Shown here: positions 1-64,000 of the stretch, one piece after another
Layout: each line of letters begins with the position of its first letter
Numbering within the stretch: position 1 is the stretch's first letter
Sequence record: PZ386947.1
DNA: 64,000 nt
Reading direction: 5' to 3' (one strand)
Source of the DNA: a phage
Translations under genes and position numbers: made by a program
Notes under the pieces: generated by a model
The model's input: only the letters and a program-made list of their open reading frames with translations
Told to the model about the DNA's origin: nothing
Database searches by the model: none

Positions 1-162
1 TTCGACTGTTTGCTTTGGAGCTTCTTTATAACACTTGACATTAGGATTATAAAATTTGCTTGAACAGTTTACAATTTTTCCTACATCAGACTGATTTACT
101 ACCGGTCCTTGAGCTACACAACCAGTAAGACCTAATGCAATAACCAAAATAGCGATTTTCAT
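1..162 (-). CDS. putative lipoprotein, N-terminal part (gene continues past window start)
   Basis: Minus-strand ATG at 160-162 preceded by GAGGAAATT RBS; translation MKIAILVIALGLTGCVAQG... has a signal peptide with lipobox LTGC. Lies in the T4 imm/42 side of gene 43. Confidence 0.55.
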   Translation of the reverse strand, partial: MKIAILVIALGLTGCVAQGPVVNQSDVGKIVNCSSKFYNPNVKCYKEAPKQTVE

Positions 163-172
163 AATAATTTCC

Positions 173-409
173 TCAAATGCAAGTAGTAATTACTCCAGTA
201 GTGCTTATGCAGGTATTACCCATTTGCACACCTAAAGATCCATTTGTATTCACATGAAGATTATCATCAATTTTAACTGATATTTTACCATTAGTGTGAA
301 TAACGGTGCTAGATTCAATCACAGGTTGAGTATCATTTTCAACACTAACAAATGGAACTGCTGCTAATGCAACTAAACAAACTGCTAAGCATCCCATAAC
401 AATTTTCAT
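173..409 (-). CDS. small signal-peptide/membrane protein
   Basis: ORF track 173..421; likely true start is the ATG at 407-409 (MKIVMGCLAVCLVALAAVPF...) with GGAGAATAAA RBS. Hydrophobic N-terminus; an early promoter lies immediately upstream. Confidence 0.55.
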   Translation of the reverse strand: MKIVMGCLAVCLVALAAVPFVSVENDTQPVIESSTVIHTNGKISVKIDDNLHVNTNGSLGVQMGNTCISTTGVITTCI

Positions 410-431
410 TTTATTCTCCAAATCCGTATTA

Positions 432-492
432 GTTGATAGTTGTATAGTACCATGGAAGAACAGTCTTGTAAACAGTTTTGTGAAAATTTTTT
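432..492 (-). promoter_or_regulatory. T4-type early (sigma70) promoter, conserved about 60 bp element
   Basis: On minus strand: TTTTCACAAAACTGTTTACA, 17 nt spacer, TACTAT. Same element recurs at least 13 more times in the window. Confidence 0.7.
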
Positions 493-550
493 AGGGAATT
501 CTAAAGGTCCAGAATCATCTGTTTTTCATAAGTATAGATTTATATTACTT

Positions 551-576
551 GTATGAAAAAGGGACCCGGAGGTCCC
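551..576 (-). terminator. rho-independent terminator downstream of gene 43
   Basis: Hairpin GGGACC-CGGA-GGTCCC followed on the minus strand by TTTTT, immediately after the polymerase stop. Confidence 0.65.
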
Positions 577-589
577 TAGATTTATTCTA

Positions 590-3286
590 TCAGCCAAACA
601 GGAAGTCTAACGAAGCTTTTTCTTCATAGTCCATACCAGCCGATTCACACATACCCGCAAGCGGTTTAACAAACGATTTTTGGAACAAAGTTGAGTAGTC
701 AATCCAAGATAGTACATCAGAACGAATTTCTTTTGGAAGTTCTGTACCCGATGGCCAAGCAATGCACTTATCACCAAACGGATTTCCTTCACGTAATGGA
801 AGAACCATTACTTTATTTCCATCCAAAATTGGAGCTACACCCAGACCACTAACAGCTCGACGATAAGTTAGCACACCACGAATATGGAACGGGCATTTAA
901 ATCCTGGCCAACCTTTATCATCATATTTCGCTATATCGTTCGCAGTTTTTACTTCAGCAATAACTTTATAGTCAAGTTGACGATATTCTTTCTCGAAGTT
1001 CTTGTAATATTCTTGGACAGACTCTTCGCCTTCCTGAAGAATACGACGAATACTTTCTTCGAGAGCTTCTTGGACCGCTTTAGGCGTTGAACTCTGCTGA
1101 GTTTCCATACCCATGATTTTTAGATGTGGTTCAGCAAAACGCTTATCTTCCATATCATAAACGTTCAGAGCATAACGCTTTTTCGCTTTCCAAAATCCAC
1201 CAACACCCTTTGAACCAAGTGGAGGGCAAGAAATAGCTTCACGGTCCATATGCATCAGATGCTCGCGGTTATTCATATAATCACATAACTCACGATATGC
1301 AACATCAATCATAGGTTCCATCTTTTTCTTACCGAACTGATTCATGAATTCAACTAAATCGTTCTGCTCTTTGAATCGGTCAAGACCAACTTTTTCAATA
1401 ACTTTATCTACACAAACATATACAGAATCAGTATCACCCGCTGCGATGAAATCTTCGCCATTAGTTCCACACACCTTATTCAGGTATTCATTAATTTTAC
1501 GAGCAATCCACTGAATACCAACTTGACCAAAAATTGTGATAGCAGTAGCATTTCGCAAATCATAGTAACGGAAATGAATATTACCAAGAGCACCATAAAG
1601 ACTGTTGATAAGAATTTTACGGTTTAGCTGATTTGTGTTAGCAAGTGTAGCTGCTTTTTCACATTCTTCGATCAGACTATTAAGAACAGATTCGGTGTAA
1701 TTCGATAATTCATTTAAGAAATCATCACTGAACTTAACATATCGTTCAACTTCTGGTTTAGTTGAGCGAGACCCTGCACCTTTCATAATAATCTTTTTAA
1801 TAGCTTCGGCATTCATTTCTTCGGCGAACATTTTCTTTTTCCAATCTTTACGTTGGAAAAATACTTTAGCGATTTCCTTTGGAATGATACCTTCTTGATG
1901 CTTATCATACATCCATCCATTCGGAGAACAAGAATATTCATCACTTGGCTTAGGAGCTGTTCCTGCGATATATTCATGAATTGGATGAACTTTAAACTGA
2001 CCACGAATAGTCTCAGGACTAATGTTAACCTGACGAATAATGCTAGGATACAGAGACGTCAAGTCAAAACTCATAATGTATCGACGAGCAATCGGTTTAG
2101 GTTCAAATACAAATGCACCTGGAAAACTTTGTTTAACGTGCGAACCTTGTTGAGGAATAACCTTATGTTCACCTTTCAACGAGTTAAAAATAATAGCATC
2201 CCAAGTTTTAATAGGACTCATTACACCAGAAAAAGGCATTTTAGCATAATAAGACATACTTAAAACTAGATCGATAAACCCACGAATTTTATCAATTGCT
2301 TGAACTGATTCTACGTCAATGATGTTATAACTAATGTATCGTTGATGATTAGTCTCACGAAGTTTATTAATAGGACCGTCGTATGGCAATTTACCTTTTT
2401 TGGTTTCATGTTGAGCAACTGATTCCAAAGAGAATGATGGCAAATTAGTAAATGCGAATTTCTTGTACAAATCTAAATAATCAAGAATAGATACGCCATC
2501 AATAGAATAAATTTCTTTGCTACCGTACATATTTTGAATTAGTTTAGATTTTACTCGACCGATTGGAGAGAAGCGTTTCATACTGCGTTCGCCCAGAACC
2601 ATTTTAACACGATTCATGATATACGGAACGTCAAATCCCTCAATATTCCAGCCGGTAAAAATAGCAGGTCTTTTCTGTTCCCAGAGATTAATATATTCCA
2701 TGAGCATATCACGCTCATTATCAAATGGCATATAAATTACTCGGTCAAGAATTTCTTGAGGAACTTCATCACCACCTTCACAGTCAAGTTTAGCAGCTAA
2801 CTTTGCATCCCATTTTGATACTGAACCGTACATTGAATTCAACAAATCAAAGACGTAAAAACGGTCGTCAATTGAATCATAATGAGTGATAGCATCAATT
2901 TCATATTCTGCTTTCATTGGGTCAGGAAATTTATCACCAGTAACCTCAATGTCACAGTTAGCTACACGAACAAATTTTCGGTCATAAACAATTTCTGAAC
3001 CATATGTATCACTGATATAAGCGAGTTTAAAATCGTTCATACCGAGAGCTTCGAGACCGATGTCTTCCATTCGCTTCATCCAATCTCGAGCATCTTTCAT
3101 TGATGGAAATTTTTGAGGAGCGCAGTTTTTACCATAGATGTCTTTGTATTTTGACTCTTCCTTACAATGCCTAAACATAGTTGGAAGATATTCTACTTCA
3201 CGAGTACGTTCCTTTCCGTTTTCATCAATATAACGTTCAACAATGTTATTTCCGACTGTTTCAATAGAGATATAAAATTCTTTCAT
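590..3286 (-). CDS. 43: DNA polymerase gp43 (family B, with 3'-5' exonuclease)
   Basis: 898 aa ORF; N-terminus MKEFYISIETVGNNIVERYIDENGKER..., exo motif FDIEV, polymerase motifs SLYPSII and YGDTDS; same length as T4 gp43. Confidence 0.97.
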   Translation of the reverse strand: MKEFYISIETVGNNIVERYIDENGKERTREVEYLPTMFRHCKEESKYKDIYGKNCAPQKFPSMKDARDWMKRMEDIGLEALGMNDFKLAYISDTYGSEIVYDRKFVRVANCDIEVTGDKFPDPMKAEYEIDAITHYDSIDDRFYVFDLLNSMYGSVSKWDAKLAAKLDCEGGDEVPQEILDRVIYMPFDNERDMLMEYINLWEQKRPAIFTGWNIEGFDVPYIMNRVKMVLGERSMKRFSPIGRVKSKLIQNMYGSKEIYSIDGVSILDYLDLYKKFAFTNLPSFSLESVAQHETKKGKLPYDGPINKLRETNHQRYISYNIIDVESVQAIDKIRGFIDLVLSMSYYAKMPFSGVMSPIKTWDAIIFNSLKGEHKVIPQQGSHVKQSFPGAFVFEPKPIARRYIMSFDLTSLYPSIIRQVNISPETIRGQFKVHPIHEYIAGTAPKPSDEYSCSPNGWMYDKHQEGIIPKEIAKVFFQRKDWKKKMFAEEMNAEAIKKIIMKGAGSRSTKPEVERYVKFSDDFLNELSNYTESVLNSLIEECEKAATLANTNQLNRKILINSLYGALGNIHFRYYDLRNATAITIFGQVGIQWIARKINEYLNKVCGTNGEDFIAAGDTDSVYVCVDKVIEKVGLDRFKEQNDLVEFMNQFGKKKMEPMIDVAYRELCDYMNNREHLMHMDREAISCPPLGSKGVGGFWKAKKRYALNVYDMEDKRFAEPHLKIMGMETQQSSTPKAVQEALEESIRRILQEGEESVQEYYKNFEKEYRQLDYKVIAEVKTANDIAKYDDKGWPGFKCPFHIRGVLTYRRAVSGLGVAPILDGNKVMVLPLREGNPFGDKCIAWPSGTELPKEIRSDVLSWIDYSTLFQKSFVKPLAGMCESAGMDYEEKASLDFLFG

Positions 3287-3304
3287 AGATATTCCTTAGT
3301 TTAT

Positions 3305-3324
3305 AGCCCGAGTTATTAGGCTCT
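3305..3324 (-). promoter_or_regulatory. putative gp43 translational operator hairpin
   Basis: Minus-strand RNA AGCC-UAAUAACUC-GGGCU a few nt upstream of the gene 43 RBS region; resembles the T4 gp43 autoregulatory operator as I recall it. Confidence 0.5.
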
Positions 3325-3344
3325 TGATATATTATACTCCAATT

Positions 3345-3362
3345 AAGGGGCCGAAGCCCCTT
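3345..3362 (-). terminator. GC-rich intercistronic stem-loop (AAGGGGC-CGAA-GCCCCTT)
   Basis: Perfect hairpin with CGAA loop between regA and gene 43; no clear U-tract, so possibly a stability or partial terminator element. Confidence 0.45.
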
Positions 3363-3364
3363 GC

Positions 3365-3733
3365 TTAATTACCAATCGTATATTTAGGAACGAGTTTCCA
3401 TTCATGTTTTTGTTTAAAAGAAATAACTCGGAAGTTATTAGTTAAATCTTTCATAAAAGTTCTTTGACCAGGAACGATTTCAATCAGTCCCCAATCTTCT
3501 AACAACCATGCAATCGAATCACGACGAACTTCATCTTCTTCTGTCATTTCAACCTGGCGACCATCCATACGAAGCATTTCTTTAAAATGAACGATATAGT
3601 ATAGTCCTTTTTTCTGAAGAATATGACAGGACTGATACAGAACTTTATCTTTATTATTAGCAATTCCCATACGAGTCAAAGTTTCTTTTACTTTCAGAAA
3701 ATCTTCAGGTTTTTTAAGAGTAATTTCAATCAT
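3365..3733 (-). CDS. regA: translational repressor RegA
   Basis: 122 aa; MIEITLKKPEDFLKVKETLTRMGIANNKDKVLYQSCHILQKKGLYYIVHFKEM... matches T4 RegA in sequence and position after gene 62. Confidence 0.95.
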   Translation of the reverse strand: MIEITLKKPEDFLKVKETLTRMGIANNKDKVLYQSCHILQKKGLYYIVHFKEMLRMDGRQVEMTEEDEVRRDSIAWLLEDWGLIEIVPGQRTFMKDLTNNFRVISFKQKHEWKLVPKYTIGN

Positions 3734-3734
3734 T

Positions 3735-4298
3735 TTACCATTCCAATGCTAGTTTTTTGAGTTGTTTCTGTTCTTTTACGTTCTTAGTCACTTCTTTCAA
3801 AAAATCATCCGTGACTAATCCTTTAAGTTCTTTTAATACTAAAGGTAGTTTTCCATTTTTAGTAAGAATTGATTTATAGTTAATTGCATCATTTGTATTA
3901 ACTTGATAACGCTTAGCAAGTAACTTAATAATCAATACTTCGGTGGAATCTTCAACTAGTTTTGCCCATTTACCATATCTTTTACCACGAGGAACTGCAG
4001 CCATTAGATAATTAAAATGAGCTTCATCACTTAATCCAGAACCGATTAAATTCATAGCATATACAGCTGGCATGCACTCTGGAAATTGTGATAATGCATT
4101 TTCAACCATGAATTTTGAATAATCTTTTTGAGCAATAGAGCATTTAGTTTTATTATTAATAGCTCCAATTATTTCAAAAAACTCATTTTCAGCTTTTTCT
4201 TTAAAAGAATCAGCAGCGGATTGGACAGCCGTCCAATCTTTTGAATACCAAGCAACTTGATGCTCGTTTAATTGAATATCATCTTCAAATAAGCTCAT
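3735..4298 (-). CDS. 62: clamp loader small subunit gp62
   Basis: ORF track 3735..4319; true start likely [22 protein letters not shown] (187 aa), overlapping the gene 44 stop. Confidence 0.93.
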
Positions 4299-4299
4299 A

Positions 4300-5259
4300 T
4301 CACTTCCACTGCATTTCACATGCTAACTGAATGAAAAGATAAGCTAAATGCAATTCAGTATTAGCTGCAATACCATGATACTGATTATTTTCGCCGACAA
4401 TTTCGTACATACGAATAATACTCTGTGGAGTTACACGTGAATAGATTTCTTCGGCAAGTTTACCCACGAACCACGAATAATCGGCTGCATATTTTGGTGC
4501 TAAAGCTCTGAGTTGTTTAACATCTTTATTTTTGAGAGACTCAAGAACATCATCAATAGCACCACGATCGTTAGTAACCAGTGATAAAATACCAGCATCC
4601 AAAACACCTTTAGATGAATAACTATCGAGCTCGCCAATAGTTTTACGAAAATCAGGAAAATTCTTTTTAACCAAAGCTGCTACAACTTTCATATCAGCTA
4701 TAGCAATTCCTTCATGCTTACAGATTTCAGTCAATCGACGAATCATCTGCTTCATCATTTCAATTTTATCTTCATCGGTCGGTTGACCGAACGTAATAAC
4801 TCGGCAGCGTGACTGAAGTGGTTTAATAATACCATCAATATTGTTAGCAGTAATAATAATACTACAGTTTGAACTATAAGCTTCCATAAAGGAACGAAGA
4901 TGTCGCTGAGACTCTGCTAACCCTGAACGGTCAAATTCATCAATAACGATTACTTTTTGACGACCGTCAAATGAAGCTGCGCTGGCAAAATTAGTCAAAG
5001 GACCACGAACGAAATCAATTTTACAATCTGATCCATTCACAAACATCATATCAGCATTTACATCATGACACAATGCTTTCGCTACAGTTGTTTTACCTGT
5101 TCCTGGAGAAGGAGAATGAAGAATAATATGTGGAATCTTACCTTTACTTGTAATAGATTTAAAGGTTTCTTTATCAAAGGCGGGAAGAATACATTCATCG
5201 ATAGTAGATGGACGATATTTCTGTTCAAGAATGTGTTCTTTTTCATTTACGGTAATCAT
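4300..5259 (-). CDS. 44: clamp loader ATPase gp44 (RFC-like AAA+)
   Basis: Walker [11 protein letters not shown], Walker [12 protein letters not shown] motif QSRC; start taken at MITVNEKEH (319 aa). Confidence 0.95.
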
Positions 5260-5293
5260 AATTTCCTCATTCAAGTTTTAGTGTAAATTATAA

Positions 5294-5307
5294 AGGGCCG
5301 AAGCCCT
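5294..5307 (-). terminator. intercistronic stem-loop AGGGC-CGAA-GCCCT
   Basis: Hairpin between genes 45 and 44; member of a recurring GGGCCGAAGCCC hairpin family. Confidence 0.4.
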
Positions 5308-5310
5308 CTA

Positions 5311-5997
5311 TTAAAAATCGTGGGTAGAATCAGCTTCAAGAGCTACTACATAATTCGCATGTTCACCTTCAAATTTAGCAGCACCTTGTTTACCTTTTGC
5401 CCAGAGCAGAAGTTTATAATTTCCTGGTTGCATTTTCATATTTGCCATATTGATAATGAAATTAAATGTATTTTCACCATCATAATCACCAAGAGTCAAA
5501 GAATATTTAACACGGGTCAAAGCAGAATCTTCTACTTTATTAAAACCGTTAATTACGATTTTACCTTCTTTTACCGTGATAGCAATTGTATCAATTTGCA
5601 GACCACGAGATACACGCAACAGTTGTTGAAGGTCTTCAGCTTTAATTTCAGTAACAACAGATGCTACCGGGAATGGAATTGGTTTATTAGGAGCAACTAC
5701 TGTACTCGGATCGGCTGCTGGCCAAAAAATTGTTGAGCGGGCATCAGCAATTTTAATATTTCCATCTTCTGACTGGGAAATTTCTGCATCATCATTAACT
5801 AGCGACAGAATACCGAGAAAACCGTTCAAATCGTAAATTGCTACATCAAAATCAATAACGTCAGAAATATTTGCTTCCGCATAAGTTGTACCATTAACTG
5901 CGCGAGTCATAATAAATTGACCGGATTTAAGCATAATACCGGAGTTAATAGTAGCGAAATTTTTAAGCAGAGCAGTAGTATCTTTAGACAGTTTCAT
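5311..5997 (-). CDS. 45: sliding clamp gp45
   Basis: 228 aa; MKLSKDTTALLKNFATINSGIMLKSGQFIMTRAVNGTTYAEANISD... matches T4 gp45. Confidence 0.96.
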   Translation of the reverse strand: MKLSKDTTALLKNFATINSGIMLKSGQFIMTRAVNGTTYAEANISDVIDFDVAIYDLNGFLGILSLVNDDAEISQSEDGNIKIADARSTIFWPAADPSTVVAPNKPIPFPVASVVTEIKAEDLQQLLRVSRGLQIDTIAITVKEGKIVINGFNKVEDSALTRVKYSLTLGDYDGENTFNFIINMANMKMQPGNYKLLLWAKGKQGAAKFEGEHANYVVALEADSTHDF

Positions 5998-6052
5998 GTA
6001 ATTTCCTTCAATTCAAATGAGATTTAATTTTATAACTAATTTAATAAAGCAA

Positions 6053-6442
6053 TTAACGATTAAAATCAGCCGCAATTGTTTCCGCAACAATTTGAGCAGC
6101 AACAATTAGACGTTCATCTGCATTACCACAATAATCATCTTCAAGGCGTTCACCACATGAAGTCATAATAAATTTAGCACCGGCGTTTAGGGATTCTGTA
6201 GTATGTTTGCGCATTAGTTCAATCCATTTATTACTTACTTCACGATCGATAGCTTCATAATACGCATGACGAGCAGGTGCAGATTTAATTTTGTTCTGAA
6301 TAACTTCCATTGCGTTATCAGAAAGAGACAAAACCCATGCTCGACGAATTTTATTTTGATTTTGTGGATTTGATTCAGAACGCACGTGTTTTGGCTGAAT
6401 ATCTTTTACATCAACAGTATAATTCACAGTAATTTTAGTCAT
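6053..6442 (-). CDS. rpbA: RNA polymerase binding protein RpbA
   Basis: 129 aa, position between 45 and 46 and sequence consistent with T4 RpbA. Confidence 0.88.
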
Positions 6443-6451
6443 AATACACCT

Positions 6452-6640
6452 TTAATCATAATAATCAGTAACAGTCCAAGCTTCATTTCTATTGGACATT
6501 ATTTTTGTATATTCTGCTTTAAATGCATTCTTAAGCATAGATTCAGTAACTATATGCTCTTCATTAGAAAAATTATTTCTCAGAATATATCGTTTTATTT
6601 CAGGAATAGTTAATAGATGCTGTCCAGTTGAATATTCCAT
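6452..6640 (-). CDS. hypothetical protein (45.2-like)
   Basis: 62 aa ORF between rpbA and gene 46, as in T4. Confidence 0.65.
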   Translation of the reverse strand: MEYSTGQHLLTIPEIKRYILRNNFSNEEHIVTESMLKNAFKAEYTKIMSNRNEAWTVTDYYD

Positions 6641-6695
6641 GTTTTTCCTCCATAGAGATTATACTCTAATAAATTAAAGCATAATCTCTTATAAA

Positions 6696-8378
6696 TTAAA
6701 CCATTACAGTAAATCGACCAACTTTCTTCATTTGAAGATGCTGACCATATTCTTGCGGGTCATGGTCTTTATGTGAAATTATAAAAACATTAGTGTTTTT
6801 CATTGAATTTATAATATTAGCTACACCTTTAATACCTTCGGCATCAAATGACCCATCAAACACTTCATCGAGTATTAATGTACTAATACTAACACCAGAT
6901 ACAATAGAAGCAATATCACGCCAAGTAAATAAAAGAGCAATATCAATTCGTGCTTTTTCACCTTCACTAAATGAAGCATAACTAAAATCTTCACGACCAC
7001 GGGATTTAATTGTCTCATTAAATTCTTCATCTAATGTAAACACATAATCCGCTTCCATTATTTTAAGATAATGGTTAATCTGCTTATTAAATAATGGAAT
7101 GTACTTTTTAATAATAGCACCTTTAATACCAGAATCTTTGAGCATATCAGTCAAAATTCCTCGGTGGTATTTTTCCATTACTAAATTAGTTTTTGTCTTA
7201 ACAATTTTATCAAGTTCTTCTTGAAGCAGTGCTATTTCATCAGCATGGTCAATAAACTCAGAAGATGCTTTTTCTATAGCCGCTTTAACTTTTTTGGCTT
7301 TATCTACCGTCGTGATTAGAGATTGCTTTTTATTGCGAATATCATTTGCCAACGACTGTTGGGTTTTAATATTATCTCGGTATTCATCAACAAGAACTTT
7401 TAAATTATCACGATGTGTTGAAAGCTGTTCAAACGAATGCGTACATTCAGAAACTTTATCTTTAATTTTAGAAACAACTTTATCACCGGAACTCAATTGT
7501 GACAAACAGGTTGGACATAATCCACCTTCGTGATACATATTAATGACTTTATTATACGAGTCAATTTTTGATTTAATTAAAACTGCTTCTTGACCGATTT
7601 TATTAAATGCATCAGTCGGGTCTTCATCCAAAACAATATTAACTAATCTTTCGTTAGCTTCTTCTATTTCCGATTTTAGCGTTCTAGCTTCTTTTGCCAA
7701 ATCATCATACATATTTTGCAGACGAGTAAGGTTGTCACCCGTTAATTTTTTCTGGCGTTCAACGTTATCATTATATATTTTAATTTGTTGGATAATACTA
7801 TCTTTTTTAACATCAAGCACTTGGTTCTGCGAATTTAATTCACGTATTAGTGCTTTATTAAGCTTATCCATTTCAGCTAATGTTCCTACCTCAAGCAGGT
7901 CTTCCACAAGCTTTCTTCGCGCAGGGGTCGACAAACCCATGAAAGGGGTATACCCTGCTGTACCAAGGACAACAATCTGCTTGAAACTGGCATATGACAT
8001 TCCGATAAGCTGTTCAAATTCTGCTTGGAAATCTTTACTGCTGGCAGATTCATTAAGACGTGTACCGTTAACGGTGATTTCGAAAACGTTTGGTTTTTGT
8101 CCTCTTTTGATATAGTACTTTTTCTCATCATATTCCATCCACAGTTCAACTAAAAGTTCTTTCTTATTTGTGCTGTTTATTAATTGACCTTTCTTTACAT
8201 CACGAAATGGTTTGCCAAAAAGCCCAAATGTGATGGCTTCTAACATAGTAGACTTACCACCGCCATTTCGGCCAGTAATAAGAGTTTTTTGAACCTTATC
8301 TAATTGAATGTCAACTCCATTTTGACCAACTGACATTATATTTTTATATTTTACTCTATTAAGTTTAAATGATTTCAT
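6696..8378 (-). CDS. 46: recombination endonuclease subunit gp46 (SbcC/Rad50-like ATPase)
   Basis: 560 aa; N-terminal Walker A GRNGGGKST, long coiled-coil middle with CPTC zinc hook, C-terminal signature/Walker B LILDEVFDGSFD. Confidence 0.95.
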   Translation of the reverse strand: MKSFKLNRVKYKNIMSVGQNGVDIQLDKVQKTLITGRNGGGKSTMLEAITFGLFGKPFRDVKKGQLINSTNKKELLVELWMEYDEKKYYIKRGQKPNVFEITVNGTRLNESASSKDFQAEFEQLIGMSYASFKQIVVLGTAGYTPFMGLSTPARRKLVEDLLEVGTLAEMDKLNKALIRELNSQNQVLDVKKDSIIQQIKIYNDNVERQKKLTGDNLTRLQNMYDDLAKEARTLKSEIEEANERLVNIVLDEDPTDAFNKIGQEAVLIKSKIDSYNKVINMYHEGGLCPTCLSQLSSGDKVVSKIKDKVSECTHSFEQLSTHRDNLKVLVDEYRDNIKTQQSLANDIRNKKQSLITTVDKAKKVKAAIEKASSEFIDHADEIALLQEELDKIVKTKTNLVMEKYHRGILTDMLKDSGIKGAIIKKYIPLFNKQINHYLKIMEADYVFTLDEEFNETIKSRGREDFSYASFSEGEKARIDIALLFTWRDIASIVSGVSISTLILDEVFDGSFDAEGIKGVANIINSMKNTNVFIISHKDHDPQEYGQHLQMKKVGRFTVMV

Positions 8379-8393
8379 TTTGTATCCAATTGT

Positions 8394-9248
8394 TCACAAT
8401 GAAGAAAATTCTTTAACTAAAGCCTGTAATGAAGCCTCTATTGGATATCCATTCTTAACTAACATTTTCCTAAACATTACATGTTTAGGACGATTATATG
8501 ATATCCACAATTCATACAATTTATCTTTATTATCCCAATGATAGCCTTTTCGTCGAGATGCTATATGAGCTTTTCTAATCTCCGGATTTTTCCAACTAGC
8601 AGCTACTGAATTTGATATAGCTATTTTATATTCAGGTTTTGATAAAGCAGCACGAACAGCCTTTTGGTGTTTAATTTTATTTTCTTCGTTATTAAACCAT
8701 TCCCTTGAAGCCATTGAAATTTTTTGTTTTGTTTTAAAATTATTTAATCTTTCTTTATTATCTTTCCTATTTTTTGCTACTGAAAAATATTTTAATGCCC
8801 TTTCTCTAGCAGCATTTCTATTTTGCGGATTTGAATAATACTGTTGAAGCCTTTTTGATATTGTGTCACTTACATCTTGTTTTATAAAACTATATTCAGC
8901 AGCTATTAAATCAACTTCGGCTAAAGATAAATTTTTATATGTTTTTCCTGACATCATTCTATTTAAAGCATTTAGCATTTTTCCATTTTTACCTTTTGCT
9001 AATAAGAAGTGTGCTTTAAAATGATTAAAATGACTTAAATTAACTAAATTCCATGTAGATTTTAAATATTCAGGAAATATTGATTTAGGAAGCACGTGGT
9101 GTGCTTCCGTTTTACCTGGAGTTTTAACAGTTGAATTCACAGAAATAAAATTAATGTAAGACTTGGCGTCTTCTTCACTCAACGCTAATTTTTCAACTAA
9201 TTCCTTTATTAAAAATTCATCATTAATGTCAAGTTTAAAATTCTTCAC
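8394..9248 (-). CDS. HNH homing endonuclease with NUMOD-like repeats
   Basis: 284 aa; HNH core EAHHVLPKS...NLVNLSHFNHFKAHFLLAK; C-terminal basic repeats; paralogous to the ORF at 29124..29903. GTG start overlapping upstream stop (GTGA). Confidence 0.85.
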   Translation of the reverse strand: MKNFKLDINDEFLIKELVEKLALSEEDAKSYINFISVNSTVKTPGKTEAHHVLPKSIFPEYLKSTWNLVNLSHFNHFKAHFLLAKGKNGKMLNALNRMMSGKTYKNLSLAEVDLIAAEYSFIKQDVSDTISKRLQQYYSNPQNRNAARERALKYFSVAKNRKDNKERLNNFKTKQKISMASREWFNNEENKIKHQKAVRAALSKPEYKIAISNSVAASWKNPEIRKAHIASRRKGYHWDNKDKLYELWISYNRPKHVMFRKMLVKNGYPIEASLQALVKEFSSL

Positions 9249-9460
9249 AAAAGATTCCTTTTAATGTATCTTTTAGACCATTCTATCATATCATCATAAT
9301 CTAAAAAGTATTCATCAAATTCAGCCATGCAAACAACGCCTTGTGCTGCTTTTGATGTGATATAAATTATTCCAACATATCTAGAATCTTCTTCGGTGTA
9401 ATCAATATTTGCTATGAATTCATCATTAATGTCAAATGTCGAAAACTTCACAGTATGCAT
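9245..9460 (-). CDS. hypothetical protein (46.1-like)
   Basis: ORF track 9245..9508; likely start MHTVKFSTFDINDEF. N-terminus shares an 18 bp DNA repeat with the HNH gene start. Confidence 0.45.
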   Translation of the reverse strand: MHTVKFSTFDINDEFIANIDYTEEDSRYVGIIYITSKAAQGVVCMAEFDEYFLDYDDMIEWSKRYIKRNLL

Positions 9461-9695
9461 CCTTAATACAAGATACAGCCATATCTCGTAATGATTTAGG
9501 TGTGTCATTATCTAAAATGTTGAAGTTAAAAGATACAGCCCAGTCAGTGCAGACTGTAACCTTTTTAATACAATTATCTTCAACCTCTAGCGGTTCAAAC
9601 CAATATTCAATAATTTCTTTATGACCAATATCATCTTTTACTTCGCATTCAAAATGCTGACTCATCATAACATTTTTAAATTCATCAAAAGTCAT
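9432..9695 (-). CDS. hypothetical protein (46.2-like)
   Basis: 87 aa ORF directly upstream of gene 47 in the same array; stop overlaps gene 47 start. Confidence 0.5.
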   Translation of the reverse strand: MTFDEFKNVMMSQHFECEVKDDIGHKEIIEYWFEPLEVEDNCIKKVTVCTDWAVSFNFNILDNDTPKSLRDMAVSCIKDAYCEVFDI

Positions 9696-10711
9696 TGTGT
9701 TGCCTCTACATATAGCTGATTCGCATATTGAATAAGTGCTTCACGGTCAGAATCAGTGATGTCTGGAATTGCATTAATGTATTCTTCCATCAACGTCTGA
9801 AGAGATTGAACTTCAACTTCTTCACTTTCATCTGACTCGACAGAGTTATCAATTTTTGACACAACTCGTAATGAATGCACAACTTTTTCTAGTTCAGATT
9901 CGAACTTCGTCAGATTTTTGTCTACCTCAGTTACTATAACACGTACTGATAGATTTGTAAAATCTTTATAGTCAATTTTTCCTTTAAATGGATAATGAAT
10001 TCTACGATGCCAGGTAGTATTGTTTGGAATAAATTCCATTCGTTCTGTTTCTGTATCAAACATCCAGAACCCACGAGGGTCATTCTCGTCACCTGCAGTT
10101 AGTGTCCATGGTGTCCCAATATATCTGACGTTAGCAGCCTCAGAGATAGTATGGAAGTGACCAGACCACACCTCTTTATAAGTCTTAAGGAAATCAGGTT
10201 CAAGACCGTGAGATTTCATTCCTTTATAAAAATAAAATCCATTCAGCTCCCAGTGACCAACACAAAAAGAAGCAGATGAAGTTTTGATGTGTTCAAGAAT
10301 TTCACCAGTATTTTCTTCACACATCCAAGGAATTAAATCAATCAAACATCCGTCAAAATCTACTGTAGTAGGCTTATCATACACTTTAACATTAGGATAT
10401 TTAGCCAAAAGCTCAGTAGAGGCATTTGGAGTTAAAGTATTTTTAAAGTGCATATCATGGTTTCCTACAACAGTATGTAGGGTAATACCAGCATCATCAA
10501 GCATTTGAACTATTTCACGAGCGAACTCCATAGTTTTATGTGTGATTGCTTTTCGCACATCAAAAATATCACCATATTGAATCCATACAGTAATTCCATT
10601 TTTCTTAGAATATTCTATCGCTTGCTTAATTCCATCAATTTGAATACCGCGAATCCACTCATCATCGGCTTTAACGCCTAAATGCCAATCACCTAAATTT
10701 AAAATTTTCAT
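9692..10711 (-). CDS. 47: recombination endonuclease subunit gp47 (Mre11/SbcD-like phosphoesterase)
   Basis: 339 aa; phosphoesterase motifs LGDWHLG, GDIFD, GNHD, GHWE/GHFH. Confidence 0.95.
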   Translation of the reverse strand: MKILNLGDWHLGVKADDEWIRGIQIDGIKQAIEYSKKNGITVWIQYGDIFDVRKAITHKTMEFAREIVQMLDDAGITLHTVVGNHDMHFKNTLTPNASTELLAKYPNVKVYDKPTTVDFDGCLIDLIPWMCEENTGEILEHIKTSSASFCVGHWELNGFYFYKGMKSHGLEPDFLKTYKEVWSGHFHTISEAANVRYIGTPWTLTAGDENDPRGFWMFDTETERMEFIPNNTTWHRRIHYPFKGKIDYKDFTNLSVRVIVTEVDKNLTKFESELEKVVHSLRVVSKIDNSVESDESEEVEVQSLQTLMEEYINAIPDITDSDREALIQYANQLYVEATQ

Positions 10712-10871
10712 ATATCAAGAACCGTCATTGAAATGCAAAATAAAATTATTGAAATAAACCCATCTGGTGTGCTAAAGAACCCAATCCAACATGCTCTAGT
10801 GAATAGATAAAATGCAAGAAAAAGTATCACATATCCAAGAAATATCATTATATCAAACTCCGTATAAAGCT

Positions 10872-10889
10872 AAAGGGCCGAAGCCCTTT
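10872..10889 (-). terminator. intercistronic stem-loop AAAGGGC-CGAA-GCCCTTT
   Basis: Perfect palindromic hairpin just downstream of the a-gt stop. Confidence 0.45.
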
Positions 10890-12090
10890 ATTTTGTAATA
10901 ATGTCAAACTGTTCTTTAAAGCAGAAGCTTGAATCTTGATGCTGATACAAAAATTCATATGCTTTTTCTCGCTCACGGTCATAAAGAGCTCGGTCAGATG
11001 ACAGTTCTTTAATACGTTCAAATGTTGATTCCATATCATTTTCATCAAACCAAATGATACCGCTATCATGCGAGGTCAAAGGAGTATTATCAACACGGAA
11101 TTTTAAATTTTCGCCAGTAGATTTCCAAAATACCGGAATTGTTCCACATGCACCAAGCTCGAGATGAGTATATTCTAAAGAACGTTGTAGATATTTTTTA
11201 TCCAACTTACTCAACTGATAACCAAATCCGGATTTACTCATACGTTCAAGCATTTCGCTATTTACATAACGGTCAAGAATTTGCGTTGGCAAATTAGGAG
11301 CAATTTTAATTTGGTCTACTTGATGAAGACGATAATACTCGTATGGAATTCCTTTTTCTTTAATAGGAATGAACGCTGGAGAACGTTCCAGACCTTCCAT
11401 AATAGTACTTAGTCCTGCAGGTTTAAGATGTTTTTCGTGAAAATCAAACATCTGATAAAAACCTTTCCATGTAGTCGTACGACCAATCCAACGGTTGATA
11501 TTCATGTTAATTTCAGAAACATCTTTCCAGTAGGTTGACCGAACCTTCGCAATATCCATAGGAGGCTGAAAGTTATATACTGTCGGTGCTTCTTCAATAT
11601 CATCAAACAGAGAAACTGTTTCTGGATACCATTCTTTCATCAGAACTTTATTAAAATCGCCATTATCAGAATGACTAAAAATAACATCAGCTCGACGAAC
11701 AGTTTCTTCTAATCCCAAATTTCGGCGCAAAGAAAGAGAAGAATGGTCATGTTGATAAACTACAACACGAACAGAAGGTTTAATGTTATCAATAATTTTT
11801 TTATAGTTATTAATAGTGTCTTCTTCAACCGAAGTAGCAGGAACTGAATTGATAATTAGAATATCACAATCATTTACCAGCTTAAGTGTTTTATCATATT
11901 CTTTTGCCAATAAAACCGGAATTGAAAATGATTTATAATCATGCGCGCAATTACGAGTAAATGATTTATCTTTAGCATAAACCAAAGTTACTTCATGACC
12001 ATTTTTAATAAACCAATCACGTTGCTCAAGAGAAAATTTAGTTACACCACAACCTTCAAGACCTCGAGCCATAAAAATACATACTTTCAT
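10888..12090 (-). CDS. a-gt: DNA alpha-glucosyltransferase
   Basis: 400 aa; MKVCIFMARGLEGCGVTKFSLEQRDWFIKNGHEVTLVYAKDKSF... matches T4 AGT in sequence and length. Confidence 0.93.
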   Translation of the reverse strand: MKVCIFMARGLEGCGVTKFSLEQRDWFIKNGHEVTLVYAKDKSFTRNCAHDYKSFSIPVLLAKEYDKTLKLVNDCDILIINSVPATSVEEDTINNYKKIIDNIKPSVRVVVYQHDHSSLSLRRNLGLEETVRRADVIFSHSDNGDFNKVLMKEWYPETVSLFDDIEEAPTVYNFQPPMDIAKVRSTYWKDVSEINMNINRWIGRTTTWKGFYQMFDFHEKHLKPAGLSTIMEGLERSPAFIPIKEKGIPYEYYRLHQVDQIKIAPNLPTQILDRYVNSEMLERMSKSGFGYQLSKLDKKYLQRSLEYTHLELGACGTIPVFWKSTGENLKFRVDNTPLTSHDSGIIWFDENDMESTFERIKELSSDRALYDREREKAYEFLYQHQDSSFCFKEQFDIITK

Positions 12091-12140
12091 TTAATATCCT
12101 CTTTGTTTTGGTTTATTTTACCAAAAATTTATAAAGCAAT

Positions 12141-12160
12141 ATAGGAGCCGAAGCTCCTAT
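12141..12160 (-). terminator. intercistronic stem-loop TAGGAGC-CGAA-GCTCCTA
   Basis: Hairpin of the same family just upstream of a-gt. Confidence 0.4.
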
Positions 12161-12333
12161 CCACATAATACGCCATACAGAGACTCGTTAGAACTTTTAA
12201 ATTTTATGCGCTTATATGTTATAGTTCCTTCTGCTTTAGCTTTATCATGAGACTCTTTAAAGCGTCTCATCATTTCCTCTTTAGAGGAACGAATTTTATT
12301 ATAATCTATTTCAGAAGTCTGGATGTTCATCTT

Positions 12334-12540
12334 TCACAGTTGCCACCATTTTTTGACTTGATAAGAATCAACCCACACTTTCATATTAGGGTCTGCTCTT
12401 ACAATAGGAGGATTAACTTCTTTAATTGAACTATCATGGTATTCTTTTTCAGAAATTTTCACACAAAGATGACCATTCAAAGATTCAGTAAATCCTGCAT
12501 TAATTTTAAGACGCTTGAATTTTACGTGTGTAAGCATCAA
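12334..12540 (-). CDS. hypothetical protein
   Basis: 68 aa ORF co-oriented in the early array; weak support. Confidence 0.4.
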   Translation of the reverse strand: MMLTHVKFKRLKINAGFTESLNGHLCVKISEKEYHDSSIKEVNPPIVRADPNMKVWVDSYQVKKWWQL

Positions 12541-12823
12541 TCATATCCTCAATTTGCGATCTAGTAGTCTTCCAAAGAATACTGATGAGTTCATCGTTAT
12601 ATGGCTGTTTTAGAATATCCCGACTTTTCTTGATAGCATATTCGTATTGAGCAAAATTATTGTTTTCAGCTGCGATCTGAGCGTGCTTATAAAGACGATT
12701 CAGTTCGCGTTTGTTTTTAGACAATAACTTATTTGCTTTTCTTTCTGCTTCAAGACGGTTCTTTTCTTCAATAGAAGAAATAAGCTTTTCCACTTCATCA
12801 TTAATTTCGGGTTTATCAGTCAT
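12506..12823 (-). CDS. hypothetical protein
   Basis: 105 aa ORF, coiled-coil/charged, co-oriented. Confidence 0.5.
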   Translation of the reverse strand: MTDKPEINDEVEKLISSIEEKNRLEAERKANKLLSKNKRELNRLYKHAQIAAENNNFAQYEYAIKKSRDILKQPYNDELISILWKTTRSQIEDMIDAYTRKIQAS

Positions 12824-12824
12824 A

Positions 12825-13043
12825 TTATTTCTCTAATATAAAATAAAAATCATCATCTGTTAAATGATACCTGTAATTTAATTCTACACCATTAGATTTA
12901 AAAGCGGTATCATACGGATTTTCTGGATCAATATCAATGTCAAGAGCTAAAACTTCCCTGAGATACATTTTAAGTAAATAGGGAATAGCTTCAACTTCAG
13001 GTATTTCTTCCAAGAATCCGGAGAGGTTAATCGTTAGCCTCAT
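12825..13043 (-). CDS. hypothetical protein
   Basis: 72 aa ORF immediately downstream of gp55 on the minus strand. Confidence 0.5.
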
Positions 13044-13584
13044 ATAAAAAATCCAAACTAGGAGAATCGTCTACAACACTTTTCTTTTCAGCCCCCGGTG
13101 TTCTATAGGTTGATTCTTCGTAATGCGTCATTTTATCGTAAATGTCTTGAATAAAAGTTTCATCTACTAACGCAACCATATCGTCGTCACGGCTGTCATA
13201 GACATTGTGAACGAAGTAACTATATTTCTTTGCAACTTCCTTACGTTCTTTTTTAATACGTTGGACGAATGCATTAAAACAAGCTTGAGTTATATACGCA
13301 TGTGGGTTTTTATATTTCGTTTCATCAAAATTATGAAGCCCCTTAATAGAAGCTTCTATACCATCTGCAATCATTTCTTGTTTCCAAGACTGGGTGTATC
13401 CTGAAAAGTTGAAACGTTTAGATAAGCCTTCTGCAATAAGCATAATGGCTAATCCGATAGTATCATTCTGACGAACTACTTTATTTGGGTCTTTATTATT
13501 TGCTAATTCTGTTTTCCAATCAATAATAGCTTGTAAAAGCTCTTTATTGTTTACGTAATTATATTTAGGCTTAGTTTCTGACAT
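13027..13584 (-). CDS. 55: late-transcription sigma factor gp55
   Basis: ORF track 13027..13590; start at [31 protein letters not shown]... (185 aa), matches T4 gp55. Confidence 0.93.
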
Positions 13585-13662
13585 TTTCACCTCTTAGCTC
13601 AATTCATAGATCTATTATATCATAATATTTGAAGATCTATCTTAAAGCATAGAGGATATCAG

Positions 13663-13932
13663 TTATCTAAGTAAACAGTATGCTTGGAACACTTTATCCA
13701 TCATCTTTTTAAATTCATGAATATCTATATAATGACTAGTTAGATCAGCATGATATAAAAAGTCTAAAAACTTTTCATGTGTACTAACATATTCACTTTC
13801 ATTTAATTCAGAAACATGACTTTCCCAATATCCAACACCAGTCTTATTTGGGAAAAATGAAATTTTCATGTATTGGTCAACATAGAAAATGCCATAATTT
13901 TCAATAGTAATAGAAATATTAATAAATTTCAT
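13663..13932 (-). CDS. hypothetical protein
   Basis: 89 aa ORF co-oriented. Confidence 0.5.
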   Translation of the reverse strand: MKFINISITIENYGIFYVDQYMKISFFPNKTGVGYWESHVSELNESEYVSTHEKFLDFLYHADLTSHYIDIHEFKKMMDKVFQAYCLLR

Positions 13933-14150
13933 ACATTCATCAACTTAGCCGCTTCAAGAGCTGCATCTAGTGAATCAAATTGATCAACATATTCAATCAA
14001 TTCGCCGTAATTGGCATATAACCACCATTGGCTAAATTCATACTCAAGGATGAATCCGTTTCCTTCAATTTGAGTTAAACCAATGCCATTTGTATTTACT
14101 TCATATCCGGCAAGACGCAAATCGTTAATAAGAGCTTCGTTCATATTCAT
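13929..14150 (-). CDS. hypothetical protein
   Basis: 73 aa ORF; start/stop overlap with neighbours. Confidence 0.5.
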   Translation of the reverse strand: MNMNEALINDLRLAGYEVNTNGIGLTQIEGNGFILEYEFSQWWLYANYGELIEYVDQFDSLDAALEAAKLMNV

Positions 14151-14473
14151 ACCTTAGCAATTTTCAGGTCTGCAAATTTTTTCTTGCGTTGATTTTTCAT
14201 GCGACGAATAGTTTTATCGGAAATTTCATGCTTTTGATAAGCTTTAGATTCTACGCCAAAAGCTTTAACATCAAATTCCGACAAGATATATTGAACCAGC
14301 AATTCACGGACAGTATTACGTCCAATCTTCTGATCATTCTGTTTCATCGTCTGATGAAGCTCTTTTTCCCATTTATCCAAAATTTGAGGAGTTACAATAT
14401 CGCCTTTTTCTAACAAAGAAACTACTTTATCATATGCGTAAGAATTGATGGCGTTTTTAATTTGAATAGTCAT
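14147..14473 (-). CDS. hypothetical protein
   Basis: 108 aa ORF co-oriented. Confidence 0.55.
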   Translation of the reverse strand: MTIQIKNAINSYAYDKVVSLLEKGDIVTPQILDKWEKELHQTMKQNDQKIGRNTVRELLVQYILSEFDVKAFGVESKAYQKHEISDKTIRRMKNQRKKKFADLKIAKV

Positions 14474-14512
14474 ACATTATCCTCAATTACGTTAAAATTT
14501 TATTATCCAAAA

Positions 14513-14526
14513 AGGGCCGAAGCCCT
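14513..14526 (-). terminator. intercistronic stem-loop AGGGC-CGAA-GCCCT
   Basis: Hairpin between small ORFs; same recurring family. Confidence 0.4.
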
Positions 14527-14726
14527 TAGCTAAACTTTTTGGCACCCTTCCAGCCTTCATACATCATTGCGGCTGATATTAATATTGCTCCTGAGCAACT
14601 TGAATATTTGTGATTCCAAAACCAGTTTAGAAAAACTTCATCATCAATACCTTGGGCTATCATATTTTCAAAGAACTGACGACGAGATTCGGCAATTCGT
14701 TGTGATAATTTAGATTCAGGATTCAT
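14526..14726 (-). CDS. hypothetical protein
   Basis: 66 aa ORF. Confidence 0.45.
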   Translation of the reverse strand: MNPESKLSQRIAESRRQFFENMIAQGIDDEVFLNWFWNHKYSSCSGAILISAAMMYEGWKGAKKFS

Positions 14727-14858
14727 TTAAATTTTCCAGTTACCGTTTTCATCAATAAATTTAATCCAGTCATTTACTGACCACTTAGTTGTATCGCCTT
14801 TTGGAGTAGCATTTAAAGTATATAGTCCTTGCTTAAAAAGCATTCGTTTGATATTCAT
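14727..14858 (-). CDS. hypothetical small protein
   Basis: ORF track 14727..14942; trimmed to MNIKRMLFKQ start, which has a GAGGAAA RBS and removes overlap with the next ORF. Confidence 0.4.
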   Translation of the reverse strand: MNIKRMLFKQGLYTLNATPKGDTTKWSVNDWIKFIDENGNWKI

Positions 14859-14865
14859 ATTTTCC

Positions 14866-15159
14866 TCAGCTATAACGATAACACTCGTTTGATTTACGTT
14901 TAGCAACTCGTTGAGAAGTATTATAATCAAAATCATCGTCAATGTAAACAGATTTTTTCAACTTTCTTACTTCGCCGCGTAATTGACGATTTAGCTCATC
15001 TTTAACTTCTGAATCAATACCTTTCATTCTACGCCATTTATCTGAGCGAAAAATGTTTTCAACCATATCTTTATGACTTACACCATCAGGAGCTTTACGC
15101 TTTCCGAAATAGTCATAATCACGCACTTTTAAGTCTTTACGACGATACGTTTTACCCAT
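14866..15159 (-). CDS. hypothetical basic protein
   Basis: ORF track 14866..15204; likely start MGKTYRRKDLK; lysine/arginine-rich. Confidence 0.5.
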   Translation of the reverse strand: MGKTYRRKDLKVRDYDYFGKRKAPDGVSHKDMVENIFRSDKWRRMKGIDSEVKDELNRQLRGEVRKLKKSVYIDDDFDYNTSQRVAKRKSNECYRYS

Positions 15160-15334
15160 GGAGTTTAATTTCCTTAGCAACTGAACTAAATACAGCACGA
15201 TCACAAATCATACGTTTATGTAACTTGAGTATAATATAGCAAACTTCAAAACTATTTACATGAGTAACACGAACAGCATTACCATTAATGAGATAATACT
15301 GTCCCTTTTTAATTTCTTTATCAACCACAACCAT
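15152..15334 (-). CDS. hypothetical protein
   Basis: 60 aa ORF directly downstream of an early promoter. Confidence 0.45.
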   Translation of the reverse strand: MVVVDKEIKKGQYYLINGNAVRVTHVNSFEVCYIILKLHKRMICDRAVFSSVAKEIKLHG

Positions 15335-15364
15335 ATCAATTCCTCAAAGGTAATTCATATGTTA

Positions 15365-15393
15365 ATAATACCACGGTTTGAACTTGTTGTAAA
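15365..15393 (-). promoter_or_regulatory. T4-type early promoter
   Basis: Minus strand GTTTACA, 17 nt, TATTAT with TTTTCACAAAGTTG upstream. Confidence 0.65.
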
Positions 15394-15475
15394 CAACTTT
15401 GTGAAAATTATTTTAGGGAATGATAAGAAAGGAACGATAGCTTAGAATGGTAATATACAGAATGTGAGAAAGAAA

Positions 15476-15489
15476 GGCCCAGAGGGCCC
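15476..15489 (-). terminator. stem-loop GGCCC-AGA-GGGCC
   Basis: GC hairpin immediately downstream of nrdH stop. Confidence 0.4.
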
Positions 15490-15492
15490 GTC

Positions 15493-15801
15493 TTAATCTT
15501 CTATGATATCTCTATCATATCCAAGTGAAATGAGAGTTTCTTTGAAGTGTTTAATGTTCTTTTGTCTAGAATCATTAATGAAAATGACTGGATAACGAAT
15601 GTTAAGAGATGTGAATCCAGCGCGTTTAGCAAGAGATACAATCAGTGGACGATCATACTCAATCTTACCGTTATTTGTAAGAACTTTATAGAAAGTAAAA
15701 GGAGCATTGAGCTCCTTTAGAAGTTTTGTAACTGATTGACATCCAGGACAACGACCTACTTCATCTGGAATTCCATAGACTTCAATCTTATTTTGTTTCA
15801 C
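15493..15801 (-). CDS. nrdH: glutaredoxin/NrdH-like redoxin
   Basis: 102 aa with CPGC redox motif; adjacent to nrdG/nrdD as in T4. Confidence 0.8.
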   Translation of the reverse strand: MKQNKIEVYGIPDEVGRCPGCQSVTKLLKELNAPFTFYKVLTNNGKIEYDRPLIVSLAKRAGFTSLNIRYPVIFINDSRQKNIKHFKETLISLGYDRDIIED

Positions 15802-15803
15802 AA

Positions 15804-16016
15804 CTATTCCTTACTAAGAGCAGCATTCAGCTTGTTAGTAATTTTATCCAGACGCTCATTGAACTCACTAGAAGATAAGCCTTTTTCTGGAGAAATTAAG
15901 CTAATCACGAAAAATACAACAATAAAAGGAATAAGGAAAATAGCTCCAACTGCCATAAACAGAAAGAATGTTACAGTTGTAAGAAAATCAGCTAAACCTT
16001 TACGAAATTTATACAT
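15804..16016 (-). CDS. small membrane protein
   Basis: 70 aa with one long hydrophobic segment (FLFMAVGAIFLIPFIVVFFVISLI). Confidence 0.5.
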   Translation of the reverse strand: MYKFRKGLADFLTTVTFFLFMAVGAIFLIPFIVVFFVISLISPEKGLSSSEFNERLDKITNKLNAALSKE

Positions 16017-16131
16017 ATTTTACCCTTAATTGATTAACCAAGCATTGATAAGCACTAAACTATACTGCGAATAAAATTCTGGACCAAAATGAAAAATCAT
16101 ATCATTTATAGTATCCATAATGTAATTCAAT

Positions 16132-16602
16132 TTAATCATGTTTCCACACCCCATCGGTATTTGACCAAAGCCGCTGATTATCTGATCCTCTCCACAGCTT
16201 TTTGGTCGGAAGATTTTTCTCATACTTCCCATCAATAATAACATCAACATATTTAAGCATTTCTAGTTGTTTAATATCTTCAAACTTATATCCTGTCCAC
16301 AACCAAATGCTTTTATTTGGATAAAGATTTTTTACTGTTTGAACAATGCAATGAATAACATCTCGATTATCAGGATAGAGAGGGTCTCCTCCAGTTATAG
16401 TTAATCCTTCTATATAATCATTATTCAAACATTCAATTAATTGTTCTAGTGTTTCACCAGTAAATGGAATACCATTTCTAGCATTCCATGTTGATTTATT
16501 ATAACACCCTTCGCATTTATGCAAACAACCTGTAACGAAAAGAACGGCCCTGCATCCAGGGCCGTTCACAAAATCGCAAGGATAAAATCTATCATAATTC
16601 AT
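16132..16602 (-). CDS. nrdG: anaerobic ribonucleotide reductase activating protein (radical SAM)
   Basis: 156 aa; Cys cluster GCLHKCEGCYN; overlaps nrdD start. Confidence 0.93.
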   Translation of the reverse strand: MNYDRFYPCDFVNGPGCRAVLFVTGCLHKCEGCYNKSTWNARNGIPFTGETLEQLIECLNNDYIEGLTITGGDPLYPDNRDVIHCIVQTVKNLYPNKSIWLWTGYKFEDIKQLEMLKYVDVIIDGKYEKNLPTKKLWRGSDNQRLWSNTDGVWKHD

Positions 16603-18416
16603 TGGTGTTTAACCCTATGCATGATTTCTTTATTTTTACCGAGATTAAATCCGCGTTCGTTCGGATTTCCCAAATAACCACATGTTCTTCTTATTGTGTT
16701 CATCTTTTTAGGATCAGTTTCTCCACAAATAGAACAAACAAATCCGTTTTCAGTAGGAGTCATTTCATGGGTACTTCCACATGTAAAACATTTATCTACT
16801 GGCATATTAACACCAAAATAATCTAAATGTTGTGCAGCATAATCCCATACGGCCTCAAGACCCTTTAAGTTATTTTTCATATCAGGAAGTTCAACATAAG
16901 AAATGTGACCACCTGTCGCAATGAAATGATATGGCGCTTCACGAGAAATCTTTTCAAACGGAGTAATATTTTCTTCTACTGAAACGTGGAAACTGTTAGT
17001 GTACCAGCCTTTATCGGTAACATCTTTTACACTTCCATATTTTTCTGTATCAAGTTTACAGAAGCGATAACAAAGGTTTTCAGCAGGAGTCGAATATAAA
17101 CTAAAAGCAAATCCAGTTCTTTCAGTCCACTGTTTAAGATGAGCATTCATTTTAGTTAAAATTTCTTGTCCAATATCACGACCGACAAGAATATTCAATT
17201 CGTGAATACCAATGTATCCTAGGGACACTGAACTTCTACCGTTTTTAAATAACTCAATTATGTCGTCATCAGGTTTAAGACGAACCCCGAATGCACCTTC
17301 TTGGTAAAGAATAGGAGCAACAGTAGCTTTAACTCCTTTTAAGGAACTAATTCTACACATCAATGCTTCAAAACATAAATCCATTCGTTCATTGAACAAT
17401 TCAACAAATTTCTGTTCATTGAATTGTGTTCCAATATAAGAATCTAACGCGATGCGAGGAAGATTCAATGTTACAACACCAAGATTATTACGTCCATCAA
17501 GAATTTCATTGCCAGTCGAATCTTTCCATACGCTCAAGAAACTACGGCATCCCATCGGAGAAACAGGAACAGATGAACCAGTGATAGCTTTATTGTTCTT
17601 AGCCGAAATGATGTCAGGATACATTCTTTTGCTTGCGCACTCTAAAGCAAGCTGCTTAATATCATAGTTCGGGTCGTCTTTATAAAGATTAACACCTTCT
17701 TCAACGAACATAACAAGCTTAGGGAAAATAGGAGTTATCCCATCACGACCAAGACCTTTAATACGATTTTTCAGAATTGCTTTCTGAATCATTCGTTCAG
17801 TCCAGTCAGTTCCCGTACCAAATGTAATTGTTACAAAAGGCGTTTGTCCGTTTGAACTAAAGAGAGTATTTACTTCATATTCATAAGCTTGGAATGCATC
17901 GTATACGTCTTTTTCTGTTTTAGATTGAGCATAATTTAACGCATCAGCGATTTGCCATTTTTCTGCATCCTCAATATGTTTTGCATAGGTGCGTTTAACA
18001 TAAGGAGAAAGTACTTTATCTACATTAGCAAAAGTCGTTCCGCCGTATTGATGGGAAGCAACCTGTGCAGTAATTTGTGCCATAATTGCAGTAGCAACAC
18101 CGATTGATTTAGGAGTTTCAATCTGTGCATTACCAAGCTTAAATCCATTCTCAAGCATTCCTTTTAAATCTACTAAACAACAATTAGTAAATGGAAGAGC
18201 AGGGGAATAATCAATATCGTGGAAATGAATAATTCCGCTTTCATGCGCTTTCATAATAAAAGACGGGACCATATTTTTGGCAATGTGTTTAGACACAATA
18301 CCAGCCATAAGGTCCCGTTGAGTTGGAAAAACACGAGAATCTTTATTAGCATTCTCGTTTAAAAGGTCTTTATTAGTTTTATGAATCAATCCTTCAATTT
18401 CTTTTTCAATTGTCAT
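16599..18416 (-). CDS. nrdD: anaerobic ribonucleoside-triphosphate reductase, uninterrupted
   Basis: 605 aa continuous ORF; C-terminal zinc ribbon and glycyl radical motif RRTCGYLG. Confidence 0.95.
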   Translation of the reverse strand: MTIEKEIEGLIHKTNKDLLNENANKDSRVFPTQRDLMAGIVSKHIAKNMVPSFIMKAHESGIIHFHDIDYSPALPFTNCCLVDLKGMLENGFKLGNAQIETPKSIGVATAIMAQITAQVASHQYGGTTFANVDKVLSPYVKRTYAKHIEDAEKWQIADALNYAQSKTEKDVYDAFQAYEYEVNTLFSSNGQTPFVTITFGTGTDWTERMIQKAILKNRIKGLGRDGITPIFPKLVMFVEEGVNLYKDDPNYDIKQLALECASKRMYPDIISAKNNKAITGSSVPVSPMGCRSFLSVWKDSTGNEILDGRNNLGVVTLNLPRIALDSYIGTQFNEQKFVELFNERMDLCFEALMCRISSLKGVKATVAPILYQEGAFGVRLKPDDDIIELFKNGRSSVSLGYIGIHELNILVGRDIGQEILTKMNAHLKQWTERTGFAFSLYSTPAENLCYRFCKLDTEKYGSVKDVTDKGWYTNSFHVSVEENITPFEKISREAPYHFIATGGHISYVELPDMKNNLKGLEAVWDYAAQHLDYFGVNMPVDKCFTCGSTHEMTPTENGFVCSICGETDPKKMNTIRRTCGYLGNPNERGFNLGKNKEIMHRVKHQ

Positions 18417-18886
18417 TTTAAACTCTTTCTAAGCTGCTTCTTAAATGAAGCTATTAATTGTGTTTTGGTGTCAGATTCATTATATTCAAATCCTCTTTGA
18501 AGCATCTCGGCCATCATTTCCTCTTTTCCTAAACGAGAAAATTCCTTTGTTTTATCTCCAACAAAGTTAGGGTGAATATTATTTTGGGTGTAATCGGATT
18601 TTAAATAAGTAAGTAAATTTTCTAACCATTCAAGATAATCAACACCTTGTCCCTTTAAGCCAGAACGATTAAATTTGTGCTTCATTTGACCTTCTGCGGC
18701 ATTACAGAGATTACAAAGCAATCCACGTACCTTTCCTGCTTTTGGTCCATTTAATTCATGGTCATGATCAAGATGATTAGCTTGAACATCAGGATTTAGT
18801 TCTCGTTGGCAAATTAAGCATTTACCGTTTTGTGCATCATAAAATTTCTGTTTTTCTTCTTTATATAATTTGCCAGTCAATAACAT
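18413..18886 (-). CDS. 49: endonuclease VII (Holliday junction resolvase)
   Basis: 157 aa; MLLTGKLYKEEKQKFYDAQNGKCLICQRELNPDVQANHLDHDHELNGPKAGKVRGLLCNLCN... matches T4 gp49. Confidence 0.95.
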   Translation of the reverse strand: MLLTGKLYKEEKQKFYDAQNGKCLICQRELNPDVQANHLDHDHELNGPKAGKVRGLLCNLCNAAEGQMKHKFNRSGLKGQGVDYLEWLENLLTYLKSDYTQNNIHPNFVGDKTKEFSRLGKEEMMAEMLQRGFEYNESDTKTQLIASFKKQLRKSLK

Positions 18887-18927
18887 AATAAACCCTTACC
18901 TTAAATAGATAAGGGTATTTATTATTT

Positions 18928-19413
18928 TCAAGTATTGTAAAACATTTGATGCAATCGCTTATATTGCCGAATCTTTTGGTCAGAAAAAGAAATTTGGGTT
19001 TCAAGCCATTCAATATATTCTGCCGCAGCTTGCATCAAATTTCCTTCATAGCCATCGTTATTTTCTTGTGCAGCTAATTTAGCTAATGCGTATGAAATAC
19101 GTTCACCCTGAAAATCGGCTTTAGGCTTCTGAACAACTTGATTAGTTCGCTCTACAACTTCTTCAATTTCGCCATTTTCGACTGATTCAGTATTCCACAA
19201 ACACCAATACGTAATTGGCTTATCGTAGATGTTAATAATCTTTCCATCAGAAAGTTCAATTTCAATAATTCCAGTATCAGGTTCTATATCATCTTCACAT
19301 TCTTTTGCAAGTTCACGAACCTTAAAGACAGTACCTGCACTAAGTTCCGGCCAGTAATTACACAGCCCTGTATCAGCACGATTAATTCTAAACCACTTAT
19401 CTACTGTAATCAT
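18928..19413 (-). CDS. pin: putative Lon protease inhibitor Pin
   Basis: 161 aa from MITVDKWF; size and position between gene 49 and nrdC as for T4 pin. Sequence identity not verifiable from memory. Confidence 0.6.
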   Translation of the reverse strand: MITVDKWFRINRADTGLCNYWPELSAGTVFKVRELAKECEDDIEPDTGIIEIELSDGKIINIYDKPITYWCLWNTESVENGEIEEVVERTNQVVQKPKADFQGERISYALAKLAAQENNDGYEGNLMQAAAEYIEWLETQISFSDQKIRQYKRLHQMFYNT

Positions 19414-19536
19414 GTCCCATCTCCATATCAATTAAGTCATTTATCGTTGGTTCATTATATACTGTTTCTTCATCAGTGTAAACCGGTTCTTCCGGCTCTG
19501 GCTCTACAGTTTCCCATCTAGCCGCCCACCAAGGTT

Positions 19537-19857
19537 TTATAGCGTAATCCATTCTCGTACTGTCTGAGTTACTACACGTTCATGGGGCTCGACTAGTTCA
19601 ACAGTCGGAACTGCATAATACCAGTCAGAATGATAAGAACCTGACCGAGATTCATTTACCGCTACATGTACATTATGTTTTGGACTAAAGTAAACAAACT
19701 GACGATATTGGCATTTACCATCTTGCACCCAGTCTTCTATTTCGATAGGTTTAAGATAGTCGGAAAAATCGAAATCATAGTTTTCCGAAAATGCATCATG
19801 GTCTTCAATGATTTCGCTCAGAACTGCATCAACATCTAATTTATTTTCAATAGTCAT
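19537..19857 (-). CDS. hypothetical acidic protein
   Basis: 106 aa ORF. Confidence 0.5.
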   Translation of the reverse strand: MTIENKLDVDAVLSEIIEDHDAFSENYDFDFSDYLKPIEIEDWVQDGKCQYRQFVYFSPKHNVHVAVNESRSGSYHSDWYYAVPTVELVEPHERVVTQTVREWITL

Positions 19858-19867
19858 TTTTCACCAA

Positions 19868-20077
19868 TTAATTTCGCAATTTATTAAGTTCTTCATAATC
19901 AATCCAGGATTCTAATCCTGATGGCAAATCACATTCAATTTCCCAAAGAAGTTCTTCAATTTTATGAAGACGATCTAGTTCTTCAGCAGGAATAGTAACC
20001 ATTGACGGAGCTCTTGCTACATTAATATCGTAAATCATATTTACACCAGTTTGACCATACAATCGCCGTATTTCCAC
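19868..20077 (-). CDS. hypothetical protein
   Basis: 69 aa ORF. Confidence 0.45.
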   Translation of the reverse strand: MEIRRLYGQTGVNMIYDINVARAPSMVTIPAEELDRLHKIEELLWEIECDLPSGLESWIDYEELNKLRN

Positions 20078-20256
20078 TTAGAAATAGACTTTTCACCATT
20101 AGAATAATAAACTTCAAGTTTAGCACGATTATTTTTAATTTGAATAACCTTTGCTGTCATCAAAGTTCCATACCCATAATAAACTGCAACTTCATCACCT
20201 ACATATACAGCGCTTCCGCGGTAATCGTGAATATAGTCAGTTCCTTCGAGCATCAT
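20041..20256 (-). CDS. hypothetical protein
   Basis: 71 aa ORF overlapping nrdC stop. Confidence 0.45.
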   Translation of the reverse strand: MMLEGTDYIHDYRGSAVYVGDEVAVYYGYGTLMTAKVIQIKNNRAKLEVYYSNGEKSISKWKYGDCMVKLV

Positions 20257-20516
20257 TTAAAATATTCTCGCAGTTGGTCAAATCCACCAATATGACTTCC
20301 ATCAGGAGCAAATACCTGAGGCATTGTCAAGCCGATTTGAGTATCACGACCTAGTTTAGTCAGAAGCTCAGCGATTTTCTCATCATCAAAAACACCTTTT
20401 TCCGGCATAATGTTGATAAATTCAAACGGCTGTTTCTTCACGGTCAAAAGACGTTTTGCATTATCGCAATACACACATTTATGAATGTTGCTATCATAAC
20501 CATATACTTTAAACAT
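20253..20516 (-). CDS. nrdC: thioredoxin/glutaredoxin NrdC
   Basis: 87 aa; MFKVYGYDSNIHKCVYCDNAKRLL... with CVYC active site, matches T4 NrdC. Confidence 0.93.
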   Translation of the reverse strand: MFKVYGYDSNIHKCVYCDNAKRLLTVKKQPFEFINIMPEKGVFDDEKIAELLTKLGRDTQIGLTMPQVFAPDGSHIGGFDQLREYFK

Positions 20517-20517
20517 A

Positions 20518-20760
20518 TTATTCCTTAATTCCTAGTACTTGTTTAAAAGTCTCGTCGTAATCAAGACTTTGGCCCGTTTGTTCTTTATGTTTGTATATAA
20601 TATCACTTACTTCTGATAGCATATTTTTATATGAACGAGTTAAAGCAGATTTAAGCACGCTGTATCTATCAGGAAATTTACCATGTTCATTATAATAAGC
20701 TATTGCTAATTCATGGACTGCCTTTTCAGCAGCCTCCATATATTCTTTACGCTTGGTCAT
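20518..20760 (-). CDS. hypothetical protein
   Basis: 80 aa ORF. Confidence 0.5.
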
Positions 20761-20762
20761 TT

Positions 20763-21152
20763 TTAATCCAAAATATTATTAGGCATTGGTTGAACACTCA
20801 CAAGTTCTTTAAAGAACTCAGTAGAGTCAGGCAATTTAACCATTTCCGGAGCATGCTTACTGAATTTATGTTTACATTGACGGCATTTATATTCAAGCTC
20901 TGGTTTACGCCAGTTAATCAATTGAACTTGTTCAGTACCGCATTCAGGGCAATTAGGAACGTTTTTAGAAGCTCTTTCACGTCGTTCAACCATAGCCATA
21001 ATAGCATCCCATGCTGGAGGTTTAAAATCTAAATCGTCGCAGCCGTGAATCTTTCCACGCATTTCCATATCATCTTCCTCACCAGCCATAATAATTTTAA
21101 TTAGACTAGAATTACTTGAAGCTGCAATATCTTCTAATAAACGCTTTTTCAT
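20763..21152 (-). CDS. zinc-ribbon protein
   Basis: 129 aa with CPEC...CRQC pair. Confidence 0.55.
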
Positions 21153-22075
21153 TTCAGTACCTCAATAGCATCACGTAAACCATTTGCTTTGGCGGTTAAA
21201 GCCTTAAGAACTTTAGTATGCTCTTCAATTTGTTTTTCAACTTCAATCAAACGAGCATTGAGATATTCGCGTTCTTCTTTCATAGTATCATTTCCATGAT
21301 TAGATTTTGGTGTAGGTTTAAATTCACTAGGGTCCTTTAATTTAATAACAAATTTAGTTTCAAACAGTGAAAGACCATAATTCGTATTATCATCAAAGGA
21401 TTTGACTACATCCATATCAGATAATAACACGCGCAAATTATAAGCCAAAGAACTAATAGTTTCATTGTGTTTATTAGCTTCGCGTGGTTTCATATACGGA
21501 AGATTTTTATATATCTCATGCGGAGCGCAAACGATAATTGACAATTCAAATTGTCCATTCTGGGACGATGGAATGAATTTAGCCGTAACCCAGTCTTTTA
21601 CATTCACATTAATAGTACGGTTATCACCATGACAAAACAGTCTACGAGAATGCTTAAAAAGCATATTCACGTTATTATTGAATTCGTGTGAAAATTCACT
21701 AGCAAATTTTTCTTTACTATCTTTAGAAAACCATTCTTCTAAATAAGTTCTTTTCACATCGTTAATAATATTAAATGTAACAACACTAGCATTTGATACA
21801 TTAGTCTCAATGTAGCTTGGATACATAAATTTTTTAACATTATTAACAGCTATCACAGAAGATAGTAATCGGGAACGTTTGAACCACTCGAGCAAAGAAC
21901 CAAGAGAATGTGAATACGCATTTTGTGTATCTTTACAAATATGGTTTTCCCATCCAATATAGTCTAAAAAATCACGAAGAATATTATTGATTACTGCTCT
22001 GTGTCCTATCTGATAATCACGATGTTTAGTAATAAGACTGTCAAAATAATCAATATAATGTTTACGAGTTTTCAT
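21149..22075 (-). CDS. hypothetical protein with C-terminal coiled-coil (paralog family member A)
   Basis: 308 aa; N-term MKTRKHYIDYF; C-terminal heptad-rich 45 aa. Confidence 0.6.
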   Translation of the reverse strand: MKTRKHYIDYFDSLITKHRDYQIGHRAVINNILRDFLDYIGWENHICKDTQNAYSHSLGSLLEWFKRSRLLSSVIAVNNVKKFMYPSYIETNVSNASVVTFNIINDVKRTYLEEWFSKDSKEKFASEFSHEFNNNVNMLFKHSRRLFCHGDNRTINVNVKDWVTAKFIPSSQNGQFELSIIVCAPHEIYKNLPYMKPREANKHNETISSLAYNLRVLLSDMDVVKSFDDNTNYGLSLFETKFVIKLKDPSEFKPTPKSNHGNDTMKEEREYLNARLIEVEKQIEEHTKVLKALTAKANGLRDAIEVLK

Positions 22076-22129
22076 GTTCTTCTCACTTGGTTAATGATTT
22101 ATACTCCGAGCCATCCTTGGCTTTAAATT

Positions 22130-23128
22130 TTACTTAATTAACTGTAAAGCTTGTTCAAGACGATCCAAGCGATTGACAGATTCTTCCCAAATCCTTTTAG
22201 CCTGCTCATATTCTTTCTGCGCTTTATTAGAAATTTCTAGAACTTCTTTATAAGCTTTTTCTAATGCAATAACTTCTGGACGAATTTCTACCGGTTCAGG
22301 TGAATCATCAAGACATTCCATTAGTTCCTCAAGGGTAGTTTCTTCTTTAGGAGTATTCACAATTTCATCACATTTTTGTTGGTAAATTTCTTTACTAGTA
22401 GGTGAATAAGTACATTTCACTTCACGAAGACTAACTACAATTTTATATCCTTCCCAACCGCATATATTCTTAAAAGGATATGTATGAATATTTTCTACTG
22501 TTTCCATACAGCCCAAAACCGCCTTTAATTGATAAGTTATAGTGCTAGCAATTGAGAAAAATTTATTAATATTCTTTTGGTTAGCGTTTGGTGTAAAAAA
22601 TCCATAATTCACAAAAATAGCTACTTTATTTTCATCAAGCTCATATTCTTTTACGATAATCATATCAGAAGCCAAAGGATGAATTTGACGATAATCGCCA
22701 TAACATAATTTAGAAGCTGATTTTAGAATTTGTCCTTTGAAAAGTCTGAAATTACTAATCCAACGACGAGTAAAAATATTCTCAGGGGCTTCTTTATTAA
22801 GATGATAAGAATTAACATCACCGAACCAATTATATCCTACTACATCTTTAGTTCGTTTAATTTCTTTCCCAAATTTACTAAGAATATCTCTGTTGACTAA
22901 GTATGAAAGAAGACGAGACCCTTTAAAGGTTTTCTTAATGTCATCTTTATCTACACGGCTAGAAATTTCACGAACTTCATGAATAAATTTGCCGGAAGAA
23001 ACAATACTTGCATCAGTATTATTGAGCCATTGATTGATAATAGAAATCACACTATTCTTACTAGACATAGGTTTAACTTTATCATCAATAACGCTATTGA
23101 ATGATTTGATATATTCGTTACGAGTCAT
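22130..23128 (-). CDS. hypothetical protein with C-terminal coiled-coil (paralog family member B)
   Basis: ORF track 22130..23179; start trimmed to MTRNEYIKSF (GAGGAG RBS); the extension upstream runs into a promoter. Confidence 0.6.
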   Translation of the reverse strand: MTRNEYIKSFNSVIDDKVKPMSSKNSVISIINQWLNNTDASIVSSGKFIHEVREISSRVDKDDIKKTFKGSRLLSYLVNRDILSKFGKEIKRTKDVVGYNWFGDVNSYHLNKEAPENIFTRRWISNFRLFKGQILKSASKLCYGDYRQIHPLASDMIIVKEYELDENKVAIFVNYGFFTPNANQKNINKFFSIASTITYQLKAVLGCMETVENIHTYPFKNICGWEGYKIVVSLREVKCTYSPTSKEIYQQKCDEIVNTPKEETTLEELMECLDDSPEPVEIRPEVIALEKAYKEVLEISNKAQKEYEQAKRIWEESVNRLDRLEQALQLIK

Positions 23129-23156
23129 AATAATCTCCTCAGTAGAAAGTAAGAAC

Positions 23157-23185
23157 ATTATACCACATCCTTGTGGCAAAGTAAA
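23157..23185 (-). promoter_or_regulatory. T4-type early promoter
   Basis: Minus strand TTTACT, 17 nt, TATAAT upstream of 22130..23128. Confidence 0.55.
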
Positions 23186-24205
23186 CTAGTTCAGTGCATT
23201 TAGTGCATTGTTCAGTTTAGAACGTTGCTTCGTGAGATTTTTGACTTTTTCTTGAGCTTTTTCTAGCATCTTTTCAGCTTCTAGCACTTCATTGGTCGCT
23301 TTAACGAGTTCATCATCTACTGCCTTGATAGACTTCTCAATCGCATCCGCGTGCCATTTTTCAACAGGTTTAAGACTCGGATTTTCAATAGGAAGAAAAT
23401 TCACTTTATTGAATTTCCATGCATCTTTATTACCTGAACTATACATCCAAAATTTAGGATCGTTTGATGAGTAATTAGATGAATTTAAGTTATCTTGCAC
23501 TTCTTGCTTTTTCTCTTGCGGGACTTCGTCCTTTCTCAAAAAATCGTATTTAAATGAAACGATCATATCAAGTTCATATGTTGTTGTATGTTCCCAATTT
23601 CGCTCAAAACGAGGTAAAATCTTAGAATGAACAGCGGCAACAACATCCATATACTTAAATGCTTCTGTCAACTGCGATTTAAGGCATTCGCAAATTGAAA
23701 GAGAATTTTTTGTATTAGGTTTAAAGCTAATTCGTGCAGTTCTATTATTTTCTTTTAATGGTCTTACTTCCATCTGAAGAGTATAACCATCAAATTTCAG
23801 GTTCTTTAAGTTAATATCAGAACCTTTTAATCGACTAGCCGTCGACAAAATTTGCTTTAATTGTTTACGGAATAGAGCAATAAATCTCCATTCAATACGA
23901 TAATGATTTGGATTGAAAAATCCAGATGATAAATCGACCTTACTCTGACCAACACCTTGAACAAACAGAGGATTTTTATAATCAATAGTTTTACAGAAAT
24001 CGGTGAGCTGCTCACGAGCAGTCATTTGTGTAATATATCCCGCTTTACTAAAATGACGTAACCATTCACTGCTATTCATATACTTAAAGTGAATGGAACT
24101 ATTAACTCTATCAGGGTCTAAATTATTTTGGCACAAAAATGTCATAACATCACGAGTATAGCTGGCATTACGAACCATATCTTCAATTTGAGAACGAGTT
24201 TTCAT
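23186..24205 (-). CDS. hypothetical protein with C-terminal coiled-coil (paralog family member C)
   Basis: 339 aa; N-term MKTRSQIEDM resembles member A. Confidence 0.6.
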   Translation of the reverse strand: MKTRSQIEDMVRNASYTRDVMTFLCQNNLDPDRVNSSIHFKYMNSSEWLRHFSKAGYITQMTAREQLTDFCKTIDYKNPLFVQGVGQSKVDLSSGFFNPNHYRIEWRFIALFRKQLKQILSTASRLKGSDINLKNLKFDGYTLQMEVRPLKENNRTARISFKPNTKNSLSICECLKSQLTEAFKYMDVVAAVHSKILPRFERNWEHTTTYELDMIVSFKYDFLRKDEVPQEKKQEVQDNLNSSNYSSNDPKFWMYSSGNKDAWKFNKVNFLPIENPSLKPVEKWHADAIEKSIKAVDDELVKATNEVLEAEKMLEKAQEKVKNLTKQRSKLNNALNALN

Positions 24206-24213
24206 AGTGTTCC

Positions 24214-25116
24214 TTAAGATTTAAGTAAATCAACAATTTTAATTAATTTTTCACGCTCAGATTTAGCTTTACTACTCAATCCAGATAGTCTGAAAATTTC
24301 ATCGTCATATTGTTGAATAGAAATATTCAGCTCTTCAATTTGCTTATTAAAATAATCAATTTGTTCAGAATGTTTTTCGTTACTACGAACTGGTACAGGT
24401 TTTGTAGGCAATTTAGTTGAACTGGATTCATCCGGGCGATAAATTAAAATACAACTTGAACCAATAGGGCATTTAGCACCAGATGAATATTCTAACGTTC
24501 CAGCTTCTTTTAAAACTTCAAAAGCTAAACAGAGATGATGCCCCATATTAACATAATCTGTAGAGCGAGCTCTGATATAATAATCATCGCCGCGAATACT
24601 AAATTTAAAGCATTTAAGGTCTTCTGTATTATTGGTCTTAAAAATCATTTGTTTATCTAGACCTTTAGCTAATCGAGCGCCTAATGCTAATAATCGTCGT
24701 TGATTTTCCCACAAATCCGCAATCATTTGATCGAATGATAATTTCGGCATTAGTCGACCATAAAGGTCATATCCTTTATTATAATTGCGAAGGATTTCAC
24801 TCGCATTAATACGAGACAACGCTCCAATTTTATTAAGGGCTTTCATAATGCGATTAGATAAACCCATTCCAGACCCGTTTGTTCGTTGTAAATGTTTATC
24901 TAATCCAAACCCAATATCAACTTTAAATTTATCTAAAATTTCAGCATGAACATCTCTGTCAATAACATTCAAATCCAAAGTTGGGTTAAATCTATGAAAA
25001 AATTTATCTGGCTCTCCACGACGAAGTACAGTCCATTCATTTAATTTTTTATTAACTAAAGATTTAATTACTGCATTGACATTATTAATTACTACTGACA
25101 TATTTTTCTCACTCAA
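24214..25116 (-). CDS. hypothetical protein with C-terminal coiled-coil (member D)
   Basis: 300 aa; C-terminal heptad-rich tail. Confidence 0.6.
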   Translation of the reverse strand: MSEKNMSVVINNVNAVIKSLVNKKLNEWTVLRRGEPDKFFHRFNPTLDLNVIDRDVHAEILDKFKVDIGFGLDKHLQRTNGSGMGLSNRIMKALNKIGALSRINASEILRNYNKGYDLYGRLMPKLSFDQMIADLWENQRRLLALGARLAKGLDKQMIFKTNNTEDLKCFKFSIRGDDYYIRARSTDYVNMGHHLCLAFEVLKEAGTLEYSSGAKCPIGSSCILIYRPDESSSTKLPTKPVPVRSNEKHSEQIDYFNKQIEELNISIQQYDDEIFRLSGLSSKAKSEREKLIKIVDLLKS

Positions 25117-25517
25117 TTTTCAATTTTACTAAATACACAGAATATGATGGAAAAGACTATATAAGCACAACACACAGATTGAACTAATACCATTCCAAAG
25201 AACCAAACAATATTATCAAACAATGTCTGTTTTACGTCGAAAGGACGTAAACTTACAGTAATATTATCGCCTTTTTCTATTGATGAATACATCTCTGGTG
25301 AAATATATTCGCTAAATCTATAACCGTCATTGAGTTCATATACGGCAATAAACGATAAACTAGACCCCTTTCCTTGAGTTCCTGTAAGGGTATTAACTAC
25401 AGTAACATCATAATCTTTATAATGCATATAATCATTAATTGCGTAATAACCATATGCAACTACTACACATAAACAACATATCAATAAATTCAATCTTTTA
25501 ATTATCAACTGTTTCAT
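25113..25517 (-). CDS. membrane protein
   Basis: 134 aa, two hydrophobic segments at N- and C-termini. Confidence 0.55.
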   Translation of the reverse strand: MKQLIIKRLNLLICCLCVVVAYGYYAINDYMHYKDYDVTVVNTLTGTQGKGSSLSFIAVYELNDGYRFSEYISPEMYSSIEKGDNITVSLRPFDVKQTLFDNIVWFFGMVLVQSVCCAYIVFSIIFCVFSKIEN

Positions 25518-25572
25518 AATAATCTCAATTAAAAGGGCTTAGAACCATTATACCATCCTTGGTATAAAGCGG

Positions 25573-26100
25573 TTATGCGAGTACCGTCTTTAACCGTTCT
25601 TCAAACTTCCGAAGAGTATTCTGGCGTTCAGCTCTTTGCTTTTTGTAAGTTTCAATACGCTCTGAAATGAGAGTGTATCGTTCATTTACTGATTCTTTCA
25701 TAAAATCAGGAATTTCACGAGAAGCTTTAATCTCATCAAATTTATCAATAACAGCTTGCTCTTCAGCAATTAAGTTATCATACATCAAAATATCTTTCTT
25801 GATGAACTCAATATCTTCTTGAGTTACACGAGATAACTTAGATGCTTTATCCTTTTTGTACTGTTCGTTAGTATCACGAGACCAGTGTAATGTACGATTT
25901 TTATTCGTATTCTTGTAAATTTCTACAATACCAATCTCATCAATAATAACGATCCAATTCCAACGAGATTTGTAAATTTGTCCTCCGTCAACCGTGATTT
26001 CACCTCCGATTGAGATGTCATTAAAGAACTTGCTTTGTGCTTCTGATTTAAATTTACCATCGTTGTAATTTACCAGGTTGAAAATATCTTTAGCGTTCAT
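25573..26100 (-). CDS. hypothetical protein
   Basis: ORF track 25573..26160; start trimmed to MNAKDIFNLV (GGAGGAACA RBS); the upstream extension is promoter read-through. Confidence 0.55.
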   Translation of the reverse strand: MNAKDIFNLVNYNDGKFKSEAQSKFFNDISIGGEITVDGGQIYKSRWNWIVIIDEIGIVEIYKNTNKNRTLHWSRDTNEQYKKDKASKLSRVTQEDIEFIKKDILMYDNLIAEEQAVIDKFDEIKASREIPDFMKESVNERYTLISERIETYKKQRAERQNTLRKFEERLKTVLA

Positions 26101-26128
26101 TTTGTGTTCCTCCGTAGTTGATAGTTGT

Positions 26129-26157
26129 ATAGTACCACAGAGGAACGGTCTTGTAAA
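26129..26157 (-). promoter_or_regulatory. T4-type early promoter
   Basis: Minus strand TTTACA, 17 nt, TACTAT within the conserved 60 bp element. Confidence 0.65.
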
Positions 26158-26160
26158 CAA

Positions 26161-26475
26161 CTAAAAGAAACTTCTTTCACAATTTTTTCCACTGAACCAC
26201 GCACTCACTGCTTTCTTAGTCTCAGGAGCAGTGTTATCCATAAACCATTCAAAGGCAGCCTTTTTATGATTCTGGAGGTCTTCTCGGGCTTTAATCTGCT
26301 CACGGTCTATTAACACTAACATATGAGCCTTTCTTGTCACCATGGGCTTCTTATGATTTTTTGAATACTCCCAGTCATTTGTCCATCGCATTGTCGTTGC
26401 GAATTGAAATACAGCTTCTTTAATTTTAGTTTCGTAAATTTCACGAGCCTTTGAGTATAACATCATTACCTCCAT
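26161..26475 (-). CDS. hypothetical protein
   Basis: 104 aa ORF. Confidence 0.5.
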   Translation of the reverse strand: MEVMMLYSKAREIYETKIKEAVFQFATTMRWTNDWEYSKNHKKPMVTRKAHMLVLIDREQIKAREDLQNHKKAAFEWFMDNTAPETKKAVSAWFSGKNCERSFF

Positions 26476-26564
26476 TTACCAGTTTAATTCTAGTCATCTT
26501 TTTGATGGCAGTCCATATAATCTATTTCTGAACTGCCTTTTTATCTTAGAAGGCCTCTTATGAA

Positions 26565-27551
26565 TTATTTCAGAAGAGTAACCTCAGCGATTTCTTCCCA
26601 ACCGTTTTTGTCGGTCATAATAAAGTCAGCAAGATAAAGAGCAGTACGCAGTGAAACATTGCGTAAACGATTAACATTGACTTTCATCCATGATAATGCT
26701 TTATAAGTTTCTTCATCAGAAAGACCGCGCTTTTGCATCATGTCAGTTGAAAGAATAACATCTTCAACCCTGACCATAATTTCTTCATTAGTGTGAACAC
26801 CCAAATCTAAATAAACTGAGCGGGACACTAATGCTTGTAAATGTGGAGCAAGTTTAGTACCACGGTCTAATTCGCGGTCAATATCAACGTTTGTGATAAA
26901 AACAATCGTTCCTTTAAATTCAAACTCACGCTCAATGCCTTTTTCTTCTAAGTAAGAAGATGCAGTGCTCCAGCAGACTTTACGGGTCTCTCCGGTGTCC
27001 AGAGCAGCTTTCAGAAGATTAAGAATGTCCATATCAGAGAAAACATCCACATCATCAATCAAAAGGACAGAATTCTCTTCACGATTATTCCAAAGCTGTT
27101 CATAAAGACCGATACCAGAGATTTTACCATTAATGCTTTTATACTCAATGTATCCAATATCATTTGCTTTATTTAAAGCTTTATCTAAAGAATACGTTTT
27201 ACCAATACCTGCTGCTCCCGAGATAATTAATGAACGAATGTTTCCGTTAATAATACCATTCGTCATCATTCCCATAACATTAAATCTTTTATTAATGCGG
27301 GTTTTCATATCTTCATACGATTCTTTAACTTCTTCAACTTTTACACCATCATATGAAATGTCTGATTTGTAAACCCAAACACCGCGACGTTTACCGTCAA
27401 TTTCAACAAAAACTTTACCATCTCCTTGTGCATCTACCGGAGCATTATCTGGGAACCATTCGCCTAAGAGCTCAAAAGTTCCAGAGATTTCTTTACCGAA
27501 GTAGATACCCTTATTGATAGTTACAGTTTTCATTTTGTTCTCCAATTTCAC
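26565..27551 (-). CDS. P-loop ATPase (AAA-like)
   Basis: 328 aa; Walker A SGAAGIGKTYS and Walker B VLLIDDVD. Confidence 0.65.
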   Translation of the reverse strand: MKLENKMKTVTINKGIYFGKEISGTFELLGEWFPDNAPVDAQGDGKVFVEIDGKRRGVWVYKSDISYDGVKVEEVKESYEDMKTRINKRFNVMGMMTNGIINGNIRSLIISGAAGIGKTYSLDKALNKANDIGYIEYKSINGKISGIGLYEQLWNNREENSVLLIDDVDVFSDMDILNLLKAALDTGETRKVCWSTASSYLEEKGIEREFEFKGTIVFITNVDIDRELDRGTKLAPHLQALVSRSVYLDLGVHTNEEIMVRVEDVILSTDMMQKRGLSDEETYKALSWMKVNVNRLRNVSLRTALYLADFIMTDKNGWEEIAEVTLLK

Positions 27552-27569
27552 ATTTGTTTTGATAGGGTA

Positions 27570-27598
27570 ATAATATCACACTACTACCCTGCTGTAAA
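27570..27598 (-). promoter_or_regulatory. T4-type early promoter
   Basis: Minus strand TTTACA, 17 nt, TATTAT. Confidence 0.6.
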
Positions 27599-27602
27599 CA
27601 AT

Positions 27603-27866
27603 TTATTTTAATGTTTGCCAAATTTTTACTGCTTCACGACGAGATACTTCTACAGCTCCAAGTTCTACAGCTTTTTGGCGTCGCCGAGCGTGTAAGTCAT
27701 AATGTTTAATGCGTTTATCTTGAAACCAAGAACGTTTCATTCCTATTGCTTCTGCCATTTCATGAAGCTCTTCAATATCTCCATCAGTGAACATATGACA
27801 ATTTTTAGTTGGATGACCGCGAAGTTTCCATCCATGATTCATTAAAACATCTACGTAAACTGTCAT
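27603..27866 (-). CDS. hypothetical protein
   Basis: 87 aa ORF MTVYVDVLMNHGW... Confidence 0.5.
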   Translation of the reverse strand: MTVYVDVLMNHGWKLRGHPTKNCHMFTDGDIEELHEMAEAIGMKRSWFQDKRIKHYDLHARRRQKAVELGAVEVSRREAVKIWQTLK

Positions 27867-28012
27867 TGATTCTTCTCCAAATAAGTTTCGATAATTTTCT
27901 GAGCGAGATAAACTGCATTATCTTCAGTTGCATCTTCTAAGAAACTTTCAAAACACTCTGAAATTTCTTCTGTGTCAATCAACTTTTTTACTTCAATTGG
28001 TGTAATTTTCAT
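27863..28012 (-). CDS. hypothetical small acidic protein
   Basis: ORF track 27863..28081; trimmed to MKITPIEV because the upstream part translates the promoter element. Confidence 0.4.
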   Translation of the reverse strand: MKITPIEVKKLIDTEEISECFESFLEDATEDNAVYLAQKIIETYLEKNQ

Positions 28013-28049
28013 TTTGTTTTTCCGTTTAAGTGTTTGTTTTGATAGTTGT

Positions 28050-28078
28050 ATAGTACCATAAAGCTTTATGCTTGTAAA
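28050..28078 (-). promoter_or_regulatory. T4-type early promoter
   Basis: Minus strand TTTACA, 17 nt, TACTAT. Confidence 0.65.
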
Positions 28079-28109
28079 CAATTTTGTGAAAAATTTTTGA
28101 AATAAAAAA

Positions 28110-28127
28110 GGGAGCCCGAAGGCTCCC
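28110..28127 (-). terminator. rho-independent terminator
   Basis: Hairpin GGGAGCC-CGAA-GGCTCCC followed on the minus strand by TTTTTTATTT, directly after the 28130..29176 stop. Confidence 0.7.
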
Positions 28128-28129
28128 TA

Positions 28130-29176
28130 TCATTTATAATAACTTCGGTGGTTTTCAAGATAAACCCTCTCAAGGAAGTCATCCCAAAAACCCATGTCTA
28201 CTTTTTGCTGCATACCGTTCTTAGAAGCTTCAGTAGATGCTGCTTCTACTTGATCGACCACATCTTCCAAAAACTCTTGAACCGTTTTAAATGGATGTTT
28301 ACCCAACTTCACGTCGAGAATAAATGGAGCATCTTGGAGTGGATAAACCAAGTCACCAGTTTTGTAAATTTCCAATAGTTGGAGTCCACCACGGCAAGCA
28401 TGACTCATAGCTTTCCAGTCAATACCTTCATTGGCTTCGGCCTTACGAGCACGTTCACCGTATTCAGCATCTAATTTGTTCAGTGACTGCTTAAGCTCAA
28501 TAAGAGAAAGCGTTGTCTGATATTTACGACCCAACACTGTGTAAAACGTCTGTGGGCCTGTTTTCTCATGATTATGGAACACCCATTCACAGAATTCGTT
28601 TTCTGGAAGACGATGCTTAATATCTTCAACTTTAGTACGACGCTGCTTAATGGAACCGTCTTCTTGGTAATCAACCCATTGCTCAGGGATTTGATTAACT
28701 ACTTTCAATACATCGCGTAATGCAGCCAAACGAGAACCCTTAACGCCGTATTTAGAAGCTTGCTTACGGACATATCCTAAATAGGATTTCATGTTAGTCG
28801 TATAAAAACGAGAACGGTTGTCTTGAATAAACTTCCACACATCAGGCAAATCAGATTTAACCACTAACTCAGGTGGAGTGTGAAGCATATCTAACGCTAC
28901 AGTTTCACCATCTGCTGCTAATTTAAAGAAATATTTAAGACTATACAATTCGTGGTCAATATCATCTTTAGTGTTTTTAGATGATGTGTTGTTAGTGTTT
29001 TTACTCATATGCTCTTTAACATTTCCGATAAGAATATCGCGAGCAGGAGGAACAAAAATTTCTTTAAAATCTACATCAGATTCTGGAGTAGAAGTTCCAT
29101 AAAGATGACTACCAAAATAAGACTTAACTACAGTTTTCATTATTAGACCTTTCATAATCTTCATTAAATTGTACAA
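28130..29176 (-). CDS. predicted nucleotidyltransferase (pol-beta-like NTase fold)
   Basis: 348 aa; N-terminal motif YFGSHLYGTSTPESDVDF fits the G[GS]x9-13 DxD NTase signature. Start uncertain (M1, M5 or M13). Confidence 0.65.
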   Translation of the reverse strand: MYNLMKIMKGLIMKTVVKSYFGSHLYGTSTPESDVDFKEIFVPPARDILIGNVKEHMSKNTNNTSSKNTKDDIDHELYSLKYFFKLAADGETVALDMLHTPPELVVKSDLPDVWKFIQDNRSRFYTTNMKSYLGYVRKQASKYGVKGSRLAALRDVLKVVNQIPEQWVDYQEDGSIKQRRTKVEDIKHRLPENEFCEWVFHNHEKTGPQTFYTVLGRKYQTTLSLIELKQSLNKLDAEYGERARKAEANEGIDWKAMSHACRGGLQLLEIYKTGDLVYPLQDAPFILDVKLGKHPFKTVQEFLEDVVDQVEAASTEASKNGMQQKVDMGFWDDFLERVYLENHRSYYK

Positions 29177-29903
29177 TCAATCGATGATAATTAGATTTTG
29201 GATATCCTAATTTACTTATATAAGTTCCGAATGACCCACGTTTAGGTCTATTTAATTTAATCCATAACTTATAAAGTAAGTCATAGTCTTGCCAATGTTT
29301 ACCAGTTCTTTGTCTAATTTTAGATGAATTTGATTGTTTCTTTTTAGTTTCAAAATTATTCAAAGATTTTTTGACTGCAGCAGAGTGTTTTTCTTTAACT
29401 CCCGGTCGTTTAAAAGCAGCTTTCACCCCTTTAGATATTTTTTCTTTAACTTCCGGTTTGTTTTGTGCTTCTAACTGGGATTCTGAAATTTTAGCCCTTA
29501 TTTCAGGAAGACTTAATGTTATCGAACGTTTTTCTCTGTATTCATTAGACTTCCACATTTCTTTCATTGTATTAGAATGTATTTTTGAAAATTTTTCTCT
29601 AACTAACTGATATCCTCTTGAAGTTAATTTGAGATTTCTTCCTAAAGAATCTTCTCCAAAATTATAAAATGACCACCATGCATAAATTAATCCAGGCGAA
29701 TTATAATGAATTTTAGCTAAAAGCCAATGGGCTATAAAATGCTCTCTAGCTGTTAATAAAACTAGATTATCAGAATCATCATTACCACCAATACAAGATG
29801 GAATAATATGATGCTTTTCCGTATAAAAATTTAATTTAGATTTATCTAATTTTCTGAGTTTTCCTTTCTTAATTAAATTATTATATACTTTAGTATAATT
29901 CAT
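29124..29903 (-). CDS. HNH homing endonuclease, MobD-like, with NUMOD-like repeats
   Basis: 259 aa; EKHHIIPSCIGG...NLVLLTAREHFIAHWLLAK; repeated basic motifs; position matches T4 mobD after the nrdC cluster. Confidence 0.85.
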   Translation of the reverse strand: MNYTKVYNNLIKKGKLRKLDKSKLNFYTEKHHIIPSCIGGNDDSDNLVLLTAREHFIAHWLLAKIHYNSPGLIYAWWSFYNFGEDSLGRNLKLTSRGYQLVREKFSKIHSNTMKEMWKSNEYREKRSITLSLPEIRAKISESQLEAQNKPEVKEKISKGVKAAFKRPGVKEKHSAAVKKSLNNFETKKKQSNSSKIRQRTGKHWQDYDLLYKLWIKLNRPKRGSFGTYISKLGYPKSNYHRLIVQFNEDYERSNNENCS

Positions 29904-29977
29904 TGGTTTTTCGTCTCATTTAATTTTGCTTTGCATTTATAACACATGTCTGTTCCACTTGAAATAAACATATTTCC

Positions 29978-30535
29978 TCACTTTGAAATCATAGTTGGAA
30001 TGACAGAATCAAGATAAGTCTTTAGTGCAATAGCTTCGTCTTTGGTAAATGTGACAATATGTGCTCGAAAATCATCAATTTGACGAATAGTTAAGACATC
30101 TCCATCTTCATAACATTTTGATACGTTTAAAACAGTTTCATCATTCTGATTGCAAGCGTTAGTAATAATAGCATTGCAATTTTTAAACCATTTTAAACTA
30201 TGTTTTCTTTCATTAGAATAATAAAAATATTTAATCTTATCTATAAAACTATCCCAATGGATAACTGATAAACACATTGACTCACTTTTAATATTAAATC
30301 CTGGGCATGAAGAATAAAAATGAATTTTGTGCTCATCATTGATGCTTACTATTTTATCAGTATAAGGATATTCAATTTGGGTTAAATGAATGATTTCACT
30401 AGGCGTAAAATATAGCATATCGTCTTCTTGTGTCAAACGATACATATTATTTACTTTTTCTATAGCTAATTCACCAAAAAGCGGACTAACTTCTAATACT
30501 AATCGTTTCATATTGATTCTCTTCGACTCACTCAC
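29978..30535 (-). CDS. hypothetical protein
   Basis: 185 aa ORF. Confidence 0.55.
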   Translation of the reverse strand: MSESKRINMKRLVLEVSPLFGELAIEKVNNMYRLTQEDDMLYFTPSEIIHLTQIEYPYTDKIVSINDEHKIHFYSSCPGFNIKSESMCLSVIHWDSFIDKIKYFYYSNERKHSLKWFKNCNAIITNACNQNDETVLNVSKCYEDGDVLTIRQIDDFRAHIVTFTKDEAIALKTYLDSVIPTMISK

Positions 30536-30865
30536 AATTACATACTCCTTTGAATAATATCAATAATGTTGTTCACCAGATTATAAGTAAACATTGGATA
30601 ATTATATTGAATCATCACATACACAACAAACAAAACTTTCATTCTCTTCTCCTTGGAAGTTGACAAGATTACTATACCATAACCTTGCCAACTTGTAAAC
30701 CATTAAATGGCGTTTTCAATAAAATTCTGAAGCTTTGTGTGAGCATCAACCATGATTTTCATTTCTTCTTTGGCGAAAGCTGTACCTCTTTCCCGAGAAG
30801 AACATTCATAGTCAGAAACTGCATTAGCATATTCTTCAATTAGTTTCATTAAAAACATCTGCTTT

Positions 30866-31060
30866 TCAGTTTTCATTATTCCACCTAATCATTTCAAGAT
30901 ATTGAACTAACTTAGCTTTAGATTTATCCAAATCCTTTTTAGCTGCTTCTATACCATCGTATGAATATCCTTCACAATGCTCAACTGCTAATTGATATGA
31001 ATCTATTTCAATATCACGTGCTAATTTAATGATTTTTTCAAACTGTTCGCGTGTTAGCAT
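30866..31060 (-). CDS. hypothetical protein
   Basis: 64 aa ORF. Confidence 0.45.
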   Translation of the reverse strand: MLTREQFEKIIKLARDIEIDSYQLAVEHCEGYSYDGIEAAKKDLDKSKAKLVQYLEMIRWNNEN

Positions 31061-31062
31061 AC

Positions 31063-31266
31063 TTACACTCTCGTATTATGATCGATAATTTCATCAAGAA
31101 ACATATCTAACGCTTCTATAGCATTATCCACTTTAGTTTCAAAGTCTTTAATGCCTTTATTCGAAATACCCGATGAATACCAAGCAAAGTCAATCAGCTC
31201 TTCATCTGCTTTACGAATTGAAGCCACTAATTCCTTGATTTTATCTGCTTGCTCTATACTAATCAT
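31063..31266 (-). CDS. hypothetical protein
   Basis: ORF track 31063..31302; trimmed to [11 protein letters not shown]. Confidence 0.45.
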   Translation of the reverse strand: MISIEQADKIKELVASIRKADEELIDFAWYSSGISNKGIKDFETKVDNAIEALDMFLDEIIDHNTRV

Positions 31267-31454
31267 TATTCCACCACATATGACAGAGAGAATATTGCAC
31301 ACGCCATGTGAGTTGCAACTTCATCACACATATCATAACGTTTCTTAAGAAGTTCTACAAGTTCTTCACTAGTGACTTCATCCATGTCGACGAAAAAATC
31401 ACCATTAATGATGACATAGATATTTCCTTCTTGATTAAGTGCTTCAATTTTCAT
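31266..31454 (-). CDS. hypothetical acidic protein
   Basis: ORF track 31266..31499; start MKIEALNQ with AGGAG RBS. Confidence 0.5.
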
Positions 31455-31482
31455 GATGTTCTCCTCTTTATCCGATGGTTGT

Positions 31483-31512
31483 ATAGTACCACAGCTCAAA
31501 CGGAAAGTAAAC
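31483..31512 (-). promoter_or_regulatory. T4-type early promoter
   Basis: Minus strand GTTTAC, spacer, TACTAT. Confidence 0.6.
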
Positions 31513-31528
31513 CGGTAAAATGAAAAAA

Positions 31529-31544
31529 GTCTCCCGAAGGAGAC
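31529..31544 (-). terminator. rho-independent terminator
   Basis: Hairpin GTCTCC-CGAA-GGAGAC followed on the minus strand by TTTTTTCATTTT, after the 31550..31936 stop. Confidence 0.65.
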
Positions 31545-31549
31545 TAATG

Positions 31550-31936
31550 TTATTCGAGGGAAAGAAGATACTTACTCTGGTAAAACATTCCAGTAATATC
31601 ATCTATCGTGCTTTGGATGGCTGGAGGCATTTCTTTATAAATGCTGTTAGATTGGTCTAGTATGTGATCAATCATTCTAATTGTGTCGGTAGGAAGTTTA
31701 CTAGCATCTGGAATTGAAGGTGTGTATTTTCTACCAGAATACCCCAAATATTGCTCACCAAATTTATCAATCAAATCTGGCAACTCGGAGAAAATAAAAT
31801 CGTATGCTTTGTGTCTAGCATAACTTTTAGTTTCAAAATGTGCAGAATGAAAATAAGCTTGTGCAGCCATTAATAAACCTAAGTATTCATCTGCCTTTGA
31901 AGGTTTTCCACTTTGTGAAAAGTCGCTGAATTTCAT
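31550..31936 (-). CDS. hypothetical protein (rI.-1-like)
   Basis: 128 aa ORF immediately downstream of rI. Confidence 0.55.
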
Positions 31937-32226
31937 TCAGTCTCCAATTTAATGTTCATAATTCTAGCGTATGATTGTGCCATCTCCGCGCCTCGCTCTA
32001 TACATTCAAAATCGGAAGAGCACGGGTCATTTTTATAAGTCGTTCGCATAAAACTATAGAACTGTTCAGATGATTCTACGCTTTTGTTTTCAAAAAGCAT
32101 ATAAACGTGTCTAATACCAGATTCCATAAATTTATCAAAATGAGGATCGACATTCGCTTCAATTGGTGGAGATAAAGCAAACGCTAATCCTAGCATGGCA
32201 AATAGTGCCGTTGCTTTTAAGGCCAT
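31933..32226 (-). CDS. rI: lysis inhibition regulator rI (antiholin)
   Basis: 97 aa with N-terminal signal-anchor MALKATALFAMLGLAFALSPPIEA; size and position as T4 rI. Confidence 0.85.
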   Translation of the reverse strand: MALKATALFAMLGLAFALSPPIEANVDPHFDKFMESGIRHVYMLFENKSVESSEQFYSFMRTTYKNDPCSSDFECIERGAEMAQSYARIMNIKLETE

Positions 32227-32238
32227 AAAGGCCTCCTA

Positions 32239-32451
32239 TCATTTTTGTCCTGTATTTACTTTATGCCGATGCACGGCCTTAACTTTATCAAGGTATTTTT
32301 CAAAATTTCGCAATCTAGTATAGTCTGCCGGAGATTGGTTGAGTGATACTTCTCGACGCAAAGCTGAAATGATATTTCCAACTTCCCTACGAATTTCATC
32401 TAATTGAAGAACAGTAAGATTGCGAAGTTGCTTTTCAGTTAATTGTAGCAT
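32239..32451 (-). CDS. hypothetical protein
   Basis: 70 aa ORF. Confidence 0.5.
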
Positions 32452-32493
32452 ATATACCCCTTTAGTTAGATAAACCTATTTATAACTTTTGCA

Positions 32494-33075
32494 CTAACCG
32501 AGCTTTTTAGTTAATTCATTCCAATGTTTTCTACACAAAGAAACATAAATTTCATCACCAATACAGATTTGATTACCTTCTTTAACTGGTGTTCCATCTT
32601 CCATTAATCGAGCTGTCATAATAGCTTTTTTACCACAATGACAAACTGCCTTTAGTTCAATAAGTTTATCTGCAATCGCCAAAAGTTCTTTAGAACCTTC
32701 AAATAATTTTCCAGCGAAATCAGTCCTTAGCCCATAAGCCATAACAGGAACATTATATGTATCAACAATTCGACTTAATTGATGCACCTGTTTAGTTTTT
32801 AAAAACTGAGCTTCATCTACAAATACACAATGAATATCTTTTTGTGCTTCAGCCCATTTATAGAACTCAAAAATATCCATATCATCCGTAATAATATTCG
32901 CTTCCTGCTTAATTCCAATGCGAGAAACGACTTCACAGACAGAATCACGAGTATCAATAGCAGGCTTAAGAACTAATACACCCATTCCGCGTTCTTTATA
33001 ATTATGTGCAGCAGTCAAAAGAGAAGCAGATTTTCCAGCATTCATTGCTGCGTAAGTAAAAATTAAACTCGCCAT
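32494..33075 (-). CDS. tk: thymidine kinase
   Basis: 193 aa; P-loop AAMNAGKSASLL, zinc ribbon CHCG...C; matches T4 Tk. Confidence 0.95.
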   Translation of the reverse strand: MASLIFTYAAMNAGKSASLLTAAHNYKERGMGVLVLKPAIDTRDSVCEVVSRIGIKQEANIITDDMDIFEFYKWAEAQKDIHCVFVDEAQFLKTKQVHQLSRIVDTYNVPVMAYGLRTDFAGKLFEGSKELLAIADKLIELKAVCHCGKKAIMTARLMEDGTPVKEGNQICIGDEIYVSLCRKHWNELTKKLG

Positions 33076-33084
33076 ATCACCTTC

Positions 33085-33270
33085 TTAAAGCGTATTCACA
33101 TAAGCTATTAATTCGTTTTCTTTCTTATCAAACCGATCAGCAAATTCTTCTTGCTGATCGGGAGATAGCGGGCCGTATTCATCATAAAAGGTGTTTGCTT
33201 CTGTATGCTCATCTAGAAGTTCATGGATAAGCTCAAACAATTTATCTTTTTGTTCTTTACTCAGACTCAT
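33085..33270 (-). CDS. hypothetical acidic protein
   Basis: 61 aa ORF. Confidence 0.45.
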   Translation of the reverse strand: MSLSKEQKDKLFELIHELLDEHTEANTFYDEYGPLSPDQQEEFADRFDKKENELIAYVNTL

Positions 33271-33436
33271 ATATTAATTTCCAGGAGTTTTAAAATAATT
33301 CGCTTTTGCTTAAATATTTCCATAGTTAAATGACCAGTATCTTTTTGACCGATTCCAATGGCAAAACCTTTATTGACAGCGAGTTCAATTAAATTATCAA
33401 GCTCACGTAACACTTCATATTGTAACTCAAAACTAT

Positions 33437-33664
33437 TCATTTCGGTTTACCTTCTTTAACGAAATCAGGATAAGGATAAAATCCTGAATAAAATCCTTCA
33501 CCTTTATGATTGATGCATCCTTTATTAGAACAATAGCACCAATAATCGAAATCACAAGCCATTTCATCATTACATAAAGCAAAAACAACTGGCCATTCAC
33601 ACTTTTCGCAGTGGGCATTTTTAAGAATACTGGTTTGGCTCATAACCATGTAACCTTTAAACAA
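33437..33664 (-). CDS. cysteine-rich small protein (putative zinc-binding)
   Basis: 75 aa with CEKCEWP...C..C.C; the overlapping 33433..33618 frame is rejected. Confidence 0.5.
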   Translation of the reverse strand: MFKGYMVMSQTSILKNAHCEKCEWPVVFALCNDEMACDFDYWCYCSNKGCINHKGEGFYSGFYPYPDFVKEGKPK

Positions 33665-33852
33665 TATTCTTCTACATGTTGTTTACGACCTTTCCTATCA
33701 ATAAAGGTATATTCAACGAATGTTCCAATATAGTCTTTATCTACATCATGTGGACTATTAATTGGGCATTTAGTACGGCAAATGCGTTCCCATTGACGAA
33801 TAATTTCCACTTTGTTTTTAGGATCAAACGGATGCGGGTAATGTACTTTCAT
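33640..33852 (-). CDS. hypothetical protein
   Basis: 70 aa ORF. Confidence 0.45.
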   Translation of the reverse strand: MKVHYPHPFDPKNKVEIIRQWERICRTKCPINSPHDVDKDYIGTFVEYTFIDRKGRKQHVEEYCLKVTWL

Positions 33853-34303
33853 AATCCACCACTATTAAATCAATATCAGGAGTAAACATGTCGATTAATT
33901 TAGAAACCTTATCCCAATCGCCGCCAGCAATACCGCAACCTATGCGTGGAATGTAAATTACTGGTTTAAACAAAAGGGTTTCTGCCTGTAGATTTAATTC
34001 TATCATGCAGTTTACTAAAGCACCATAATCAAGATTAGGACCCGGTTCGTATTGTGTATACAGGTTATAGCATATACCAAATCCCGTAGGACTATGTTTA
34101 AAAACAATAGACATATCGCCTAATTTATCACGAGAACCGTACTCGGTAGTGGTTTTATCTATTTCTAAAATTTTGGGATAGGCTCTTGCTAATTGACCCG
34201 CTACGCCAGAGCCCATTGTGTGGAAGCAATTGCACCCGTGCGCAATAATATTACCTTGAAGAAATAGGGCGACAATATCGCCCTTGATATATTTTACAAT
34301 CAT
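33824..34303 (-). CDS. macro-domain protein (ADP-ribose binding/processing)
   Basis: 159 aa; macro-domain-like motifs IVKYIKGDI, AHGCNC, MGSGVAGQL, GCGIAGG. Confidence 0.7.
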   Translation of the reverse strand: MIVKYIKGDIVALFLQGNIIAHGCNCFHTMGSGVAGQLARAYPKILEIDKTTTEYGSRDKLGDMSIVFKHSPTGFGICYNLYTQYEPGPNLDYGALVNCMIELNLQAETLLFKPVIYIPRIGCGIAGGDWDKVSKLIDMFTPDIDLIVVDYESTLPASV

Positions 34304-34641
34304 CTAGTACTCAATCCTCGATTATAAGAATCTACTAAACGGTCAACCATTGAATGACAAGCGGCTTTATCTTTCTCCTCCGCAACTGAACATTCTAAAG
34401 TATTCCACTTTTTAGCATATCGTTTTAACAATGTATCATTTTTATATCTGCTTGATTTATCTCTTTCTCCGTCTTTATATGCATATATTAATTTCTGCGC
34501 AAATTCAGCTTGGCATGCTTTATTTTTCCCACAATAATCCGCGGCAGTACGGTTTACATACTCTCTAATTTCAGTATATGATGTATCTGCTAACGCAGAA
34601 AATGAAATTAATCCTATACATAAAACCAAAATTTTAGTCAT
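34300..34641 (-). CDS. secreted small protein
   Basis: 113 aa with signal peptide MTKILVLCIGLISFSALA. Confidence 0.5.
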   Translation of the reverse strand: MTKILVLCIGLISFSALADTSYTEIREYVNRTAADYCGKNKACQAEFAQKLIYAYKDGERDKSSRYKNDTLLKRYAKKWNTLECSVAEEKDKAACHSMVDRLVDSYNRGLSTR

Positions 34642-35179
34642 TTACTATTTCCAAAAGTTTATTATTTTTAAGGTAATTAGCCTTTTCTAGGACTTCAGAA
34701 GCATATTTAGAACCAGCTTTAACATTCCATCCCGAATTATAAGAGGATATTGCTTTTCTTATATCGCCCTTATGTATATTTAACCAATAAGAAAGTTCAA
34801 TGTACGCCCAGGAAGCTGAATTGGATCGTTTATTCAACATTCTTTTTATTTCAGCATCGGTCATATTATAACCAAGTTCCTTAACTCTTGCTCGCATAGT
34901 AGGCAAATAATTTTGGAACATTCCATAAGCGTGATGCTTTGGTTTAGATTTTAAATTAACTCCGCCAGAGCTTTCTTGCCATAAAATAGCAGCCATTATA
35001 TGACCTAATCCGCTCTTGTGGATATTTTTGTGTGTTTTATATTTTCCATCCTTAGAAAATTGTTCCCCGAATTGATACGCGTAACGCATGTTATCGAGTT
35101 GGACATTACTGAAAGTATGCTCGGAGCTATGTGCCATCATTGAAATGGCCAATAGACCAGCGAGTAGTGCTTTTCTCAT
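34634..35179 (-). CDS. secreted lytic transglycosylase-like protein (SLT domain)
   Basis: 181 aa; signal peptide MRKALLAGLLAISMMAHS; SLT-like catalytic region WQESSGG...AYGMFQ. Confidence 0.6.
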   Translation of the reverse strand: MRKALLAGLLAISMMAHSSEHTFSNVQLDNMRYAYQFGEQFSKDGKYKTHKNIHKSGLGHIMAAILWQESSGGVNLKSKPKHHAYGMFQNYLPTMRARVKELGYNMTDAEIKRMLNKRSNSASWAYIELSYWLNIHKGDIRKAISSYNSGWNVKAGSKYASEVLEKANYLKNNKLLEIVND

Positions 35180-35186
35180 GCTTACC

Positions 35187-35648
35187 TCATTGAGTTTTAA
35201 TTACTGCTTTAGAAGCCTTTCCTGGTAAACGACGACTGTTAATAATTGCCATCCTACATTGAAGTGACGGGTCTTTGAACTTCGCATTAGGTTTACAAAC
35301 TGTAAATCCAAGCCAAAGATTTCCATCTGTGATTTCTAAACGTCCAGGACGGTATTCAACCCCATCAATAAAATCCTCGTCAATGTCAGGACGCGGAGGC
35401 ATACTCAGGAATTCATTAACTTCTAAAACATGGTCTTTTATTTTGTGGAATAATTCAAAAACATATGTCTCATCAATCTCCCGTTGAATTGCACGATCAA
35501 GAAGATGCTGAGAATATTTTAGATGAAACGATGAGACCCCTGCTGCTTTTGATGCCTCACGAATCTCATTGTTAATTTGACGAAACTCCGACTCAAAGTG
35601 ACGACGAAGCTTATTTCGACGGATAAAAACTTCTGTGTTGATAGTCAT
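35187..35648 (-). CDS. regB: endoribonuclease RegB
   Basis: 153 aa; MTINTEVFIRRNKLRRHFESEFRQINNEIREASKAAGVSSFHLKYSQHLLDR... matches T4 RegB. Confidence 0.93.
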   Translation of the reverse strand: MTINTEVFIRRNKLRRHFESEFRQINNEIREASKAAGVSSFHLKYSQHLLDRAIQREIDETYVFELFHKIKDHVLEVNEFLSMPPRPDIDEDFIDGVEYRPGRLEITDGNLWLGFTVCKPNAKFKDPSLQCRMAIINSRRLPGKASKAVIKTQ

Positions 35649-35674
35649 GTTATTCTCCTCTTAACTGATAGAAA

Positions 35675-35704
35675 AATTATACCACAGTCAAGAGGAAAAG
35701 TAAA
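35675..35704 (-). promoter_or_regulatory. T4-type early promoter upstream of regB
   Basis: Minus strand TTTACT, 17 nt, TATAAT. Confidence 0.6.
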
Positions 35705-35707
35705 CAG

Positions 35708-36028
35708 TTATTCTTTAAATCTAATCAATTTATTCATAGACTTTGAAACTTCTGCACGGACCTCATGAAGGTTTTTGAGCTGTTCAAGACGTTGCTCATA
35801 GTAAGCAATTTCATCTTCTTCAAGACAGTCCTGTGAATCTTCTTTAAGATAACGTGCATAGTCCTGAAAAGCTTTACGGACTACTTCCTGGAAGTCATCA
35901 AGACTTTGAATTTTCTTAGGAGCAGCAGACACACGACGAGGGGCAGTATAATACTCATAACCAAACCCTGCGCTTAATTGAGCCATTAGTATTTTTCCTC
36001 TGGTTGGAACACAGCACGACAAGCCCAC
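35708..36028 (-). CDS. hypothetical protein
   Basis: 106 aa ORF. Confidence 0.5.
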
Positions 36029-36288
36029 ATACTGGCTTCTTTGAGTTTCGTTTTAGCAATAGCTAAATGATCGAGGCTTTCAGCGTAATTCTTCGCGAGT
36101 TCAAAGTCTTCGCAATTATCTAGTGCTTCCCAGAATTCATCATATAAAGCATCAAAGATAAGTCCTAAACGAACTTCAGCGTCTTTAATAGCATTTACTT
36201 TACCGATTTTTTCGTCGGTATGTGGCTTATAACCTTTAATATCTTCAATCATATTTGACTTCCTCACCAGTACATAAATCGTATTCAA
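35986..36288 (-). CDS. hypothetical protein
   Basis: 100 aa ORF. Confidence 0.5.
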
Positions 36289-36466
36289 CTAAACGAATAG
36301 GTTCATGAATGCCATATCCTTGAACAGAAATTTCTGTCGTAGGATAAATTCCATTAATATCACCCATGTTCCATGCTTCGTTAAATTGCTGTTCGCCTGA
36401 ATTACTAAACCACTCGGCGAAAGCATTTAGCACATCTTCAGAACCTTCAATAATTATCTTTGCCAT
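36245..36466 (-). CDS. hypothetical protein
   Basis: 73 aa ORF. Confidence 0.45.
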   Translation of the reverse strand: MAKIIIEGSEDVLNAFAEWFSNSGEQQFNEAWNMGDINGIYPTTEISVQGYGIHEPIRLVEYDLCTGEEVKYD

Positions 36467-36828
36467 TACAAACTCTCGGTGAAGGTACGAGCGATAACGT
36501 CGCGCTGCTGTTCCGGAGTCAGAGAGTTAAAGCGAACTGCATAACCGGATACACGGATGGTCAGCTGCGGATATTTTTCCGGATGCTTAACTGCATCTTC
36601 CAGAGTTTCACGACGCAGAACGTTAACGTTCAGGTGTTGACCACCTTCAATTTTAACTGTAGGCTGTTGCTCAATTTCAATTTCACGGGCATGCAAACCA
36701 TAGAAAATTTCTGGGTCTACAAAAGAGTCCTCTTTAAAGGTTTTAGAGACAATAATTCGTGCTTGAATACCATCTTCAAAATAAATAGTACCTTTATGTG
36801 TGCCTTCAAGAATTTGATATGCTTTCAT
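36466..36828 (-). CDS. autonomous glycyl radical cofactor (GrcA/YfiD-like)
   Basis: 120 aa; C-terminal 60 aa [59 protein letters not shown] carries the PFL-type glycyl radical motif RVSGY. The 3' half of the gene (about 36466-36660) is visibly more GC-rich than its surroundings. Confidence 0.85.
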
Positions 36829-36834
36829 ATAACC

Positions 36835-37215
36835 TCAATTAGAAAATAAATTTATCCAAGATTGTTCTTTAATTAAAAATGGCTCAGAATCATATGCCAT
36901 TAAACTCTGTGTGATTAGTCCTTTAAAAGGCCCATCAATAAATTCCATGGTAAAATATGGAATTTTATTCATTAGCCGTGCATTAGGAGCCGTGCACAAA
37001 ACTCTGCATCCTTTGAATACGCCTTTTTGTAATTTGTATTGCTTGGGATAAAATTCGCTCAAAATGTTATTTTTTGCCAAAATTTCAAAATGATTCACCA
37101 ATTTATTTTTAATAGTTTTTGGCGAAAAATAAAGATATTCGAAAAGCTGAGTGTCTGTCATCATTGCATTCCGATTACGAAAAACTGTGGACGAGTAATA
37201 CCACCAATGCAACAT
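36835..37215 (-). CDS. hypothetical protein
   Basis: 126 aa ORF. Confidence 0.45.
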   Translation of the reverse strand: MLHWWYYSSTVFRNRNAMMTDTQLFEYLYFSPKTIKNKLVNHFEILAKNNILSEFYPKQYKLQKGVFKGCRVLCTAPNARLMNKIPYFTMEFIDGPFKGLITQSLMAYDSEPFLIKEQSWINLFSN

Positions 37216-37748
37216 TTAATATTACAGCAGCAGTGTACAGTGTCAATATGGACACTATAAATCTTATCCATATCAGGAGATTTGACAGGCTCATCAATTA
37301 TATACAAAATTCGCGAAAGCGATAAACCTCTGAACTTGCTTCCTTTATTACCAATAAAACTGCGCACAGAATCAGTAAATAAACGAAAACGTATATCATC
37401 ATTAGAATAACGCGAAAATTCCTTTTTAATATTATCTGCGGAAATTTTAGCGTAAGCTGAAGTATTAGAAAGAACAATAACTGTTCCACCGTCATACAAC
37501 CAATTAGCGGCAAAATTAGTTACTGCAGTTGATTTACCAGATTGACGCCCACCATCTAGTCGAAGTGTACAATACTGTTTAAGTAAGTCTTCAAATGGCG
37601 GGATATATTCGTTTTTACAAATTTCTTCTACTCTAGCATCAGAATGGTGTGTAAAAGCATTCATCAGGGATAGATAAGGACCAGTTAAAAATGTTCTCAT
37701 TTTGTTCTCTCTAGGTTTGGGCCATTCCATGGCGCATGAATTGTCCAT
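37161..37748 (-). CDS. P-loop NTPase-like protein
   Basis: 195 aa ORF with Walker A-like GGRQSGKST and Walker B-like ILYIIDEP; start uncertain. Confidence 0.5.
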   Translation of the reverse strand: MDNSCAMEWPKPRENKMRTFLTGPYLSLMNAFTHHSDARVEEICKNEYIPPFEDLLKQYCTLRLDGGRQSGKSTAVTNFAANWLYDGGTVIVLSNTSAYAKISADNIKKEFSRYSNDDIRFRLFTDSVRSFIGNKGSKFRGLSLSRILYIIDEPVKSPDMDKIYSVHIDTVHCCCNIKCCIGGITRPQFFVIGMQ

Positions 37749-37845
37749 TTCTGTATTTACCCATTACCGCACTTGGGCTCGACCTTATTACAGGTTGGCG
37801 GGAATCCCTCACAGAATCATGAGGTCCAGGTTATTCCCATGTTAT

Positions 37846-38262
37846 TTAAATGTAAATATTTTTGCCGTAATACTTATACCAGTGTGGCTTCATTAAAATT
37901 TTTTCATCGAGTCGTTGTTGACTCAACTTAATAGCTGATTTGCATGGATTATAATCATTTTTCCATTCTACTGGAATATCGCTGATGTCAGGAACTTCAG
38001 TATCTTTTATACTGAACCCGCGTTTTAAGCATTCCGTTATAATGTCCGATTGACGCTTTCGCAAAAATTCTAACTTATCGTAAAAGAAAGTAACATGACC
38101 AGAACCTAAAATAAATTTAGAAGATATTTTAAAATCTTTAACGCGCTTACCGTTTGCCACATGCTTACGAACTATACCAAAAACACGCGGCAATTCACGG
38201 TATTCTGCGATTAAATGTTGATCAGCAAGTTCAGATACTAAAGTCAAATTAATACGAGTCAT
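37846..38262 (-). CDS. denV: endonuclease V (pyrimidine dimer glycosylase)
   Basis: 138 aa; [44 protein letters not shown]... matches T4 DenV. Confidence 0.95.
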
Positions 38263-38287
38263 TTTATCCCTCCAAGTAACTGTGAAT

Positions 38288-38316
38288 ATACTATCACAAT
38301 TCTAGGAGAAAGTAAA
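38288..38316 (-). promoter_or_regulatory. T4-type early promoter upstream of denV
   Basis: Minus strand GTTTACT, 17 nt, TAGTAT. Confidence 0.55.
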
Positions 38317-38321
38317 CAACT

Positions 38322-38852
<531 letters not shown>

Positions 38853-39308
38853 TTAAAAGAGGCTGTTCATTATTCGGTAAAGTGAAGGACCCATCACATA
38901 TTGCCACTGAGTACGAGGAATAAGGGCAAAAGCATCCATCTCTGGAATCATAACACCATCTTTATTTTCAAAATAAGACTCGCAATGGCAATTTCTGAAC
39001 ATCTCATGCTCTACTGGAATCGTATAATAAAATAACTGTAAGTCTTTATTACTAGAATATTTAAATACACCTAGGTCTTCTAGAAGGTCTGGATTATAAT
39101 TGCTAAAACCGGTCTCTTCTAAGCATTCTCTTTTTGCAGCTTCCAGTGCATTCAAATCAGAACTTTCTACGCGGCCCTTTGGAATATCCCAGCGATGTGC
39201 CATCATTCCAGGCTTACGAGAACCAGTAACCCGACCCATAAATAAATCTTTATCTTCTGTCATAAAGATAATACCAGCTGATAGTGTTTTCATTTTAATT
39301 TCCTGCAT
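38853..39308 (-). CDS. nudE: Nudix hydrolase
   Basis: 151 aa; Nudix box GRVESSDLNALEAAKRECLEETG; position after e as in T4 (e.1/nudE). Confidence 0.85.
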   Translation of the reverse strand: MQEIKMKTLSAGIIFMTEDKDLFMGRVTGSRKPGMMAHRWDIPKGRVESSDLNALEAAKRECLEETGFSNYNPDLLEDLGVFKYSSNKDLQLFYYTIPVEHEMFRNCHCESYFENKDGVMIPEMDAFALIPRTQWQYVMGPSLYRIMNSLF

Positions 39309-39481
39309 TCAGTGATAAAGTTATTTAAATTTTGAGTATATTTCTTTTCATCAAAAATCTTTTGTTGTCTGCGTAAACGCCATGGCATTTCAATGAACAT
39401 ACGCCATATTCCTGATAATACTGCTGCTGTAAAAATATTAACAAGTATAGTTAAAAGAACCCAATCTCCTATTCTGTCCAT
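39290..39481 (-). CDS. small membrane protein
   Basis: 63 aa with hydrophobic N-terminus. Confidence 0.4.
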   Translation of the reverse strand: MDRIGDWVLLTILVNIFTAAVLSGIWRMFIEMPWRLRRQQKIFDEKKYTQNLNNFITECRKLK

Positions 39482-39779
39482 TGGATTTTTTTATAAAAAA
39501 GTAAAATACGAACGATGATATAGGAAGACTAATGATATACCACAGAAGAACCTTCTTATCTGTGAACCAATCAGCATTCGTTAACTTAGCGCGACCGTTT
39601 TGAATACATACGAACTTATCATCTGTTACAGTAAATGGCTTAGCTGCTTGATATCCCATTCTAAACTCCCTAATCAACAAATTTTTCATATCTTCGGAAC
39701 AACCATTCCAGTCAACTCTATCAACTGAAATGCCATCATCCCCATCATCTAAATCATACCAGCGAGTTTTTAAAATCAT
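39438..39779 (-). CDS. hypothetical membrane protein
   Basis: 113 aa ORF with C-terminal hydrophobic segment. Confidence 0.45.
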   Translation of the reverse strand: MILKTRWYDLDDGDDGISVDRVDWNGCSEDMKNLLIREFRMGYQAAKPFTVTDDKFVCIQNGRAKLTNADWFTDKKVLLWYIISLPISSFVFYFFIKKSNGQNRRLGSFNYTC

Positions 39780-40138
39780 TTAATTTTCCTACAATCACTC
39801 ACAAACTCTTTCATTGACTCATTTTCAATATAAGACATGTAGCTATTATATTCTTTTAATTGTATTTTGTAATCTTTTTTTCTTTGCCAATTTATTTTAA
39901 AATTATCATAATGAAAATATAAAATGATACCAAAGAATGAAAACAATGAAATAATTTTAGTATAACAAAGCTCACTCCAAACTTCTGTTATATTTACTGT
40001 GCCGTCGATGTTTAAAATAAGACAGTCAATTAACAATCCAAAAAGACTACCTGCAAGAGCTGCAGCCAACGCCACAGCAAAAATTAAAAATGACTCAGAA
40101 AACGAATATTTGACTTTATTTAGTTTTGGCTTTTGCAT
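39776..40138 (-). CDS. membrane protein (2 TM)
   Basis: 120 aa; two hydrophobic helices followed by a charged tail. Confidence 0.5.
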   Translation of the reverse strand: MQKPKLNKVKYSFSESFLIFAVALAAALAGSLFGLLIDCLILNIDGTVNITEVWSELCYTKIISLFSFFGIILYFHYDNFKINWQRKKDYKIQLKEYNSYMSYIENESMKEFVSDCRKIK

Positions 40139-40533
40139 CGTGATTCCTTAACAAATTTCATAATTTCATCAAATTCATACGCAGCAAGTTTAAGCTGATG
40201 TTCCTTTTTAATCTTTTTACACTGTGCTTTCCAATCACGCACGCGTTTACGATAATGCCTTCCTTGATACCAGTATCCTACCCAATTTACGGGTACTAAT
40301 AAAAGTGGAACTATTAATGGAAGAATTAGCATTAACACAAGTATTTCGCCAGAATCAATATCAGTCATAACATCTAAAACACCTCCAATAATCAATAGAA
40401 TTACAAATGATATGAGTATAACAGGACCTATTAACACATCAGTAGAAATTATCTGACGCTTTAATTCATACTTCAACGGTTTACTTGGAAGGTATAGTGA
40501 TGGCTTTGACATATTCTCTACATTCCTTAACAA
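40120..40533 (-). CDS. membrane protein (2 TM)
   Basis: 137 aa; same architecture as 39776..40138. Confidence 0.5.
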   Translation of the reverse strand: MLRNVENMSKPSLYLPSKPLKYELKRQIISTDVLIGPVILISFVILLIIGGVLDVMTDIDSGEILVLMLILPLIVPLLLVPVNWVGYWYQGRHYRKRVRDWKAQCKKIKKEHQLKLAAYEFDEIMKFVKESRCKSQN

Positions 40534-41095
40534 ATTTTTCTAGTAATAAATCACTTTCAAAATTGGGATTTTCTACAAATTTATCAAAAAGATCATCAAC
40601 AATAGTTAAGATATTCTTTTTACTAAGAATACGTTTATTTTCATGCTTCGTTTCAGAATCAACTATAAGAGTAAAGAAATATTTCTTGCCCTGAAATTTT
40701 ACAGTAGTATCAATATAAAATAAATTTGACTTTTGTAAATTACGTTTAAACCATGCGTCACTTAAACTATAAACACCGAGATAATCAAAATCGTCGTTTA
40801 AATAACAAACCGTCCATTCAGGAGAAATGAAATCAGTAAATTCAACATCAAAATCACACGTCAATGAATGAATTGATTCAATACTGTTAATGAGTATTCC
40901 AGGACGTATTAAAGACTTTTTACCTCTAGAAAATCTTCCGGAAAGGCTTTCATCAGTTTCATATGAAGACCCCCAATAGTAATTACGTCCTTCTGCCATG
41001 CGTTTAAGAGCATTTAGTAATTGGTCTGGAACATCAACCTGTCTTTGGAACTCTTCAAACATTGAATTGAAATCACTTTGCATTTTCATTTTCAT
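40481..41095 (-). CDS. hypothetical protein
   Basis: 204 aa ORF. Confidence 0.5.
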   Translation of the reverse strand: MKMKMQSDFNSMFEEFQRQVDVPDQLLNALKRMAEGRNYYWGSSYETDESLSGRFSRGKKSLIRPGILINSIESIHSLTCDFDVEFTDFISPEWTVCYLNDDFDYLGVYSLSDAWFKRNLQKSNLFYIDTTVKFQGKKYFFTLIVDSETKHENKRILSKKNILTIVDDLFDKFVENPNFESDLLLEKFVKECREYVKAITIPSK

Positions 41096-41112
41096 TCCTA
41101 TTTACTCCAAGT

Positions 41113-41134
41113 ATAAGGGGCCGAAGCCCCTTAT
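41113..41134 (-). terminator. intercistronic stem-loop ATAAGGGGC-CGAA-GCCCCTTAT
   Basis: Perfect hairpin between two minus-strand genes, immediately 5' of the RBS of 40481..41095. Confidence 0.45.
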
Positions 41135-41136
41135 CA

Positions 41137-41730
41137 TTATTTCAGAGAATTAATGTATTCCTGAACATCGGCAGAGGTAGTTTCAACCCCAGAAATATTA
41201 CCGTTAAAGGTTTCAACTCGAGCAAGGGTATCTTCAATATCAACCTTAGTCAGTGCTGCAATTTCAACTACATCATCAGCAGTACTAATTCCAAGGGCAT
41301 TTGCTGCACGAGTTTCACGGATATATTCCAATTTAACTGCAAGTTCTTGGCGAGCATCATCCAATTCAACTACTTTCTTGGCGATTTCAATTCGCATTTC
41401 AGCATAACCATCAGCTTTAGTAGTCAACTGTTCAGCTGTTCGACGATATAGCAAGCCGAGTTTAGCATGCATTGTTACATCTTGACTTTCAGAAAGAAGC
41501 TTGCGAATTTCACGCTCTTTTGATTCGGCCTGTCGATTCTTTTCGACAATAAGTTCACGAATACGTTTTTCTTCATTAATAGATTTAACAGAAGCAGTTT
41601 TTAGATCTTTAATTTTATCAAGTAGTTTTGCTGCTGCAGCAGTATACTGTTCTTCGACAGATAGATTTTTAGCCATAGCAGAACCAAGTTTAGTGCGAAT
41701 AAACTCAACAATTTTCTTCAGTGTGTTCAT
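41137..41730 (-). CDS. coiled-coil protein
   Basis: 197 aa, heptad-rich, alanine/glutamate/lysine-rich. Confidence 0.55.
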
Positions 41731-42018
41731 AGTATTTCCTTAGGTTGATTAAGATTTAAAATCCGTGAGAGTATTATACTCCGGATAGTTTGTAAACTAT
41801 TTCAACATCGCCTTTTGCTGCTTTATAACCTTCAGCCCAAGATATAACCGAGTTTTTATCTGAAGATTCAAATTCTGGCATTGGGCTTTCGCCAATGTTC
41901 ACGCAGTATGTTTCTTCATTTTCGTCGAACCAAATAATTAAAGTAGTCATTTATTTCTCCGTTTCTGTATTTGTTTTGATAAGTCTATAATAACACCGTC
42001 CTTGGTGTTTGTACACAA

Positions 42019-42282
42019 TTATTTCATATTATTGAAATATTCTTCTGCGATTTCGTCGTTATCATGGTAAACTTTAGAAGACAGTTTAACATAACCTTCA
42101 GCAGTGAACATGTTAATCACAACCTTTACAGTATACCACTGACCATCTTCATTACCCATTACTGCGTAAGTTTCAAACATCGGATGGTCAGGACCGATAA
42201 CTTTAATATCATTCACTGTACGACCGAAATCTTCTGAAACACATTTCATAAAGAAGTTGAACAGCTCACCGTAATTATCCAT
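42019..42282 (-). CDS. hypothetical protein
   Basis: ORF track 42019..42345; trimmed to MDNYGELFNFF (GGAGAA RBS); upstream extension is promoter read-through. Confidence 0.5.
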   Translation of the reverse strand: MDNYGELFNFFMKCVSEDFGRTVNDIKVIGPDHPMFETYAVMGNEDGQWYTVKVVINMFTAEGYVKLSSKVYHDNDEIAEEYFNNMK

Positions 42283-42325
42283 TTCATTCTCCAAGTTGTT
42301 TTCTGTATCAGTAGTTGATAGTTGT

Positions 42326-42354
42326 ATAGTACCATGGAAGGACAAGGATGTAAA
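42326..42354 (-). promoter_or_regulatory. T4-type early promoter
   Basis: Minus strand TTTACA, 17 nt, TACTAT. Confidence 0.65.
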
Positions 42355-42487
42355 CCGTTTTGTGAAAAAATTTTTAAAAAGTTTTGGGGAATTCTAGGGC
42401 AGGAAGGGGAAATCAAAGGATAGGATAATATATTATAAAGGGTAGAAACTAAATGATGTCTAGAGAGGCCTGGAAAGGCCTAGATAC

Positions 42488-42513
42488 CAAAAAGCCCCAA
42501 CCTTTCGGTCGGG
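42488..42513 (-). terminator. rho-independent terminator (copy 1 of a duplicated 30 bp element)
   Basis: AGCCCC-hairpin followed on the minus strand by TTTTT; identical 30 bp sequence recurs at 43043-43072. Confidence 0.65.
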
Positions 42514-42523
42514 GCTAAGAATG

Positions 42524-42997
42524 TTATTTGATTTGTTTAGCAGACCAAATGCGATCTTTAATAATTTTTTGGATGTCTTCAACATACTCAAGAGAGTGAG
42601 CATGTGGATTATCTTTGAAACTATAAGCACGAGCTAGTTTTTGGCCTTCAGTTTTGATTACTAAAAGCTCTTTAAGGATAGCTTCATATTTGGAGATAAT
42701 TCCTTTAACAATATTTTTTTCTTGTGCAGCTTTAGGATCTGCTTTAGGAGCAGGTTTACCCGAAGCCTTTGCAAAAGCAGCGCCAGTAGCAACTAAACTT
42801 TTCCAGGCCATACTAACTGCATTTCCCGTAAATCCTTCCGCTTTCATGTCGCGTGCGAACTGGAATCGCGATTCATCAGAAGCATCTTTATAAGAATATT
42901 TACCCGCTGCAATGGCTGCTTTTGCGACAGCTTGAATTTCGGTGCTAGATGCTTCATTTAACACCGCTTCATTTAAAAATTGAGTATATGATTTCAT
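42524..42997 (-). CDS. internal-protein-like basic protein with capsid targeting sequence
   Basis: 157 aa; N-terminus MKSYTQFLNEA resembles the T4 IP capsid-targeting sequence MKTYQEFIAEA with an L-x-E prohead protease site; Ala/Lys-rich. Confidence 0.6.
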   Translation of the reverse strand: MKSYTQFLNEAVLNEASSTEIQAVAKAAIAAGKYSYKDASDESRFQFARDMKAEGFTGNAVSMAWKSLVATGAAFAKASGKPAPKADPKAAQEKNIVKGIISKYEAILKELLVIKTEGQKLARAYSFKDNPHAHSLEYVEDIQKIIKDRIWSAKQIK

Positions 42998-43044
42998 CTT
43001 ATTTCCTGTTTTAATTCGTGGTTTTAATATACTTATTTATACTA

Positions 43045-43070
43045 AAAAGCCCCAACCTTTCGGTCGGGGC
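43045..43070 (-). terminator. rho-independent terminator (copy 2)
   Basis: Same hairpin AAAAGCCCCAACCTTTCGGTCGGGGCTAAG; minus-strand U-tract follows. Confidence 0.6.
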
Positions 43071-43122
43071 TAAGCCTTGCGGCAACCTTGTCGGGGTTCC
43101 ACCTGCTAAGGCAAGTGTTTGT

Positions 43123-43213
43123 ACGAAACGCCGGGATTCGAACCCGGTTATTAAGCAGTTGACGCTACTCAATATTTTTAAAAGGCCATATCTCGACCAT
43201 ATCCGAACGTTCC
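43123..43213 (-). ncRNA. candidate structured small RNA / tRNA remnant
   Basis: GC-rich non-coding stretch with a perfect tRNA-like T-arm (CCGGG-ATTCGAA-CCCGG, plus coords 43131-43147) but no foldable anticodon arm. Confidence 0.3.
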
Positions 43214-43380
43214 GTCAAAAACGCTACTCGGCTTACGGCAAAGATATTTCCTCGAATCGATAATTCGGTGCGCCGTTTCTGCTGTGATGTAAGAGGGCAT
43301 CAATAAACGCAAAGATTATTAACGCAATTCCTTACTCAGGGAACATCAGTCCGACGACTTACCGGTAGCGACCCGGTTTC

Positions 43381-43731
43381 TTAATATTCTTTTAAAGCAT
43401 CAATCTGTTTACGGCGTTCACGCCATAAATCAATTGCTTCATACGCGGATTCAACATTTCGAATTGGACGGCATTTATATAAAGATTTGTGATTTTGATA
43501 TTGCGTAGATAACGGAATTTTATCTAAAAGGTCTTTACGTTCAAAGTATTCGTAACCATCTAAGCCAAATGAACGATTTTTGAGAAATTGCCAATGACCA
43601 AATTCGTTTTGAATATAAATATAATCCGCATGTTGATAAAGTAAATTAATTTCACGAAATGAGATATGTTTTTCATATTCATTGAAGTAAAATGTTAAAT
43701 CATGAACTACTAAATAAACATTACCTTTCAT
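43381..43731 (-). CDS. hypothetical protein
   Basis: 116 aa ORF between the small-RNA region and tRNA-Arg. Confidence 0.5.
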   Translation of the reverse strand: MKGNVYLVVHDLTFYFNEYEKHISFREINLLYQHADYIYIQNEFGHWQFLKNRSFGLDGYEYFERKDLLDKIPLSTQYQNHKSLYKCRPIRNVESAYEAIDLWRERRKQIDALKEY

Positions 43732-43749
43732 ATTTTCCTCACTTATAAT

Positions 43750-43825
43750 TGGTCGAGGCAGTAGGGATCGAACCTACGACCTAGGACTTAGAAGGTCCTT
43801 GCTCTTCCTTCTGAGCTATGCCCCG
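43750..43825 (-). tRNA. tRNA-Arg (anticodon UCU)
   Basis: Hand-folded: acceptor CGGGGCA/TGCCTCG, T-arm CCTAC-GATCGAA-GTAGG (plus view), anticodon loop CTTCTAA, encoded CCA. Confidence 0.85.
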
Positions 43826-43829
43826 TAAT

Positions 43830-43919
43830 TGGGGTGACCGATGGGAGTCGAACCACCCGAGTCGCAATGACAATGGATTTACAGTCCACACCGCTACCTC
43901 TACGGGATAACTCCCCTTA
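43830..43919 (-). ncRNA. tRNA-like RNA with Tyr-type anticodon loop (possible pseudo-tRNA or stable RNA)
   Basis: Sits between tRNA-Arg and tRNA-Ile with CCA-like end; good anticodon stem-loop GUGGA-CUGUAAA-UCCAU but T-stem and acceptor stem do not pair canonically. Confidence 0.35.
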
Positions 43920-43929
43920 ATTCTTAATT

Positions 43930-44004
43930 TGGTGGCCCTGGGTGGAATTGAACCACCATCTGGCGATTATGAGTCGCTTGCTTGAACCTTCCAGCTACAG
44001 GGCC
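43930..44004 (-). tRNA. tRNA-Ile (anticodon CAU, Ile2-type; Met not excluded)
   Basis: Acceptor GGCCCTG, T-arm GGTGG-TTCAATT-CCACC, anticodon loop CTCATAA, encoded CCA. Confidence 0.8.
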
Positions 44005-44005
44005 T

Positions 44006-44081
44006 TGGTGCTGATTGACGGAATCGAACCGCCGACCTTCTCATTACAAGTGAGTTGCTCTACCTACTGAGCTAAATCAGC
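44006..44081 (-). tRNA. tRNA-Thr (anticodon UGU)
   Basis: Acceptor GCTGATT, T-arm GGCGG-TTCGATT-CCGTC, anticodon loop CTTGTAA, encoded CCA. Confidence 0.85.
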
Positions 44082-44086
44082 AAAAC

Positions 44087-44176
44087 TGGCGGAGGCGATA
44101 GGATTTGAACCTATGAGTCGCCGGAGCGACTGCCGGTTTTCAAGACCGGTGCATTAAACCACTCTGCCACGCCTCC
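44087..44176 (-). tRNA. tRNA-Ser (anticodon UGA), class II
   Basis: Sequence GGAGGCGTGGCAGAGTGG...CCGGTCTTGAAAACCGG... with long variable arm; matches T4 tRNA-Ser as I recall it. Confidence 0.9.
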
Positions 44177-44182
44177 AAATAT

Positions 44183-44833
44183 TTATATATTGTTAATTTG
44201 ATTTAGAATTCTTTTTGCTTGAGTATGACTTACGCCAATATGCTTAGCATATTTAGACAATTCGCCACGTTTAGAAAAATCATATAATTTAGAAATTTCT
44301 ATTCTTCTTTTTCTTTCATCCGCAGAAACTTTTGCTTCGTTTGCTTTTGCTATTTTACGTTTAGCTTCTTGAGAATGAGTTTTACCAGCAAAGCCATTCT
44401 TCATTAATCCATTTGAAGACCATCCTTTTAATTTTCCGTTAGAATGTGCCTTTTTAACACCCAATGAAATTAATTCGCGTTGCTGATCTGTCATAGGATA
44501 ATTATTTATATGATCCCATCCACCTTCACCTCCAAGTTTTAAATTATACACATCTGGTCTATTTAAAAACTCTTCTGTGACAATATTTTTCTCGGCTTCA
44601 AGCATAGATTCTTTATCGTCAAAATACTCTAATATTTCTTTAGAAAAATTTTCTATACCATATTTATCTTGGGCTCTTTTTAATAATTTACCAGAACCCA
44701 TATATCCATCATCTAAATTTTCGGTAGAATGCACACCAATATAAATTTTATTATTAATTTTATTTGTTATTTTATAAAGATAAAAATGCATATCAGTCCC
44801 TAATAAAGAACTGAGCGTCTCACGACGAGTCAT
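44183..44833 (-). CDS. segB: GIY-YIG homing endonuclease (SegB-like)
   Basis: 216 aa; GIY-YIG motif FYLYKITNKINNKIYIGVH; C-terminal DNA-binding region; sits inside the tRNA cluster as T4 segB does. Confidence 0.85.
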   Translation of the reverse strand: MTRRETLSSLLGTDMHFYLYKITNKINNKIYIGVHSTENLDDGYMGSGKLLKRAQDKYGIENFSKEILEYFDDKESMLEAEKNIVTEEFLNRPDVYNLKLGGEGGWDHINNYPMTDQQRELISLGVKKAHSNGKLKGWSSNGLMKNGFAGKTHSQEAKRKIAKANEAKVSADERKRRIEISKLYDFSKRGELSKYAKHIGVSHTQAKRILNQINNI

Positions 44834-44837
44834 AAAT

Positions 44838-44911
<74 letters not shown>

Positions 44912-44916
44912 AAATT

Positions 44917-45003
44917 TGGTGCGAGAAGTGGGACTCGAACCCACAAGGAAATCATTCCGCAGCATTTTAAGTGCTGTGCCTTTACCAATTTGACCATTCT
45001 CGC
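44917..45003 (-). tRNA. tRNA-Leu (anticodon UAA), class II
   Basis: Acceptor GCGAGAA, long variable arm, anticodon loop CTTAAAA, T-arm GTGGG-TTCGAGT-CCCAC, encoded CCA. Confidence 0.88.
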
Positions 45004-45009
45004 GCTATA

Positions 45010-45642
45010 TTATTTATTACGTGAAAAAGACTGTTCTATCAATTCTGGACACTTTCGTTCTATCCATTTTCTAGCTTTTTGTGGGCTTATACCTATTATT
45101 TTAGCAGCTTTACTAACCCATCCAAATTTAGAATAATCGATTTTAACTAATTCTTCGTAAATTTCATCAGTTAAAATCTTTTCATTAATATTTACCAGTA
45201 AATGATATAATTTATTATCATTAGCAATTTTAATGAATCTTTTATAGTTTCCGCCTTTACTTAAACCTAATGAAGTAATTGCAGATGATATAGTAGCCGA
45301 ATTTAATAGTGCGTTTAAAATTTCTTCATCACTAACATTATAACGCTTTTTATTATTTTTAATATTTTTACCAGCAAAAGTATCAGTTTGCGAATGGCAG
45401 TTTGGACATAATAATCTTAAATTTGATTTAAGATGATTTTTGTTATTTCCATCAATATGGTCTAATTGCAGAACAATATGCTTATTTTGCCATTTTGAAA
45501 TTTTACAAATTGCACACTCATATGGAAAAATATTTTCTTTTATTATTTTGTCTTTCAGCTTTCCTGTACTAAAATTTGGATGTTTTCCTTCAAAAATTTC
45601 AGCTAATTTAGTATCCATAATATGATTCCCAATTATTAACAA
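45010..45642 (-). CDS. HNH homing endonuclease (zinc-finger HNH type)
   Basis: 210 aa; CAIC...HIVLQLDHIDGNNKNHLKSNLRLLCPNCH HNH-Zn motif; stop codon 7 nt from the tRNA-Leu 5' end. Confidence 0.85.
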   Translation of the reverse strand: MLIIGNHIMDTKLAEIFEGKHPNFSTGKLKDKIIKENIFPYECAICKISKWQNKHIVLQLDHIDGNNKNHLKSNLRLLCPNCHSQTDTFAGKNIKNNKKRYNVSDEEILNALLNSATISSAITSLGLSKGGNYKRFIKIANDNKLYHLLVNINEKILTDEIYEELVKIDYSKFGWVSKAAKIIGISPQKARKWIERKCPELIEQSFSRNK

Positions 45643-45717
45643 AGGCTCTCTAACAAGAACCCTTGATGATAGAGGGTATTAATCAGTGCGGTATGAGTTA
45701 ATAATAACAAATAATTC

Positions 45718-46233
45718 TTAAAGCAAATTAAACATTTTAACGGTCGGCAAAACAATTTCTTTTTCTATATAAGAGTATTTAACACTCTCAACTACACGCA
45801 AAAAATCATAATCATAATACTCAGAAGCATTACCTAAAATATTAATAAGTCCTTCAAGCACTTTATTACCATTCACAAAGAATAAGTCAAATACGCGTTC
45901 TTCGTCTTCTTCGGATTTATTACCAAGGTCAACTTCTATATCAAAGACCTTTTTAATGAATTCTGGATAAAGTTGTTCTGAGAACAGTCCTTCAACCAAG
46001 TATTCATAAATAAAAAGCGATTGCTCGCTGAACAAGCCATTACCACAATAACGTTCAGCTTTAGTACTAGAATGTCTACTTTTAAACTTCTTTAAAAGAT
46101 ATTGAAATTGTAAGATTTCATGCTCTTCTACGCCAAACAGTGTTTTAGTTTTATAGTTGTCACCATCATTTTCCCAGGTAGTGACATCAATTACGTAACC
46201 CTGTGGAATTGTAGTACCTAAACAAATATTCAT
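45718..46233 (-). CDS. hypothetical protein
   Basis: 171 aa ORF. Confidence 0.55.
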   Translation of the reverse strand: MNICLGTTIPQGYVIDVTTWENDGDNYKTKTLFGVEEHEILQFQYLLKKFKSRHSSTKAERYCGNGLFSEQSLFIYEYLVEGLFSEQLYPEFIKKVFDIEVDLGNKSEEDEERVFDLFFVNGNKVLEGLINILGNASEYYDYDFLRVVESVKYSYIEKEIVLPTVKMFNLL

Positions 46234-46523
46234 TTGCTCACCATATTAATGTAAGTATATTCAATACATTCAAGACCCAAAGGATTCTTGAAAATATCAT
46301 ATTCAAGAGGACCTTTTTCTGTTTCAATAAAGAAATCAAAATTTACTGTATTAAATTTACGGTCTTCCTTCACTAATTTAACCTGAGAAGATGAACGGTC
46401 AATGTAAACCTTTTCAACTTCAAAACATGTTAAAACGCCATAATCATCAATCAAGGCTTTAGCCGCGTCTTGATCATATTTATATCCATTTTCAATTGAC
46501 GATACTTTAGCATAAAGAATCAT
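46230..46523 (-). CDS. hypothetical protein
   Basis: 97 aa ORF. Confidence 0.5.
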   Translation of the reverse strand: MILYAKVSSIENGYKYDQDAAKALIDDYGVLTCFEVEKVYIDRSSSQVKLVKEDRKFNTVNFDFFIETEKGPLEYDIFKNPLGLECIEYTYINMVSK

Positions 46524-46525
46524 TA

Positions 46526-46906
46526 TCAGCCTTCATCAACAATAGTATGAGTGTGGGCATTTACAATTTGCCACCAATCAAAGCGATTAGAACCACACAT
46601 CGGTTTGTTTTCATTTTCTTTGATAATATCACGAAGTTCATCTTCGGTAGCGGCTTTCGCGATTAAATCAGCATATCCACCGCGAGGATAATAATTATCA
46701 CCTGCAAAAAGTAAAAAGTTCGGTTTAATATTATTGAACTCTTCAAGAGTAATAACTTTTCCTGTCGGTTGAACAATCTCTACATATTTATATCCTAATT
46801 TTTGAGCAGCATCTACTGCTTCAAGCAAAGTATCATGAGCCCATCCAATTTGACAACCTGGCTTTTCAGATGGATTAGCCTGATAATCCGCGTACACTTT
46901 ATACAT
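46526..46906 (-). CDS. hypothetical protein
   Basis: ORF track 46526..46945; start trimmed to MYKVYADYQ (AGGTGA RBS). Confidence 0.5.
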   Translation of the reverse strand: MYKVYADYQANPSEKPGCQIGWAHDTLLEAVDAAQKLGYKYVEIVQPTGKVITLEEFNNIKPNFLLFAGDNYYPRGGYADLIAKAATEDELRDIIKENENKPMCGSNRFDWWQIVNAHTHTIVDEG

Positions 46907-46907
46907 T

Positions 46908-47093
46908 CTATTCACCTTTAGAAATTTTATCCATAACGATAGCAATTAAACCAATTAAAAATGCTACTACAAGTGAAAAAACATTTTCTGCTGTAGTTAA
47001 TAATCCGCATATAAATCCAACAAACATTGAAAAACTAAAAGCAGAAGCAGAAATTGCAATAGCAACATTTCGAATTAATTCACAACGTTTCAT
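46908..47093 (-). CDS. small membrane protein
   Basis: ORF track 46908..47162; trimmed to MKRCELIRNVAIAISASAFSF... (GAGGAG RBS); upstream extension is promoter read-through. Confidence 0.45.
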   Translation of the reverse strand: MKRCELIRNVAIAISASAFSFSMFVGFICGLLTTAENVFSLVVAFLIGLIAIVMDKISKGE

Positions 47094-47121
47094 TTTATTC
47101 TCCTCAGTAGCTGATAGGGTA

Positions 47122-47150
47122 ATAGTATCACTACTAAAACCCAATGTAAA
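47122..47150 (-). promoter_or_regulatory. T4-type early promoter
   Basis: Minus strand TTTACA, 17 nt, TACTAT. Confidence 0.65.
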
Positions 47151-47154
47151 CAAT

Positions 47155-47379
47155 TTATTCAACGCCAGCGGCTTTCAAAAGTTTCTTAAGATTGGCAACA
47201 CCTTGAGCAGAAAATGTGACCTTGCCACCTTTTTCACTGATAGAACCAACCAATTTAGCAAGTTTATCATTAGGAATTTTTTTAAAATCAGCCAATGTTC
47301 CATCAAAGGTTTTTGAAACAAAAGGCAGTTCGTCTTCGCGTCTTTTAGCTTCTACAATAAATTCTTGATATGTTTTCAT
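47155..47379 (-). CDS. internal-protein-like (capsid targeting sequence)
   Basis: Starts MKTYQEFIVEA, near-identical to the T4 IP capsid-targeting sequence with I-V-E cleavage site; small basic protein. Confidence 0.65.
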   Translation of the reverse strand: MKTYQEFIVEAKRREDELPFVSKTFDGTLADFKKIPNDKLAKLVGSISEKGGKVTFSAQGVANLKKLLKAAGVE

Positions 47380-47415
47380 TTTAGTTTCCATTTGAGTGTT
47401 TGTTTTGATAGGGTA

Positions 47416-47444
47416 ATAGTATCACTACTAAAACCCAATGTAAA
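47416..47444 (-). promoter_or_regulatory. T4-type early promoter
   Basis: Same conserved element as at 47122. Confidence 0.65.
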
Positions 47445-47463
47445 CAACTTTGTGAAAAATTTA

Positions 47464-47751
47464 TTACAAAAGATTTTTAGCAATAATCTTGAGATGTGCC
47501 GCAGAAATGTGTTTAGCTTTAAACAACGCAGTTTCTTCAGCAGGAGAGATAACGATTGTAGCACCATCCTTTTTAGCAGACCACCCATCGCCTAGGTAAA
47601 CAGTACCTTTGATTTCTTCGCCATCAACCAGACTAATCATTGGTTTACCTTCTCGTCCTTTATTTGCTTTAATAACTTCAGAAGTAAGAGTAGCTTCGGT
47701 AATAGTAGAAACCGGGGTAGTTGTAGAAGTAAATTCTTTGAAAGTTTTCAT
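47464..47751 (-). CDS. internal-protein-like (capsid targeting sequence)
   Basis: Starts MKTFKEFTSTTTPVSTITEA; AGGAAA RBS; own promoter copy upstream. Confidence 0.6.
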   Translation of the reverse strand: MKTFKEFTSTTTPVSTITEATLTSEVIKANKGREGKPMISLVDGEEIKGTVYLGDGWSAKKDGATIVISPAEETALFKAKHISAAHLKIIAKNLL

Positions 47752-47781
47752 TTTATTTTCCTAATTAATTTTGATAGGGTA

Positions 47782-47810
47782 ATAGTATCACAACTAAAAC
47801 CCTATGTAAA
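47782..47810 (-). promoter_or_regulatory. T4-type early promoter
   Basis: Same conserved element. Confidence 0.65.
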
Positions 47811-47823
47811 CAACTTTGTGAAA

Positions 47824-48081
47824 TTATTTTAAATCTTCTAATCGTTTCTTCATCTTAGAACCGTTCTTAGCGATTTCGCCTGCATCAGAGCATAATGCTA
47901 AAAGCGCTTTAACTTTAGTTTGGTCTCCTTTAAAAGATGAAGGATCAACAGCAGCAGCAAGTTCTTTAATACGAGAGAAAAGACGCTCAGCTTCAGCTAA
48001 AGCCATTCCAAGCTTTACTTCCATACCGCGGGAAGATTCAGTAATAGTAGTTTTTGTAGCAAACTCTTTGAAAGTTTTCAT
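47824..48081 (-). CDS. internal-protein-like (capsid targeting sequence)
   Basis: Starts MKTFKEFATKTTITES; own promoter copy upstream. Confidence 0.6.
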   Translation of the reverse strand: MKTFKEFATKTTITESSRGMEVKLGMALAEAERLFSRIKELAAAVDPSSFKGDQTKVKALLALCSDAGEIAKNGSKMKKRLEDLK

Positions 48082-48111
48082 TTTATTTTCCTAATTAATT
48101 TTGATGAGGTA

Positions 48112-48140
48112 ATAGTATCACTACCTCATCAGTATGTAAA
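48112..48140 (-). promoter_or_regulatory. T4-type early promoter
   Basis: Same conserved element. Confidence 0.65.
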
Positions 48141-48153
48141 CAACTTTGTGAAA

Positions 48154-48838
<685 letters not shown>

Positions 48839-48839
<1 letters not shown>

Positions 48840-49564
48840 TATAGTACCTTTAGTGTATTTTTAATTTTAGAAAAAAGTTCTTCAAGAGAACCATCGTTTG
48901 TAATTACTAAATCGCCATCACGAATTGGCAATCCAGCTTCTGTAATATGTGTATCATTGGATTTTTGACCAGGACGAACTACATGAATTACTGTAGCACC
49001 CATCGCCCTAGCCGCATCCATTTCATGATCTTGACGGGTATCAGGAACGATATAATAATCATAACCTGAGTTAAATTTATCAAGATAATCTAAAGCAAAT
49101 AATTTTACCCAGTACATGCGGTCGAAGTTATTAACAATCAAATCCGTACCTAGGGCTTGCATCAGACGACGGACTGACCATTGATCTTCAATATTATTTA
49201 TAACGTCAATAATCTTGTTAAATGCTACGGAATTAACTGATTCTTGTCCTTCGTCATCAAAAACAAACACACCCTTAATTGGGCTTTTACCGTTAAGATA
49301 GCAAAATGCTTGTTCCATAATCGTGATTACTTCTGATTTAGTCAGATTTAAATTAGTCTCACGATCATAGTCAATTCCTTCAAACTCTTTACGAGTTAAG
49401 CAAGGATAGTCAGTGTTTGCTGCAAATACTCCCCATGCATAAGCCAATGCATCCTTAATAGGACCAGCAAGTTGGTATTTAACTGCAGAATAATTGCTCA
49501 TGATAAAATCAGCAGTAGTATCTTTTCCACTACGCTTTACACCGCTTAAAAAGATTAGTTTCAT
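48839..49564 (-). CDS. 1: deoxynucleoside monophosphate kinase
   Basis: Start MKLIFLSGVKRSGKDTTADF (P-loop), 241 aa; the ORF-track N-terminal extension is rejected. Confidence 0.95.
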
Positions 49565-49613
49565 GTGTTTCTCCTCAAATTTAATTAAGATTATAACACA
49601 CAAAACTGAAGCA

Positions 49614-50144
49614 TTAAACTTCTGCTATAATTTTACCATCTTTTTCTACTTGAAAATACGTATAAGGAATCGTAGCTGTACATACTAAAGCCGGGTCTGA
49701 ATCTTCTGTGTAGCTAAATTCTACTTCAGATAGGTCAGAAACCCAAGGCTTATAAAAATTTATTGACATCACGATTTCAGTTTTGCTATTATCTAAGATG
49801 TAAAGCGTAATGTACTCAGGACCTGTTTTTTGGGCAGTATTTTCACCTGTAAGATAGTTGCTAGTTCCTAGCATCCATTCATACATTCCTATCCACGACT
49901 TAAGTTCTTCATCAACTATAAATCTCACAATGAGTGGATCATACTCAAATGTAACACCTGGACGTTGTGCTCTACCCAGTCCAAACGGCCCAGTCACGGT
50001 ATCAGTAACAGGTATTCTAATTCCTGGAATAGGAACTGACTGAGCATTTAAAGTAAAAGCAGATGTAGTATTACTATGTGGTATTGATACTACAAAGTTA
50101 GTTGTATTTGCTTGGTTAAAAATTTGTTGCAGAGCTTGCGACAT
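49614..50144 (-). CDS. 3: tail completion / sheath stabiliser gp3
   Basis: ORF track 49614..50225; likely start MSQALQQIFNQ giving 176 aa as in T4 gp3. Confidence 0.85.
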   Translation of the reverse strand: MSQALQQIFNQANTTNFVVSIPHSNTTSAFTLNAQSVPIPGIRIPVTDTVTGPFGLGRAQRPGVTFEYDPLIVRFIVDEELKSWIGMYEWMLGTSNYLTGENTAQKTGPEYITLYILDNSKTEIVMSINFYKPWVSDLSEVEFSYTEDSDPALVCTATIPYTYFQVEKDGKIIAEV

Positions 50145-50250
50145 ATATTCCTCATAATGCTTTATAACTGTTGGTGGTATAATGGGTCTAAGTCCCTTCC
50201 ATTCAATTCCATTTAGAACAAACAACAGAAAAGAATGGAAGATAATAGAA

Positions 50251-51075
50251 TTAGATATTTGACCAGACTTTGTTTGCAGAGAAACGTTTTCCTTTTGAAA
50301 CGAACTGCTGAAGTGGCATCAACACAACGTTCGCCCAGTCTTTCGGGGCGATTTCAACAAGGCTACCCATAATATTACCAGGTATATATGCCTTAATCAT
50401 TTGGTCTGCACCCCTAAATCCTTTCACTTGACTCCAATCAATTTTTAATTTCGTTTTATTAGTAATAGTAGGTGTATTTGCATATTGCTTTAAAAGCTCT
50501 TCTAGGAATTGCTGACGAGCTTTAGGTGGAATATAGTGCAAGTTTAATCCGTACATTAAATTATGCTTACCTAAACCAAGGTAAATTATCAAAGGAAATT
50601 TATCCCAGTAAGGAAGAGTTTCCTTGTGTTTAGCATCATAAGCAAAAGCATATATTCGTCCCGGCTGCGGGCGAACAACTTTATGTCCTTTTACTTGCTT
50701 AATAGTTTCAGCAAACCATTTTCTGGTTTTATTATTAATTGCTGCACCTTCATTACGAATTTTATCACGCAATGTTTGTCTGAATGAATTTATCATAAGC
50801 AGTTGTCTTTCTTGCTTATTGAGCTTATTCATTGGTTTTGATTCAAGCTTTTGAATCTTTTCAGCCGTTTTAATTCCTGAAGCATATTTTGACATTGCCG
50901 AAGTAAACGTAGAGTATTTGATTCCTCTTTCTTCAGCAAATTGCTTTCCTGTCATTCCTTTTGCTTTGGCCTTTTTATATTCAAGACCTATCTGAATCCA
51001 TTTCTTTTCGTTTAATGATTGCTTAACCTTTGGAACTTGGGGAGTGCTTTCATTAATTATTTGAAAAATAGCCAT
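50251..51075 (-). CDS. 2: DNA end protector gp2
   Basis: 274 aa, same size and position as T4 gp2. Confidence 0.88.
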
Positions 51076-51527
51076 TATGCCCCCTTAAAGCCAAGAGCTC
51101 GTAATCCATCTTCTGTTAAAATTCTAAATTTTATTCCACGCTTTTCAGCTAAAGATTGTGCTGCTTTCCATTTGTCGGTGTTAACAGACCAGGTATAAAT
51201 TTCATTCATAAATCTTTTCTTCGCTGCGGTTGTTAGATGCGCCGGTTTAACTGGTGGTTGTGTTTCTTTTTTAGGTTTTATTTCAATAAAAAATTCTTGT
51301 CCAGAAGAATCTTTCATCCAAATATCCATGAAGTATCTACGTTTTTTCCCTTCTGCATTACAAAAATAAGGAATTACTGCTGTTTCACTACCCCATGCAA
51401 TAATTTCTGGATTTTTATCTAACCATTCAAAAAAGAATTTTTCCCAATTTGATCTATACGTAATTTTTTTAGGGTCACCTCTATACTTTGATATATTTTT
51501 AGGAACCCATTTTCCAGAATATGCCAT
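51075..51527 (-). CDS. 4: head completion protein gp4
   Basis: 150 aa, same size and position as T4 gp4; start overlaps gp2. Confidence 0.88.
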
Positions 51528-51538
51528 TGGATTCTCCT

Positions 51539-51546
51539 TATAAATA
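51539..51546 (+). promoter_or_regulatory. late promoter TATAAATA for gene 53
   Basis: Exact TATAAATA about 29 nt upstream of the gene 53 ATG. Confidence 0.7.
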
Positions 51547-51553
51547 GATAATA

Positions 51554-51561
51554 TATTTATA
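51554..51561 (-). promoter_or_regulatory. late promoter TATAAATA for genes 4-2-3 (divergent)
   Basis: Plus-strand TATTTATA is TATAAATA on the minus strand, upstream of the gene 4 start. Confidence 0.65.
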
Positions 51562-51574
51562 AACAGGAGGGCCC

Positions 51575-52165
51575 ATGCTCTTTACATTTTTTGATCCGAT
51601 TGAATATGCGGCCAAAACGGTGAATAAAAACGCGCCGACTATTCCTATGACAGATATTTTTAGAAACTATAAAGACTATTTTAAACGCGCTCTTGCGGGA
51701 TACCGCTTACGTACTTATTATATCAAAGGTTCACCACGCCCGGAAGAATTAGCAAATACTATATATGGAAATCCACAGTTGTATTGGGTTTTATTGATGT
51801 GTAATGATAATTATGACCCGTATTATGGATGGATTACTTCACAAGAAGCAGCTTATCAAGCATCTATACAAAAATACAAAAATGTAGGTGGAGACCAAAT
51901 AGTATATCATGTGAATGAGAACGGTGAAAAATTTTATAATTTAATATCATACGATGATAATCCATATGTTTGGTATGATAAAGGCGATAAAGCTAGAAAA
52001 TATCCTCAATATGAAGGAGCACTTGCTGCGGTCGATACGTATGAAGCTGCTGTTCTTGAAAATGAAAAACTTCGTCAAATAAAAATAATAGCAAAATCAG
52101 ACATCAATTCATTTATGAACGACCTTATACGTATAATGGAGAAATCTTATGGAAATGATAAGTAA
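51575..52165 (+). CDS. 53: baseplate wedge protein gp53
   Basis: 196 aa, same size and position as T4 gp53. Confidence 0.9.
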   Translation: MLFTFFDPIEYAAKTVNKNAPTIPMTDIFRNYKDYFKRALAGYRLRTYYIKGSPRPEELANTIYGNPQLYWVLLMCNDNYDPYYGWITSQEAAYQASIQKYKNVGGDQIVYHVNENGEKFYNLISYDDNPYVWYDKGDKARKYPQYEGALAAVDTYEAAVLENEKLRQIKIIAKSDINSFMNDLIRIMEKSYGNDK

Positions 52166-53876
52166 TAACCTTAATTGGTTTGTTGGTGTTGTTGAAGATA
52201 GAATGGACCCATTAAAATTAGGTCGTGTTCGTGTTCGTGTGGTTGGTCTGCATCCACCTCAAAGAGCACAAGGCGATGTAATGGGTATTCCAACTGAAAA
52301 ATTACCATGGATGTCAGTTATTCAACCTATAACTTCTGCAGCAATGTCTGGAATTGGAGGTTCTGTTACTGGTCCGGTAGAAGGAACTAGAGTCTATGGT
52401 CATTTTTTAGACAAATGGAAAACTAACGGAATTGTCCTTGGCACGTATGGTGGAATAGTTCGCGAAAAACCTAATAGACTTGAAGGATTTTCTGATCCGA
52501 CTGGACAGTATCCTAGACGTCTAGGAAATGATACTAACGTATTAAACCAAGGCGGAGAAGTAGGATATGATTCGTCTTCTAATATTATCCAAGATAGCAA
52601 TCTAGACACTGCGATAAATCCTGATGATAGACCACTATCAGAGATTCCAACTGATGATAATCCAAATATGTCAATGGCTGAAATGCTTCGCCGCGATGAA
52701 GGATTAAGACTAAAAGTTTATTGGGATACTGAAGGATATCCGACAATTGGTATTGGTCATCTTATCATGAAGCAGCCAGTTCGTGATATGACTCAAATTA
52801 ATAAAGTTTTATCAAAACAGGTTGGTCGTGAAATTACCGGAAATCCAGGTTCTATTACAATGGAAGAAGCGGTAACTTTATTTGAACGTGATTTGGCTGA
52901 TATGCAAAGGGATATTAAATCACATTCTAAAGTAGGACCAGTCTGGCAAGCTGTCAACCGTTCTCGTCAAATGGCATTAGAAAATATGGCGTTTCAGATG
53001 GGTGTTGGCGGTGTAGCTAAATTTAACACAATGTTAACTGCTATGTTAGCCGGAGATTGGGAAAAAGCATATAAAGCCGGTCGTGATTCATTGTGGTATC
53101 AACAAACAAAAGGCCGTGCATCCCGTGTTACCATGATTATTCTTACGGGGAATTTGGAATCATATGGTGTTGAAGTGAAAACCCCAGCTAGGTCTCTATC
53201 AGCAATGGCTGCTACTGTAGCTAAATCTTCTGACCCGGCTGACCCTCCTATTCCAAATGACTCGAGAATTTTATTCAAAGAACCAGTTTCTTCATATAAA
53301 GGTGAATATCCTTATGTGCATACAATGGAAACTGAAAGCGGACATATTCAGGAATTTGATGATACTCCTGGGCAAGAACGATACAGATTAGTTCATCCGA
53401 CTGGAACTTATGAAGAAGTATCACCGTCAGGAAGAAGAACAAGAAAAACTGTCGATAATTTGTATGATATAACCAACGCTGATGGTAATTTTTTGATAGC
53501 CGGTGATAAAAAGACTAACGTCGGTGGATCAGAAATTTATTACAACATGGATAATCGTCTTCACCAAATAGATGGAAGCAATACAATATTTGTACGTGGC
53601 GATGAAACTAAGACGGTTGAAGGTAATGGAACTATCCTAGTTAAAGGTAATGTTACTATTGTAGTTGAAGGTAATGCTGACATCACAGTTAAAGGAGATG
53701 CTACCACTTTAGTTGAAGGTAATCAAACTAATACAGTAAATGGAAATCTTTCTTGGAAAGTTGCTGGGACAGTTGATTGGGACGTTGGTGGTGATTGGAC
53801 AGAAAAAATGGCATCTATGAGTTCTATTTCATCCGGTCAATACACAATTGATGGATCGAGGATTGACATTGGCTAA
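52149..53876 (+). CDS. 5: baseplate hub / tail lysozyme gp5
   Basis: 575 aa; N-terminal OB domain, central lysozyme domain MAEMLRRDEGLRLKVYWDTEGYPTIGIGHL, C-terminal VxGxxxxx beta-helix repeats. Confidence 0.96.
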   Translation: MEMISNNLNWFVGVVEDRMDPLKLGRVRVRVVGLHPPQRAQGDVMGIPTEKLPWMSVIQPITSAAMSGIGGSVTGPVEGTRVYGHFLDKWKTNGIVLGTYGGIVREKPNRLEGFSDPTGQYPRRLGNDTNVLNQGGEVGYDSSSNIIQDSNLDTAINPDDRPLSEIPTDDNPNMSMAEMLRRDEGLRLKVYWDTEGYPTIGIGHLIMKQPVRDMTQINKVLSKQVGREITGNPGSITMEEAVTLFERDLADMQRDIKSHSKVGPVWQAVNRSRQMALENMAFQMGVGGVAKFNTMLTAMLAGDWEKAYKAGRDSLWYQQTKGRASRVTMIILTGNLESYGVEVKTPARSLSAMAATVAKSSDPADPPIPNDSRILFKEPVSSYKGEYPYVHTMETESGHIQEFDDTPGQERYRLVHPTGTYEEVSPSGRRTRKTVDNLYDITNADGNFLIAGDKKTNVGGSEIYYNMDNRLHQIDGSNTIFVRGDETKTVEGNGTILVKGNVTIVVEGNADITVKGDATTLVEGNQTNTVNGNLSWKVAGTVDWDVGGDWTEKMASMSSISSGQYTIDGSRIDIG

Positions 53877-53910
53877 TATACTTCCAATGAGCGCTGATTT
53901 AGGAGAATCC

Positions 53911-54405
53911 ATGGAAGGTTCTTCTATCGACGTCACCTTTACCGCTCAATTAGAAACAGGTGAAACGTTAGTATCTATAAATATAACTAGTTACGAAGAA
54001 ACTCCTGGGGTTTTAGTAGAAGAAAATCGCTTATATGGAACATATGAATCTGTGTTTGGATTTGGAAATGACGCGTTGAAATATCGTTTAGGCGATGAAT
54101 TTAAAACTGCTGCTTCATGGGAAGAACTTCCTACTGATTCTGATACTCAGTTGTATTTGTGGAAAGCTCCTCAAAATCTCCAGAAGACATTCACTTACGA
54201 AGTAACATTAATATATGACTACCAAGAACAAAGTGAATCTGGAGGTTCTGGCAGTAATTCTAGGTCATCTTCTGATACTACTGAACCGACGGATCCTCCT
54301 GCTCCAGTAAGAAAAACTCTCGTTAAAAATTATACTAAAACTATAGTTGGAAATTGGAGTCGTTGGGCTAATAAATTAAGAAGCTATGTGTATGAGAGGT
54401 CATAG
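53911..54405 (+). CDS. hypothetical protein gp5.1-like
   Basis: ORF track 53848..54405; preferred start MEGSSIDV at 53911 with TAGGAGAA RBS. Alternative start at 53848. Confidence 0.55.
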
Positions 54406-54699
54406 ATGTCAGGATTAAGTTATGATAAATGTGTTACTGCTGGTCATGAAGCATGGCCTCCAACAGTTGTGAATGCTACACAAAGTAAAGTATTCACTGG
54501 AGGAATTGCTGTTCTCGTAGCAGGTGATCCAATTACAGAACATACAGAAATTAAAAAGCCATATGAAACACATGGCGGAGTGACACAACCCAGAACTTCT
54601 AAGGTATATGTCACTGGAAAGAAAGCTGTTCAAATGGCTGATCCAATATCATGCGGTGATACTGTGGCTCAGGCATCATCTAAAGTATTCATTAAATAG
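54406..54699 (+). CDS. 5.4: PAAR-repeat spike tip protein gp5.4
   Basis: 97 aa; size and position after gene 5 as in T4; Gly/Val-rich small beta protein. Confidence 0.85.
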
Positions 54700-54707
54700 G
54701 ATTTAAA

Positions 54708-56690
54708 ATGGCAAATACCCCTGTAAATTATCAATTAACAAGAACAGCAAATGCTATTCCCGAGATATTCGTCGGGGGTACGTTTGCTGAAATAAAACAA
54801 AATCTCATTGAATGGCTTAATGGCCAAAATGAATTTTTGGATTATGATTTTGAAGGCTCAAGATTAAACGTTCTGTGTGACCTTTTAGCTTATAATACAT
54901 TGTACATTCAACAGTTTGGTAATGCTGCTGTGTATGAAAGCTTTATGCGTACTGCTAACTTACGAAGTTCAGTTGTTCAAGCTGCACAAGATAACGGATA
55001 TTTACCTACTTCAAAATCCGCTGCGCAGACCGAAATTATGTTAACATGCACCGACGCATTGAATAGGAATTACATTACTATTCCTCGCGGAACTCGCTTT
55101 TTAGCATATGCAAAAGATACTTCTGTTAATCCATATAACTTCGTTTCTACCGAAGACGTTATTGCTATTCGTGATAAAAATAACCAATATTTTCCGCGTT
55201 TAAAATTGGCCCAGGGACGTATAGTAAGAACTGAAATCATTTATGATAAATTAACACCTATTATCATTTATGATAAAAATATTGATAGAAACCAGGTTAA
55301 ATTATACGTTGATGGAGCAGAATGGATTAACTGGACAAGAAAGTCAATGGTTCATGCTGGTTCTACATCGACAATTTACTACATGCGTGAAACTATTGAT
55401 GGAAATACTGAATTCTATTTTGGTGAAGGTGAAATTTCTGTTAATGCTTCTGAAGGAGCTTTGACCGCTAATTATATCGGAGGTCTTAAACCTACTCAGA
55501 ACTCTACGATTGTTATTGAGTACATCAGTACTAATGGTGCTGACGCGAACGGAGCAGTCGGATTTTCATACGCAGATACATTAACAAATATAACTGTCAT
55601 CAATATTAATGAAAATCCAAACGATGACCCAGATTTTGTTGGGGCAGATGGCGGCGGTGATCCAGAAGATATTGAGCGTATCCGCGAATTGGGTACTATT
55701 AAACGCGAAACCCAGCAACGCTGCGTAACTGCGACTGACTATGATACATTCGTTTCAGAGAGATTTGGTTCTATTATTCAAGCAGTTCAGACTTTCACTG
55801 ATTCTACTAAACCTGGTTATGCATTTATTGCTGCTAAACCTAAATCAGGTCTGTATTTAACTACCGTACAGCGTGAAGATATTAAAAATTATCTCAAAGA
55901 CTATAATTTAGCTCCTATTACGCCATCAATTATTTCTCCTAATTATCTTTTTATTAAGACTAATTTAAAAGTCACATATGCTTTAAATAAACTGCAAGAA
56001 TCCGAGCAGTGGCTTGAAGGTCAAATAATTGATAAAATTGATCGCTATTATACCGAAGATGTAGAAATTTTTAACTCGTCTTTCGCTAAATCTAAGATGT
56101 TGACATATGTAGATGATGCAGATCATTCTGTCATTGGTTCATCAGCGACTATTCAAATGGTTCGTGAAGTACAAAACTTCTATAAAACGCCTGAAGCGGG
56201 TATTAAATATAATAATCAAATAAAAGATCGTTCTATGGAATCTAATACGTTTTCATTTAATTCTGGACGAAAGGTTGTAAATCCTGATACTGGTTTAGAA
56301 GAAGATGTATTATATGATGTTCGTATAGTATCAACAGACCGAGATTCTAAAGGAATTGGTAAAGTTATTATTGGTCCATTTGCTTCTGGCGATGTTACAG
56401 AAAATGAAAACATTCAGCCGTATACAGGCAATGATTTTAATAAATTAGCAAATTCTGATGGACGTGACAAATATTATGTTATCGGTGAAATAAATTATCC
56501 AGCTGACATGATTTATTGGAATATCGCTAAAATTAATTTAACATCTGAAAAATTTGAAGTTCAGACTATTGAATTATATTCTGACCCAACCGATGATGTT
56601 ATCTTTACTCGCGATGGTTCACTGATTGTATTTGAAAATGATTTACGTCCGCAATACTTAACTATCGATTTGGAGCCTATATCACAATGA
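54708..56690 (+). CDS. 6: baseplate wedge protein gp6
   Basis: 660 aa, same length and position as T4 gp6. Confidence 0.93.
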   Translation: MANTPVNYQLTRTANAIPEIFVGGTFAEIKQNLIEWLNGQNEFLDYDFEGSRLNVLCDLLAYNTLYIQQFGNAAVYESFMRTANLRSSVVQAAQDNGYLPTSKSAAQTEIMLTCTDALNRNYITIPRGTRFLAYAKDTSVNPYNFVSTEDVIAIRDKNNQYFPRLKLAQGRIVRTEIIYDKLTPIIIYDKNIDRNQVKLYVDGAEWINWTRKSMVHAGSTSTIYYMRETIDGNTEFYFGEGEISVNASEGALTANYIGGLKPTQNSTIVIEYISTNGADANGAVGFSYADTLTNITVININENPNDDPDFVGADGGGDPEDIERIRELGTIKRETQQRCVTATDYDTFVSERFGSIIQAVQTFTDSTKPGYAFIAAKPKSGLYLTTVQREDIKNYLKDYNLAPITPSIISPNYLFIKTNLKVTYALNKLQESEQWLEGQIIDKIDRYYTEDVEIFNSSFAKSKMLTYVDDADHSVIGSSATIQMVREVQNFYKTPEAGIKYNNQIKDRSMESNTFSFNSGRKVVNPDTGLEEDVLYDVRIVSTDRDSKGIGKVIIGPFASGDVTENENIQPYTGNDFNKLANSDGRDKYYVIGEINYPADMIYWNIAKINLTSEKFEVQTIELYSDPTDDVIFTRDGSLIVFENDLRPQYLTIDLEPISQ

Positions 56691-59600
56691 CAGTAAAAGC
56701 ACCTTCAGTCACTAGTCTCAGAATTTCCAAGTTATCCGCAAATCAGGTGCAAGTACGCTGGGATGACGTTGGTGCTAATTTCTACTATTTTGTAGAAATC
56801 GCTGAGACAAAAACAGACTCGGGGGAAAATCTCCCGAGTGATCAATATCGTTGGATTAATTTAGGATATACAGCAAACAATAGTTTCTTTTTTGATGATG
56901 CTGATCCACTAACATCATACATCATTAGAGTAGCTACAGCTGCACAAGATTTTGAGCAATCTGATTGGGTTTATACGGAAGAGTTTGAAACTTTTGCTAC
57001 GAATGCTTACACATTTCAAAACATGATTGAAATGCAATTAGCCAATAAATTCATTCAGGAAAAGTTTACTCTTAACAATTCTAATTATGTCAATTTTAAT
57101 AATGACACTATAATGGCTGCATTGATGAATGAATCGTTCCAATTCAGCCCATCATATGTTGATGTTTCATCAATCAGTAATTTTATTATTGGTGAAAATG
57201 AGTATCATGAAATACAAGGTTCCATTCAGCAAGTATGTAAGGATATTAACCGAGTTTATTTAATGGAATCAGAAGGGATTCTATATCTTTTTGAGCGTTA
57301 TCAACCCGTGGTTAAAGTATCTAATGATAAAGGACAAACCTGGAAAGCTGTAAAGCTCTTCAATGACCGTGTAGGATATCCTTTATCTAAGACAGTATAT
57401 TACCAATCTGCGAACACTACATACGTTCTAGGATACGACAAGATTTTCTATGGCCGCAAATCTACTGATGTTAGATGGTCAGCCGATGATGTCAGATTTA
57501 GTTCACAGGATATAACATTCGCTAAACTTGGCGACCAATTACATCTAGGATTTGATGTAGAAATTTTTGCCACTTACGCGACTTTACCAGCGAATGTATA
57601 TCGTATAGCTGAAGCCATTACTTGTACGGATGATTATATCTATGTTGTCGCCAGAGACAAAGTTAGATACATAAAAACGAGTAATGCACCTATAGATTCT
57701 GATCCATTATCTCCAACATATTCGGAAAGACTTTTTGAACCTGATACCATGACTATAACCGGAAATCCTAAAGCAGTATGCTATAAAATGGATTCTATTG
57801 GTGATAAAGTTTTTGCTCTTATTATCGGTGAAGTTGAAACATTAAATGCTAATCCTAGAACGTCAAAAATAATTGATTCTACTGATAAAGGAATATATGT
57901 TTTAAATCATGACACAAAAACGTGGAAAAGAGTTTTTGGCAACACTGAAGAAGAAAGAAGACGTATTCAACCTGGGTATGCGAATATGTCAACTGATGGT
58001 AAATTAGTTTCTCTATCTTCGAGTAATTTTAAATTTTTAAATGATAACGTTGTTAATGACCCTGAAACTGTAGCAAAATATCAGTTAATCGGTGCCGTTA
58101 AATATGAATTTCCTCGTGAATGGTTAGCTGATAAGCATTATCATATGATGGCATTTATAGCAGATGAAAAGTCTGATTGGGAAACTTTTACGCCTCAGCC
58201 AATGAAATACTACGCAGAACCGTTCTTTAATTGGTCTAAAAAATCTAACACACGCTGTTGGATAAACAACTCTAATAGAGCTGTAGTAGTTTATGCTGAT
58301 TTAAAATACACTAAAGTTATAGAAAATATTCCGGAAACATCACCAGATAGATTAGTTCATGAATACTGGGATGATGGTGATTGTACGATAGTAATGCCAA
58401 ATGTTAAATTCACGGGATTTAAAAAATATGCGTCTGGGATGCTTTTTTATAAATCTTCTGGTGAAATAATTTCTTATTATGATTTTAACTATCGTGTGAG
58501 AGATACAGTAGAAATTATTTGGAAGCCGACTGGAGTATTTTTAAAAGCATTTTTACAAAACCAAGAGCATGAGACTCCTTGGTCGCCAGAAGAAGAGCAT
58601 GGATTAGCTGACCCTGATTTAAGACCATTAATTGGCACAATGATGCCTGATTCTTATTTGTTGCAGGATTCGAATTTTGAGGCATTTTGTGAAGCATATA
58701 TTCAATATCTTTCTGACGGATACGGAACTCAGTATAATAATTTACGAAATTTAATTCGTAATCAGTATCCACGAGAAGAGCATGCGTGGGAATATTTGTG
58801 GTCAGAGATATATAAAAGAAACATTTATTTAAATGCTGACAAACGTGATGCTGTTGCAAGATTTTTTGAATCACGTAGTTATGATTTTTATTCTACTAAA
58901 GGAATTGAAGCATCATACAAATTTCTTTTTAAAGTTCTTTATAATGAAGAAGTTGAAATTGAAATTGAATCTGGAGCTGGTACTGAATATGATATAATCG
59001 TTCAATCTGATTCTTTGACTGAGGATTTAGTAGGACAAACGATTTATACAGCTACAGGAAGATGTAATGTTACTTATATAGAAAGAAGTTATTCTAACGG
59101 TAAATTGCAATGGACCGTGACTATACATAATCTTTTGGGGCGTTTAATAGCAGGGCAAGAAGTTAAAGCAGAAAGACTTCCTAGTTTTGAAGGCGAAATT
59201 ATTCGTGGGGTTAAAGGAAAGGATTTGCTTCAAAATAATATAGACTATATTAATAGAAGTCGATCATATTATGTAATGAAAATTAAATCCAATTTACCTT
59301 CTTCTCGTTGGAAATCTGACGTTATTCGTTTTGTTCATCCAGTAGGATTTGGATTTATAGCAATCACGCTTTTAACTATGTTTATTAATGTCGGTTTAAC
59401 TCTTAAACACACAGAGACAATAATTAATAAATATAAAAACTACAAATGGGATTCTGGATTGCCTACTGAATATGCTGATAGAGTAGCTAAATTAACTCCA
59501 ACTGGCGAAATTGAACATGATTCAGTAACAGGAGAAGCAATTTATGAACCTGGCCCAATGGCTGGTGTAAAATATCCTCTTCCTGATGACTATAATGCTG

Positions 59601-59785
59601 AAAATAATAATTCAATATTTCAAGGTCAATTGCCTTCTGAACGACGCAAGTTAATGAGTCCTCTATTTGACGCATCTGGAACAACATTTGCACAATTTAG
59701 GGATTTAGTTAATAAACGTCTAAAAGATAATATAGGAAATCCAAGAGACCCTGAAAATCCAACACAGGTTAAAATAGATGAATGA
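56687..59785 (+). CDS. 7: baseplate wedge protein gp7
   Basis: 1032 aa, same length and position as T4 gp7. Confidence 0.93.
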   Translation: MTVKAPSVTSLRISKLSANQVQVRWDDVGANFYYFVEIAETKTDSGENLPSDQYRWINLGYTANNSFFFDDADPLTSYIIRVATAAQDFEQSDWVYTEEFETFATNAYTFQNMIEMQLANKFIQEKFTLNNSNYVNFNNDTIMAALMNESFQFSPSYVDVSSISNFIIGENEYHEIQGSIQQVCKDINRVYLMESEGILYLFERYQPVVKVSNDKGQTWKAVKLFNDRVGYPLSKTVYYQSANTTYVLGYDKIFYGRKSTDVRWSADDVRFSSQDITFAKLGDQLHLGFDVEIFATYATLPANVYRIAEAITCTDDYIYVVARDKVRYIKTSNAPIDSDPLSPTYSERLFEPDTMTITGNPKAVCYKMDSIGDKVFALIIGEVETLNANPRTSKIIDSTDKGIYVLNHDTKTWKRVFGNTEEERRRIQPGYANMSTDGKLVSLSSSNFKFLNDNVVNDPETVAKYQLIGAVKYEFPREWLADKHYHMMAFIADEKSDWETFTPQPMKYYAEPFFNWSKKSNTRCWINNSNRAVVVYADLKYTKVIENIPETSPDRLVHEYWDDGDCTIVMPNVKFTGFKKYASGMLFYKSSGEIISYYDFNYRVRDTVEIIWKPTGVFLKAFLQNQEHETPWSPEEEHGLADPDLRPLIGTMMPDSYLLQDSNFEAFCEAYIQYLSDGYGTQYNNLRNLIRNQYPREEHAWEYLWSEIYKRNIYLNADKRDAVARFFESRSYDFYSTKGIEASYKFLFKVLYNEEVEIEIESGAGTEYDIIVQSDSLTEDLVGQTIYTATGRCNVTYIERSYSNGKLQWTVTIHNLLGRLIAGQEVKAERLPSFEGEIIRGVKGKDLLQNNIDYINRSRSYYVMKIKSNLPSSRWKSDVIRFVHPVGFGFIAITLLTMFINVGLTLKHTETIINKYKNYKWDSGLPTEYADRVAKLTPTGEIEHDSVTGEAIYEPGPMAGVKYPLPDDYNAENNNSIFQGQLPSERRKLMSPLFDASGTTFAQFRDLVNKRLKDNIGNPRDPENPTQVKIDE

Positions 59786-60782
59786 TTCAAGTGTTATCTA
59801 TCGTGCGATAGTTACTTCAAAATTTAGAACAGAAAAAATGTTGAATTTTTATAATTCAATTGGGAGTGGTCCGGATAAAAACACTATCTTTATCACATTT
59901 GGAAGATCAGAACCGTGGTCATCAAATGAAAATGAGGTGGGCTTTGCCCCACCTTATCCAACCGATTCTGTATTAGGCGTAACTGACATGTGGACGCATA
60001 TGATGGGAACAGTAAAAGTTCTTCCATCAATGCTTGACGCTGTTATTCCTCGCAGAGATTGGGGAGATACTAGATATCCGGATCCATACACATTTAGAAT
60101 TAACGATATTGTAGTGTGTAACTCAGCTCCTTACAACGCTACTGAATCAGGCGCAGGCTGGTTAGTATATCGTTGTTTAGATGTTCCTGATACCGGAATG
60201 TGTTCAATAGCATCTTTAACTAATAAGGATGAATGCCTCAAATTAGGCGGAAAATGGACTCCTTCTGTTAGGTCAATGACTCCTCCTGAAGGTCGAGGAG
60301 ATGCGGAAGGAACAATCGAACCTGGAGACGGATATGTTTGGGAATATCTTTTTGAGATTCCGCCCGATGTATCTATAAATAGATGCACAAATGAATATAT
60401 CGTAGTTCCTTGGCCTGAGGAATTAAAAGAAGATCCAACTAGATGGGGGTATGAAGATAATCTCACTTGGCAACAAGATGATTTTGGATTAATTTACCGG
60501 GTTAAGGCAAATACTATCCGTTTTAAAGCATATTTAGATTCAGTTTACTTTCCTGATGCTGCATTGCCAGGAAATAAAGGATTTAGACAAATATCAATAA
60601 TCACAAATCCTCTTGAAGCTAAAGCTCATCCAAATGACCCAAATGTTAAAGCTGAAAAGGATTATTATGATCCAGAAGATTTAATGAGGCATTCGGGCGA
60701 AATGATTTATATGGAAAATAGGCCACCTATTATCATGGCAATGGATCAGACAGAAGAAATCAATATTCTGTTTACATTTTAA
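59778..60782 (+). CDS. 8: baseplate wedge protein gp8
   Basis: 334 aa, same length and position as T4 gp8. Confidence 0.93.
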   Translation: MNDSSVIYRAIVTSKFRTEKMLNFYNSIGSGPDKNTIFITFGRSEPWSSNENEVGFAPPYPTDSVLGVTDMWTHMMGTVKVLPSMLDAVIPRRDWGDTRYPDPYTFRINDIVVCNSAPYNATESGAGWLVYRCLDVPDTGMCSIASLTNKDECLKLGGKWTPSVRSMTPPEGRGDAEGTIEPGDGYVWEYLFEIPPDVSINRCTNEYIVVPWPEELKEDPTRWGYEDNLTWQQDDFGLIYRVKANTIRFKAYLDSVYFPDAALPGNKGFRQISIITNPLEAKAHPNDPNVKAEKDYYDPEDLMRHSGEMIYMENRPPIIMAMDQTEEINILFTF

Positions 60783-60787
60783 ATTAA

Positions 60788-60810
60788 GGGAGCCCATGGG
60801 CTCCCTTTTT
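60788..60810 (+). terminator. rho-independent terminator after gene 8
   Basis: Hairpin GGGAGCCC-ATGGGCTCCC followed by TTTTT on the plus strand. Confidence 0.7.
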
Positions 60811-60813
60811 CTT

Positions 60814-60821
60814 TATAAATA
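60814..60821 (+). promoter_or_regulatory. late promoter TATAAATA for gene 9
   Basis: Exact TATAAATA 25 nt upstream of the gene 9 ATG, right after the terminator. Confidence 0.7.
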
Positions 60822-60845
60822 CTATAAACTCATAAGGAAACCGCT

Positions 60846-61712
60846 ATGTTCATTCAAGAACCAAAGAAATTGATTGATACCGGCGAAATTGGTAACGCTT
60901 CTACTGGTGATATCTTATTCGACGGTGGTAATAAAATTAATAGTGATTTTAACGCAATTTATAATGCGTTTGGCGATCAGCGTAAAATGGCAGTAGCAAA
61001 TGGCACTGGAGCAGATGGTCAAATTATCCATGCTACTGGATATTATCAAAAACACTCTATTGCTGAGTATGCAACTCCAGTAAAAGTTGGCACTAGACAT
61101 GATATTGATACCTCTACTGTAGGTGTTAAAGTTATCATTGAAAGAGGAGAACTTGGCGATTGTGTTGAATTCATTAATTCTAATGGATCAATATCAGTTA
61201 CTAATCCTTTAACGATTCAGGCTATTGATTCAATTAAAGGTGTTTCAGGTAATTTGGTAGTAACTACTCCATATAGTAAAGTTACTTTACGCTGTATTTC
61301 ATCTGATAATTCTACGTCGATTTGGAATTATTCTATTGAAAGCATGTTTGGTCAAAAGGAATCACCAGTTGAAGGTACGTGGAATATTTCTACATCTGGA
61401 TTAGTTGACATTCCATTGTTTCATCGCACTGAATATAACATGGCTAAATTGTTAGTTACATGCCAGTCAGCAGATGGAAGAAAAATTAAAACAGCAGAAA
61501 TAAATATTCTTGTGGATATTGTTAATTCAGAGGTCATTTCTTCTGAATATGCTGTCATGCGAGTTGGGAATGAAACCGAAGAAGACGAAATCGCTAATAT
61601 TGCATTTAGTATTAAAGAAAATTATGTAACGGCGACTATAAGTTCTTCAACTGTCGGTATGAGAGCAGCAGTTAAAGTTATCGCTACGCAGAAAATCGGG
61701 GTGGCTCAATAA
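60846..61712 (+). CDS. 9: baseplate protein gp9 (long tail fiber socket)
   Basis: 288 aa, same length and position as T4 gp9. Confidence 0.92.
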   Translation: MFIQEPKKLIDTGEIGNASTGDILFDGGNKINSDFNAIYNAFGDQRKMAVANGTGADGQIIHATGYYQKHSIAEYATPVKVGTRHDIDTSTVGVKVIIERGELGDCVEFINSNGSISVTNPLTIQAIDSIKGVSGNLVVTTPYSKVTLRCISSDNSTSIWNYSIESMFGQKESPVEGTWNISTSGLVDIPLFHRTEYNMAKLLVTCQSADGRKIKTAEINILVDIVNSEVISSEYAVMRVGNETEEDEIANIAFSIKENYVTATISSSTVGMRAAVKVIATQKIGVAQ

Positions 61713-63517
61713 TGAAACAAAATATTAATATCGGTAATGTTGTAGATGATGGTACCGGTGACTACCTGCGTAAAGGTGGTATAAAAATAAATGAAAACTT
61801 TGATGAGCTTTATTACGAGCTTGGTGACGGTGATGTTCCATATTCAGCTGGTGCCTGGAAAACTTATAATGCTTCATCAGGACAAACATTAACAGCAGAA
61901 TGGGGAAAATCATATGCCATTAACACTTCATCTGGAAGAGTAACTCTACAACTTCCTAAAGGAACCGTTAATGATTATAATAAAGTAATTAAAGCTAGGG
62001 ATGTATTTGCAACATGGAATGTTAATCCAGTTACTCTAGTAGCCGCTTCTGGTGATACTATTAAAGGATCATCGTCATCAGTTGAAATTAATGTTCAATT
62101 TAGCGATTTAGAATTAGTTTATTGTGCTCCAGGACGTTGGGAATATGTCAAAAACAAACAAATTGACAAAATTATTAGTTCAGATATTAGTAATGTAGCA
62201 CGTAAAGAATTTTTAGTCGAAGTTCAAGGACAAACAGACTTTTTAGATGTTTTCCGTGGAACTAGCTATAATGTTAATAACATCCGAGTAAAACACCGCG
62301 GTAATGAATTATATTATGGCGATGTATTTAGTGAAAACAGTGACTTTGGCTCTCCTGGGGAAAATGAAGGAGAATTGATTCCTCTTGATGGATTTAATAT
62401 TAGGTTAAGACAGCCTTGTAATATTGGTGACACTGTTCAAATTGAAACATTTATGGATGGTGTATCACAATGGAGAAGTTCATATACAAGACGCCAAATA
62501 AAAGTACTGGATTCAAAACTAACATCAAAGACTTCTTTAGAAGGAAGCATTTATGTTACTGATTTATCAGCGATGAAATCAATTCCATTTTCTGCATTTG
62601 GATTAATTCCTGGTGAACCCATTAATCCTAACTCTCTTGAGGTTCGTTTTAATGGAATTTTACAACAACAAGCTGGAACAGCCGGATATCCTCTGTTTTT
62701 GTGTGAAGGTGCTAATTCAGATACGCAAGAAGGATGTATATCTCTTGGTGGTGAATGGAAGGAATCGAATACAGATTATTCTATAGAATATGAAGATGGA
62801 AAACCTGTCAGTCTTTTATTTGATAGAAAATTTGAATCCGGTGATATAATCGTTATAACATGGTTCAATAATGATTTAGGAACTCTTTTAGAAAAAGATG
62901 ACATTATTGAATTAACTGATGACCGTTATGTTAGTAAAGGATCATCTACTGAAGTTACTGGTGATGTAGCCTTAACAGATTTTGATAAAATCGGTTGGCC
63001 AAATGTTGAAAAAGTTGATTCTTATACTAGAACGTATAATTCAATATCATCTATTTTCGACAGCATTTATCCTGTTGGTTCAATTTATGAAAATGCTATA
63101 AATCCAAATAATCCAGTGACTTATATGGGATTTGGTTCATGGAAATTATTTGGTAAAGGGCAGGTTTTAGTAGGATGGAATGATGATGTTACAGATCCAA
63201 ACTTTGCATTAAACAATAATGATTTAGATTCTAGCGGAAATCCTTCACATACCGCCGGTGGAACAGTTGGTACAACATCAGTAACGCTTGAAAACGCAAA
63301 TCTTCCTGCGACTAAAACTGATGAAAGAGTTTTAATTGAAGACGAAAATGGATCAGTTATTATTGGAGGATGTCAATATGACCCAGACGAAACTGGTCCT
63401 ATATATACAAAATATCGTGAAGACTACGCAACAACAAACTCTTCACATACTCCTCCTACTAATATTAGTAATATTCAACCGTCTATTACTGTATACCGTT
63501 GGATAAGGATTGCATAA
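61712..63517 (+). CDS. 10: baseplate wedge protein gp10
   Basis: 601 aa; length and position as T4 gp10. Confidence 0.92.
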
Positions 63518-64000
63518 TGAGTTTACTTAATAATAAAGCGGGAGTTATTTCCCGCTTAGCAGATTTTCTTGGTTTTAGAACTAAGAAAAATGATATTTCG
63601 GTTATGAATAATCAGCCGGTAGGCGCTGTAACAATTTCACAAATAGCAAAAGGTTTTTATGACCCAAATGTAGAATCTGCTATCAATGATGTTAGAAATA
63701 TGGCAGAGCAACAGGTTGGAGCTGTATTAATTAATATAAGCGGCGTATCTCCTACTGGAGTGCAACAAACAGACTATTGGTCATTTGAAGGAACTGTTAC
63801 TGATACTTCAGCCAAACCAGGTGACCCAGTTATTGTTAACATGTTTGGTATTCCAGTTAAAGCTACTAACGGAATGACTTCAATTGAATTTACCAGTGCC
63901 GTTAGAATAGCTCTACAGGAAATGGTTGCAAAATTTATTGCAATTGATTCATTTGAAGACCATCCTACCATAGGAAATAAAATACAAGTTAAGTATTTAG
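63517..64000 (+). CDS. 11: baseplate wedge protein gp11, N-terminal part (runs past window end)
   Basis: ATG overlapping the gp10 stop (TAATG); translation [20 protein letters not shown]... matches the T4 gp11 N-terminus; no stop within window. Confidence 0.8.

Follow-up and report, generated by a model that had tools for sequence, protein, structure and literature searches.

A duplicated terminator-like hairpin flanks a candidate internal-protein gene at the polymorphic rnaC–e.8 site of T-even phages

The modular shuffling of small accessory ORFs in T4-like phages has been described for genes flanked by PeSL and PmSL elements (Arbiol et al., 2010, PMC2839356; Comeau et al., 2014, PMC4122927). 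PeSL-flanked ORFs have been shown to be excised as mini-circles in RB49/phi1, and less than 50 bp of homology suffices for recombination in T4 (PMC2839356). The same principle was noted earlier for the genes of the internal proteins (IPs) of T-even phages (Repoila et al., 1994, as cited in PMC2839356 and PMC4122927), for which two loci are described in the accounts that quote this work, ipI next to 57B and ipII/ipIII next to e (PMC2839356; PMC4122927; PMC3012670). T-even IPs are injected with the DNA, and those whose targets are known (IPI, Ip2 and Ip3) inactivate GmrSD-family type IV restriction enzymes (PMC12373910; PMC3012670), so that the reshuffling of this arsenal is part of the arms race between phage and host.

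The site described here lies between rnaC and e.8 in a stretch of phage DNA of 64,000 nucleotides (the window), which matches Shigella phage CM8 (MK962750, Tequatrovirus) at 100% identity. A 157-aa ORF, gene A, stands there between two copies of a terminator-like hairpin (HP1 upstream, HP2 downstream), and the site is a terminator/late-promoter variant of the known cassette-shuffling theme. As with PeSL and PmSL, short conserved regulatory repeats with a terminator stem-loop flank a small accessory ORF, the ORF has been precisely lost, gained or exchanged between close relatives with one element left behind (here T4 versus CM8, G50 and Shfl2), and the cassette has its own promoter and terminator, so that neighbouring genes are undisturbed. 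PeSL are, however, defined by an early sigma-70-like promoter and PmSL by a middle promoter, whereas the rnaC–e.8 cassette has a late-type TATAAATA; the early promoter of a PeSL is joined to its stem-loop, whereas here an early promoter lies about 140 nt past HP2 and belongs to e.8; and PeSLs occur as many dispersed copies in hyperplastic regions, whereas the present hairpin occupies one locus, in one or two copies per genome. The homology here consists of terminator and T-run only, the resident copy being that of the tRNA/rnaC unit, and whereas the PeSL mini-circles were demonstrated experimentally, the rnaC–e.8 cassette is known from sequence comparison. The likeness to the T-even IP loci lies in a small basic cargo protein whose N-terminal capsid-targeting sequence (CTS) is its sole link to other IPs and in a gene content that varies among close relatives; the repeats at those loci are early-promoter based in the accounts cited, and those at rnaC–e.8 are terminator based. 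A first-pass annotation of the window had placed gene A in a region known to be hypervariable in T-even phages. The site is indeed polymorphic, but the classical IP loci lie elsewhere, next to 57B and next to e, and rnaC–e.8 is a third polymorphic site beside them.

More distant parallels exist. The morons of lambdoid phages (Hendrix and Juhala, as cited in PMC2839356) are likewise autonomous promoter–gene–terminator units between two conserved genes, but are thought, according to that account, to move by illegitimate recombination without conserved linkers, whereas here the terminator is itself the repeated linker. Deletions of T4 at short repeats and GGGC motifs (Singer et al., 1982; Mosig et al., 1998; both via PMC2839356) resemble the present case in that the repeat here ends in GGGGC followed by TTTTT, that a second cassette, B (see below), is bounded by GGGCTTTTT, and that the deletion product keeps one repeat; as quoted there, those were laboratory events in other regions, whereas rnaC–e.8 is a natural polymorphism. 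Integrons, too, have single-gene cassettes separated by imperfect hairpin repeats (attC) at one fixed site. Here, in contrast, the cassettes have their own promoters, the hairpins are predicted terminators, at most two cassettes are seen, and no integrase is found beside the array, which is surrounded by genes for stable RNAs and tRNAs, by two genes for homing endonucleases and by small ORFs. A literature search found no published description of the rnaC–e.8 site, although Repoila et al. (1994) or the supplements of Comeau et al. (2014) may list it.

Exactly two copies of the 30-mer AAAAGCCCCAACCTTTCGGTCGGGGCTAAG are present in the 64-kb window, at 42490–42519 and 43045–43074 (+ strand); no third copy was found there at up to three mismatches, and none in 100 dinucleotide shuffles. 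One further A common to both copies on the left extends the exact direct repeat to 31 bp (42489–42519 and 43044–43074), and with one mismatch it reaches 36 nt (97% identity), the two copies being spaced by 555 (Table 1). The first-pass annotation had reported an identical 30-bp hairpin on both sides of the gene; the two identical copies are confirmed, whereas the positions given for them (42485–42514 and 43043–43072) are wrong by 5 and 2 bases. The ORF between the repeats is exactly as that annotation gave it.

Table 1. Features of the rnaC–e.8 locus in the window, listed in the direction of transcription; positions of rnaD, rnaC and e.8 are from alignment to annotated T4
Feature	Position	Strand	Remarks
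rnaD (species 2 stable RNA) homologue	43267..43381	-	99% identical to T4 rnaD
rnaC (species 1 stable RNA) homologue, last gene of the tRNA/stable-RNA unit	43122..43260	-	98.6% identity over all 139 nt of T4 rnaC
Upstream repeat HP1, predicted terminator about 50 nt behind rnaC	43039..43074	-	Stem-loop 43048-43071, T tail 43044-47
TATAAATA, T4 late-promoter consensus	43034..43041	-	2 nt past T tail, 36 nt upstream of gene A ATG
Shine-Dalgarno-like AGGAAA	43002..43007	-	4 nt before gene A ATG, read from sequence
Gene A, 157-aa ORF, candidate injected internal protein	42524..42997	-	N-terminus MKSYTQFLNE/A; phrog_2280
Downstream repeat HP2, predicted terminator 4 nt past gene A stop	42484..42519	-	Stem-loop 42493-42516, T tail 42489-92
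e.8 early promoter, T4-early-type (G)TTTACA-17-TACTAT with TG extension	42326..42354	-	Kept in T4 and all relatives read
e.8 homologue, conserved right flank of cassette site	42019..42282	-	98% identical to T4 e.8

On the minus strand each copy folds as AGCCCCGACC-GAAA-GGTTGGGGCT followed by TTTT or, read more fully, as CTTAGCCCCGACC-GAAA-GGTTGGGGC-TTTTT, that is, a predicted stem of 10 bp with seven G–C pairs, a GAAA loop and TTTT(T) directly 3' on the transcribed strand. The fold energies of the two copies are -20.5 and -24.9 kcal/mol (z = -4.5 and -4.7, with no shuffle folding as well), and HP1 and HP2 are the top two terminator-like sites between 38 and 48 kb. Their placement shortly behind rnaC and the gene A stop fits an intrinsic terminator, and the same hairpin stands behind rnaC in T4, G50, RB27, Shfl2 and RB69; neither copy has a match in Rfam, nor does Rfam hold a family for rnaC or rnaD. 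Fold and position thus suggest that HP1 and HP2 act as intrinsic (rho-independent) terminators in vivo. The motif TATAAATA is present 15 times in the window against 10.9 expected, so that by itself it is not enriched; its weight as a late promoter comes from position and conservation rather than frequency, (A/G)GTATAAATA being kept in all 19 Tequatrovirus A-carrying loci read and also in the Jiaodavirus KpV477. No -35/-10 early promoter match lies on the minus strand between 42998 and 43047. Gene A would be transcribed late, from TATAAATA.

Two further observations concern the hairpins themselves. HP2 is closely followed on the transcribed strand, at 42466–42481, by another small inverted repeat (+ strand, AGGCC-TGGAAA-GGCCT), the T4 counterpart of which is imperfect (AAGCC...AGACC). 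In KAW1E185 (L016, positions 945–966) the loop of the downstream hairpin is inverted from GAAA to TTTC and the stem is perfected (CCCCAACC/GGTTGGGG), a change that looks like a templated quasi-palindrome mutation.

The predicted product of gene A begins with MKSYTQFLNE/A, to be compared with MKTYQEFIAE/A in T4 IPII and IPIII, and so carries what typifies a T4-type IP, an N-terminal capsid-targeting sequence of about 10 residues ending in (L/I)-x-E; here this is an L-x-E prohead-protease site. The mature part has a pI of 9.5, similar to IPII and IPIII. Beyond the first 10 residues no similarity to IPI, IPII or IPIII is detectable, and the phrog families differ (phrog_2280, of unannotated function, for A; phrog_4363, 7857 and 5341 for IPI, IPII and IPIII). 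T-even IPs, however, share only the CTS (PMC3012670), so that the missing wider homology does not exclude A from this class. Searches with A gave no Pfam domain above threshold and no PDB sequence match, and its homologues form 13 clusters, all unnamed and all from Tevenvirinae. The AlphaFold2 model is all-helical and mediocre (pLDDT 73, pTM 0.40); Foldseek with this model found no meaningful PDB match and, in BFVD, the protein's own family only. Because of the CTS-like first 10 residues and the protease site, protein A most likely enters the head and, like IPI–III, passes into the cell with the phage DNA. In an alignment of the A family, conservation of residues of about 15–80 (AGKYSYKDASDESRFQFARDMKAEGF.GN.V..AWKS) extends from Tequatrovirus to phages of Yersinia and Klebsiella, and the C-terminal half is unrelated sequence in the Yersinia and Klebsiella phages, which suggests domain swapping inside the cargo gene.

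The T4 genome has an empty site, in which rnaC is followed by TTAGCCCCGACCGAAAGGTTGGGGCTTTTT, then GGTATCTAAGCC..., and then e.8, with a single hairpin (the sequence to its right is also read further as GGTATCTAAGCCTTTCCAG... toward e.8). The left flank of this lone hairpin is that of HP1 in CM8 and its right flank that of HP2, and from the rnaC anchor to the e.8 ATG the distance is 239 nt in T4 and 794 nt in CM8, a difference of exactly 555. The empty junction is matched as one contiguous piece by T2 (97%) and T6 (96%), and also by RB3, KIT06, pSe_SNUABM_01, the Mosigvirus phi25-307 and others. The first-pass annotation had proposed looking across T-even genomes for absence of the gene with one residual hairpin, and this is the arrangement of T4, T2 and T6; it had reckoned also with relatives that would all carry the gene between non-identical hairpins, and with a repeat scattered over many unrelated sites, whereas these three phages are without the gene and every copy of the repeat examined lies at this one locus.

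A third arrangement is seen in G50 and two IMG/VR contigs, where the order is hairpin, A, hairpin, a different leader, a second gene (B) and an unrelated hairpin. Gene B is a 187-aa ORF starting with MKTYAEFLTE/A and is ended by CCCTATC-TAAAT-GATAGGG, followed by TTTTTGGTATCTAGG and the usual e.8 leader. Both genes match phrog_2280, although pairwise BLASTP aligns A and B over the first 11 residues only, which bears on whether they are tandem paralogues. If hairpins are the joints, a state with B alone would be predicted; a hypothetical junction of rnaC end, hairpin and B leader was therefore written in silico and searched, and it was found 105/105 in one piece in genomes that include Shfl2, IME340, P922, WL-3 and LF73P3; RB69 matches it at 94%. 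The B-only state is present in at least 22 records. Four states thus occur in nature (none, A, A+B and B), all joined exactly at the hairpin; when B is compared with the empty site, the sole repeat at its bounds is GGGCTTTTT, of 9 bp. In RB69 (L014, positions 2653–3215) gene B is split by an apparent frameshift into two overlapping ORFs (146 aa and a tail), and in KpV477 (L020, positions 2495–3027) the reading frame of an A-like gene is interrupted by TAA after about 78 codons; either case may reflect a pseudogene or an error of sequencing.

The frequencies of the states were estimated in the GenBank phage collection (50,697 records), on which the census rests because a scan of IMG/VR with the rnaC 3' anchor gave only six loci. 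By tblastn gene A was found in 512 records (369 at 90% identity or more) and gene B in 165, each at one place per record. The junction in which A and its hairpin run directly into the e.8 leader was present in 277 records, and the empty junction in about 75–85. The exact 31-mer was found at 516 places in 420 records, with at most two copies per record among the records listed. Two identical 31-mers were present in about 96 of roughly 400 carriers of gene A, so that the perfect identity seen in the window is a minority state; HP1 and HP2 differed by 1–3 of 31 nt in an evenly spaced sample of eight genomes, none of which had identical copies, and by 0–5 of 31 nt across the 19 A-carrying loci read; HP2 is the more variable of the two. 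Within some genomes the two copies share variants, namely AGCC in RB27 and SHBML-50-1, an AAAA loop in UFV06 and TTCC in JK36. Such covariation is not significant in the evenly spaced sample of eight genomes (P = 0.25), and reaches P = 0.008 only in the set of 19, which is biased and not independent.

Gene A and its upstream junction appear to be old. Downstream of the tRNA cluster of the Klebsiella Jiaodavirus KpV477 the order hairpin-TTTTT-AGTATAAATA-A-like gene is kept (in short form, hairpin-TTTTTAGTATAAATA-A-like gene), with an unrelated hairpin downstream of the gene, and a syntenic A of 74% identity is present in the Mosigvirus JK36. Gene A is therefore probably ancestral, and the T4 state would most simply have arisen by a deletion between HP1 and HP2. 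As to how often this happened, the left flank is too conserved to inform. Over 459 nt of the right flank T4, T2 and T6 cluster together, and KIT06, pSe_SNUABM_01 and the Mosigvirus phi25-307 are each nearest to occupied genomes, giving at least four different right-flank backgrounds, in two genera, for the empty site. This pattern fits several independent losses, but recombination near the hairpin could give the same picture.

The B-only phage T4_ev151 (L015, LR597660) has an rnaD/rnaC flank that is 98.8% RB27-like and an e.8 flank that differs by 1 nt in 459 from that of an A+B carrier, IMG/VR contig L006. It might be a laboratory recombinant made at the hairpin; it is the only informative mosaic, and its breakpoint cannot be placed more closely than about 220 nt.

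Our working hypothesis, which we consider likely, is that the hairpins are terminators that double as linker repeats of a promoter–gene–terminator cassette, and that exchange between them deletes, adds and swaps cassettes. The cassette would be a self-contained late gene inserted at the terminator of the tRNA/rnaD/rnaC unit: HP1 would end transcripts running through rnaC, TATAAATA and the ribosome-binding site directly past the T-run of HP1 would drive gene A, and HP2, as a copy of HP1, would end the A transcript and insulate the e.8 early promoter. Because HP1 and HP2 are direct repeats of 31–36 bp lying 555 bp apart, recombination or copy-choice between them would remove exactly one repeat together with the gene and leave the arrangement of T4, T2 and T6, and unequal exchange between the hairpins of co-infecting phages would add or swap cassettes to give none, A, A+B or B. 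The evidence for such exchange is comparative throughout (the repeat with its predicted fold, the order of the genes, and for each of the four states its exact junctions and its frequency). It supports the suggestion of the first-pass annotation that the direct repeats are a plausible substrate for gain or loss of the gene, and from it we infer that HP1 and HP2 are the actual crossover substrate. No genome carries A or B more than once, and neither is found away from rnaC–e.8, so nothing shows movement of cassettes between sites.

The same observations were weighed against other explanations. A single ancient illegitimate insertion could have brought in a cassette with a copy of the resident terminator, the pattern having since been spread in co-infections by ordinary homologous recombination in the rnaC and e.8 flanks, perhaps aided by the nearby homing endonucleases, without the hairpins serving as a crossover substrate. 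The flanks are 92–100% identical between phages and mosaic, so that crossovers within them can spread an existing allele without using the hairpin, and T4_ev151, RB27-like on its left and L006-like on its right, accords with this; so do the non-significant concerted evolution of the two hairpin copies, the confinement of the cassettes to one locus and the presence of SegB-like and HNH endonuclease genes 1.1–2.5 kb upstream. Yet the four states share exactly the same hairpin junctions, which means that the same 31 bp served as end point for no fewer than two or three separate rearrangements, and the empty sites stand on at least four right-flank backgrounds in two genera; we think a single ancient event unlikely. 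Somewhat less likely again is that the cassettes are those proposed above but are lost and gained through replication errors, by template switching or slippage at an extruded hairpin between the direct repeats, perhaps in the GGGC-motif pathway proposed for T4 deletions. The 9-bp bounds of cassette B (GGGCTTTTT) are too short for efficient homologous recombination, the altered hairpin of KAW1E185 bears the signature of a templated event, and GGGC/GCCC lies at about half of 13 T4 deletion endpoints (Mosig et al., 1998, as quoted in PMC2839356). Against this, 31–36 bp is within the usable range of T4 recombination (PMC2839356), and the present data fit slippage and recombination alike. Cassette B and KAW1E185 do leave room for a structure- or slippage-based route, and an extension of this idea would make the rnaC hairpin a dedicated, structure-specific entry and exit site for late internal-protein cassettes, an integrase-free, integron-like array in which units of late promoter, CTS-bearing ORF and terminator would be picked up, stacked (A, A+B, B) and lost again by hairpin- or GGGC-directed strand exchange instead of generic homologous recombination. 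We regard this as improbable; if true, T-even phages could quickly re-arm their injected anti-defence repertoire.

Two explanations that dispense with exchange between terminators were rejected. Target-site duplication by a mobile element or site-specific recombinase inserting gene A would account for direct repeats that bound the insert exactly, and is very improbable: the 555-bp unit consists of no more than a promoter, a single small ORF without a Pfam domain and a terminator, no integrase or transposase gene lies nearby in the window, and a repeat of 31–36 bp far exceeds the usual target-site duplications. Hardly credible at all is that selection for strong termination drove two independent terminators, with no cassette and no common origin, to the same sequence. 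Each is predicted to terminate strongly and has a stable tetraloop of the GNRA type, but their identity runs on beyond the stem-loop, into CTTAG at one end and TTTTT(GGTAT) at the other. None of the shuffles contains a second copy, T4 carries a single copy together with both flanks, the 31-mer was found at the rnaC–e.8 locus only, among the copies examined, and unrelated hairpins stand behind cassette B and behind the A-like gene of the Jiaodavirus.

With exchange between the hairpins as the preferred reading, rnaC–e.8 is a tidy, testable system rather than a surprise, and a clear natural case of a known route by which T4-like phages gain and lose accessory genes. It offers a clean natural arrangement, with a 555-bp unit, repeats of 31–36 bp, four states and hundreds of sequenced phages that cross with T4, and could show whether regulatory hairpins are crossover points in T4-type shuffling, for which the experimental proof so far is confined to the PeSL mini-circles of RB49/phi1. 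It also draws attention to two uncharacterized candidate injected proteins, A in about 500 phage records and B in 165, both of which the laboratory phages T2, T4 and T6 are without.

The tRNA cluster upstream of the site is itself variable. Six tRNA genes lie further upstream of rnaD in the window, compared with eight in T4 and 11 in G50 and slur04, and the cluster is interrupted at 44183–44833 and 45010–45642 by a SegB-like GIY-YIG gene and a gene for an HNH endonuclease; homing-driven co-conversion by these genes could drag the nearby cassette site along. A 116-aa ORF at 43381–43731, between rnaD and tRNA-Arg, abuts the rnaD 5' end; it is noted in the record as 'trna.2 protein' and resembles RB51 orf141, and T4 has no ORF there.

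Other internal-protein loci of the window are organized differently. At 47112–48146 there are four copies of a 45-nt direct repeat (starting at 47112, 47406, 47772 and 48102, the later copies being 98%, 93% and 78% identical to the first), each containing the T4 early promoter GTTTACA...GATACTAT on the minus strand. The copies bracket small ORFs, including one of 74 aa at 47155–47379 (-) that starts with MKTYQEFIVE/A, and this array is a classical ipI-type, PeSL-like arrangement, unlike the terminator-based repeat at 42.5–43.1 kb. The T4 order is e–ipIII–ipII–denV, with early-promoter/palindrome repeats in the intergenic regions; CM8 is without ipII and ipIII, its lysozyme gene e (38322–38816) being followed directly by denV (37846–38262). 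CM8 and T4 thus carry complementary sets of internal-protein genes.

Follow-up and report, generated by a model that had tools for sequence, protein, structure and literature searches.

The bacterial Y RNA-like RNAs (YrlA) and the viral tRNA-like structures, such as the TYMV 3' TLS, do not decode but imitate a portion of a tRNA, and tRNA enzymes recognise them; the 3' external transcribed spacer of the Escherichia coli glyW-cysT-leuZ transcript is an sRNA sponge. T4 deletion mutants that lack the tRNA region can still grow on laboratory hosts, which implies that any function of the small RNAs rnaC and rnaD is conditional. Both RNAs have been annotated in T4 for decades, and the locus described below is a rediscovery rather than a new element. 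RNA-seq assigned T4 RNAC and RNAD to the late RNAs, and a Northern blot confirmed that RNAC accumulates as a stable RNA of about 140 nt (PMC9697503); their biological role is given as unknown in three reports (PMC3014915, PMC9697503, PMC12685909). In a T4-like phage evolved on a single E. coli strain, every line acquired a convergent SNP in rnaD (PMC12685909). Precursors of tmRNA, another RNA with a tRNA-like domain, are processed by RNase P (PMC11143913), according to a paper whose references also include work on TYMV and RNase P.

The stretch of phage DNA analysed here (the window; 64,000 nucleotides, record PZ386947.1) contains at positions 43071-43380 a segment that, judged by sequence identity, is essentially certain to be the known rnaD-rnaC locus of a Tequatrovirus, that is, of a T4-like phage. 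Window positions 43000-43400 are 100% identical to Aplg8, whose annotation, in window coordinates, places a terminator at 43039-43070, rnaC ("small stable RNA; species 1 RNA") at 43122-43260 and rnaD ("species 2 RNA") at 43267-43385, both RNAs on the minus strand. By blastn, 807 of 50,697 phage records match the segment, nearly all of them Tequatrovirus and 679 with at least 80% query coverage. Rather than a single element, the segment holds three modules, rnaC, rnaD and a 3' trailer, together with an intrinsic terminator, which are listed here in the order of transcription with the spacer between the two RNAs.

43267-43385, minus strand: rnaD (species 2 RNA), 119 nt by the T4 and Aplg8 annotation
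43261-43266, minus strand: spacer between rnaD and rnaC, 6 nt (GAAUUA), coordinates transferred from the Aplg8 and T4 annotations
43122-43260, minus strand: rnaC (species 1 RNA), 139 nt by annotation, predicted to form a tRNA-like four-way junction
43072-43121, minus strand: 3' trailer, with a core of about 34 nt, AACACUUGCCUUAGCAGGUGGAACCCCGACAAGG, at 43119-43086
43040-43071, minus strand: intrinsic terminator, a 10-bp stem (43071-43048) with a GAAA loop and a U-run, annotated in Aplg8

The T4 record annotates tRNA-Arg, rnaD and rnaC in the order found in the window, and agreement in strand, order, position after tRNA-Arg and terminator identifies the two as the same locus. The window rnaC is identical to that of Aplg8 at 139 of 139 nt and to that of T4 at 137 of 139 (98.6%); one of the two substitutions is unpaired and the other turns a U.G pair into U-A. 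For rnaD the corresponding values are 100% against Aplg8 and 99.1% over 116 nt against T4, and the Northern probe used for T4 RNAC (PMC9697503) matches the 5' 58 nt of the window rnaC. The T4 spacer reads AAAUUA, giving rnaD there an encoded ...CACCA. The loci differ in that tRNA-Arg and rnaD are separated by 1 nt in T4 and by a 116-aa ORF in the window, and in that the gene downstream is not the same. The six tRNA genes of the window fall within 43750-45003, minus strand, and rnaC follows downstream on the same strand.

Several features of this segment had been noticed in a first-pass annotation made from the letters of the window, and most were borne out. Its description as GC-rich agrees with a G+C content of 47.4% against a window mean of 34.6%; over 310-bp windows the standard deviation is 3.7%, and a G+C content this high occurs in just 0.36% of them. 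The statement that it holds no credible ORF stands as well, in that three mechanical ORFs (44-81 aa, with TTG or GTG starts) are present and none is conserved in homologues. The terminator that had been proposed to bound the segment downstream was found on the minus strand, its stem (43071-43048) running into TTTTT. Its central observation, a textbook tRNA T-arm on the minus strand, was correct (CCGGG-TTCGAAT-CCCGG, 43147-43131). When every 5-bp stem with a TTCRANN loop was listed across the 64 kb, the list comprised the six tRNA genes, this site and five A+T-rich chance hairpins. The further claim that the T-arm is isolated did not survive, as an acceptor-like stem and an adjoining hairpin flank it and complete a closed four-way junction, the elements of which are as follows.

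43253-43259, minus strand: acceptor-like stem, 5' strand, CGAUUCG, pairing with 43130-43124
43183-43252, minus strand: arm 1, a long irregular hairpin at the position of a D-arm, with apical loop UUGACG at 43218-43213
43175-43182, minus strand: linker, UUUAAAAA, A-rich and single-stranded, unpaired in all homologues
43149-43174, minus strand: arm 2, a 10-bp hairpin with a 6-nt loop, CGUCAA, at 43164-43159, ending 1 nt upstream of the T-arm
43131-43147, minus strand: T-arm, CCGGG-UUCGAAU-CCCGG, found in the motif listing and the feature first noticed
43124-43130, minus strand: acceptor-like stem, 3' strand, CGUUUCG, with no base between it and the T-stem, as in tRNA
43123, minus strand: discriminator-like U, invariant

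Folding of this strand, which had been suggested at first pass, gave for rnaC a minimum free energy of -50.2 kcal/mol (z = -4.55), and the predicted fold is the closed four-way junction; homologues from Karamvirus and Kanagawavirus show the same architecture when folded on their own. In the structure as modelled, rnaC has two non-tRNA arms in place of the D and anticodon arms, and its acceptor-like stem is predicted to stack on the T-arm. The acceptor-like stem has 7 bp, including two central U.U mismatches that are invariant. The three bases that follow the discriminator read ACA in most lineages and CCA in Marfavirus. The T-loop sequence is not kept throughout, being UGCAUGC in Kanagawavirus of the Q7622 type and UGCAUC in Winklervirus, and its loss in these two lineages implies that canonical T-loop recognition is not essential everywhere.

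The structure of rnaC is maintained by compensatory substitutions in at least nine genera. Homologues were gathered by blastn with divergent homologues as queries and by pattern scans, and 28 distinct sequences, from Tequatrovirus, Gaprivervirus VR7, Karamvirus, Kanagawavirus, Winklervirus, Moonvirus, Gelderlandvirus, Kagamiyamavirus and Marfavirus, were aligned with MAFFT. From this alignment RNAalifold recovered the four-way junction, with compensatory change in 24 of 38 pairs. In a direct count that included the candidate kissing helix described below, 98.3% of cells pair and both sides change in 25 of 43 pairs, against 37-50% of cells pairing after a displacement of the 3' partners by 1-3 columns; no shuffle among 500 reached any of the observed measures. 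Within the tRNA-like half, 18 sequences have G-C and 10 have A-U at acceptor pair 3:70, and at the middle pair of the T-stem 15 have U-A and 11 have G-C. Arm 2 shows compensatory change at eight of its nine counted stem pairs, beneath a loop that is invariant save in Marfavirus. Arm 1 exists in two sequence versions that can hardly be aligned with each other, although its helices, a 3-4-nt bulge on the 5' side and the apical loop are common to both. An rnaC covariance model detected no second copy in the window and no copy at all in Dhakavirus or Gaprivervirus TH54 and VR26, its sole weak extra matches being tRNA genes. Looser pattern scans of viral and metagenome contigs for divergent copies returned T4-like contigs and chance matches in G+C-rich coding DNA, with no new loop variants.

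These substitutions bear directly on two older readings of the segment, since compensatory covariation in rnaC excludes both a decaying pseudogene and a coding region. The first-pass annotation had left the choice between a structured sRNA and a tRNA pseudogene or captured host tRNA fragment. The former is upheld by the annotated rnaC and rnaD and by folds with covariation support; the latter falls, there being no tRNA call, no match in the E. coli genomes searched and compensatory changes where decay would be expected. A pseudogene might have been suspected from a canonical T-arm that adjoins a tRNA cluster, and from a sub-threshold tRNA-Sec alignment of 16.6 bits. However, the comparison with host tRNA genes that had been proposed as a check gave no blastn match in 5,426 complete E. 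coli genomes, none of 185,579 bacterial and archaeal species genomes contains the rnaC pattern, and the whole 139 nt, not the T-arm alone, are conserved with compensatory changes in at least nine genera, so that this origin is effectively refuted by covariation and, for the segment as a whole, extremely improbable. Equally remote is the view that the segment consists of small protein-coding genes, as the "hypothetical protein" entries of many GenBank records would have it. The mechanical ORFs of 44-81 aa do extend over the segment and CDS calls are present in many phage records, but the starts are TTG or GTG, every frame is interrupted by stop codons in some homologue, homologue lengths (141-145 nt) differ by non-multiples of three, and the substitutions are stem-compensatory rather than codon-periodic. 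A conserved small ORF, or no conservation at all, had been named as the outcomes that would overturn a structured RNA; no frame is open across the homologues, and conservation itself extends over about 800 phage records. Most of the phage records carry a "hypothetical protein" CDS across rnaC or rnaD, and few carry an ncRNA annotation; these CDS calls are probably spurious.

The two non-tRNA arms of rnaC share a further feature. The arm 1 loop UUGACG (43218-43213) is exactly complementary to the arm 2 loop CGUCAA (43164-43159), and both loops are invariant outside Marfavirus while the stems beneath them vary freely. In Marfavirus, where the loops are UUGGCG and CGCCAA, both sides have changed and none of the six pairs is lost; this covariation amounts to one compensatory event in one lineage. 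On the strength of these loop sequences, a kissing interaction between arms 1 and 2 appears somewhat more probable than its absence. The two 6-nt loops would pair either within one molecule or between two, and the non-tRNA half of the RNA would then be locked into a compact body.

None of the classes of tRNA-like RNA compared here accommodates rnaC. ARAGORN calls neither a tRNA nor a tmRNA in the segment, and the tRNA family RF00005 has no match there at E<=10. The Rfam scan advised at first pass yielded no family at its gathering score, either over 4 kb or over the 371-bp segment; within 43030-43400 the best scores against Rfam 15 were 13.5-16.6 bits, compared with gathering scores of 47-68. 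The best alignment in the segment was to tRNA-Sec (16.6 bits, gathering score 47), over the T-arm and the 3' strand of the acceptor. The isrK, anti-hemB and tRNA-Sec alignments that appeared in the Rfam scans were set aside as weak, chance or partial.

With tRNA (RF00005, clan CL00001) rnaC shares a 7-bp acceptor-like stem, a 5-bp T-stem, a 7-nt UUCGAAU loop, a single discriminator-like base and a position in a tRNA array; it differs in its 70-nt and 10-bp arms, in its junction linkers and in the two U.U mismatches of the acceptor. As it has no D-arm, anticodon arm or anticodon, and neither ARAGORN nor Rfam calls it, assignment to tRNA was rejected, and the lack of an anticodon implies that it would not decode. 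The tRNA-like domain of tmRNA offers a parallel in one respect, an acceptor/T-arm minihelix that serves as a handle on a larger non-decoding RNA, whereas rnaC is without a tag reading frame, the G3.U70 pair and the tmRNA pseudoknots. It was likewise rejected as a tmRNA, with no ARAGORN call, a 3:70 pair that is A-U or G-C, and no match to a tmRNA family in 43030-43400. YrlA and the TYMV TLS show no sequence match or Rfam covariance-model match to rnaC, which further differs from them in being closed by its acceptor stem with two extra arms inside.

The genomic setting of rnaC is that of a tRNA gene. In Karamvirus and Gelderlandvirus it is flanked by tRNA-Trp and tRNA-Gly, and in Kagamiyamavirus by tRNA-Phe and tRNA-Trp, and in Kanagawavirus and Moonvirus it immediately follows tRNA-Met; in the slots between tRNAs the flanking spacers are 5-12 nt long and tRNA-like. 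An acceptor/T-arm minihelix of the geometry that RNase P may recognise is present and covaries, and the annotated 5' end of rnaC, U43260, lies 1 base upstream of the cut predicted from the 7-bp acceptor stem. A model of tRNA-type processing is likely for rnaC, in which rnaC and rnaD would be co-transcribed within a polycistronic tRNA transcript ending at the terminator (43071-43040), and rnaC would be freed as a tRNA is, by an RNase P cut at the 5' end of the acceptor/T-arm minihelix followed by 3' trimming. CCA may then be added to its 3' end, the tail being CCA-encoded in Marfavirus. Against fully canonical tRNA handling weigh the 1-nt offset at the 5' end, the invariant U.U mismatches and the loss of the T-loop in two lineages.

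A perfect T4 late-promoter motif, TATAAATA, is present at 44180-44187 on the minus strand, 4 nt upstream of tRNA-Ser. Late transcripts starting from it could run through tRNA-Arg, the 116-aa ORF, rnaD and rnaC to the terminator. Such transcripts would fit the "late RNA" class reported for T4 (PMC9697503), but the predicted start lies inside tRNA-Ser. The same motif recurs at 43041-43034 (minus strand) immediately after the terminator, where it serves the next gene.

The second annotated RNA, rnaD, has a hairpin on its 5' side (ACCGG-GUCGCUA-CCGGU) and two cores, a 5' one that is near-invariant, AAGUCGUCGGACUGAUGUUCCCUG, and a 3' one that is conserved, AUCACAGCAGAAACGGCGCACC, as well as a central hairpin that varies. 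In alignment the near-invariant 5' part extends over 45 nt, and the central hairpin occurs in several versions. RNAalifold places a G-C to C-G swap in the closing stem GUCGUCG/CGGCGC in 4 of 17 aligned sequences, and the same alignment holds further compensatory changes in the inner stem. Homologous cores were found in Dhakavirus, Gaprivervirus, Marfavirus, Moonvirus, Kanagawavirus and Karamvirus. The 3' end of rnaD (...GCGC-A-CC) was considered as a tRNA-like CCA and rejected, since it is not conserved outside the T4-like genera, and for this reason no tRNA-likeness is claimed for rnaD. The core of the 3' trailer is invariant save for one variable base and one indel among Tequatrovirus, Dhakavirus and Gaprivervirus, even where rnaC is missing, and the 86-nt stretch that combines trailer and terminator (43123-43038) folds into hairpins with z = -4.27.

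Comparison of loci shows that rnaC, rnaD and the trailer are independent modules. In Dhakavirus MX01 and CLB_P2 (locus positions 1497-1708), rnaD is joined directly to the trailer and rnaC is missing to the base; this clean absence marks rnaC as a unit that can be inserted or deleted, like a tRNA gene. Conversely, blastn with the window rnaD found no T4-type copy adjoining rnaC in the Kanagawavirus and Karamvirus loci examined, where a divergent rnaD-like core stands upstream of rnaC, at a distance of at least several hundred bases. Under the model adopted here, rnaD and the trailer would be separately constrained RNAs.

It is possible to regard all three modules as by-products, that is, as structured spacers of a tRNA operon whose role is confined to cis, guiding or protecting the processing of the precursor. 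They are indeed embedded in or appended to tRNA clusters, decades of annotation have brought no known function, and an antisense search of the window found no target above chance. Nevertheless, rnaC is a discrete and precisely bounded module that stands beside different tRNAs in different genera, and it is more conserved than its surroundings, with blastn matches ending at its borders. The invariance of loops and single-stranded cores, while the stems covary, argues for specific recognition. The mature RNAs accumulate (PMC9697503), and the SNP in rnaD that converged in all lines evolved on one host (PMC12685909) is likewise difficult to reconcile with a passive spacer. Overall, a role restricted to cis is unlikely.

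Less likely still is a base-pairing regulator, in which the rnaD core, the linker or loops of rnaC, or the terminator-bearing trailer would act in trans as an sRNA or sponge on host or phage mRNAs, with the leuZ 3' spacer as the model. The long, invariant and single-stranded-looking cores of rnaD and the trailer favour such a role, as does the end of the trailer in a terminator hairpin and U-run, the usual Hfq-binding module. On the other hand, the longest complementarities within the 64-kb window are 12-13 nt and A+T-rich, none of them above chance, and rnaC is almost wholly base-paired. In its arrangement the trailer core with its terminator hairpin, which is not known to carry an annotation, resembles a 3'-end-derived sRNA or the 3' external transcribed spacer of a tRNA. 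Like the leuZ 3' spacer, the stretch 43121-43040 is the terminator-bearing 3' end of a polycistronic tRNA transcript; a sponge function for it, drawn from that analogy, would be pure conjecture.

Taken as a whole, the segment is very probably best explained as the rnaD-rnaC pair, forming the distal part of a tRNA cluster, with tRNA-like release and with a tRNA mimic among its products. In this scheme rnaC would most probably be a stable tRNA mimic that engages a tRNA-binding factor of host or phage. A more elaborate form of the proposal is offered tentatively and with considerable doubt: that rnaC is a dedicated tRNA mimic, carried as a mobile, tRNA-gene-like module across Tevenvirinae and Marfavirus, whose acceptor/T-arm half recruits tRNA enzymes or tRNA-targeting host factors and whose other half is locked by the kissing loops, the whole serving as a decoy or adaptor in phage-host tRNA conflict (for example against anticodon nucleases or other tRNA-directed defences), with the rnaD core and the trailer as two further trans-acting RNAs. 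For a locus present in about 800 sequenced phage records, the covarying tRNA-like junction, the candidate kissing loop, the three conserved modules and their genus-dependent presence provide handles on the function of rnaC and rnaD.

The neighbourhood of the locus has further features of note. The tRNA gene set and its order differ among the window, T4 and Aplg8. At 43843-43914 (minus strand) there is a sub-threshold tRNA (Rfam 22.7 bits, gathering score 29) on which ARAGORN is silent; its 5' part carries a Tyr-like anticodon loop (CUGUAAA), its 3' part is the 3' end of the tRNA-His of Aplg8, and its acceptor strands are mismatched. The window is about 240 bp shorter than Aplg8 at this point. 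A deletion between tRNA genes appears to have left this sequence behind as a chimeric Tyr/His remnant, which would be the real tRNA pseudogene of the region. Between tRNA-Ser and tRNA-Gly, an ORF at 44183-44833 (minus strand) encodes a SegB-like GIY-YIG homing endonuclease (phrog_314, E = 1.5e-55); in T4, segB lies between tRNA-Ile and tRNA-Arg. The 116-aa ORF between tRNA-Arg and rnaD (43381-43731, minus strand; phrog_3355), whose stop codon overlaps the annotated 5' end of rnaD, is found also beside tRNA-Met in Karamvirus VIPECLOM01, and phrog_3355 appears to be a recurrent passenger of tRNA regions. Downstream of the locus, the block that combines terminator and late promoter, AGCCCCGACCGAAAGGTTGGGGCTTTTTAGTATAAATA, is duplicated, with copies at 43074-43034 and 42519-42484 (minus strand) that agree at 97% over 36 nt. 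The two copies bracket a 157-aa ORF (42524-42997; phrog_2280) at a place where T4 has other genes, and this ORF looks like a gene cassette inserted between the duplicated regulatory blocks.

Follow-up and report, generated by a model that had tools for sequence, protein, structure and literature searches.

The element described here lies within the tRNA cluster of a T4-like phage, on the minus strand of the window (by which we mean the whole 64,000-nt stretch of DNA that was analysed). A 501-bp query around it matches Shigella phage CM8 (MK962750, Tequatrovirus) at 100% identity and hundreds of further T4-like phages at 93-99%. ARAGORN calls six tRNAs in the window, all of which are supported by Rfam at 59-73 bits, and the cluster includes a gene for a SegB-like homing endonuclease (Table 1). 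In the 104-nt interval from the CAT-anticodon tRNA to tRNA-Arg (43826-43929) the GenBank annotation of CM8 has nothing, and a search of the whole window with Rfam at gathering thresholds returned the six intact tRNAs and nothing else. The first-pass annotation had placed a 90-nt tRNA-like element at 43830-43919, between tRNA-Arg and tRNA-Ile. The location and the arginine tRNA are correct, but the unit is 87 nt long, nucleotides 43917-43919 being spacer, and the other neighbour has the anticodon CAT and is tRNA-Met according to both ARAGORN and GenBank.

Table 1. Features of the tRNA cluster around the element, with positions in the window and the evidence for each.
Feature	Position	Strand	Evidence
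tRNA-Leu	45003-44917	-	ARAGORN, Rfam
tRNA-Gly	44911-44838	-	ARAGORN, Rfam
SegB-like GIY-YIG homing endonuclease gene (216 aa), within the tRNA cluster	44183-44833	-	Pfam GIY-YIG, E = 6.3e-06
tRNA-Ser	44176-44087	-	ARAGORN, Rfam
tRNA-Thr	44081-44006	-	ARAGORN, Rfam
CAT-anticodon tRNA (called Met), intact upstream neighbour	44004-43930	-	ARAGORN; Rfam 59.9 bits
Probable hybrid tRNA-Tyr/tRNA-His pseudogene (87 nt), GGGGAGUUAUCCCGUAGAGGUAGCGGUGUGGACUGUAAAUCCAUUGUCAUUGCGACUCGGGUGGUUCGACUCCCAUCGGUCACCCCA	43830-43916	-	Alignments to KIT03, phiC600P9, IME339 and A2
Tyr(GUA)-derived part, hybrid nt 1-73	43844-43916	-	72/73 to KIT03 and T6 tRNA-Tyr; 100% to A2
Deletion junction, one kept copy of the 11-bp direct repeat GGTTCGACTCC (T-loop motif)	43844-43854	-	Comparison with A2
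His-derived part, last 14 nt, CAUCGGUCACCCCA	43830-43843	-	Identical to KIT03 and A2 tRNA-His 3' end
tRNA-Arg(TCT), intact downstream neighbour	43825-43750	-	ARAGORN; Rfam 66.1 bits
rnaD homologue	43267-43381		99.1% identity to T4
rnaC homologue	43122-43260		98.6% identity to T4

The element is spaced like a tRNA, with 13 nt separating it from the tRNA upstream and 4 nt from the tRNA downstream on the minus strand, and its length is also that of an intact tRNA-Tyr. The anticodon arm (GUGGA-CUGUAAA-UCCAU) has all five stem pairs, a 7-nt loop and the anticodon GUA at 43882-43880; the D stem is CCGU/GCGG, in a D arm containing GG; and the variable region of 15 nt makes a long variable arm. These three arms are unchanged from tRNA-Tyr. 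The T-loop found in the element, GGUUCGACU, keeps a loop motif of the GGUUCGAnU type, and the element terminates 3' in ...CACCCCA. When it is read in the tRNA register, the T stem (GGUGG/CCCAU) forms three of its five pairs, one of them G-U, with two adjacent mismatches at the centre, and the acceptor stem (GGGGAGU/CGGUCAC) forms three of seven (G1-C83, G3-C81 and the single G-U, G4-U80), the other four positions being mismatched. The first-pass annotation had described this architecture accurately, including the spacing between two tRNAs, the good GUA anticodon arm, the long variable region, the CCA-like terminus and the failure of the T and acceptor stems to pair properly. A protein-coding reading was rejected, since only ORFs of 28-36 aa run across the element on both strands and relatives have tRNA genes at this position.

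ARAGORN leaves the element uncalled in CM8 and also in phage vB_EcoM_IME339 (hereafter IME339), which carries the same structure, whereas it does call the intact tRNA-Tyr gene. A permissive Rfam search of the 2.3 kb from 42900 to 45200 gave the element 22.7 bits (E = 0.12) against RF00005, for which the gathering score is 29, and matched it to no family besides this sub-threshold tRNA. In the Rfam alignment the T arm is bypassed and the 5' end is paired to the T-loop; the remaining rows of the permissive search either hit the tRNA genes, in antisense or with overlap, or are weak and due to chance. The score alone discriminates poorly, because covariance models match even the intact phage tRNA-Tyr weakly, its best Rfam row being tRNA-Sec at 30.9 bits, below threshold. 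The main argument against a tRNA is thus the broken helices and the contrast in ARAGORN calls, rather than the Rfam score.

Comparison with related phages shows that the element combines parts of two tRNA genes. Its first 73 nt, which span the 5' strand of the acceptor stem, the D, anticodon and variable arms, the 5' strand of the T stem and the T-loop, agree with the tRNA-Tyr of phage KIT03 at 72 of 73 positions (E = 2e-35 within the window), and the T6 tRNA-Tyr has the same sequence as that of KIT03. The sole difference is a C at 43876 in the anticodon stem, where pairing is kept; it is a polymorphism that phiC600P9 and L006 also have in their intact Tyr genes. The last 14 nt correspond to the 3' strand of the T stem, the 3' strand of the acceptor stem, C73 and the encoded CCA of tRNA-His. 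Over its last 25 nt the element matches the 3' end of KIT03 tRNA-His at 24 positions (E = 9e-07), and it is followed by the same AATTA spacer, and then tRNA-Arg, as in KIT03 and A2. Phage A2 matches both parts at 100% identity, and both are in register with their parent genes, 73 nt of Tyr and 14 nt of His making up the 87 nt. Judged by these alignments, the tRNA ancestry of the element is far beyond chance. The intact tRNA-Tyr(GUA) genes of T6, T2, KIT03 and A2, whose first 73 nt are identical to the element or match it at 72 positions, pair completely in the T stem (GGUGG/CCACC) and in the acceptor stem (GGGGAGU/ACUCCCC) and carry A73 and CCA, in contrast to three of five and three of seven pairs here. 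This accounts for everything noted in the first-pass annotation: an arm with both strands from Tyr is fully intact, the T and acceptor stems fail to pair because one strand of each is from Tyr and the other from His, and the CCA-like end is the C73-CCA that tRNA-His encodes.

The gene order between these neighbours is Met - Tyr - Asn - 114-nt spacer - His - Arg in KIT03 and Met - Tyr - Asn - Arg in phiC600P9. The CM8 sequence at 43750-44004 (255 nt) is equivalent to the Met-to-Arg segment of A2 (524 nt) minus exactly 269 bp. The prefix and suffix common to CM8 and A2 (161 nt and 105 nt respectively, each 100% identical) sum to 255 + 11, and A2 has two copies of the 11-mer GGTTCGACTCC, one in the T-loop of Tyr and the other, 269 bp away, in that of His. 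The sequences missing from CM8 are the last 14 nt of Tyr, tRNA-Asn, the 114-nt spacer and the 5' three-quarters of His, and no copy of any of them is found elsewhere in the window. The same comparison made against KIT03 gives the matching deletion result; viewed against KIT03 alone, the crossover is seemingly limited to a 3-nt stretch, because the His T-loop of KIT03 has T where Tyr has C, and it is A2, with identical Tyr and His T-loops, that reveals the perfect 11-mer repeat.

Our principal conclusion is that the element is very probably a tRNA pseudogene of hybrid origin, left as a scar when 269 bp were lost from a T4-like tRNA cluster. As read from the alignments, the comparison demonstrates a loss between 11-bp direct repeats with one copy kept. 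In our reading the ancestral cluster was arranged in the way common to Tequatrovirus, Met(CAT) - Tyr - Asn - 114-nt spacer - His - Arg, and its Tyr and His T-loops bore identical copies of the 11-bp sequence. Recombination, annealing or replication slippage between these repeats removed the intervening DNA and kept a single copy, and the product is Tyr nt 1-73 joined to the last 14 nt of His. Of the three first-pass suggestions, a decaying tRNA comes nearest, in so far as the tRNA is dead, but the route was not point mutation: what is seen is a clean fusion of 73 nt of Tyr to 14 nt of His.

The junction is shared by IME339, a separate isolate with a separate assembly. Its cluster differs upstream, where Gln and Pro are present and segB is absent, and an adjoining ORF of 116 codons has 32 differences from CM8 in 351 nucleotides (9%). 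The two phages have the same variant of the upstream spacer, which suggests that the junction arose in one event and has spread by descent or recombination, although it might instead have recurred at the same repeat in each. When 50,697 phage records were searched by BLAST with junction-spanning queries, only CM8 and IME339 gave a full-length match in one piece; exact scans for the junction found none in IMG/VR (27-mer and 24-mer) and none in JGI metagenomes (24-mer), while the intact Tyr T arm, used as a positive control, was found in seven IMG/VR contigs. An evenly spaced sample of matching phage records contained 14 with a Tyr-Asn-His form of ~520 bp and 15 with a Tyr-Asn form of ~330 bp, T2 being among the latter.

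With regard to what might have triggered the deletion, the SegB-like gene is a candidate. It is situated ~270 bp upstream of the hybrid and encodes a protein that is 100% identical to a KIT03 protein and 83% identical to T4 SegB over the first 117 aa, with no alignment beyond. The site of T4 SegB is 27 bp long and has a conserved core, GGTTCRANTCC, which is the tRNA T-loop; SegB cuts most of the tRNA genes of phage T2L, Tyr included, and tRNA-Asn is its preferred site (PMC2330249). Breaks made by SegB at the tRNA genes of T6 cause this same locus to be rearranged through microhomology, in a UvsX/UvsY-dependent manner (PMC13096335). The 11-mer at the CM8 junction (43854-43844) fits the SegB core with a downstream CCAR (CCAA at its 3' end), it matches eight of nine positions of the T6 SITE-seq motif RAWTSGAAC, and the deleted segment includes tRNA-Asn. 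A SegB-type break is a plausible trigger because the 11-mer fits the core and the preferred site would have lain in the deleted tRNA-Asn. Such a break within the Tyr-His interval might have been resected, after which single-strand annealing of the flanking T-loop repeats would complete the deletion. Three observations count against this. KIT03 has an identical SegB-like protein and yet keeps Tyr-Asn-His intact; the C-terminal half of the protein is without alignment to T4 SegB; and IME339 has the junction but no room for segB within its tRNA cluster, where the tRNA genes are closely spaced and no CDS is annotated between them. We would put the chance of a SegB-type break followed by annealing at somewhat below even, and spontaneous slippage or recombination at the repeat is at least as likely.

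No cloverleaf forms in the hybrid. A cloverleaf of standard pairs only has an energy of -0.3 kcal/mol in the hybrid and -24.7 kcal/mol in intact Tyr, and the ensemble probability of the acceptor and T-stem pairs is 0.0 in the hybrid as opposed to 0.86-1.0 in the intact gene. The minimum free energy (MFE) structure of the hybrid (-29.2 kcal/mol) is not a cloverleaf, and its energy is no better than that of dinucleotide shuffles (z = -0.67 for CM8 and +0.25 for IME339). These values speak against the unusually structured tRNA that the first-pass annotation raised as an option. The hybrid differs between CM8 and IME339 at 3 of 87 positions and the four intact tRNAs at 0 of 317 (Fisher p = 0.0097). 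Two of the three changes affect the His-derived tail (an A-to-C change and an extra C in IME339) and improve no pairing; one of the three is a polymorphism also present in intact Tyr genes. The comparison is weak evidence that the hybrid may be under relaxed constraint, with three differences to go on and mosaic recombination among T-even phages as a possible confounder.

As to the fate of any transcript, a scan of the window detected no promoter-like or terminator-like sites on the minus strand between the hybrid and the neighbouring tRNAs; the first terminator-like site downstream of it is past rnaC, at 43071-43048. A scan of the deleted spacer in KIT03 likewise detected no promoter-like site on the minus strand. 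With no promoter or terminator of its own nearby, the hybrid is presumed to be co-transcribed with the neighbouring tRNAs, and it would be carried within the tRNA precursor and then discarded. Since its T and acceptor strands come from two tRNAs and cannot pair, the RNA should escape RNase P, CCA-dependent processing and TyrRS, and, being unrecognised, it would be degraded as spacer RNA. The hybrid is most likely a non-functional relic, its transcription, processing and instability being predicted from sequence.

Several alternatives would give the element a function or a selected origin. It is improbable that either of two adaptive explanations applies, namely that the RNA mimics tRNA-Tyr as a decoy for defence systems such as Septu and retron-Eco7, or that the deletion was selected as self-immunisation, by removing the SegB site in tRNA-Asn. 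The first of these, in which the hybrid RNA would be kept to act as decoy or sponge against defence nucleases cutting tRNA-Tyr in its variable loop, is by itself very improbable. It would make sense of the retained anticodon and variable arms, of the match to T6 tRNA-Tyr at 72 of the first 73 positions, and of the presence of the hybrid in two diverged phages. There is also a precedent for the interaction, in that Septu cuts the T6 tRNA-Tyr at C48 in the variable arm, and overexpressed phage tRNA-Tyr partly protects the tRNA-Tyr of the host (PMC13096335). However, an RNA that lacks the acceptor and T stems would probably be unstable and offer a nuclease no tRNA L-shape, and its accumulation is putative. 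The hybrid is also rare, occurring in two genomes and in none of the IMG/VR or metagenome scans, and is more changed than the neighbouring tRNAs. Moreover, losing a chargeable tRNA-Tyr should raise, and not lower, the sensitivity of the phage to such defences.

There is only a slight chance that the element is a functional, non-canonical tRNA-Tyr with a shifted register, in which G1-G4 would pair with the 3' CCCC, A would be the discriminator and the host enzyme would add the CCA. In favour of this reading, the anticodon, D and variable arms are intact, A is the discriminator base of the intact phage Tyr gene, and a helix of G1-C86, G2-C85, G3-C84, G4-C83 and G6-C81 can be drawn, as can an extended T arm containing an internal loop. 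Against this, the structure has an energy of -14.8 kcal/mol, or -23.6 kcal/mol with the rest refolded freely, which is 6-14 kcal/mol worse than the MFE, and it contains two mismatches per helix. ARAGORN makes no such call, and in IME339 the A-to-C change and the extra C fall in the 3' strand with no gain in pairing and a worse fold (z = +0.25). The sequence is fully accounted for as what a repeat-mediated deletion left by accident.

The first-pass annotation had also proposed one of the stable small RNAs encoded by the tRNA region of T4. This is refuted for rnaC (species 1) and rnaD (species 2) and can be virtually dismissed for a new RNA of that sort: the element does lie in the tRNA cluster, and the T arm in which rnaC terminates is likewise tRNA-like and matches it over 12 nt, but the true homologues of rnaC and rnaD are elsewhere (Table 1), the alignment to the T4 RNAs yields best matches of just 12 nt (the T-loop) and 7 nt with no similarity beyond the T-loop motif, no Rfam family besides the sub-threshold tRNA is matched, the fold is no better than that of shuffles and only two genomes among the 50,697 phage records contain the element. 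An assembly or sequencing artefact, in which the two T-loop repeats of CM8 were collapsed, would suit a junction located in a repeated 11-mer, but reads are far longer than the 11-bp repeat and the identical junction in IME339, an independent isolate and assembly whose neighbouring ORF is 9% different, rules it out.

Hybrid tRNA genes of this general kind have precedents. McClain and Foss reportedly described (Cell 1984, 38:225-231) laboratory mutants of T4 in which deletions had fused two tRNA genes at short shared sequences. In those hybrids the 5' part of one gene is said to have been joined in register with the 3' part of a gene downstream, with the loss of the genes between. T4 itself is not known to carry Tyr, Asn or His tRNA genes. 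The CM8 element is like the T4 mutants in being a fusion of tRNA genes at a short shared sequence; it differs in coming from a natural isolate, in involving the Tyr/His pair and in the destruction of both coaxial stems. The CM8 element is accordingly a natural case of an already known kind of hybrid tRNA gene and an ordinary gene wreck, and demonstrates no new kind of RNA or mechanism.

The SegB systems of T6 and T2L share with CM8 the locus, the class of endonuclease and the T-loop motif GGTTCRANTCC at the end point of the rearrangement, as well as short-homology recombination following breaks, which for CM8 is putative. They differ in outcome, gene conversion and tandem amplification being reported for SegB (Chihara et al. 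2026, PMC13096335; Brok-Volchanskaya et al. 2008, PMC2330249), whereas CM8 has a deletion, and in the enzyme, since the C-terminal half of the CM8 protein differs from that of T4 SegB. The RNAs rnaC and rnaD resemble the element as non-tRNA RNAs of the same cluster, rnaC having a tRNA-like T arm at its 3' end; their homologues lie 450-800 bp downstream of the element and show no homology past the T-loop.

As a consequence of its deletion, CM8 is without the Tyr, Asn and His tRNAs found in its relatives. The T6 tRNA-Tyr is expressed and active against Septu (PMC13096335), and because the phage tRNA counters this defence in T6, it is reasonable to expect, by analogy, that CM8 may be more exposed to defences that cleave tRNA-Tyr.

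The T6 gene annotated as 'tRNA-Thr' (AP018814, 66642-66716) was recognised in this analysis as a second natural hybrid, of Pro and Thr, and it indicates that tRNA hybrids recur in this cluster. It begins with the 5' acceptor strand of tRNA-Pro (CTCCGTG), has its junction in the shared D-arm sequence TAGCTCAG and continues as a tRNA-Thr body of the T4 type, tRNA-Ser and the 3' part of Pro having been lost. Its acceptor stem is unpaired, its Rfam match is limited to model positions 8-63, and ARAGORN does not call it. Both are natural Tequatrovirus hybrids, although the junction lies in the D arm in T6 and in the T-loop in CM8, and they provide natural examples of T-even tRNA arrays shrinking through deletion between the conserved loop motifs of neighbouring genes. 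The loop motifs at hybrid junctions are also the motifs recognised by the resident SegB, which offers a testable link between cutting by the endonuclease and turnover of the tRNA repertoire. If self-immunisation were the true explanation, hybrids joined in the T-loop or D arm, such as those of CM8 and the Pro/Thr gene of T6, would be recurrent footprints of endonuclease-driven remodelling of tRNA arrays in phages exposed to SegB. GenBank lists the T6 hybrid as a normal tRNA but has no feature at the CM8 element, and the deletion described here explains the tRNA-sized gap left in the annotation of both the CM8 and IME339 genomes.

A second hybrid, beside the Tyr/His pseudo-tRNA of CM8, is found in phage T6, where the gene annotated as tRNA-Thr is a fusion of tRNA-Pro and tRNA-Thr. 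Its 5' acceptor strand is the CTCCGTG of tRNA-Pro, the junction lies within the D-arm sequence TAGCTCAG, which is common to both parents, and the body that follows is that of a T4-type tRNA-Thr; all of tRNA-Ser and the remainder of tRNA-Pro are missing from T6. The acceptor stem of the fusion is unable to pair, ARAGORN makes no call for it, and its match with Rfam (49.4 bits) is limited to model positions 8-63.

The tRNA cluster has been rearranged between short repeats elsewhere. An indel of approximately 190 bp, with its ends in the CCAAAT / CCAAT just past the 3' ends of tRNA-Asn and tRNA-His, separates the Tyr-Asn-Arg form (T2 type, L003:1626-1710) from the Tyr-Asn-His-Arg form (KIT03 type, L002:1626-1900), and this is a further rearrangement bounded by such repeats in the same cluster. 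CM8 has lost, and T2-type phages lack, the 114-nt stretch that separates tRNA-Asn from tRNA-His; this spacer opens with a perfect 7-bp palindrome (TGTGACA-AC-TGTCACA), and no promoter-like or terminator-like sites were found within it on the minus strand.

Features of the tRNA region in CM8 (window coordinates) and in its relatives (locus coordinates: L002, KIT03; L013, T6; L014, A2)
Feature	Location	Strand	Remarks
homologue of T4 rnaC	window 43122-43260	-	unannotated; 98.6% identity
homologue of T4 rnaD	window 43267-43381	-	unannotated; 99.1%, from rnaD nt 4
116-codon ORF	window 43381-43731	-	record note 'trna.2 protein'
tRNA-Arg(TCT)	window 43750-43825	-	
SegB-like protein gene	window 44183-44833	-	flanked by tRNA-Gly and tRNA-Ser
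210-aa ORF	window 45010-45642	-	apparently in place of tRNA-Gln
tRNA-Thr of T6 (annotation)	L013:643-717 (AP018814 66642-66716)		
Asn-His spacer, 114 nt	L002:1707-1820		also in L014
tRNA-His of KIT03	L002:1631-1706		C73, encoded CCA
Intact phage tRNA-Tyr	L002:1900-1986; L013:469-555		

The intact phage tRNA-Tyr, which is active in experiments, matches covariance models poorly: the highest-ranked Rfam match is to tRNA-Sec and reaches 30.9 bits, with the gathering score at 47, and RF00005 is not among the Rfam matches listed. It is called by ARAGORN. In the tRNA-His of KIT03, a U precedes G1, so that the gene does not encode a G-1 to face C73; in E. coli, HisRS normally relies on G-1 as a major identity element.

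CM8 has no tRNA-Gln; the gene lies immediately upstream of tRNA-Leu in KIT03, IME339, T4 and T6, whereas CM8 has a 210-aa ORF there, with a weak Pfam match to HNH endonucleases (E = 0.0052) that falls short of the cut-off. This ORF appears to have replaced tRNA-Gln, because the KIT03 sequence 5' of tRNA-Gln resumes at window 45632-45773. The SegB-like gene occupies the site of tRNA-Pro in T4 and IME339, while segB of T4 has tRNA-Ile on one side and tRNA-Arg on the other. Alignment of the two proteins is confined to residues 15-131 of the CM8 protein (83% identity), and its C-terminal half, with a NUMOD3-like motif, is unrelated to T4 SegB. The CM8 CDS in GenBank is 609 bp, from an internal ATG; the ORF and the KIT03 annotation are 651 bp.

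The tRNA-Arg genes of CM8 and T4 both have the anticodon TCT and are flanked by rnaD and rnaC sequences approximately 99% identical, but blastn gave no match between the two genes themselves, and the CAT-anticodon tRNA of CM8 matches T4 tRNA-Ile over 26 nt only. This divergence agrees with the 'isoacceptor' genes of T2L type that have been described (PMC2330249). In T4, rnaD directly follows tRNA-Arg, whereas in CM8 the two are separated by the 116-codon ORF, which gave no match in a Pfam search and whose stop codon adjoins the start of rnaD.

Follow-up and report, generated by a model that had tools for sequence, protein, structure and literature searches.

The internal-protein locus and its genes

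By sequence, the 64-kb window (the whole stretch of DNA analyzed here) is identified as a Tequatrovirus genome, and the array described below occupies the polymorphic ipI locus of this T4-like phage, between 57B and trna.4. The array consists of three open reading frames on the minus strand, in the order ip5, ipI, and ip8, at the same site where T4 carries ipI. The gene order agrees with that of T4, RB14, and CM8, and the genes of the locus are the following.

48154..48612, minus strand: 57B, Acb1 anti-CBASS phosphodiesterase family, upstream boundary gene of the internal-protein (IP) locus (Pfam PF23474 Acb1, 7.5e-60; 99.3% identical to T4 57B)
47824..48081, minus strand: ip5, 85 aa (phrog_3499 'internal head protein', 1.2e-48)
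47464..47751, minus strand: ipI, 95 aa, precursor of IPI* (Pfam IPI_T4, 7.3e-54)
47155..47379, minus strand: ip8, 74 aa (phrog_8765 'internal virion protein', 2e-25)
46908..47093, minus strand: trna.4, 61-aa predicted membrane protein, downstream boundary of the IP locus (100% identical to T4 Trna.4; phrog_1692)

A sequence-only reading of this DNA had proposed three small genes whose products carry leaders like those of T4 internal proteins and L/I-x-E protease sites, and the ORFs, the leaders, and the sites were all confirmed. Sequence searches place all three products in internal-protein families (Pfam IPI_T4 7e-54; PHROG 1e-48 and 2e-25). The description of the array genes as "IP-like" in that reading was apt as to family but fell short for the middle gene (47464-47751), whose product is T4 IpI itself (100% identical over 95 aa). 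Residues 20-95 of this protein are those of IPI* in PDB entry 2JUB (76/76 residues identical), and its match to PF11634 IPI_T4 scores 180 bits (E = 7.3e-54), where the gathering threshold of the family is 25. PF11634 matches neither Ip5 nor Ip8, Pfam overall returned sub-threshold noise only for Ip5, Ip8, and ORF157 (described below), and NCBIfam has no family for any of these or for IpI. The closest named relatives are in RB15 (Z35082), with 98.8% identity for Ip5 and 97.3% for Ip8. In public records, Ip5 is named in RB14 and CM8, and RefSeq names Ip8, IpI, and Ip5 in CM8. The locus and its architecture are already known, having been described in 1985-1994, and the genes are already annotated. 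An Rfam search of the 40-50 kb interval returned six tRNAs only.

The capsid-targeting sequence spans the first 10-19 codons of each ORF in the array and, in Ip5, IpI, Ip8, and ORF157, closes with an L/I-x-E motif of the prohead protease gp21. With a slash at the cleavage position, the leaders of the array are MKTYQEFIVE/A in Ip8 (site I-V-E10/A), MKTFKEFTSTTTPVSTITE/A in IpI (I-T-E19/A), and MKTFKEFATKTTITE/S in Ip5 (I-T-E15/S). The N-termini, which are MKTYQEF in Ip8, MKTFKEF in IpI and Ip5, and MKSYTQF in ORF157, all have an aromatic fourth residue and Phe7. The leader pattern MK[ST][YF]x1-2[EQ]F is found in four ORFs of the 64-kb window, compared to a mean of 0.01 over 200 shuffles. A role in targeting is reported for residues 4 and 7 and a role in processing for residues 8 and 10 (PMC9026906), and ten leader residues are enough to load foreign proteins into T4 heads (PMC9026906, PMC3012670; the targeting sequence, gp21, and IPI* are treated in both). 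Ip8 has Y4, F7, I8, and E10; IpI and Ip5 have F4 and F7, followed by I-T-E further downstream. The solved mature IpI protein (2JUB) begins exactly at A20, matching the predicted cleavage after E19. The 64-kb window does not reach the genes for the gp21 protease and for the core proteins gp22, gp67, and gp68; in CM8, which is identical to the window on both sides of the array, gp21, gp68, and scaffold proteins are encoded.

In pairwise BLASTP of Ip5, IpI, and Ip8, similarity is confined to the leader, and on this comparison the three proteins are unrelated outside it and are not paralogues. The predicted mature forms are all basic (pI 9.0-9.8), as are T4 IpII and IpIII; mature Ip5 would have 70 aa and a pI of 9.5, and mature Ip8 would have 64 aa and a pI of 9.8. 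A basic charge and a high copy number would also be compatible with a role in DNA packing alone. The AlphaFold2 models, both of moderate confidence, predict a two-helix hairpin for Ip5 (pLDDT 72) and a small alpha/beta domain for Ip8 (pLDDT 69), and the solved structure of IPI* is described in the literature as helices flanking a sheet. Foldseek of the Ip5 model against the PDB gave generic helical hairpins only (best E = 0.6), and for the Ip8 model the best E was 0.05 and the TM-scores were low; no PDB structure matches either model at E < 0.01, and no functional inference is possible from the folds.

Promoter blocks and the cassette mosaic

The intergenic spacers of the array contain a repeated block, and a late-promoter motif lies upstream of the array in gene 1.

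49195..49202, minus strand: TATAAATA, late-promoter motif within gene 1, closest to the array of the late promoters upstream, corresponding to T4 PL1
48082..48153 (core 48102-48146), minus strand: block 4, intergenic; putative early promoter; a 13-bp stem-loop spans its -10 hexamer and is followed by the Shine-Dalgarno AGGA
47752..47823 (core 47772-47816), minus strand: block 3, intergenic; putative early promoter and stem-loop, z = -2.5
47380..47463 (core 47406-47450), minus strand: block 2, intergenic; putative early promoter and stem-loop, z = -2.4; 0 mismatches to block 1 over 40 nt
47094..47154 (core 47112-47156), minus strand: block 1, intergenic; putative early promoter of trna.4 and downstream flank of the ip8 cassette, corresponding to T4 PE1

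Every block has the form GTTTACA-17 nt-TACTAT on the minus strand, and the copies at 47112, 47406, 47772, and 48102 are 100, 98, 93, and 78% identical, respectively, to the reference copy. With a 40-nt probe, three copies were found at two or fewer mismatches where 0 are expected. It had been proposed from the sequence that each gene is preceded by the same promoter element of roughly 60 bp. The repeat is real, but there are four copies rather than three, and the conserved core measures 45 nt within intergenic spacers of 61-84 nt. The copy with the lowest coordinates lies downstream of ip8 and upstream of trna.4, and the cassettes are therefore flanked on both sides. The units are spaced by 294, 366, and 330 nt. 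When the ipI and ip5 cassettes are compared with each other, the repeat is longer, with 88% identity over 123 nt, and reaches into the leader codons. The fourth, flanking promoter copy, the identity of IpI, and the prior description and annotation of the locus had been missed by the sequence-only reading.

In alignment, the blocks are homologous to the T4 spacers that are annotated PE2 and PE1 with overlapping stem-loops. Block 4 is identical to the T4 57B-ipI spacer and corresponds to PE2; the T4 record X03016 annotates PE2 with a stem-loop at this site, and PE1 with a 'pot. IpI terminator' stem-loop at the site of block 1. The four blocks are putatively active early promoters of the T4 type, and they are among the 16 GTTTAC-N18-TAnnAT sites that the window contains against an expectation of 0.22, every one of them on the minus strand. 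The RNA of block 4 folds with -17.4 kcal/mol (z = -3.4). With z = -1.2, the block 1 stem-loop falls short of significance, as opposed to z values of -2.4 to -3.4 for the other three blocks. The stems are AT-rich and straddle the -10 hexamer, and their arms differ by block type (TGATGAGGTA/TACCTCATCA versus GGGT.../...ACCC) yet pair. No TATAAATA late promoter was found inside the array, so the supply of these proteins as prohead components would need continued early or middle expression or read-through from gene 1. The position of the motif in gene 1 agrees with the -10 region of PL1 in X03016, 362 nt into the gene.

A comparison with relatives shows that the cassettes behave as units. The ip8 cassette corresponds to a 294-bp indel in comparison with T4 and RB14, and two mutually identical 40-nt copies bound it; the ip5 cassette is a 330-bp indel in comparison with T4, with the 123-nt repeat at its ends. 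Both cassette indels have their breakpoints inside repeated blocks. T4 (X03016, AF158101; 57B-PE2-ipI-PE1-trna.4) shares with the window the flanking genes, the IpI protein, the 57B-proximal block, and promoters with stem-loops on both sides, but has one cassette where the window has three, with ip5 added upstream of ipI and ip8 downstream. The locus carries ip5-ipI in RB14, ip5-ip9-ip7-ip8 in RB15, and ip5-ipI-ip8 in T4_ev240 and CM8. In UFV-AREG1 it carries ipI and then three ORFs, the last of which is ip8 and the other two of which resemble ip9 and ip7 by length only. The RB15 record (Z35082, 'DNA for Ip5, Ip9, Ip7, Ip8'), a deposit that belongs to the 1994 work of Repoila et al., encodes Ip5 and Ip8 that are 97-99% identical to those of the window, and only the combination of genes differs. 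The Escherichia phage T4_ev240 (LR597657) is 97.8% identical to the window. The Shigella phage CM8 (NC_054939) has the same three genes in the same order, with 0 mismatches over 7467 nt and 5026 nt on either side (12.5 kb compared), but its record also contains a 974-bp tandem duplication, absent from the window, that comprises ipI, ip5, and a truncated 57B.

The architecture was already described by Repoila et al. in 1994, as relayed in PMC2839356 and PMC12373910, and the T4 promoters were annotated in 1985. According to these sources, the survey by Repoila, Tetart, Bouet, and Krisch (EMBO J 1994) covered 49 phages. The T-even IP loci, as they relay it, share with the window unrelated ORFs, a leader of about 11 residues, and early-promoter blocks on both sides, and are variable in the number, order, and identity of their ORFs, as is the case here. 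A further likeness is to the PeSL cassettes of RB49 and phi1 (Arbiol et al. 2010, PMC2839356), in which early-promoter and stem-loop repeats flank small accessory ORFs and for which modular shuffling by homologous recombination was proposed. The elements of the IP locus are analogues of PeSLs rather than homologues (PMC2839356): as in the window, they have T4-type early promoters and weaker, AT-richer stems that lack the polyG/polyC of PeSLs. In addition, mini-circle intermediates have been demonstrated for PeSLs. The near-identical blocks that flank every cassette probably serve as recombination sites, through which cassettes would be gained, lost, and reordered between related phages.

ORF157 and the denV-e spacer

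A fourth IP-like gene had been proposed outside the array, along with the absence of ipII and ipIII from their place in T4. The features that bear on these proposals are the following.

42524..42997, minus strand: ORF157, with a capsid-targeting-like leader, MKSYTQFLNE/AVLNE/A (phrog_2280 'unknown function')
43034..43041, minus strand: TATAAATA, putative late promoter of ORF157 at a distance of 36 nt upstream, with a terminator hairpin before it (~43044-43070)
38325-38816: e, 62 nt from denV
38263..38324, minus strand: e-denV spacer, the empty second IP locus, 62 nt with one early promoter (38288-38317); T4 has ipIII and ipII here
37852-38262: denV, bordering the e spacer

Both proposals held up. 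The gap between denV and e is 62 nt, and tblastn found neither ipII nor ipIII in it; T4 has both there. ORF157 does begin like a leader. It contains two potential sites, L-N-E10/A and L-N-E15/A, retains all four critical positions (Y4, F7, L8, and E10), and belongs to a family in which the leader is conserved down to 35-41% identity. The gene belongs to neither of the classical IP loci; it is located between e.8 and the stable-RNA/tRNA region, lacks the promoter repeat, and has a late promoter in place of the early-promoter blocks. A Klebsiella phage homologue (41% protein identity) has the same arrangement of hairpin, TATAAATA, and leader. ORF157 matches 512 phage records and is called 'hypothetical protein' in 40 of the 40 records listed.

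These features make ORF157 a candidate for an unrecognized internal, injected protein encoded at a third site with its own late promoter, an assignment that we hold tentatively and at slightly less than even odds. [quoted passage not shown] ORF157 is the one mildly new lead; the array itself is already known. If the assignment is true, ORF157 would be an extra injected protein that annotation pipelines miss.

A literature search on Ip4, Ip5, Ip7, Ip8, and Ip9 returned only unrelated papers on inositol phosphates and interview studies, and nothing was found on Ip5, Ip8, or ORF157 in the virion proteomics literature on T4-like phages. Internal proteins are not mentioned in the AEM 2026 paper on BrxU or in Nolan 2006 (PMC1524935).

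Function and origin of the cassettes

The locus as a whole is best explained as three self-contained cassettes, ip5, ipI, and ip8, with capsid-targeting leaders at a T4-type ipI locus, to which we assign a probability of about 0.88. A cassette is made up of a putative early promoter with its overlapping stem-loop, a ribosome-binding site, and the ORF. In T4, it is established that the leader attaches the precursor to the scaffolding core while the prohead is being assembled, that the gp21 protease cuts the leader off, and that the small basic mature proteins remain in the head with the DNA and are ejected with it into the next host. For T4 IpI, its presence in the mature head, processing, and ejection were shown experimentally (PMC3012670, PMC9026906). 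Since they would be ejected with the DNA, the internal proteins of this phage would be present before any phage gene expression. Also established for T4 is the function of IPI*, which binds and inhibits a restriction enzyme of the GmrSD type that cleaves glucosyl-hmC DNA. The proposal that IPI acts as an anti-restriction factor agrees with the report that IpI inhibits the GmrSD of CT596 and that Ip1, Ip2, and Ip3 each block a distinct GmrSD (PMC12373910). From its 100% identity to the characterized protein, we infer that the IpI encoded here is an inhibitor of GmrSD of the CT596 type (PMC12373910, PMC3012670). Gene 42 and beta-gt, of the glucosyl-hmC pathway, were sought to tie IpI to its substrate and are not within the 64-kb window.

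Ip5 and Ip8 are probably packaged in the same manner and most likely neutralize other host defenses, probably other modification-dependent nucleases. Targets other than GmrSD could be involved, because ten ip genes that were tested gave no additional GmrSD targets. The idea of a diversified array of injected anti-defense cassettes, which the sequence-only reading had reached, coincides with the published view of the locus (Repoila 1994, as relayed in PMC2839356 and PMC12373910), and we infer that it applies to Ip5 and Ip8 as well.

A different use of the same proteins has to be considered, in which Ip5 and Ip8 are packaged but structural (neutralizing DNA charge or acting in core assembly or head-size control) and IpI alone is directed against host defense. 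The small, basic mature forms predicted for both (pI 9.5 and 9.8) would suit such a role, as would the ~300 copies of each IP per T4 head, the accumulation of polyheads in IPIII-minus or triple-IP mutants (PMC9026906), the contacts of internal-protein lysines with DNA phosphates (PMC3012670), and the lack of new inhibition when ten ip genes were set against extra GmrSD systems (PMC12373910). Generic charge neutralization, however, leaves unexplained why unrelated folds are swapped among close relatives while each family is 80-99% conserved. Moreover, the T4 IP genes are non-essential and a specific GmrSD target has now been assigned to each of the three T4 IPs (PMC12373910), and we consider the structural role unlikely. 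It is highly improbable that Ip5 and Ip8 are early cytoplasmic proteins that are not injected, with a shared N-terminus that is a by-product of the conserved DNA repeat and no head-targeting signal. Although the 123-nt repeat (88%, ipI versus ip5) does extend into the coding region and each gene has an early promoter and none a late one, the critical positions 4, 7, 8, and 10 are retained despite differing DNA, and are retained also in ORF157, which lacks the promoter repeat. The loading of foreign proteins by ten leader residues (PMC9026906, PMC3012670) likewise argues for a genuine signal, and IpI, a proven virion protein, has the same cassette format.

The origin of the array could in principle lie in local duplication and divergence, which would make the three genes paralogues of one ancestral IP. 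The tandem units are of similar size (spacings of 294, 366, and 330 nt) with repeated flanks, and the 974-bp duplication in the CM8 record shows that such events are possible at this locus. We nevertheless give this origin hardly any weight and rejected it, because the proteins share nothing beyond the leader in BLASTP. The folds of the Ip5 hairpin, the Ip8 alpha/beta domain, and the IPI* sheet with flanking helices also differ, as far as the models predict, and the same cassettes recur in other combinations in other phages, which points to assortment of pre-existing modules.

The window adds no new principle to the cassette organization of this locus; it adds a further combination, ip5-ipI-ip8, in a genome whose second IP locus is empty. 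The cassette locus is a classic example of how T4-like phages exchange accessory genes as modules. The array stands directly beside Acb1, and counter-defense genes are therefore concentrated in a short stretch. Internal proteins are pre-made weapons that arrive with the phage DNA, of which IpI, Ip2, and Ip3 each disarm a different GmrSD enzyme.

Internal-protein genes between 57B and trna.4

In this T4-like (Tequatrovirus) genome the internal-protein (IP) region is on the minus strand, and an ORF listing confirmed the three small genes proposed by the sequence-only reading. Further upstream of 57B are a 76-aa gene, a dNMP kinase gene and then a tail-completion gene.

Genes of the IP array and its neighbours
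46908-47093, minus strand, trna.4 membrane-protein gene, 61 aa, downstream of the three IP genes
47155-47379, minus strand, ip8, 74 aa
47464-47751, minus strand, ipI, 95 aa
47824-48081, minus strand, ip5, 85 aa
48154-48612, minus strand, 57B, 152 aa, upstream of the three IP genes

Searches against known IPs placed all three products in internal-protein families. The middle gene had been called IP-like, which was right as to family; by sequence it is T4 ipI itself, with 100% identity across all 95 residues (tblastn), residues 20-95 identical to the solved structure of 'Internal protein I' (PDB 2JUB), and a score of 180 bits, where the cut-off is 25, for Pfam IPI_T4 ('Nuclease inhibitor from bacteriophage T4'). 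On the same type of evidence, the 85-aa gene is ip5: it matches phrog_3499 'internal head protein' (1.2e-48), carries the name Ip5 in the records of RB14 and Shigella phage CM8, and shares 98.8% identity with Ip5 of RB15. The 74-aa gene is ip8, matching phrog_8765 'internal virion protein' (2e-25) and being 97.3% identical to Ip8 of GenBank Z35082 ('Bacteriophage RB15 DNA for Ip5, Ip9, Ip7, Ip8'). Homologues of Ip8 with ~80% identity occur in 52 Klebsiella phage records, and other coliphages encode a 47% identical relative of Ip5 beside the lysozyme gene, presumably the second IP locus. In a 5.8-billion-protein database, the Ip5 and Ip8 families were found in T4-like phages only (5 and 15 clusters, respectively). 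The AlphaFold2 model of Ip5 is a two-helix hairpin (pLDDT 72) and that of Ip8 a small beta-alpha-alpha-beta-beta-alpha domain (pLDDT 69); a Foldseek search of the PDB with these models returned no match below E = 0.01.

The T4-type leader and cleavage site were borne out in all three proteins. In T4, residues 1-10 of IPIII suffice for head targeting, leader residues 4 and 7 serve targeting and 8 and 10 processing, and gp21 cleaves after L/I-x-E (PMC9026906). The leaders, with the cut shown as a slash, are MKTYQEFIVE/A (Ip8), MKTFKEFTSTTTPVSTITE/A (IpI) and MKTFKEFATKTTITE/S (Ip5), as compared to MKTYQEFIAE/A in both T4 IpII and IpIII; position 4 is aromatic, position 7 is Phe and an I-x-E site is present in 3/3. 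Solved mature IpI starts exactly after ITE19. A regex for the leader has four hits in the 64-kb window versus 0.01 in shuffles. The predicted mature proteins (64-76 aa, pI 9.0-9.8) are basic, resembling T4 IpII and IpIII in charge. A tandem array of IP genes is thus present, but pairwise protein comparison found Ip5, IpI and Ip8 unrelated beyond the leader, which rules out an array of paralogues. The gene directly upstream, 57B, encodes a member of the Acb1 anti-CBASS family (Pfam PF23474, 7.5e-60), so that counter-defence genes, known and candidate, adjoin each other here.

Promoter blocks and proposed cassette exchange

The repeated promoter element of the sequence-only reading is real but exists in four copies, not three, as the repeat finder located a 45-nt core at each of the following positions.

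Promoter-block cores (minus strand), identity to the reference copy, and folding
47112-47156, block 1, beside trna.4, 100%, -13.2 kcal/mol, z = -1.2
47406-47450, block 2, 98%, -16.9 kcal/mol, z = -2.4
47772-47816, block 3, 93%, -15.9 kcal/mol, z = -2.5
48102-48146, block 4, beside 57B, 78%, -17.4 kcal/mol, z = -3.4

Every core contains GTTTACA-17 nt-TACTAT, with TG preceding the -10 hexamer. Because the blocks are among the 16 GTTTAC-N18-TAnnAT sites of the window (444-48141, 0.22 expected), they are by sequence ordinary T4 early promoters. Their mutual similarity far exceeds the promoter consensus (40/40, 40/40 and 38/40 to a 40-nt probe, 0 chance matches expected), and a 123-nt repeat (88%) common to the ipI and ip5 cassettes extends into the leader codons. 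Predicted stems straddle the -10 hexamer, and their arms vary in sequence by block type with pairing retained. Downstream of ip8 is the lowest copy, which would drive trna.4; each cassette is therefore flanked at both ends. By alignment, the T4 57B-ipI spacer is identical to block 4 and the ipI-trna.4 spacer matches block 1. In GenBank X03016 both spacers are already marked as early promoters, the first as PE2 and the second as PE1, each overlapped by a 'pot. stem-loop', that of the second labelled 'pot. IpI terminator'. As a separate observation, 16/16 early-promoter matches are on the minus strand; early transcription units of the 64-kb stretch are strictly co-oriented.

A motif search found no late promoter inside the array, and the nearest one upstream (49195-49202, within gene 1) is the counterpart of T4 PL1. 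Prohead assembly would thus have to be supplied by early expression that continues, or by read-through.

Cassette break-points were taken from pairwise blastn of the window against T4 and RB14. Homology to both covers 46904-47156 and restarts at 47405, which makes the ip8 cassette a 294-bp indel between two mutually identical promoter copies. Homology to T4 covers 47405-47839 and restarts at 48047, so the ip5 cassette forms an indel of 330 bp with the 123-nt repeat at its ends. The break-points fit recombination between promoter blocks, the cassette-exchange mechanism credited to Repoila 1994 in PMC2839356. Megablast matched 775 of 50,697 phage records searched, and gene content at the locus varies from phage to phage within an order common to T4, RB14 and CM8 (3 - 1 - 57A - 57B - [IP genes] - trna.4 - trna.3 - trna.2 - tRNAs).

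Genes between 57B and trna.4
T4: ipI
RB14 / RB3: ip5-ipI
RB15: ip5-ip9-ip7-ip8
UFV-AREG1: ipI, then three ORFs, of which the last is ip8 (100% aa); the remaining two agree with ip9 and ip7 in length only (273 and 309 nt)
T4_ev240, CM8 and the window: ip5-ipI-ip8

CM8 (NC_054939) has 0 mismatches to the window over 7467 nt on one flank of the array and 5026 nt on the other. Its record, unlike the window, holds an additional 974-bp tandem duplication (window 47393-48366, compared with 7468-8441 of record L001, from CM8) that comprises ipI, ip5 and a truncated 57B. At its junction, window position 48366 is linked to 47393, outside the promoter repeats, and the second copy has 8 mismatches, all in 47470-47493 at the 3' end of ipI. 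This duplication could be real or an assembly artefact. Because the central points were described in 1985-1994, and RefSeq annotates them in this flank-identical genome, the array is a known finding of low interest.

Predicted loading, ejection and function

The reading of the array as injected anti-defence cassettes is supported by the internal-protein families of all three genes and agrees with the published view of the locus (PMC2839356, PMC12373910). In T4, IP precursors dock on the scaffolding core via the leader, gp21 cleaves the leader, and each mature IP, in several hundred copies, stays with the DNA and enters the next host upon ejection; IPI* blocks the GmrSD of E. coli CT596 (PMC9026906, PMC3012670). 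Ip2 and Ip3 each block one different GmrSD without cross-protection, and GmrSD variants are proposed there as the targets of every protein from the two Ip loci; when ten ip genes were tested on another five GmrSD systems, no additional interaction was seen (PMC12373910). By analogy, we infer that the Ip5 and Ip8 leaders would dock the precursors on the core for gp21 to remove, and that both proteins would be ejected and inhibit defences.

The second locus and a candidate fourth gene

At the second classical locus, a 62-nt gap with a single early promoter (38288-38317) separates denV (37852-38262) from e (38325-38816), and tblastn found neither ipII nor ipIII in the window, so the earlier remark that both are missing there is correct. 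The denV protein is 78% identical to that of T4, as compared to 95-98% for the adjacent e, nudE and vs.8. This divergent segment adjoins the empty locus (together 37852-38324), which suggests a recombination patch. There are further differences from T4. vs.8 (37164-37812, minus) aligns to T4 as two tblastn pieces, residues 1-37 and 37-216, whose reading frames differ and which meet near 37702/37703; compared with the T4T annotation, this indicates an apparent frameshift. No match to T4 e.7 is present in the window, and a 58-aa ORF (41774-41950, minus) takes its place between e.6 and e.8. The tRNA cluster (43750-45642, minus) holds six tRNAs (Arg, Met, Thr, Ser, Gly, Leu) interrupted by two ORFs, 44183-44833 ('homing endonuclease' in CM8) and 45010-45642 ('HNH endonuclease'), whereas the T4 cluster comprises eight tRNAs and a single endonuclease gene, segB.

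The fourth IP-like gene noticed earlier, a 157-aa ORF (42524-42997, minus; ORF157), does carry a capsid-targeting-like leader, MKSYTQFLNE/AVLNE/A, with Y4, F7, L8 and E10. Homologues down to 35-41% identity retain such a leader (MKTYNEFLNES..., MLEYSEFLKE..., MKFKEFLAEA...). ORF157 has no early-promoter block; a TATAAATA late promoter (43034-43041) lies 36 nt 5' of its start codon, right after a terminator hairpin. This layout of hairpin, TATAAATA and leader (42524-43070, minus) is kept in a 41% identical Klebsiella phage homologue (record L013, 2930-3534). T4 lacks ORF157, and matches occur in 512 phage records; 40/40 among the matches listed are annotated 'hypothetical protein', and the PHROG family is annotated with unknown function. 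It is credible from these features that ORF157 is an additional internal protein coded outside both classical loci, and it is the only lead with some, if mild, novelty.
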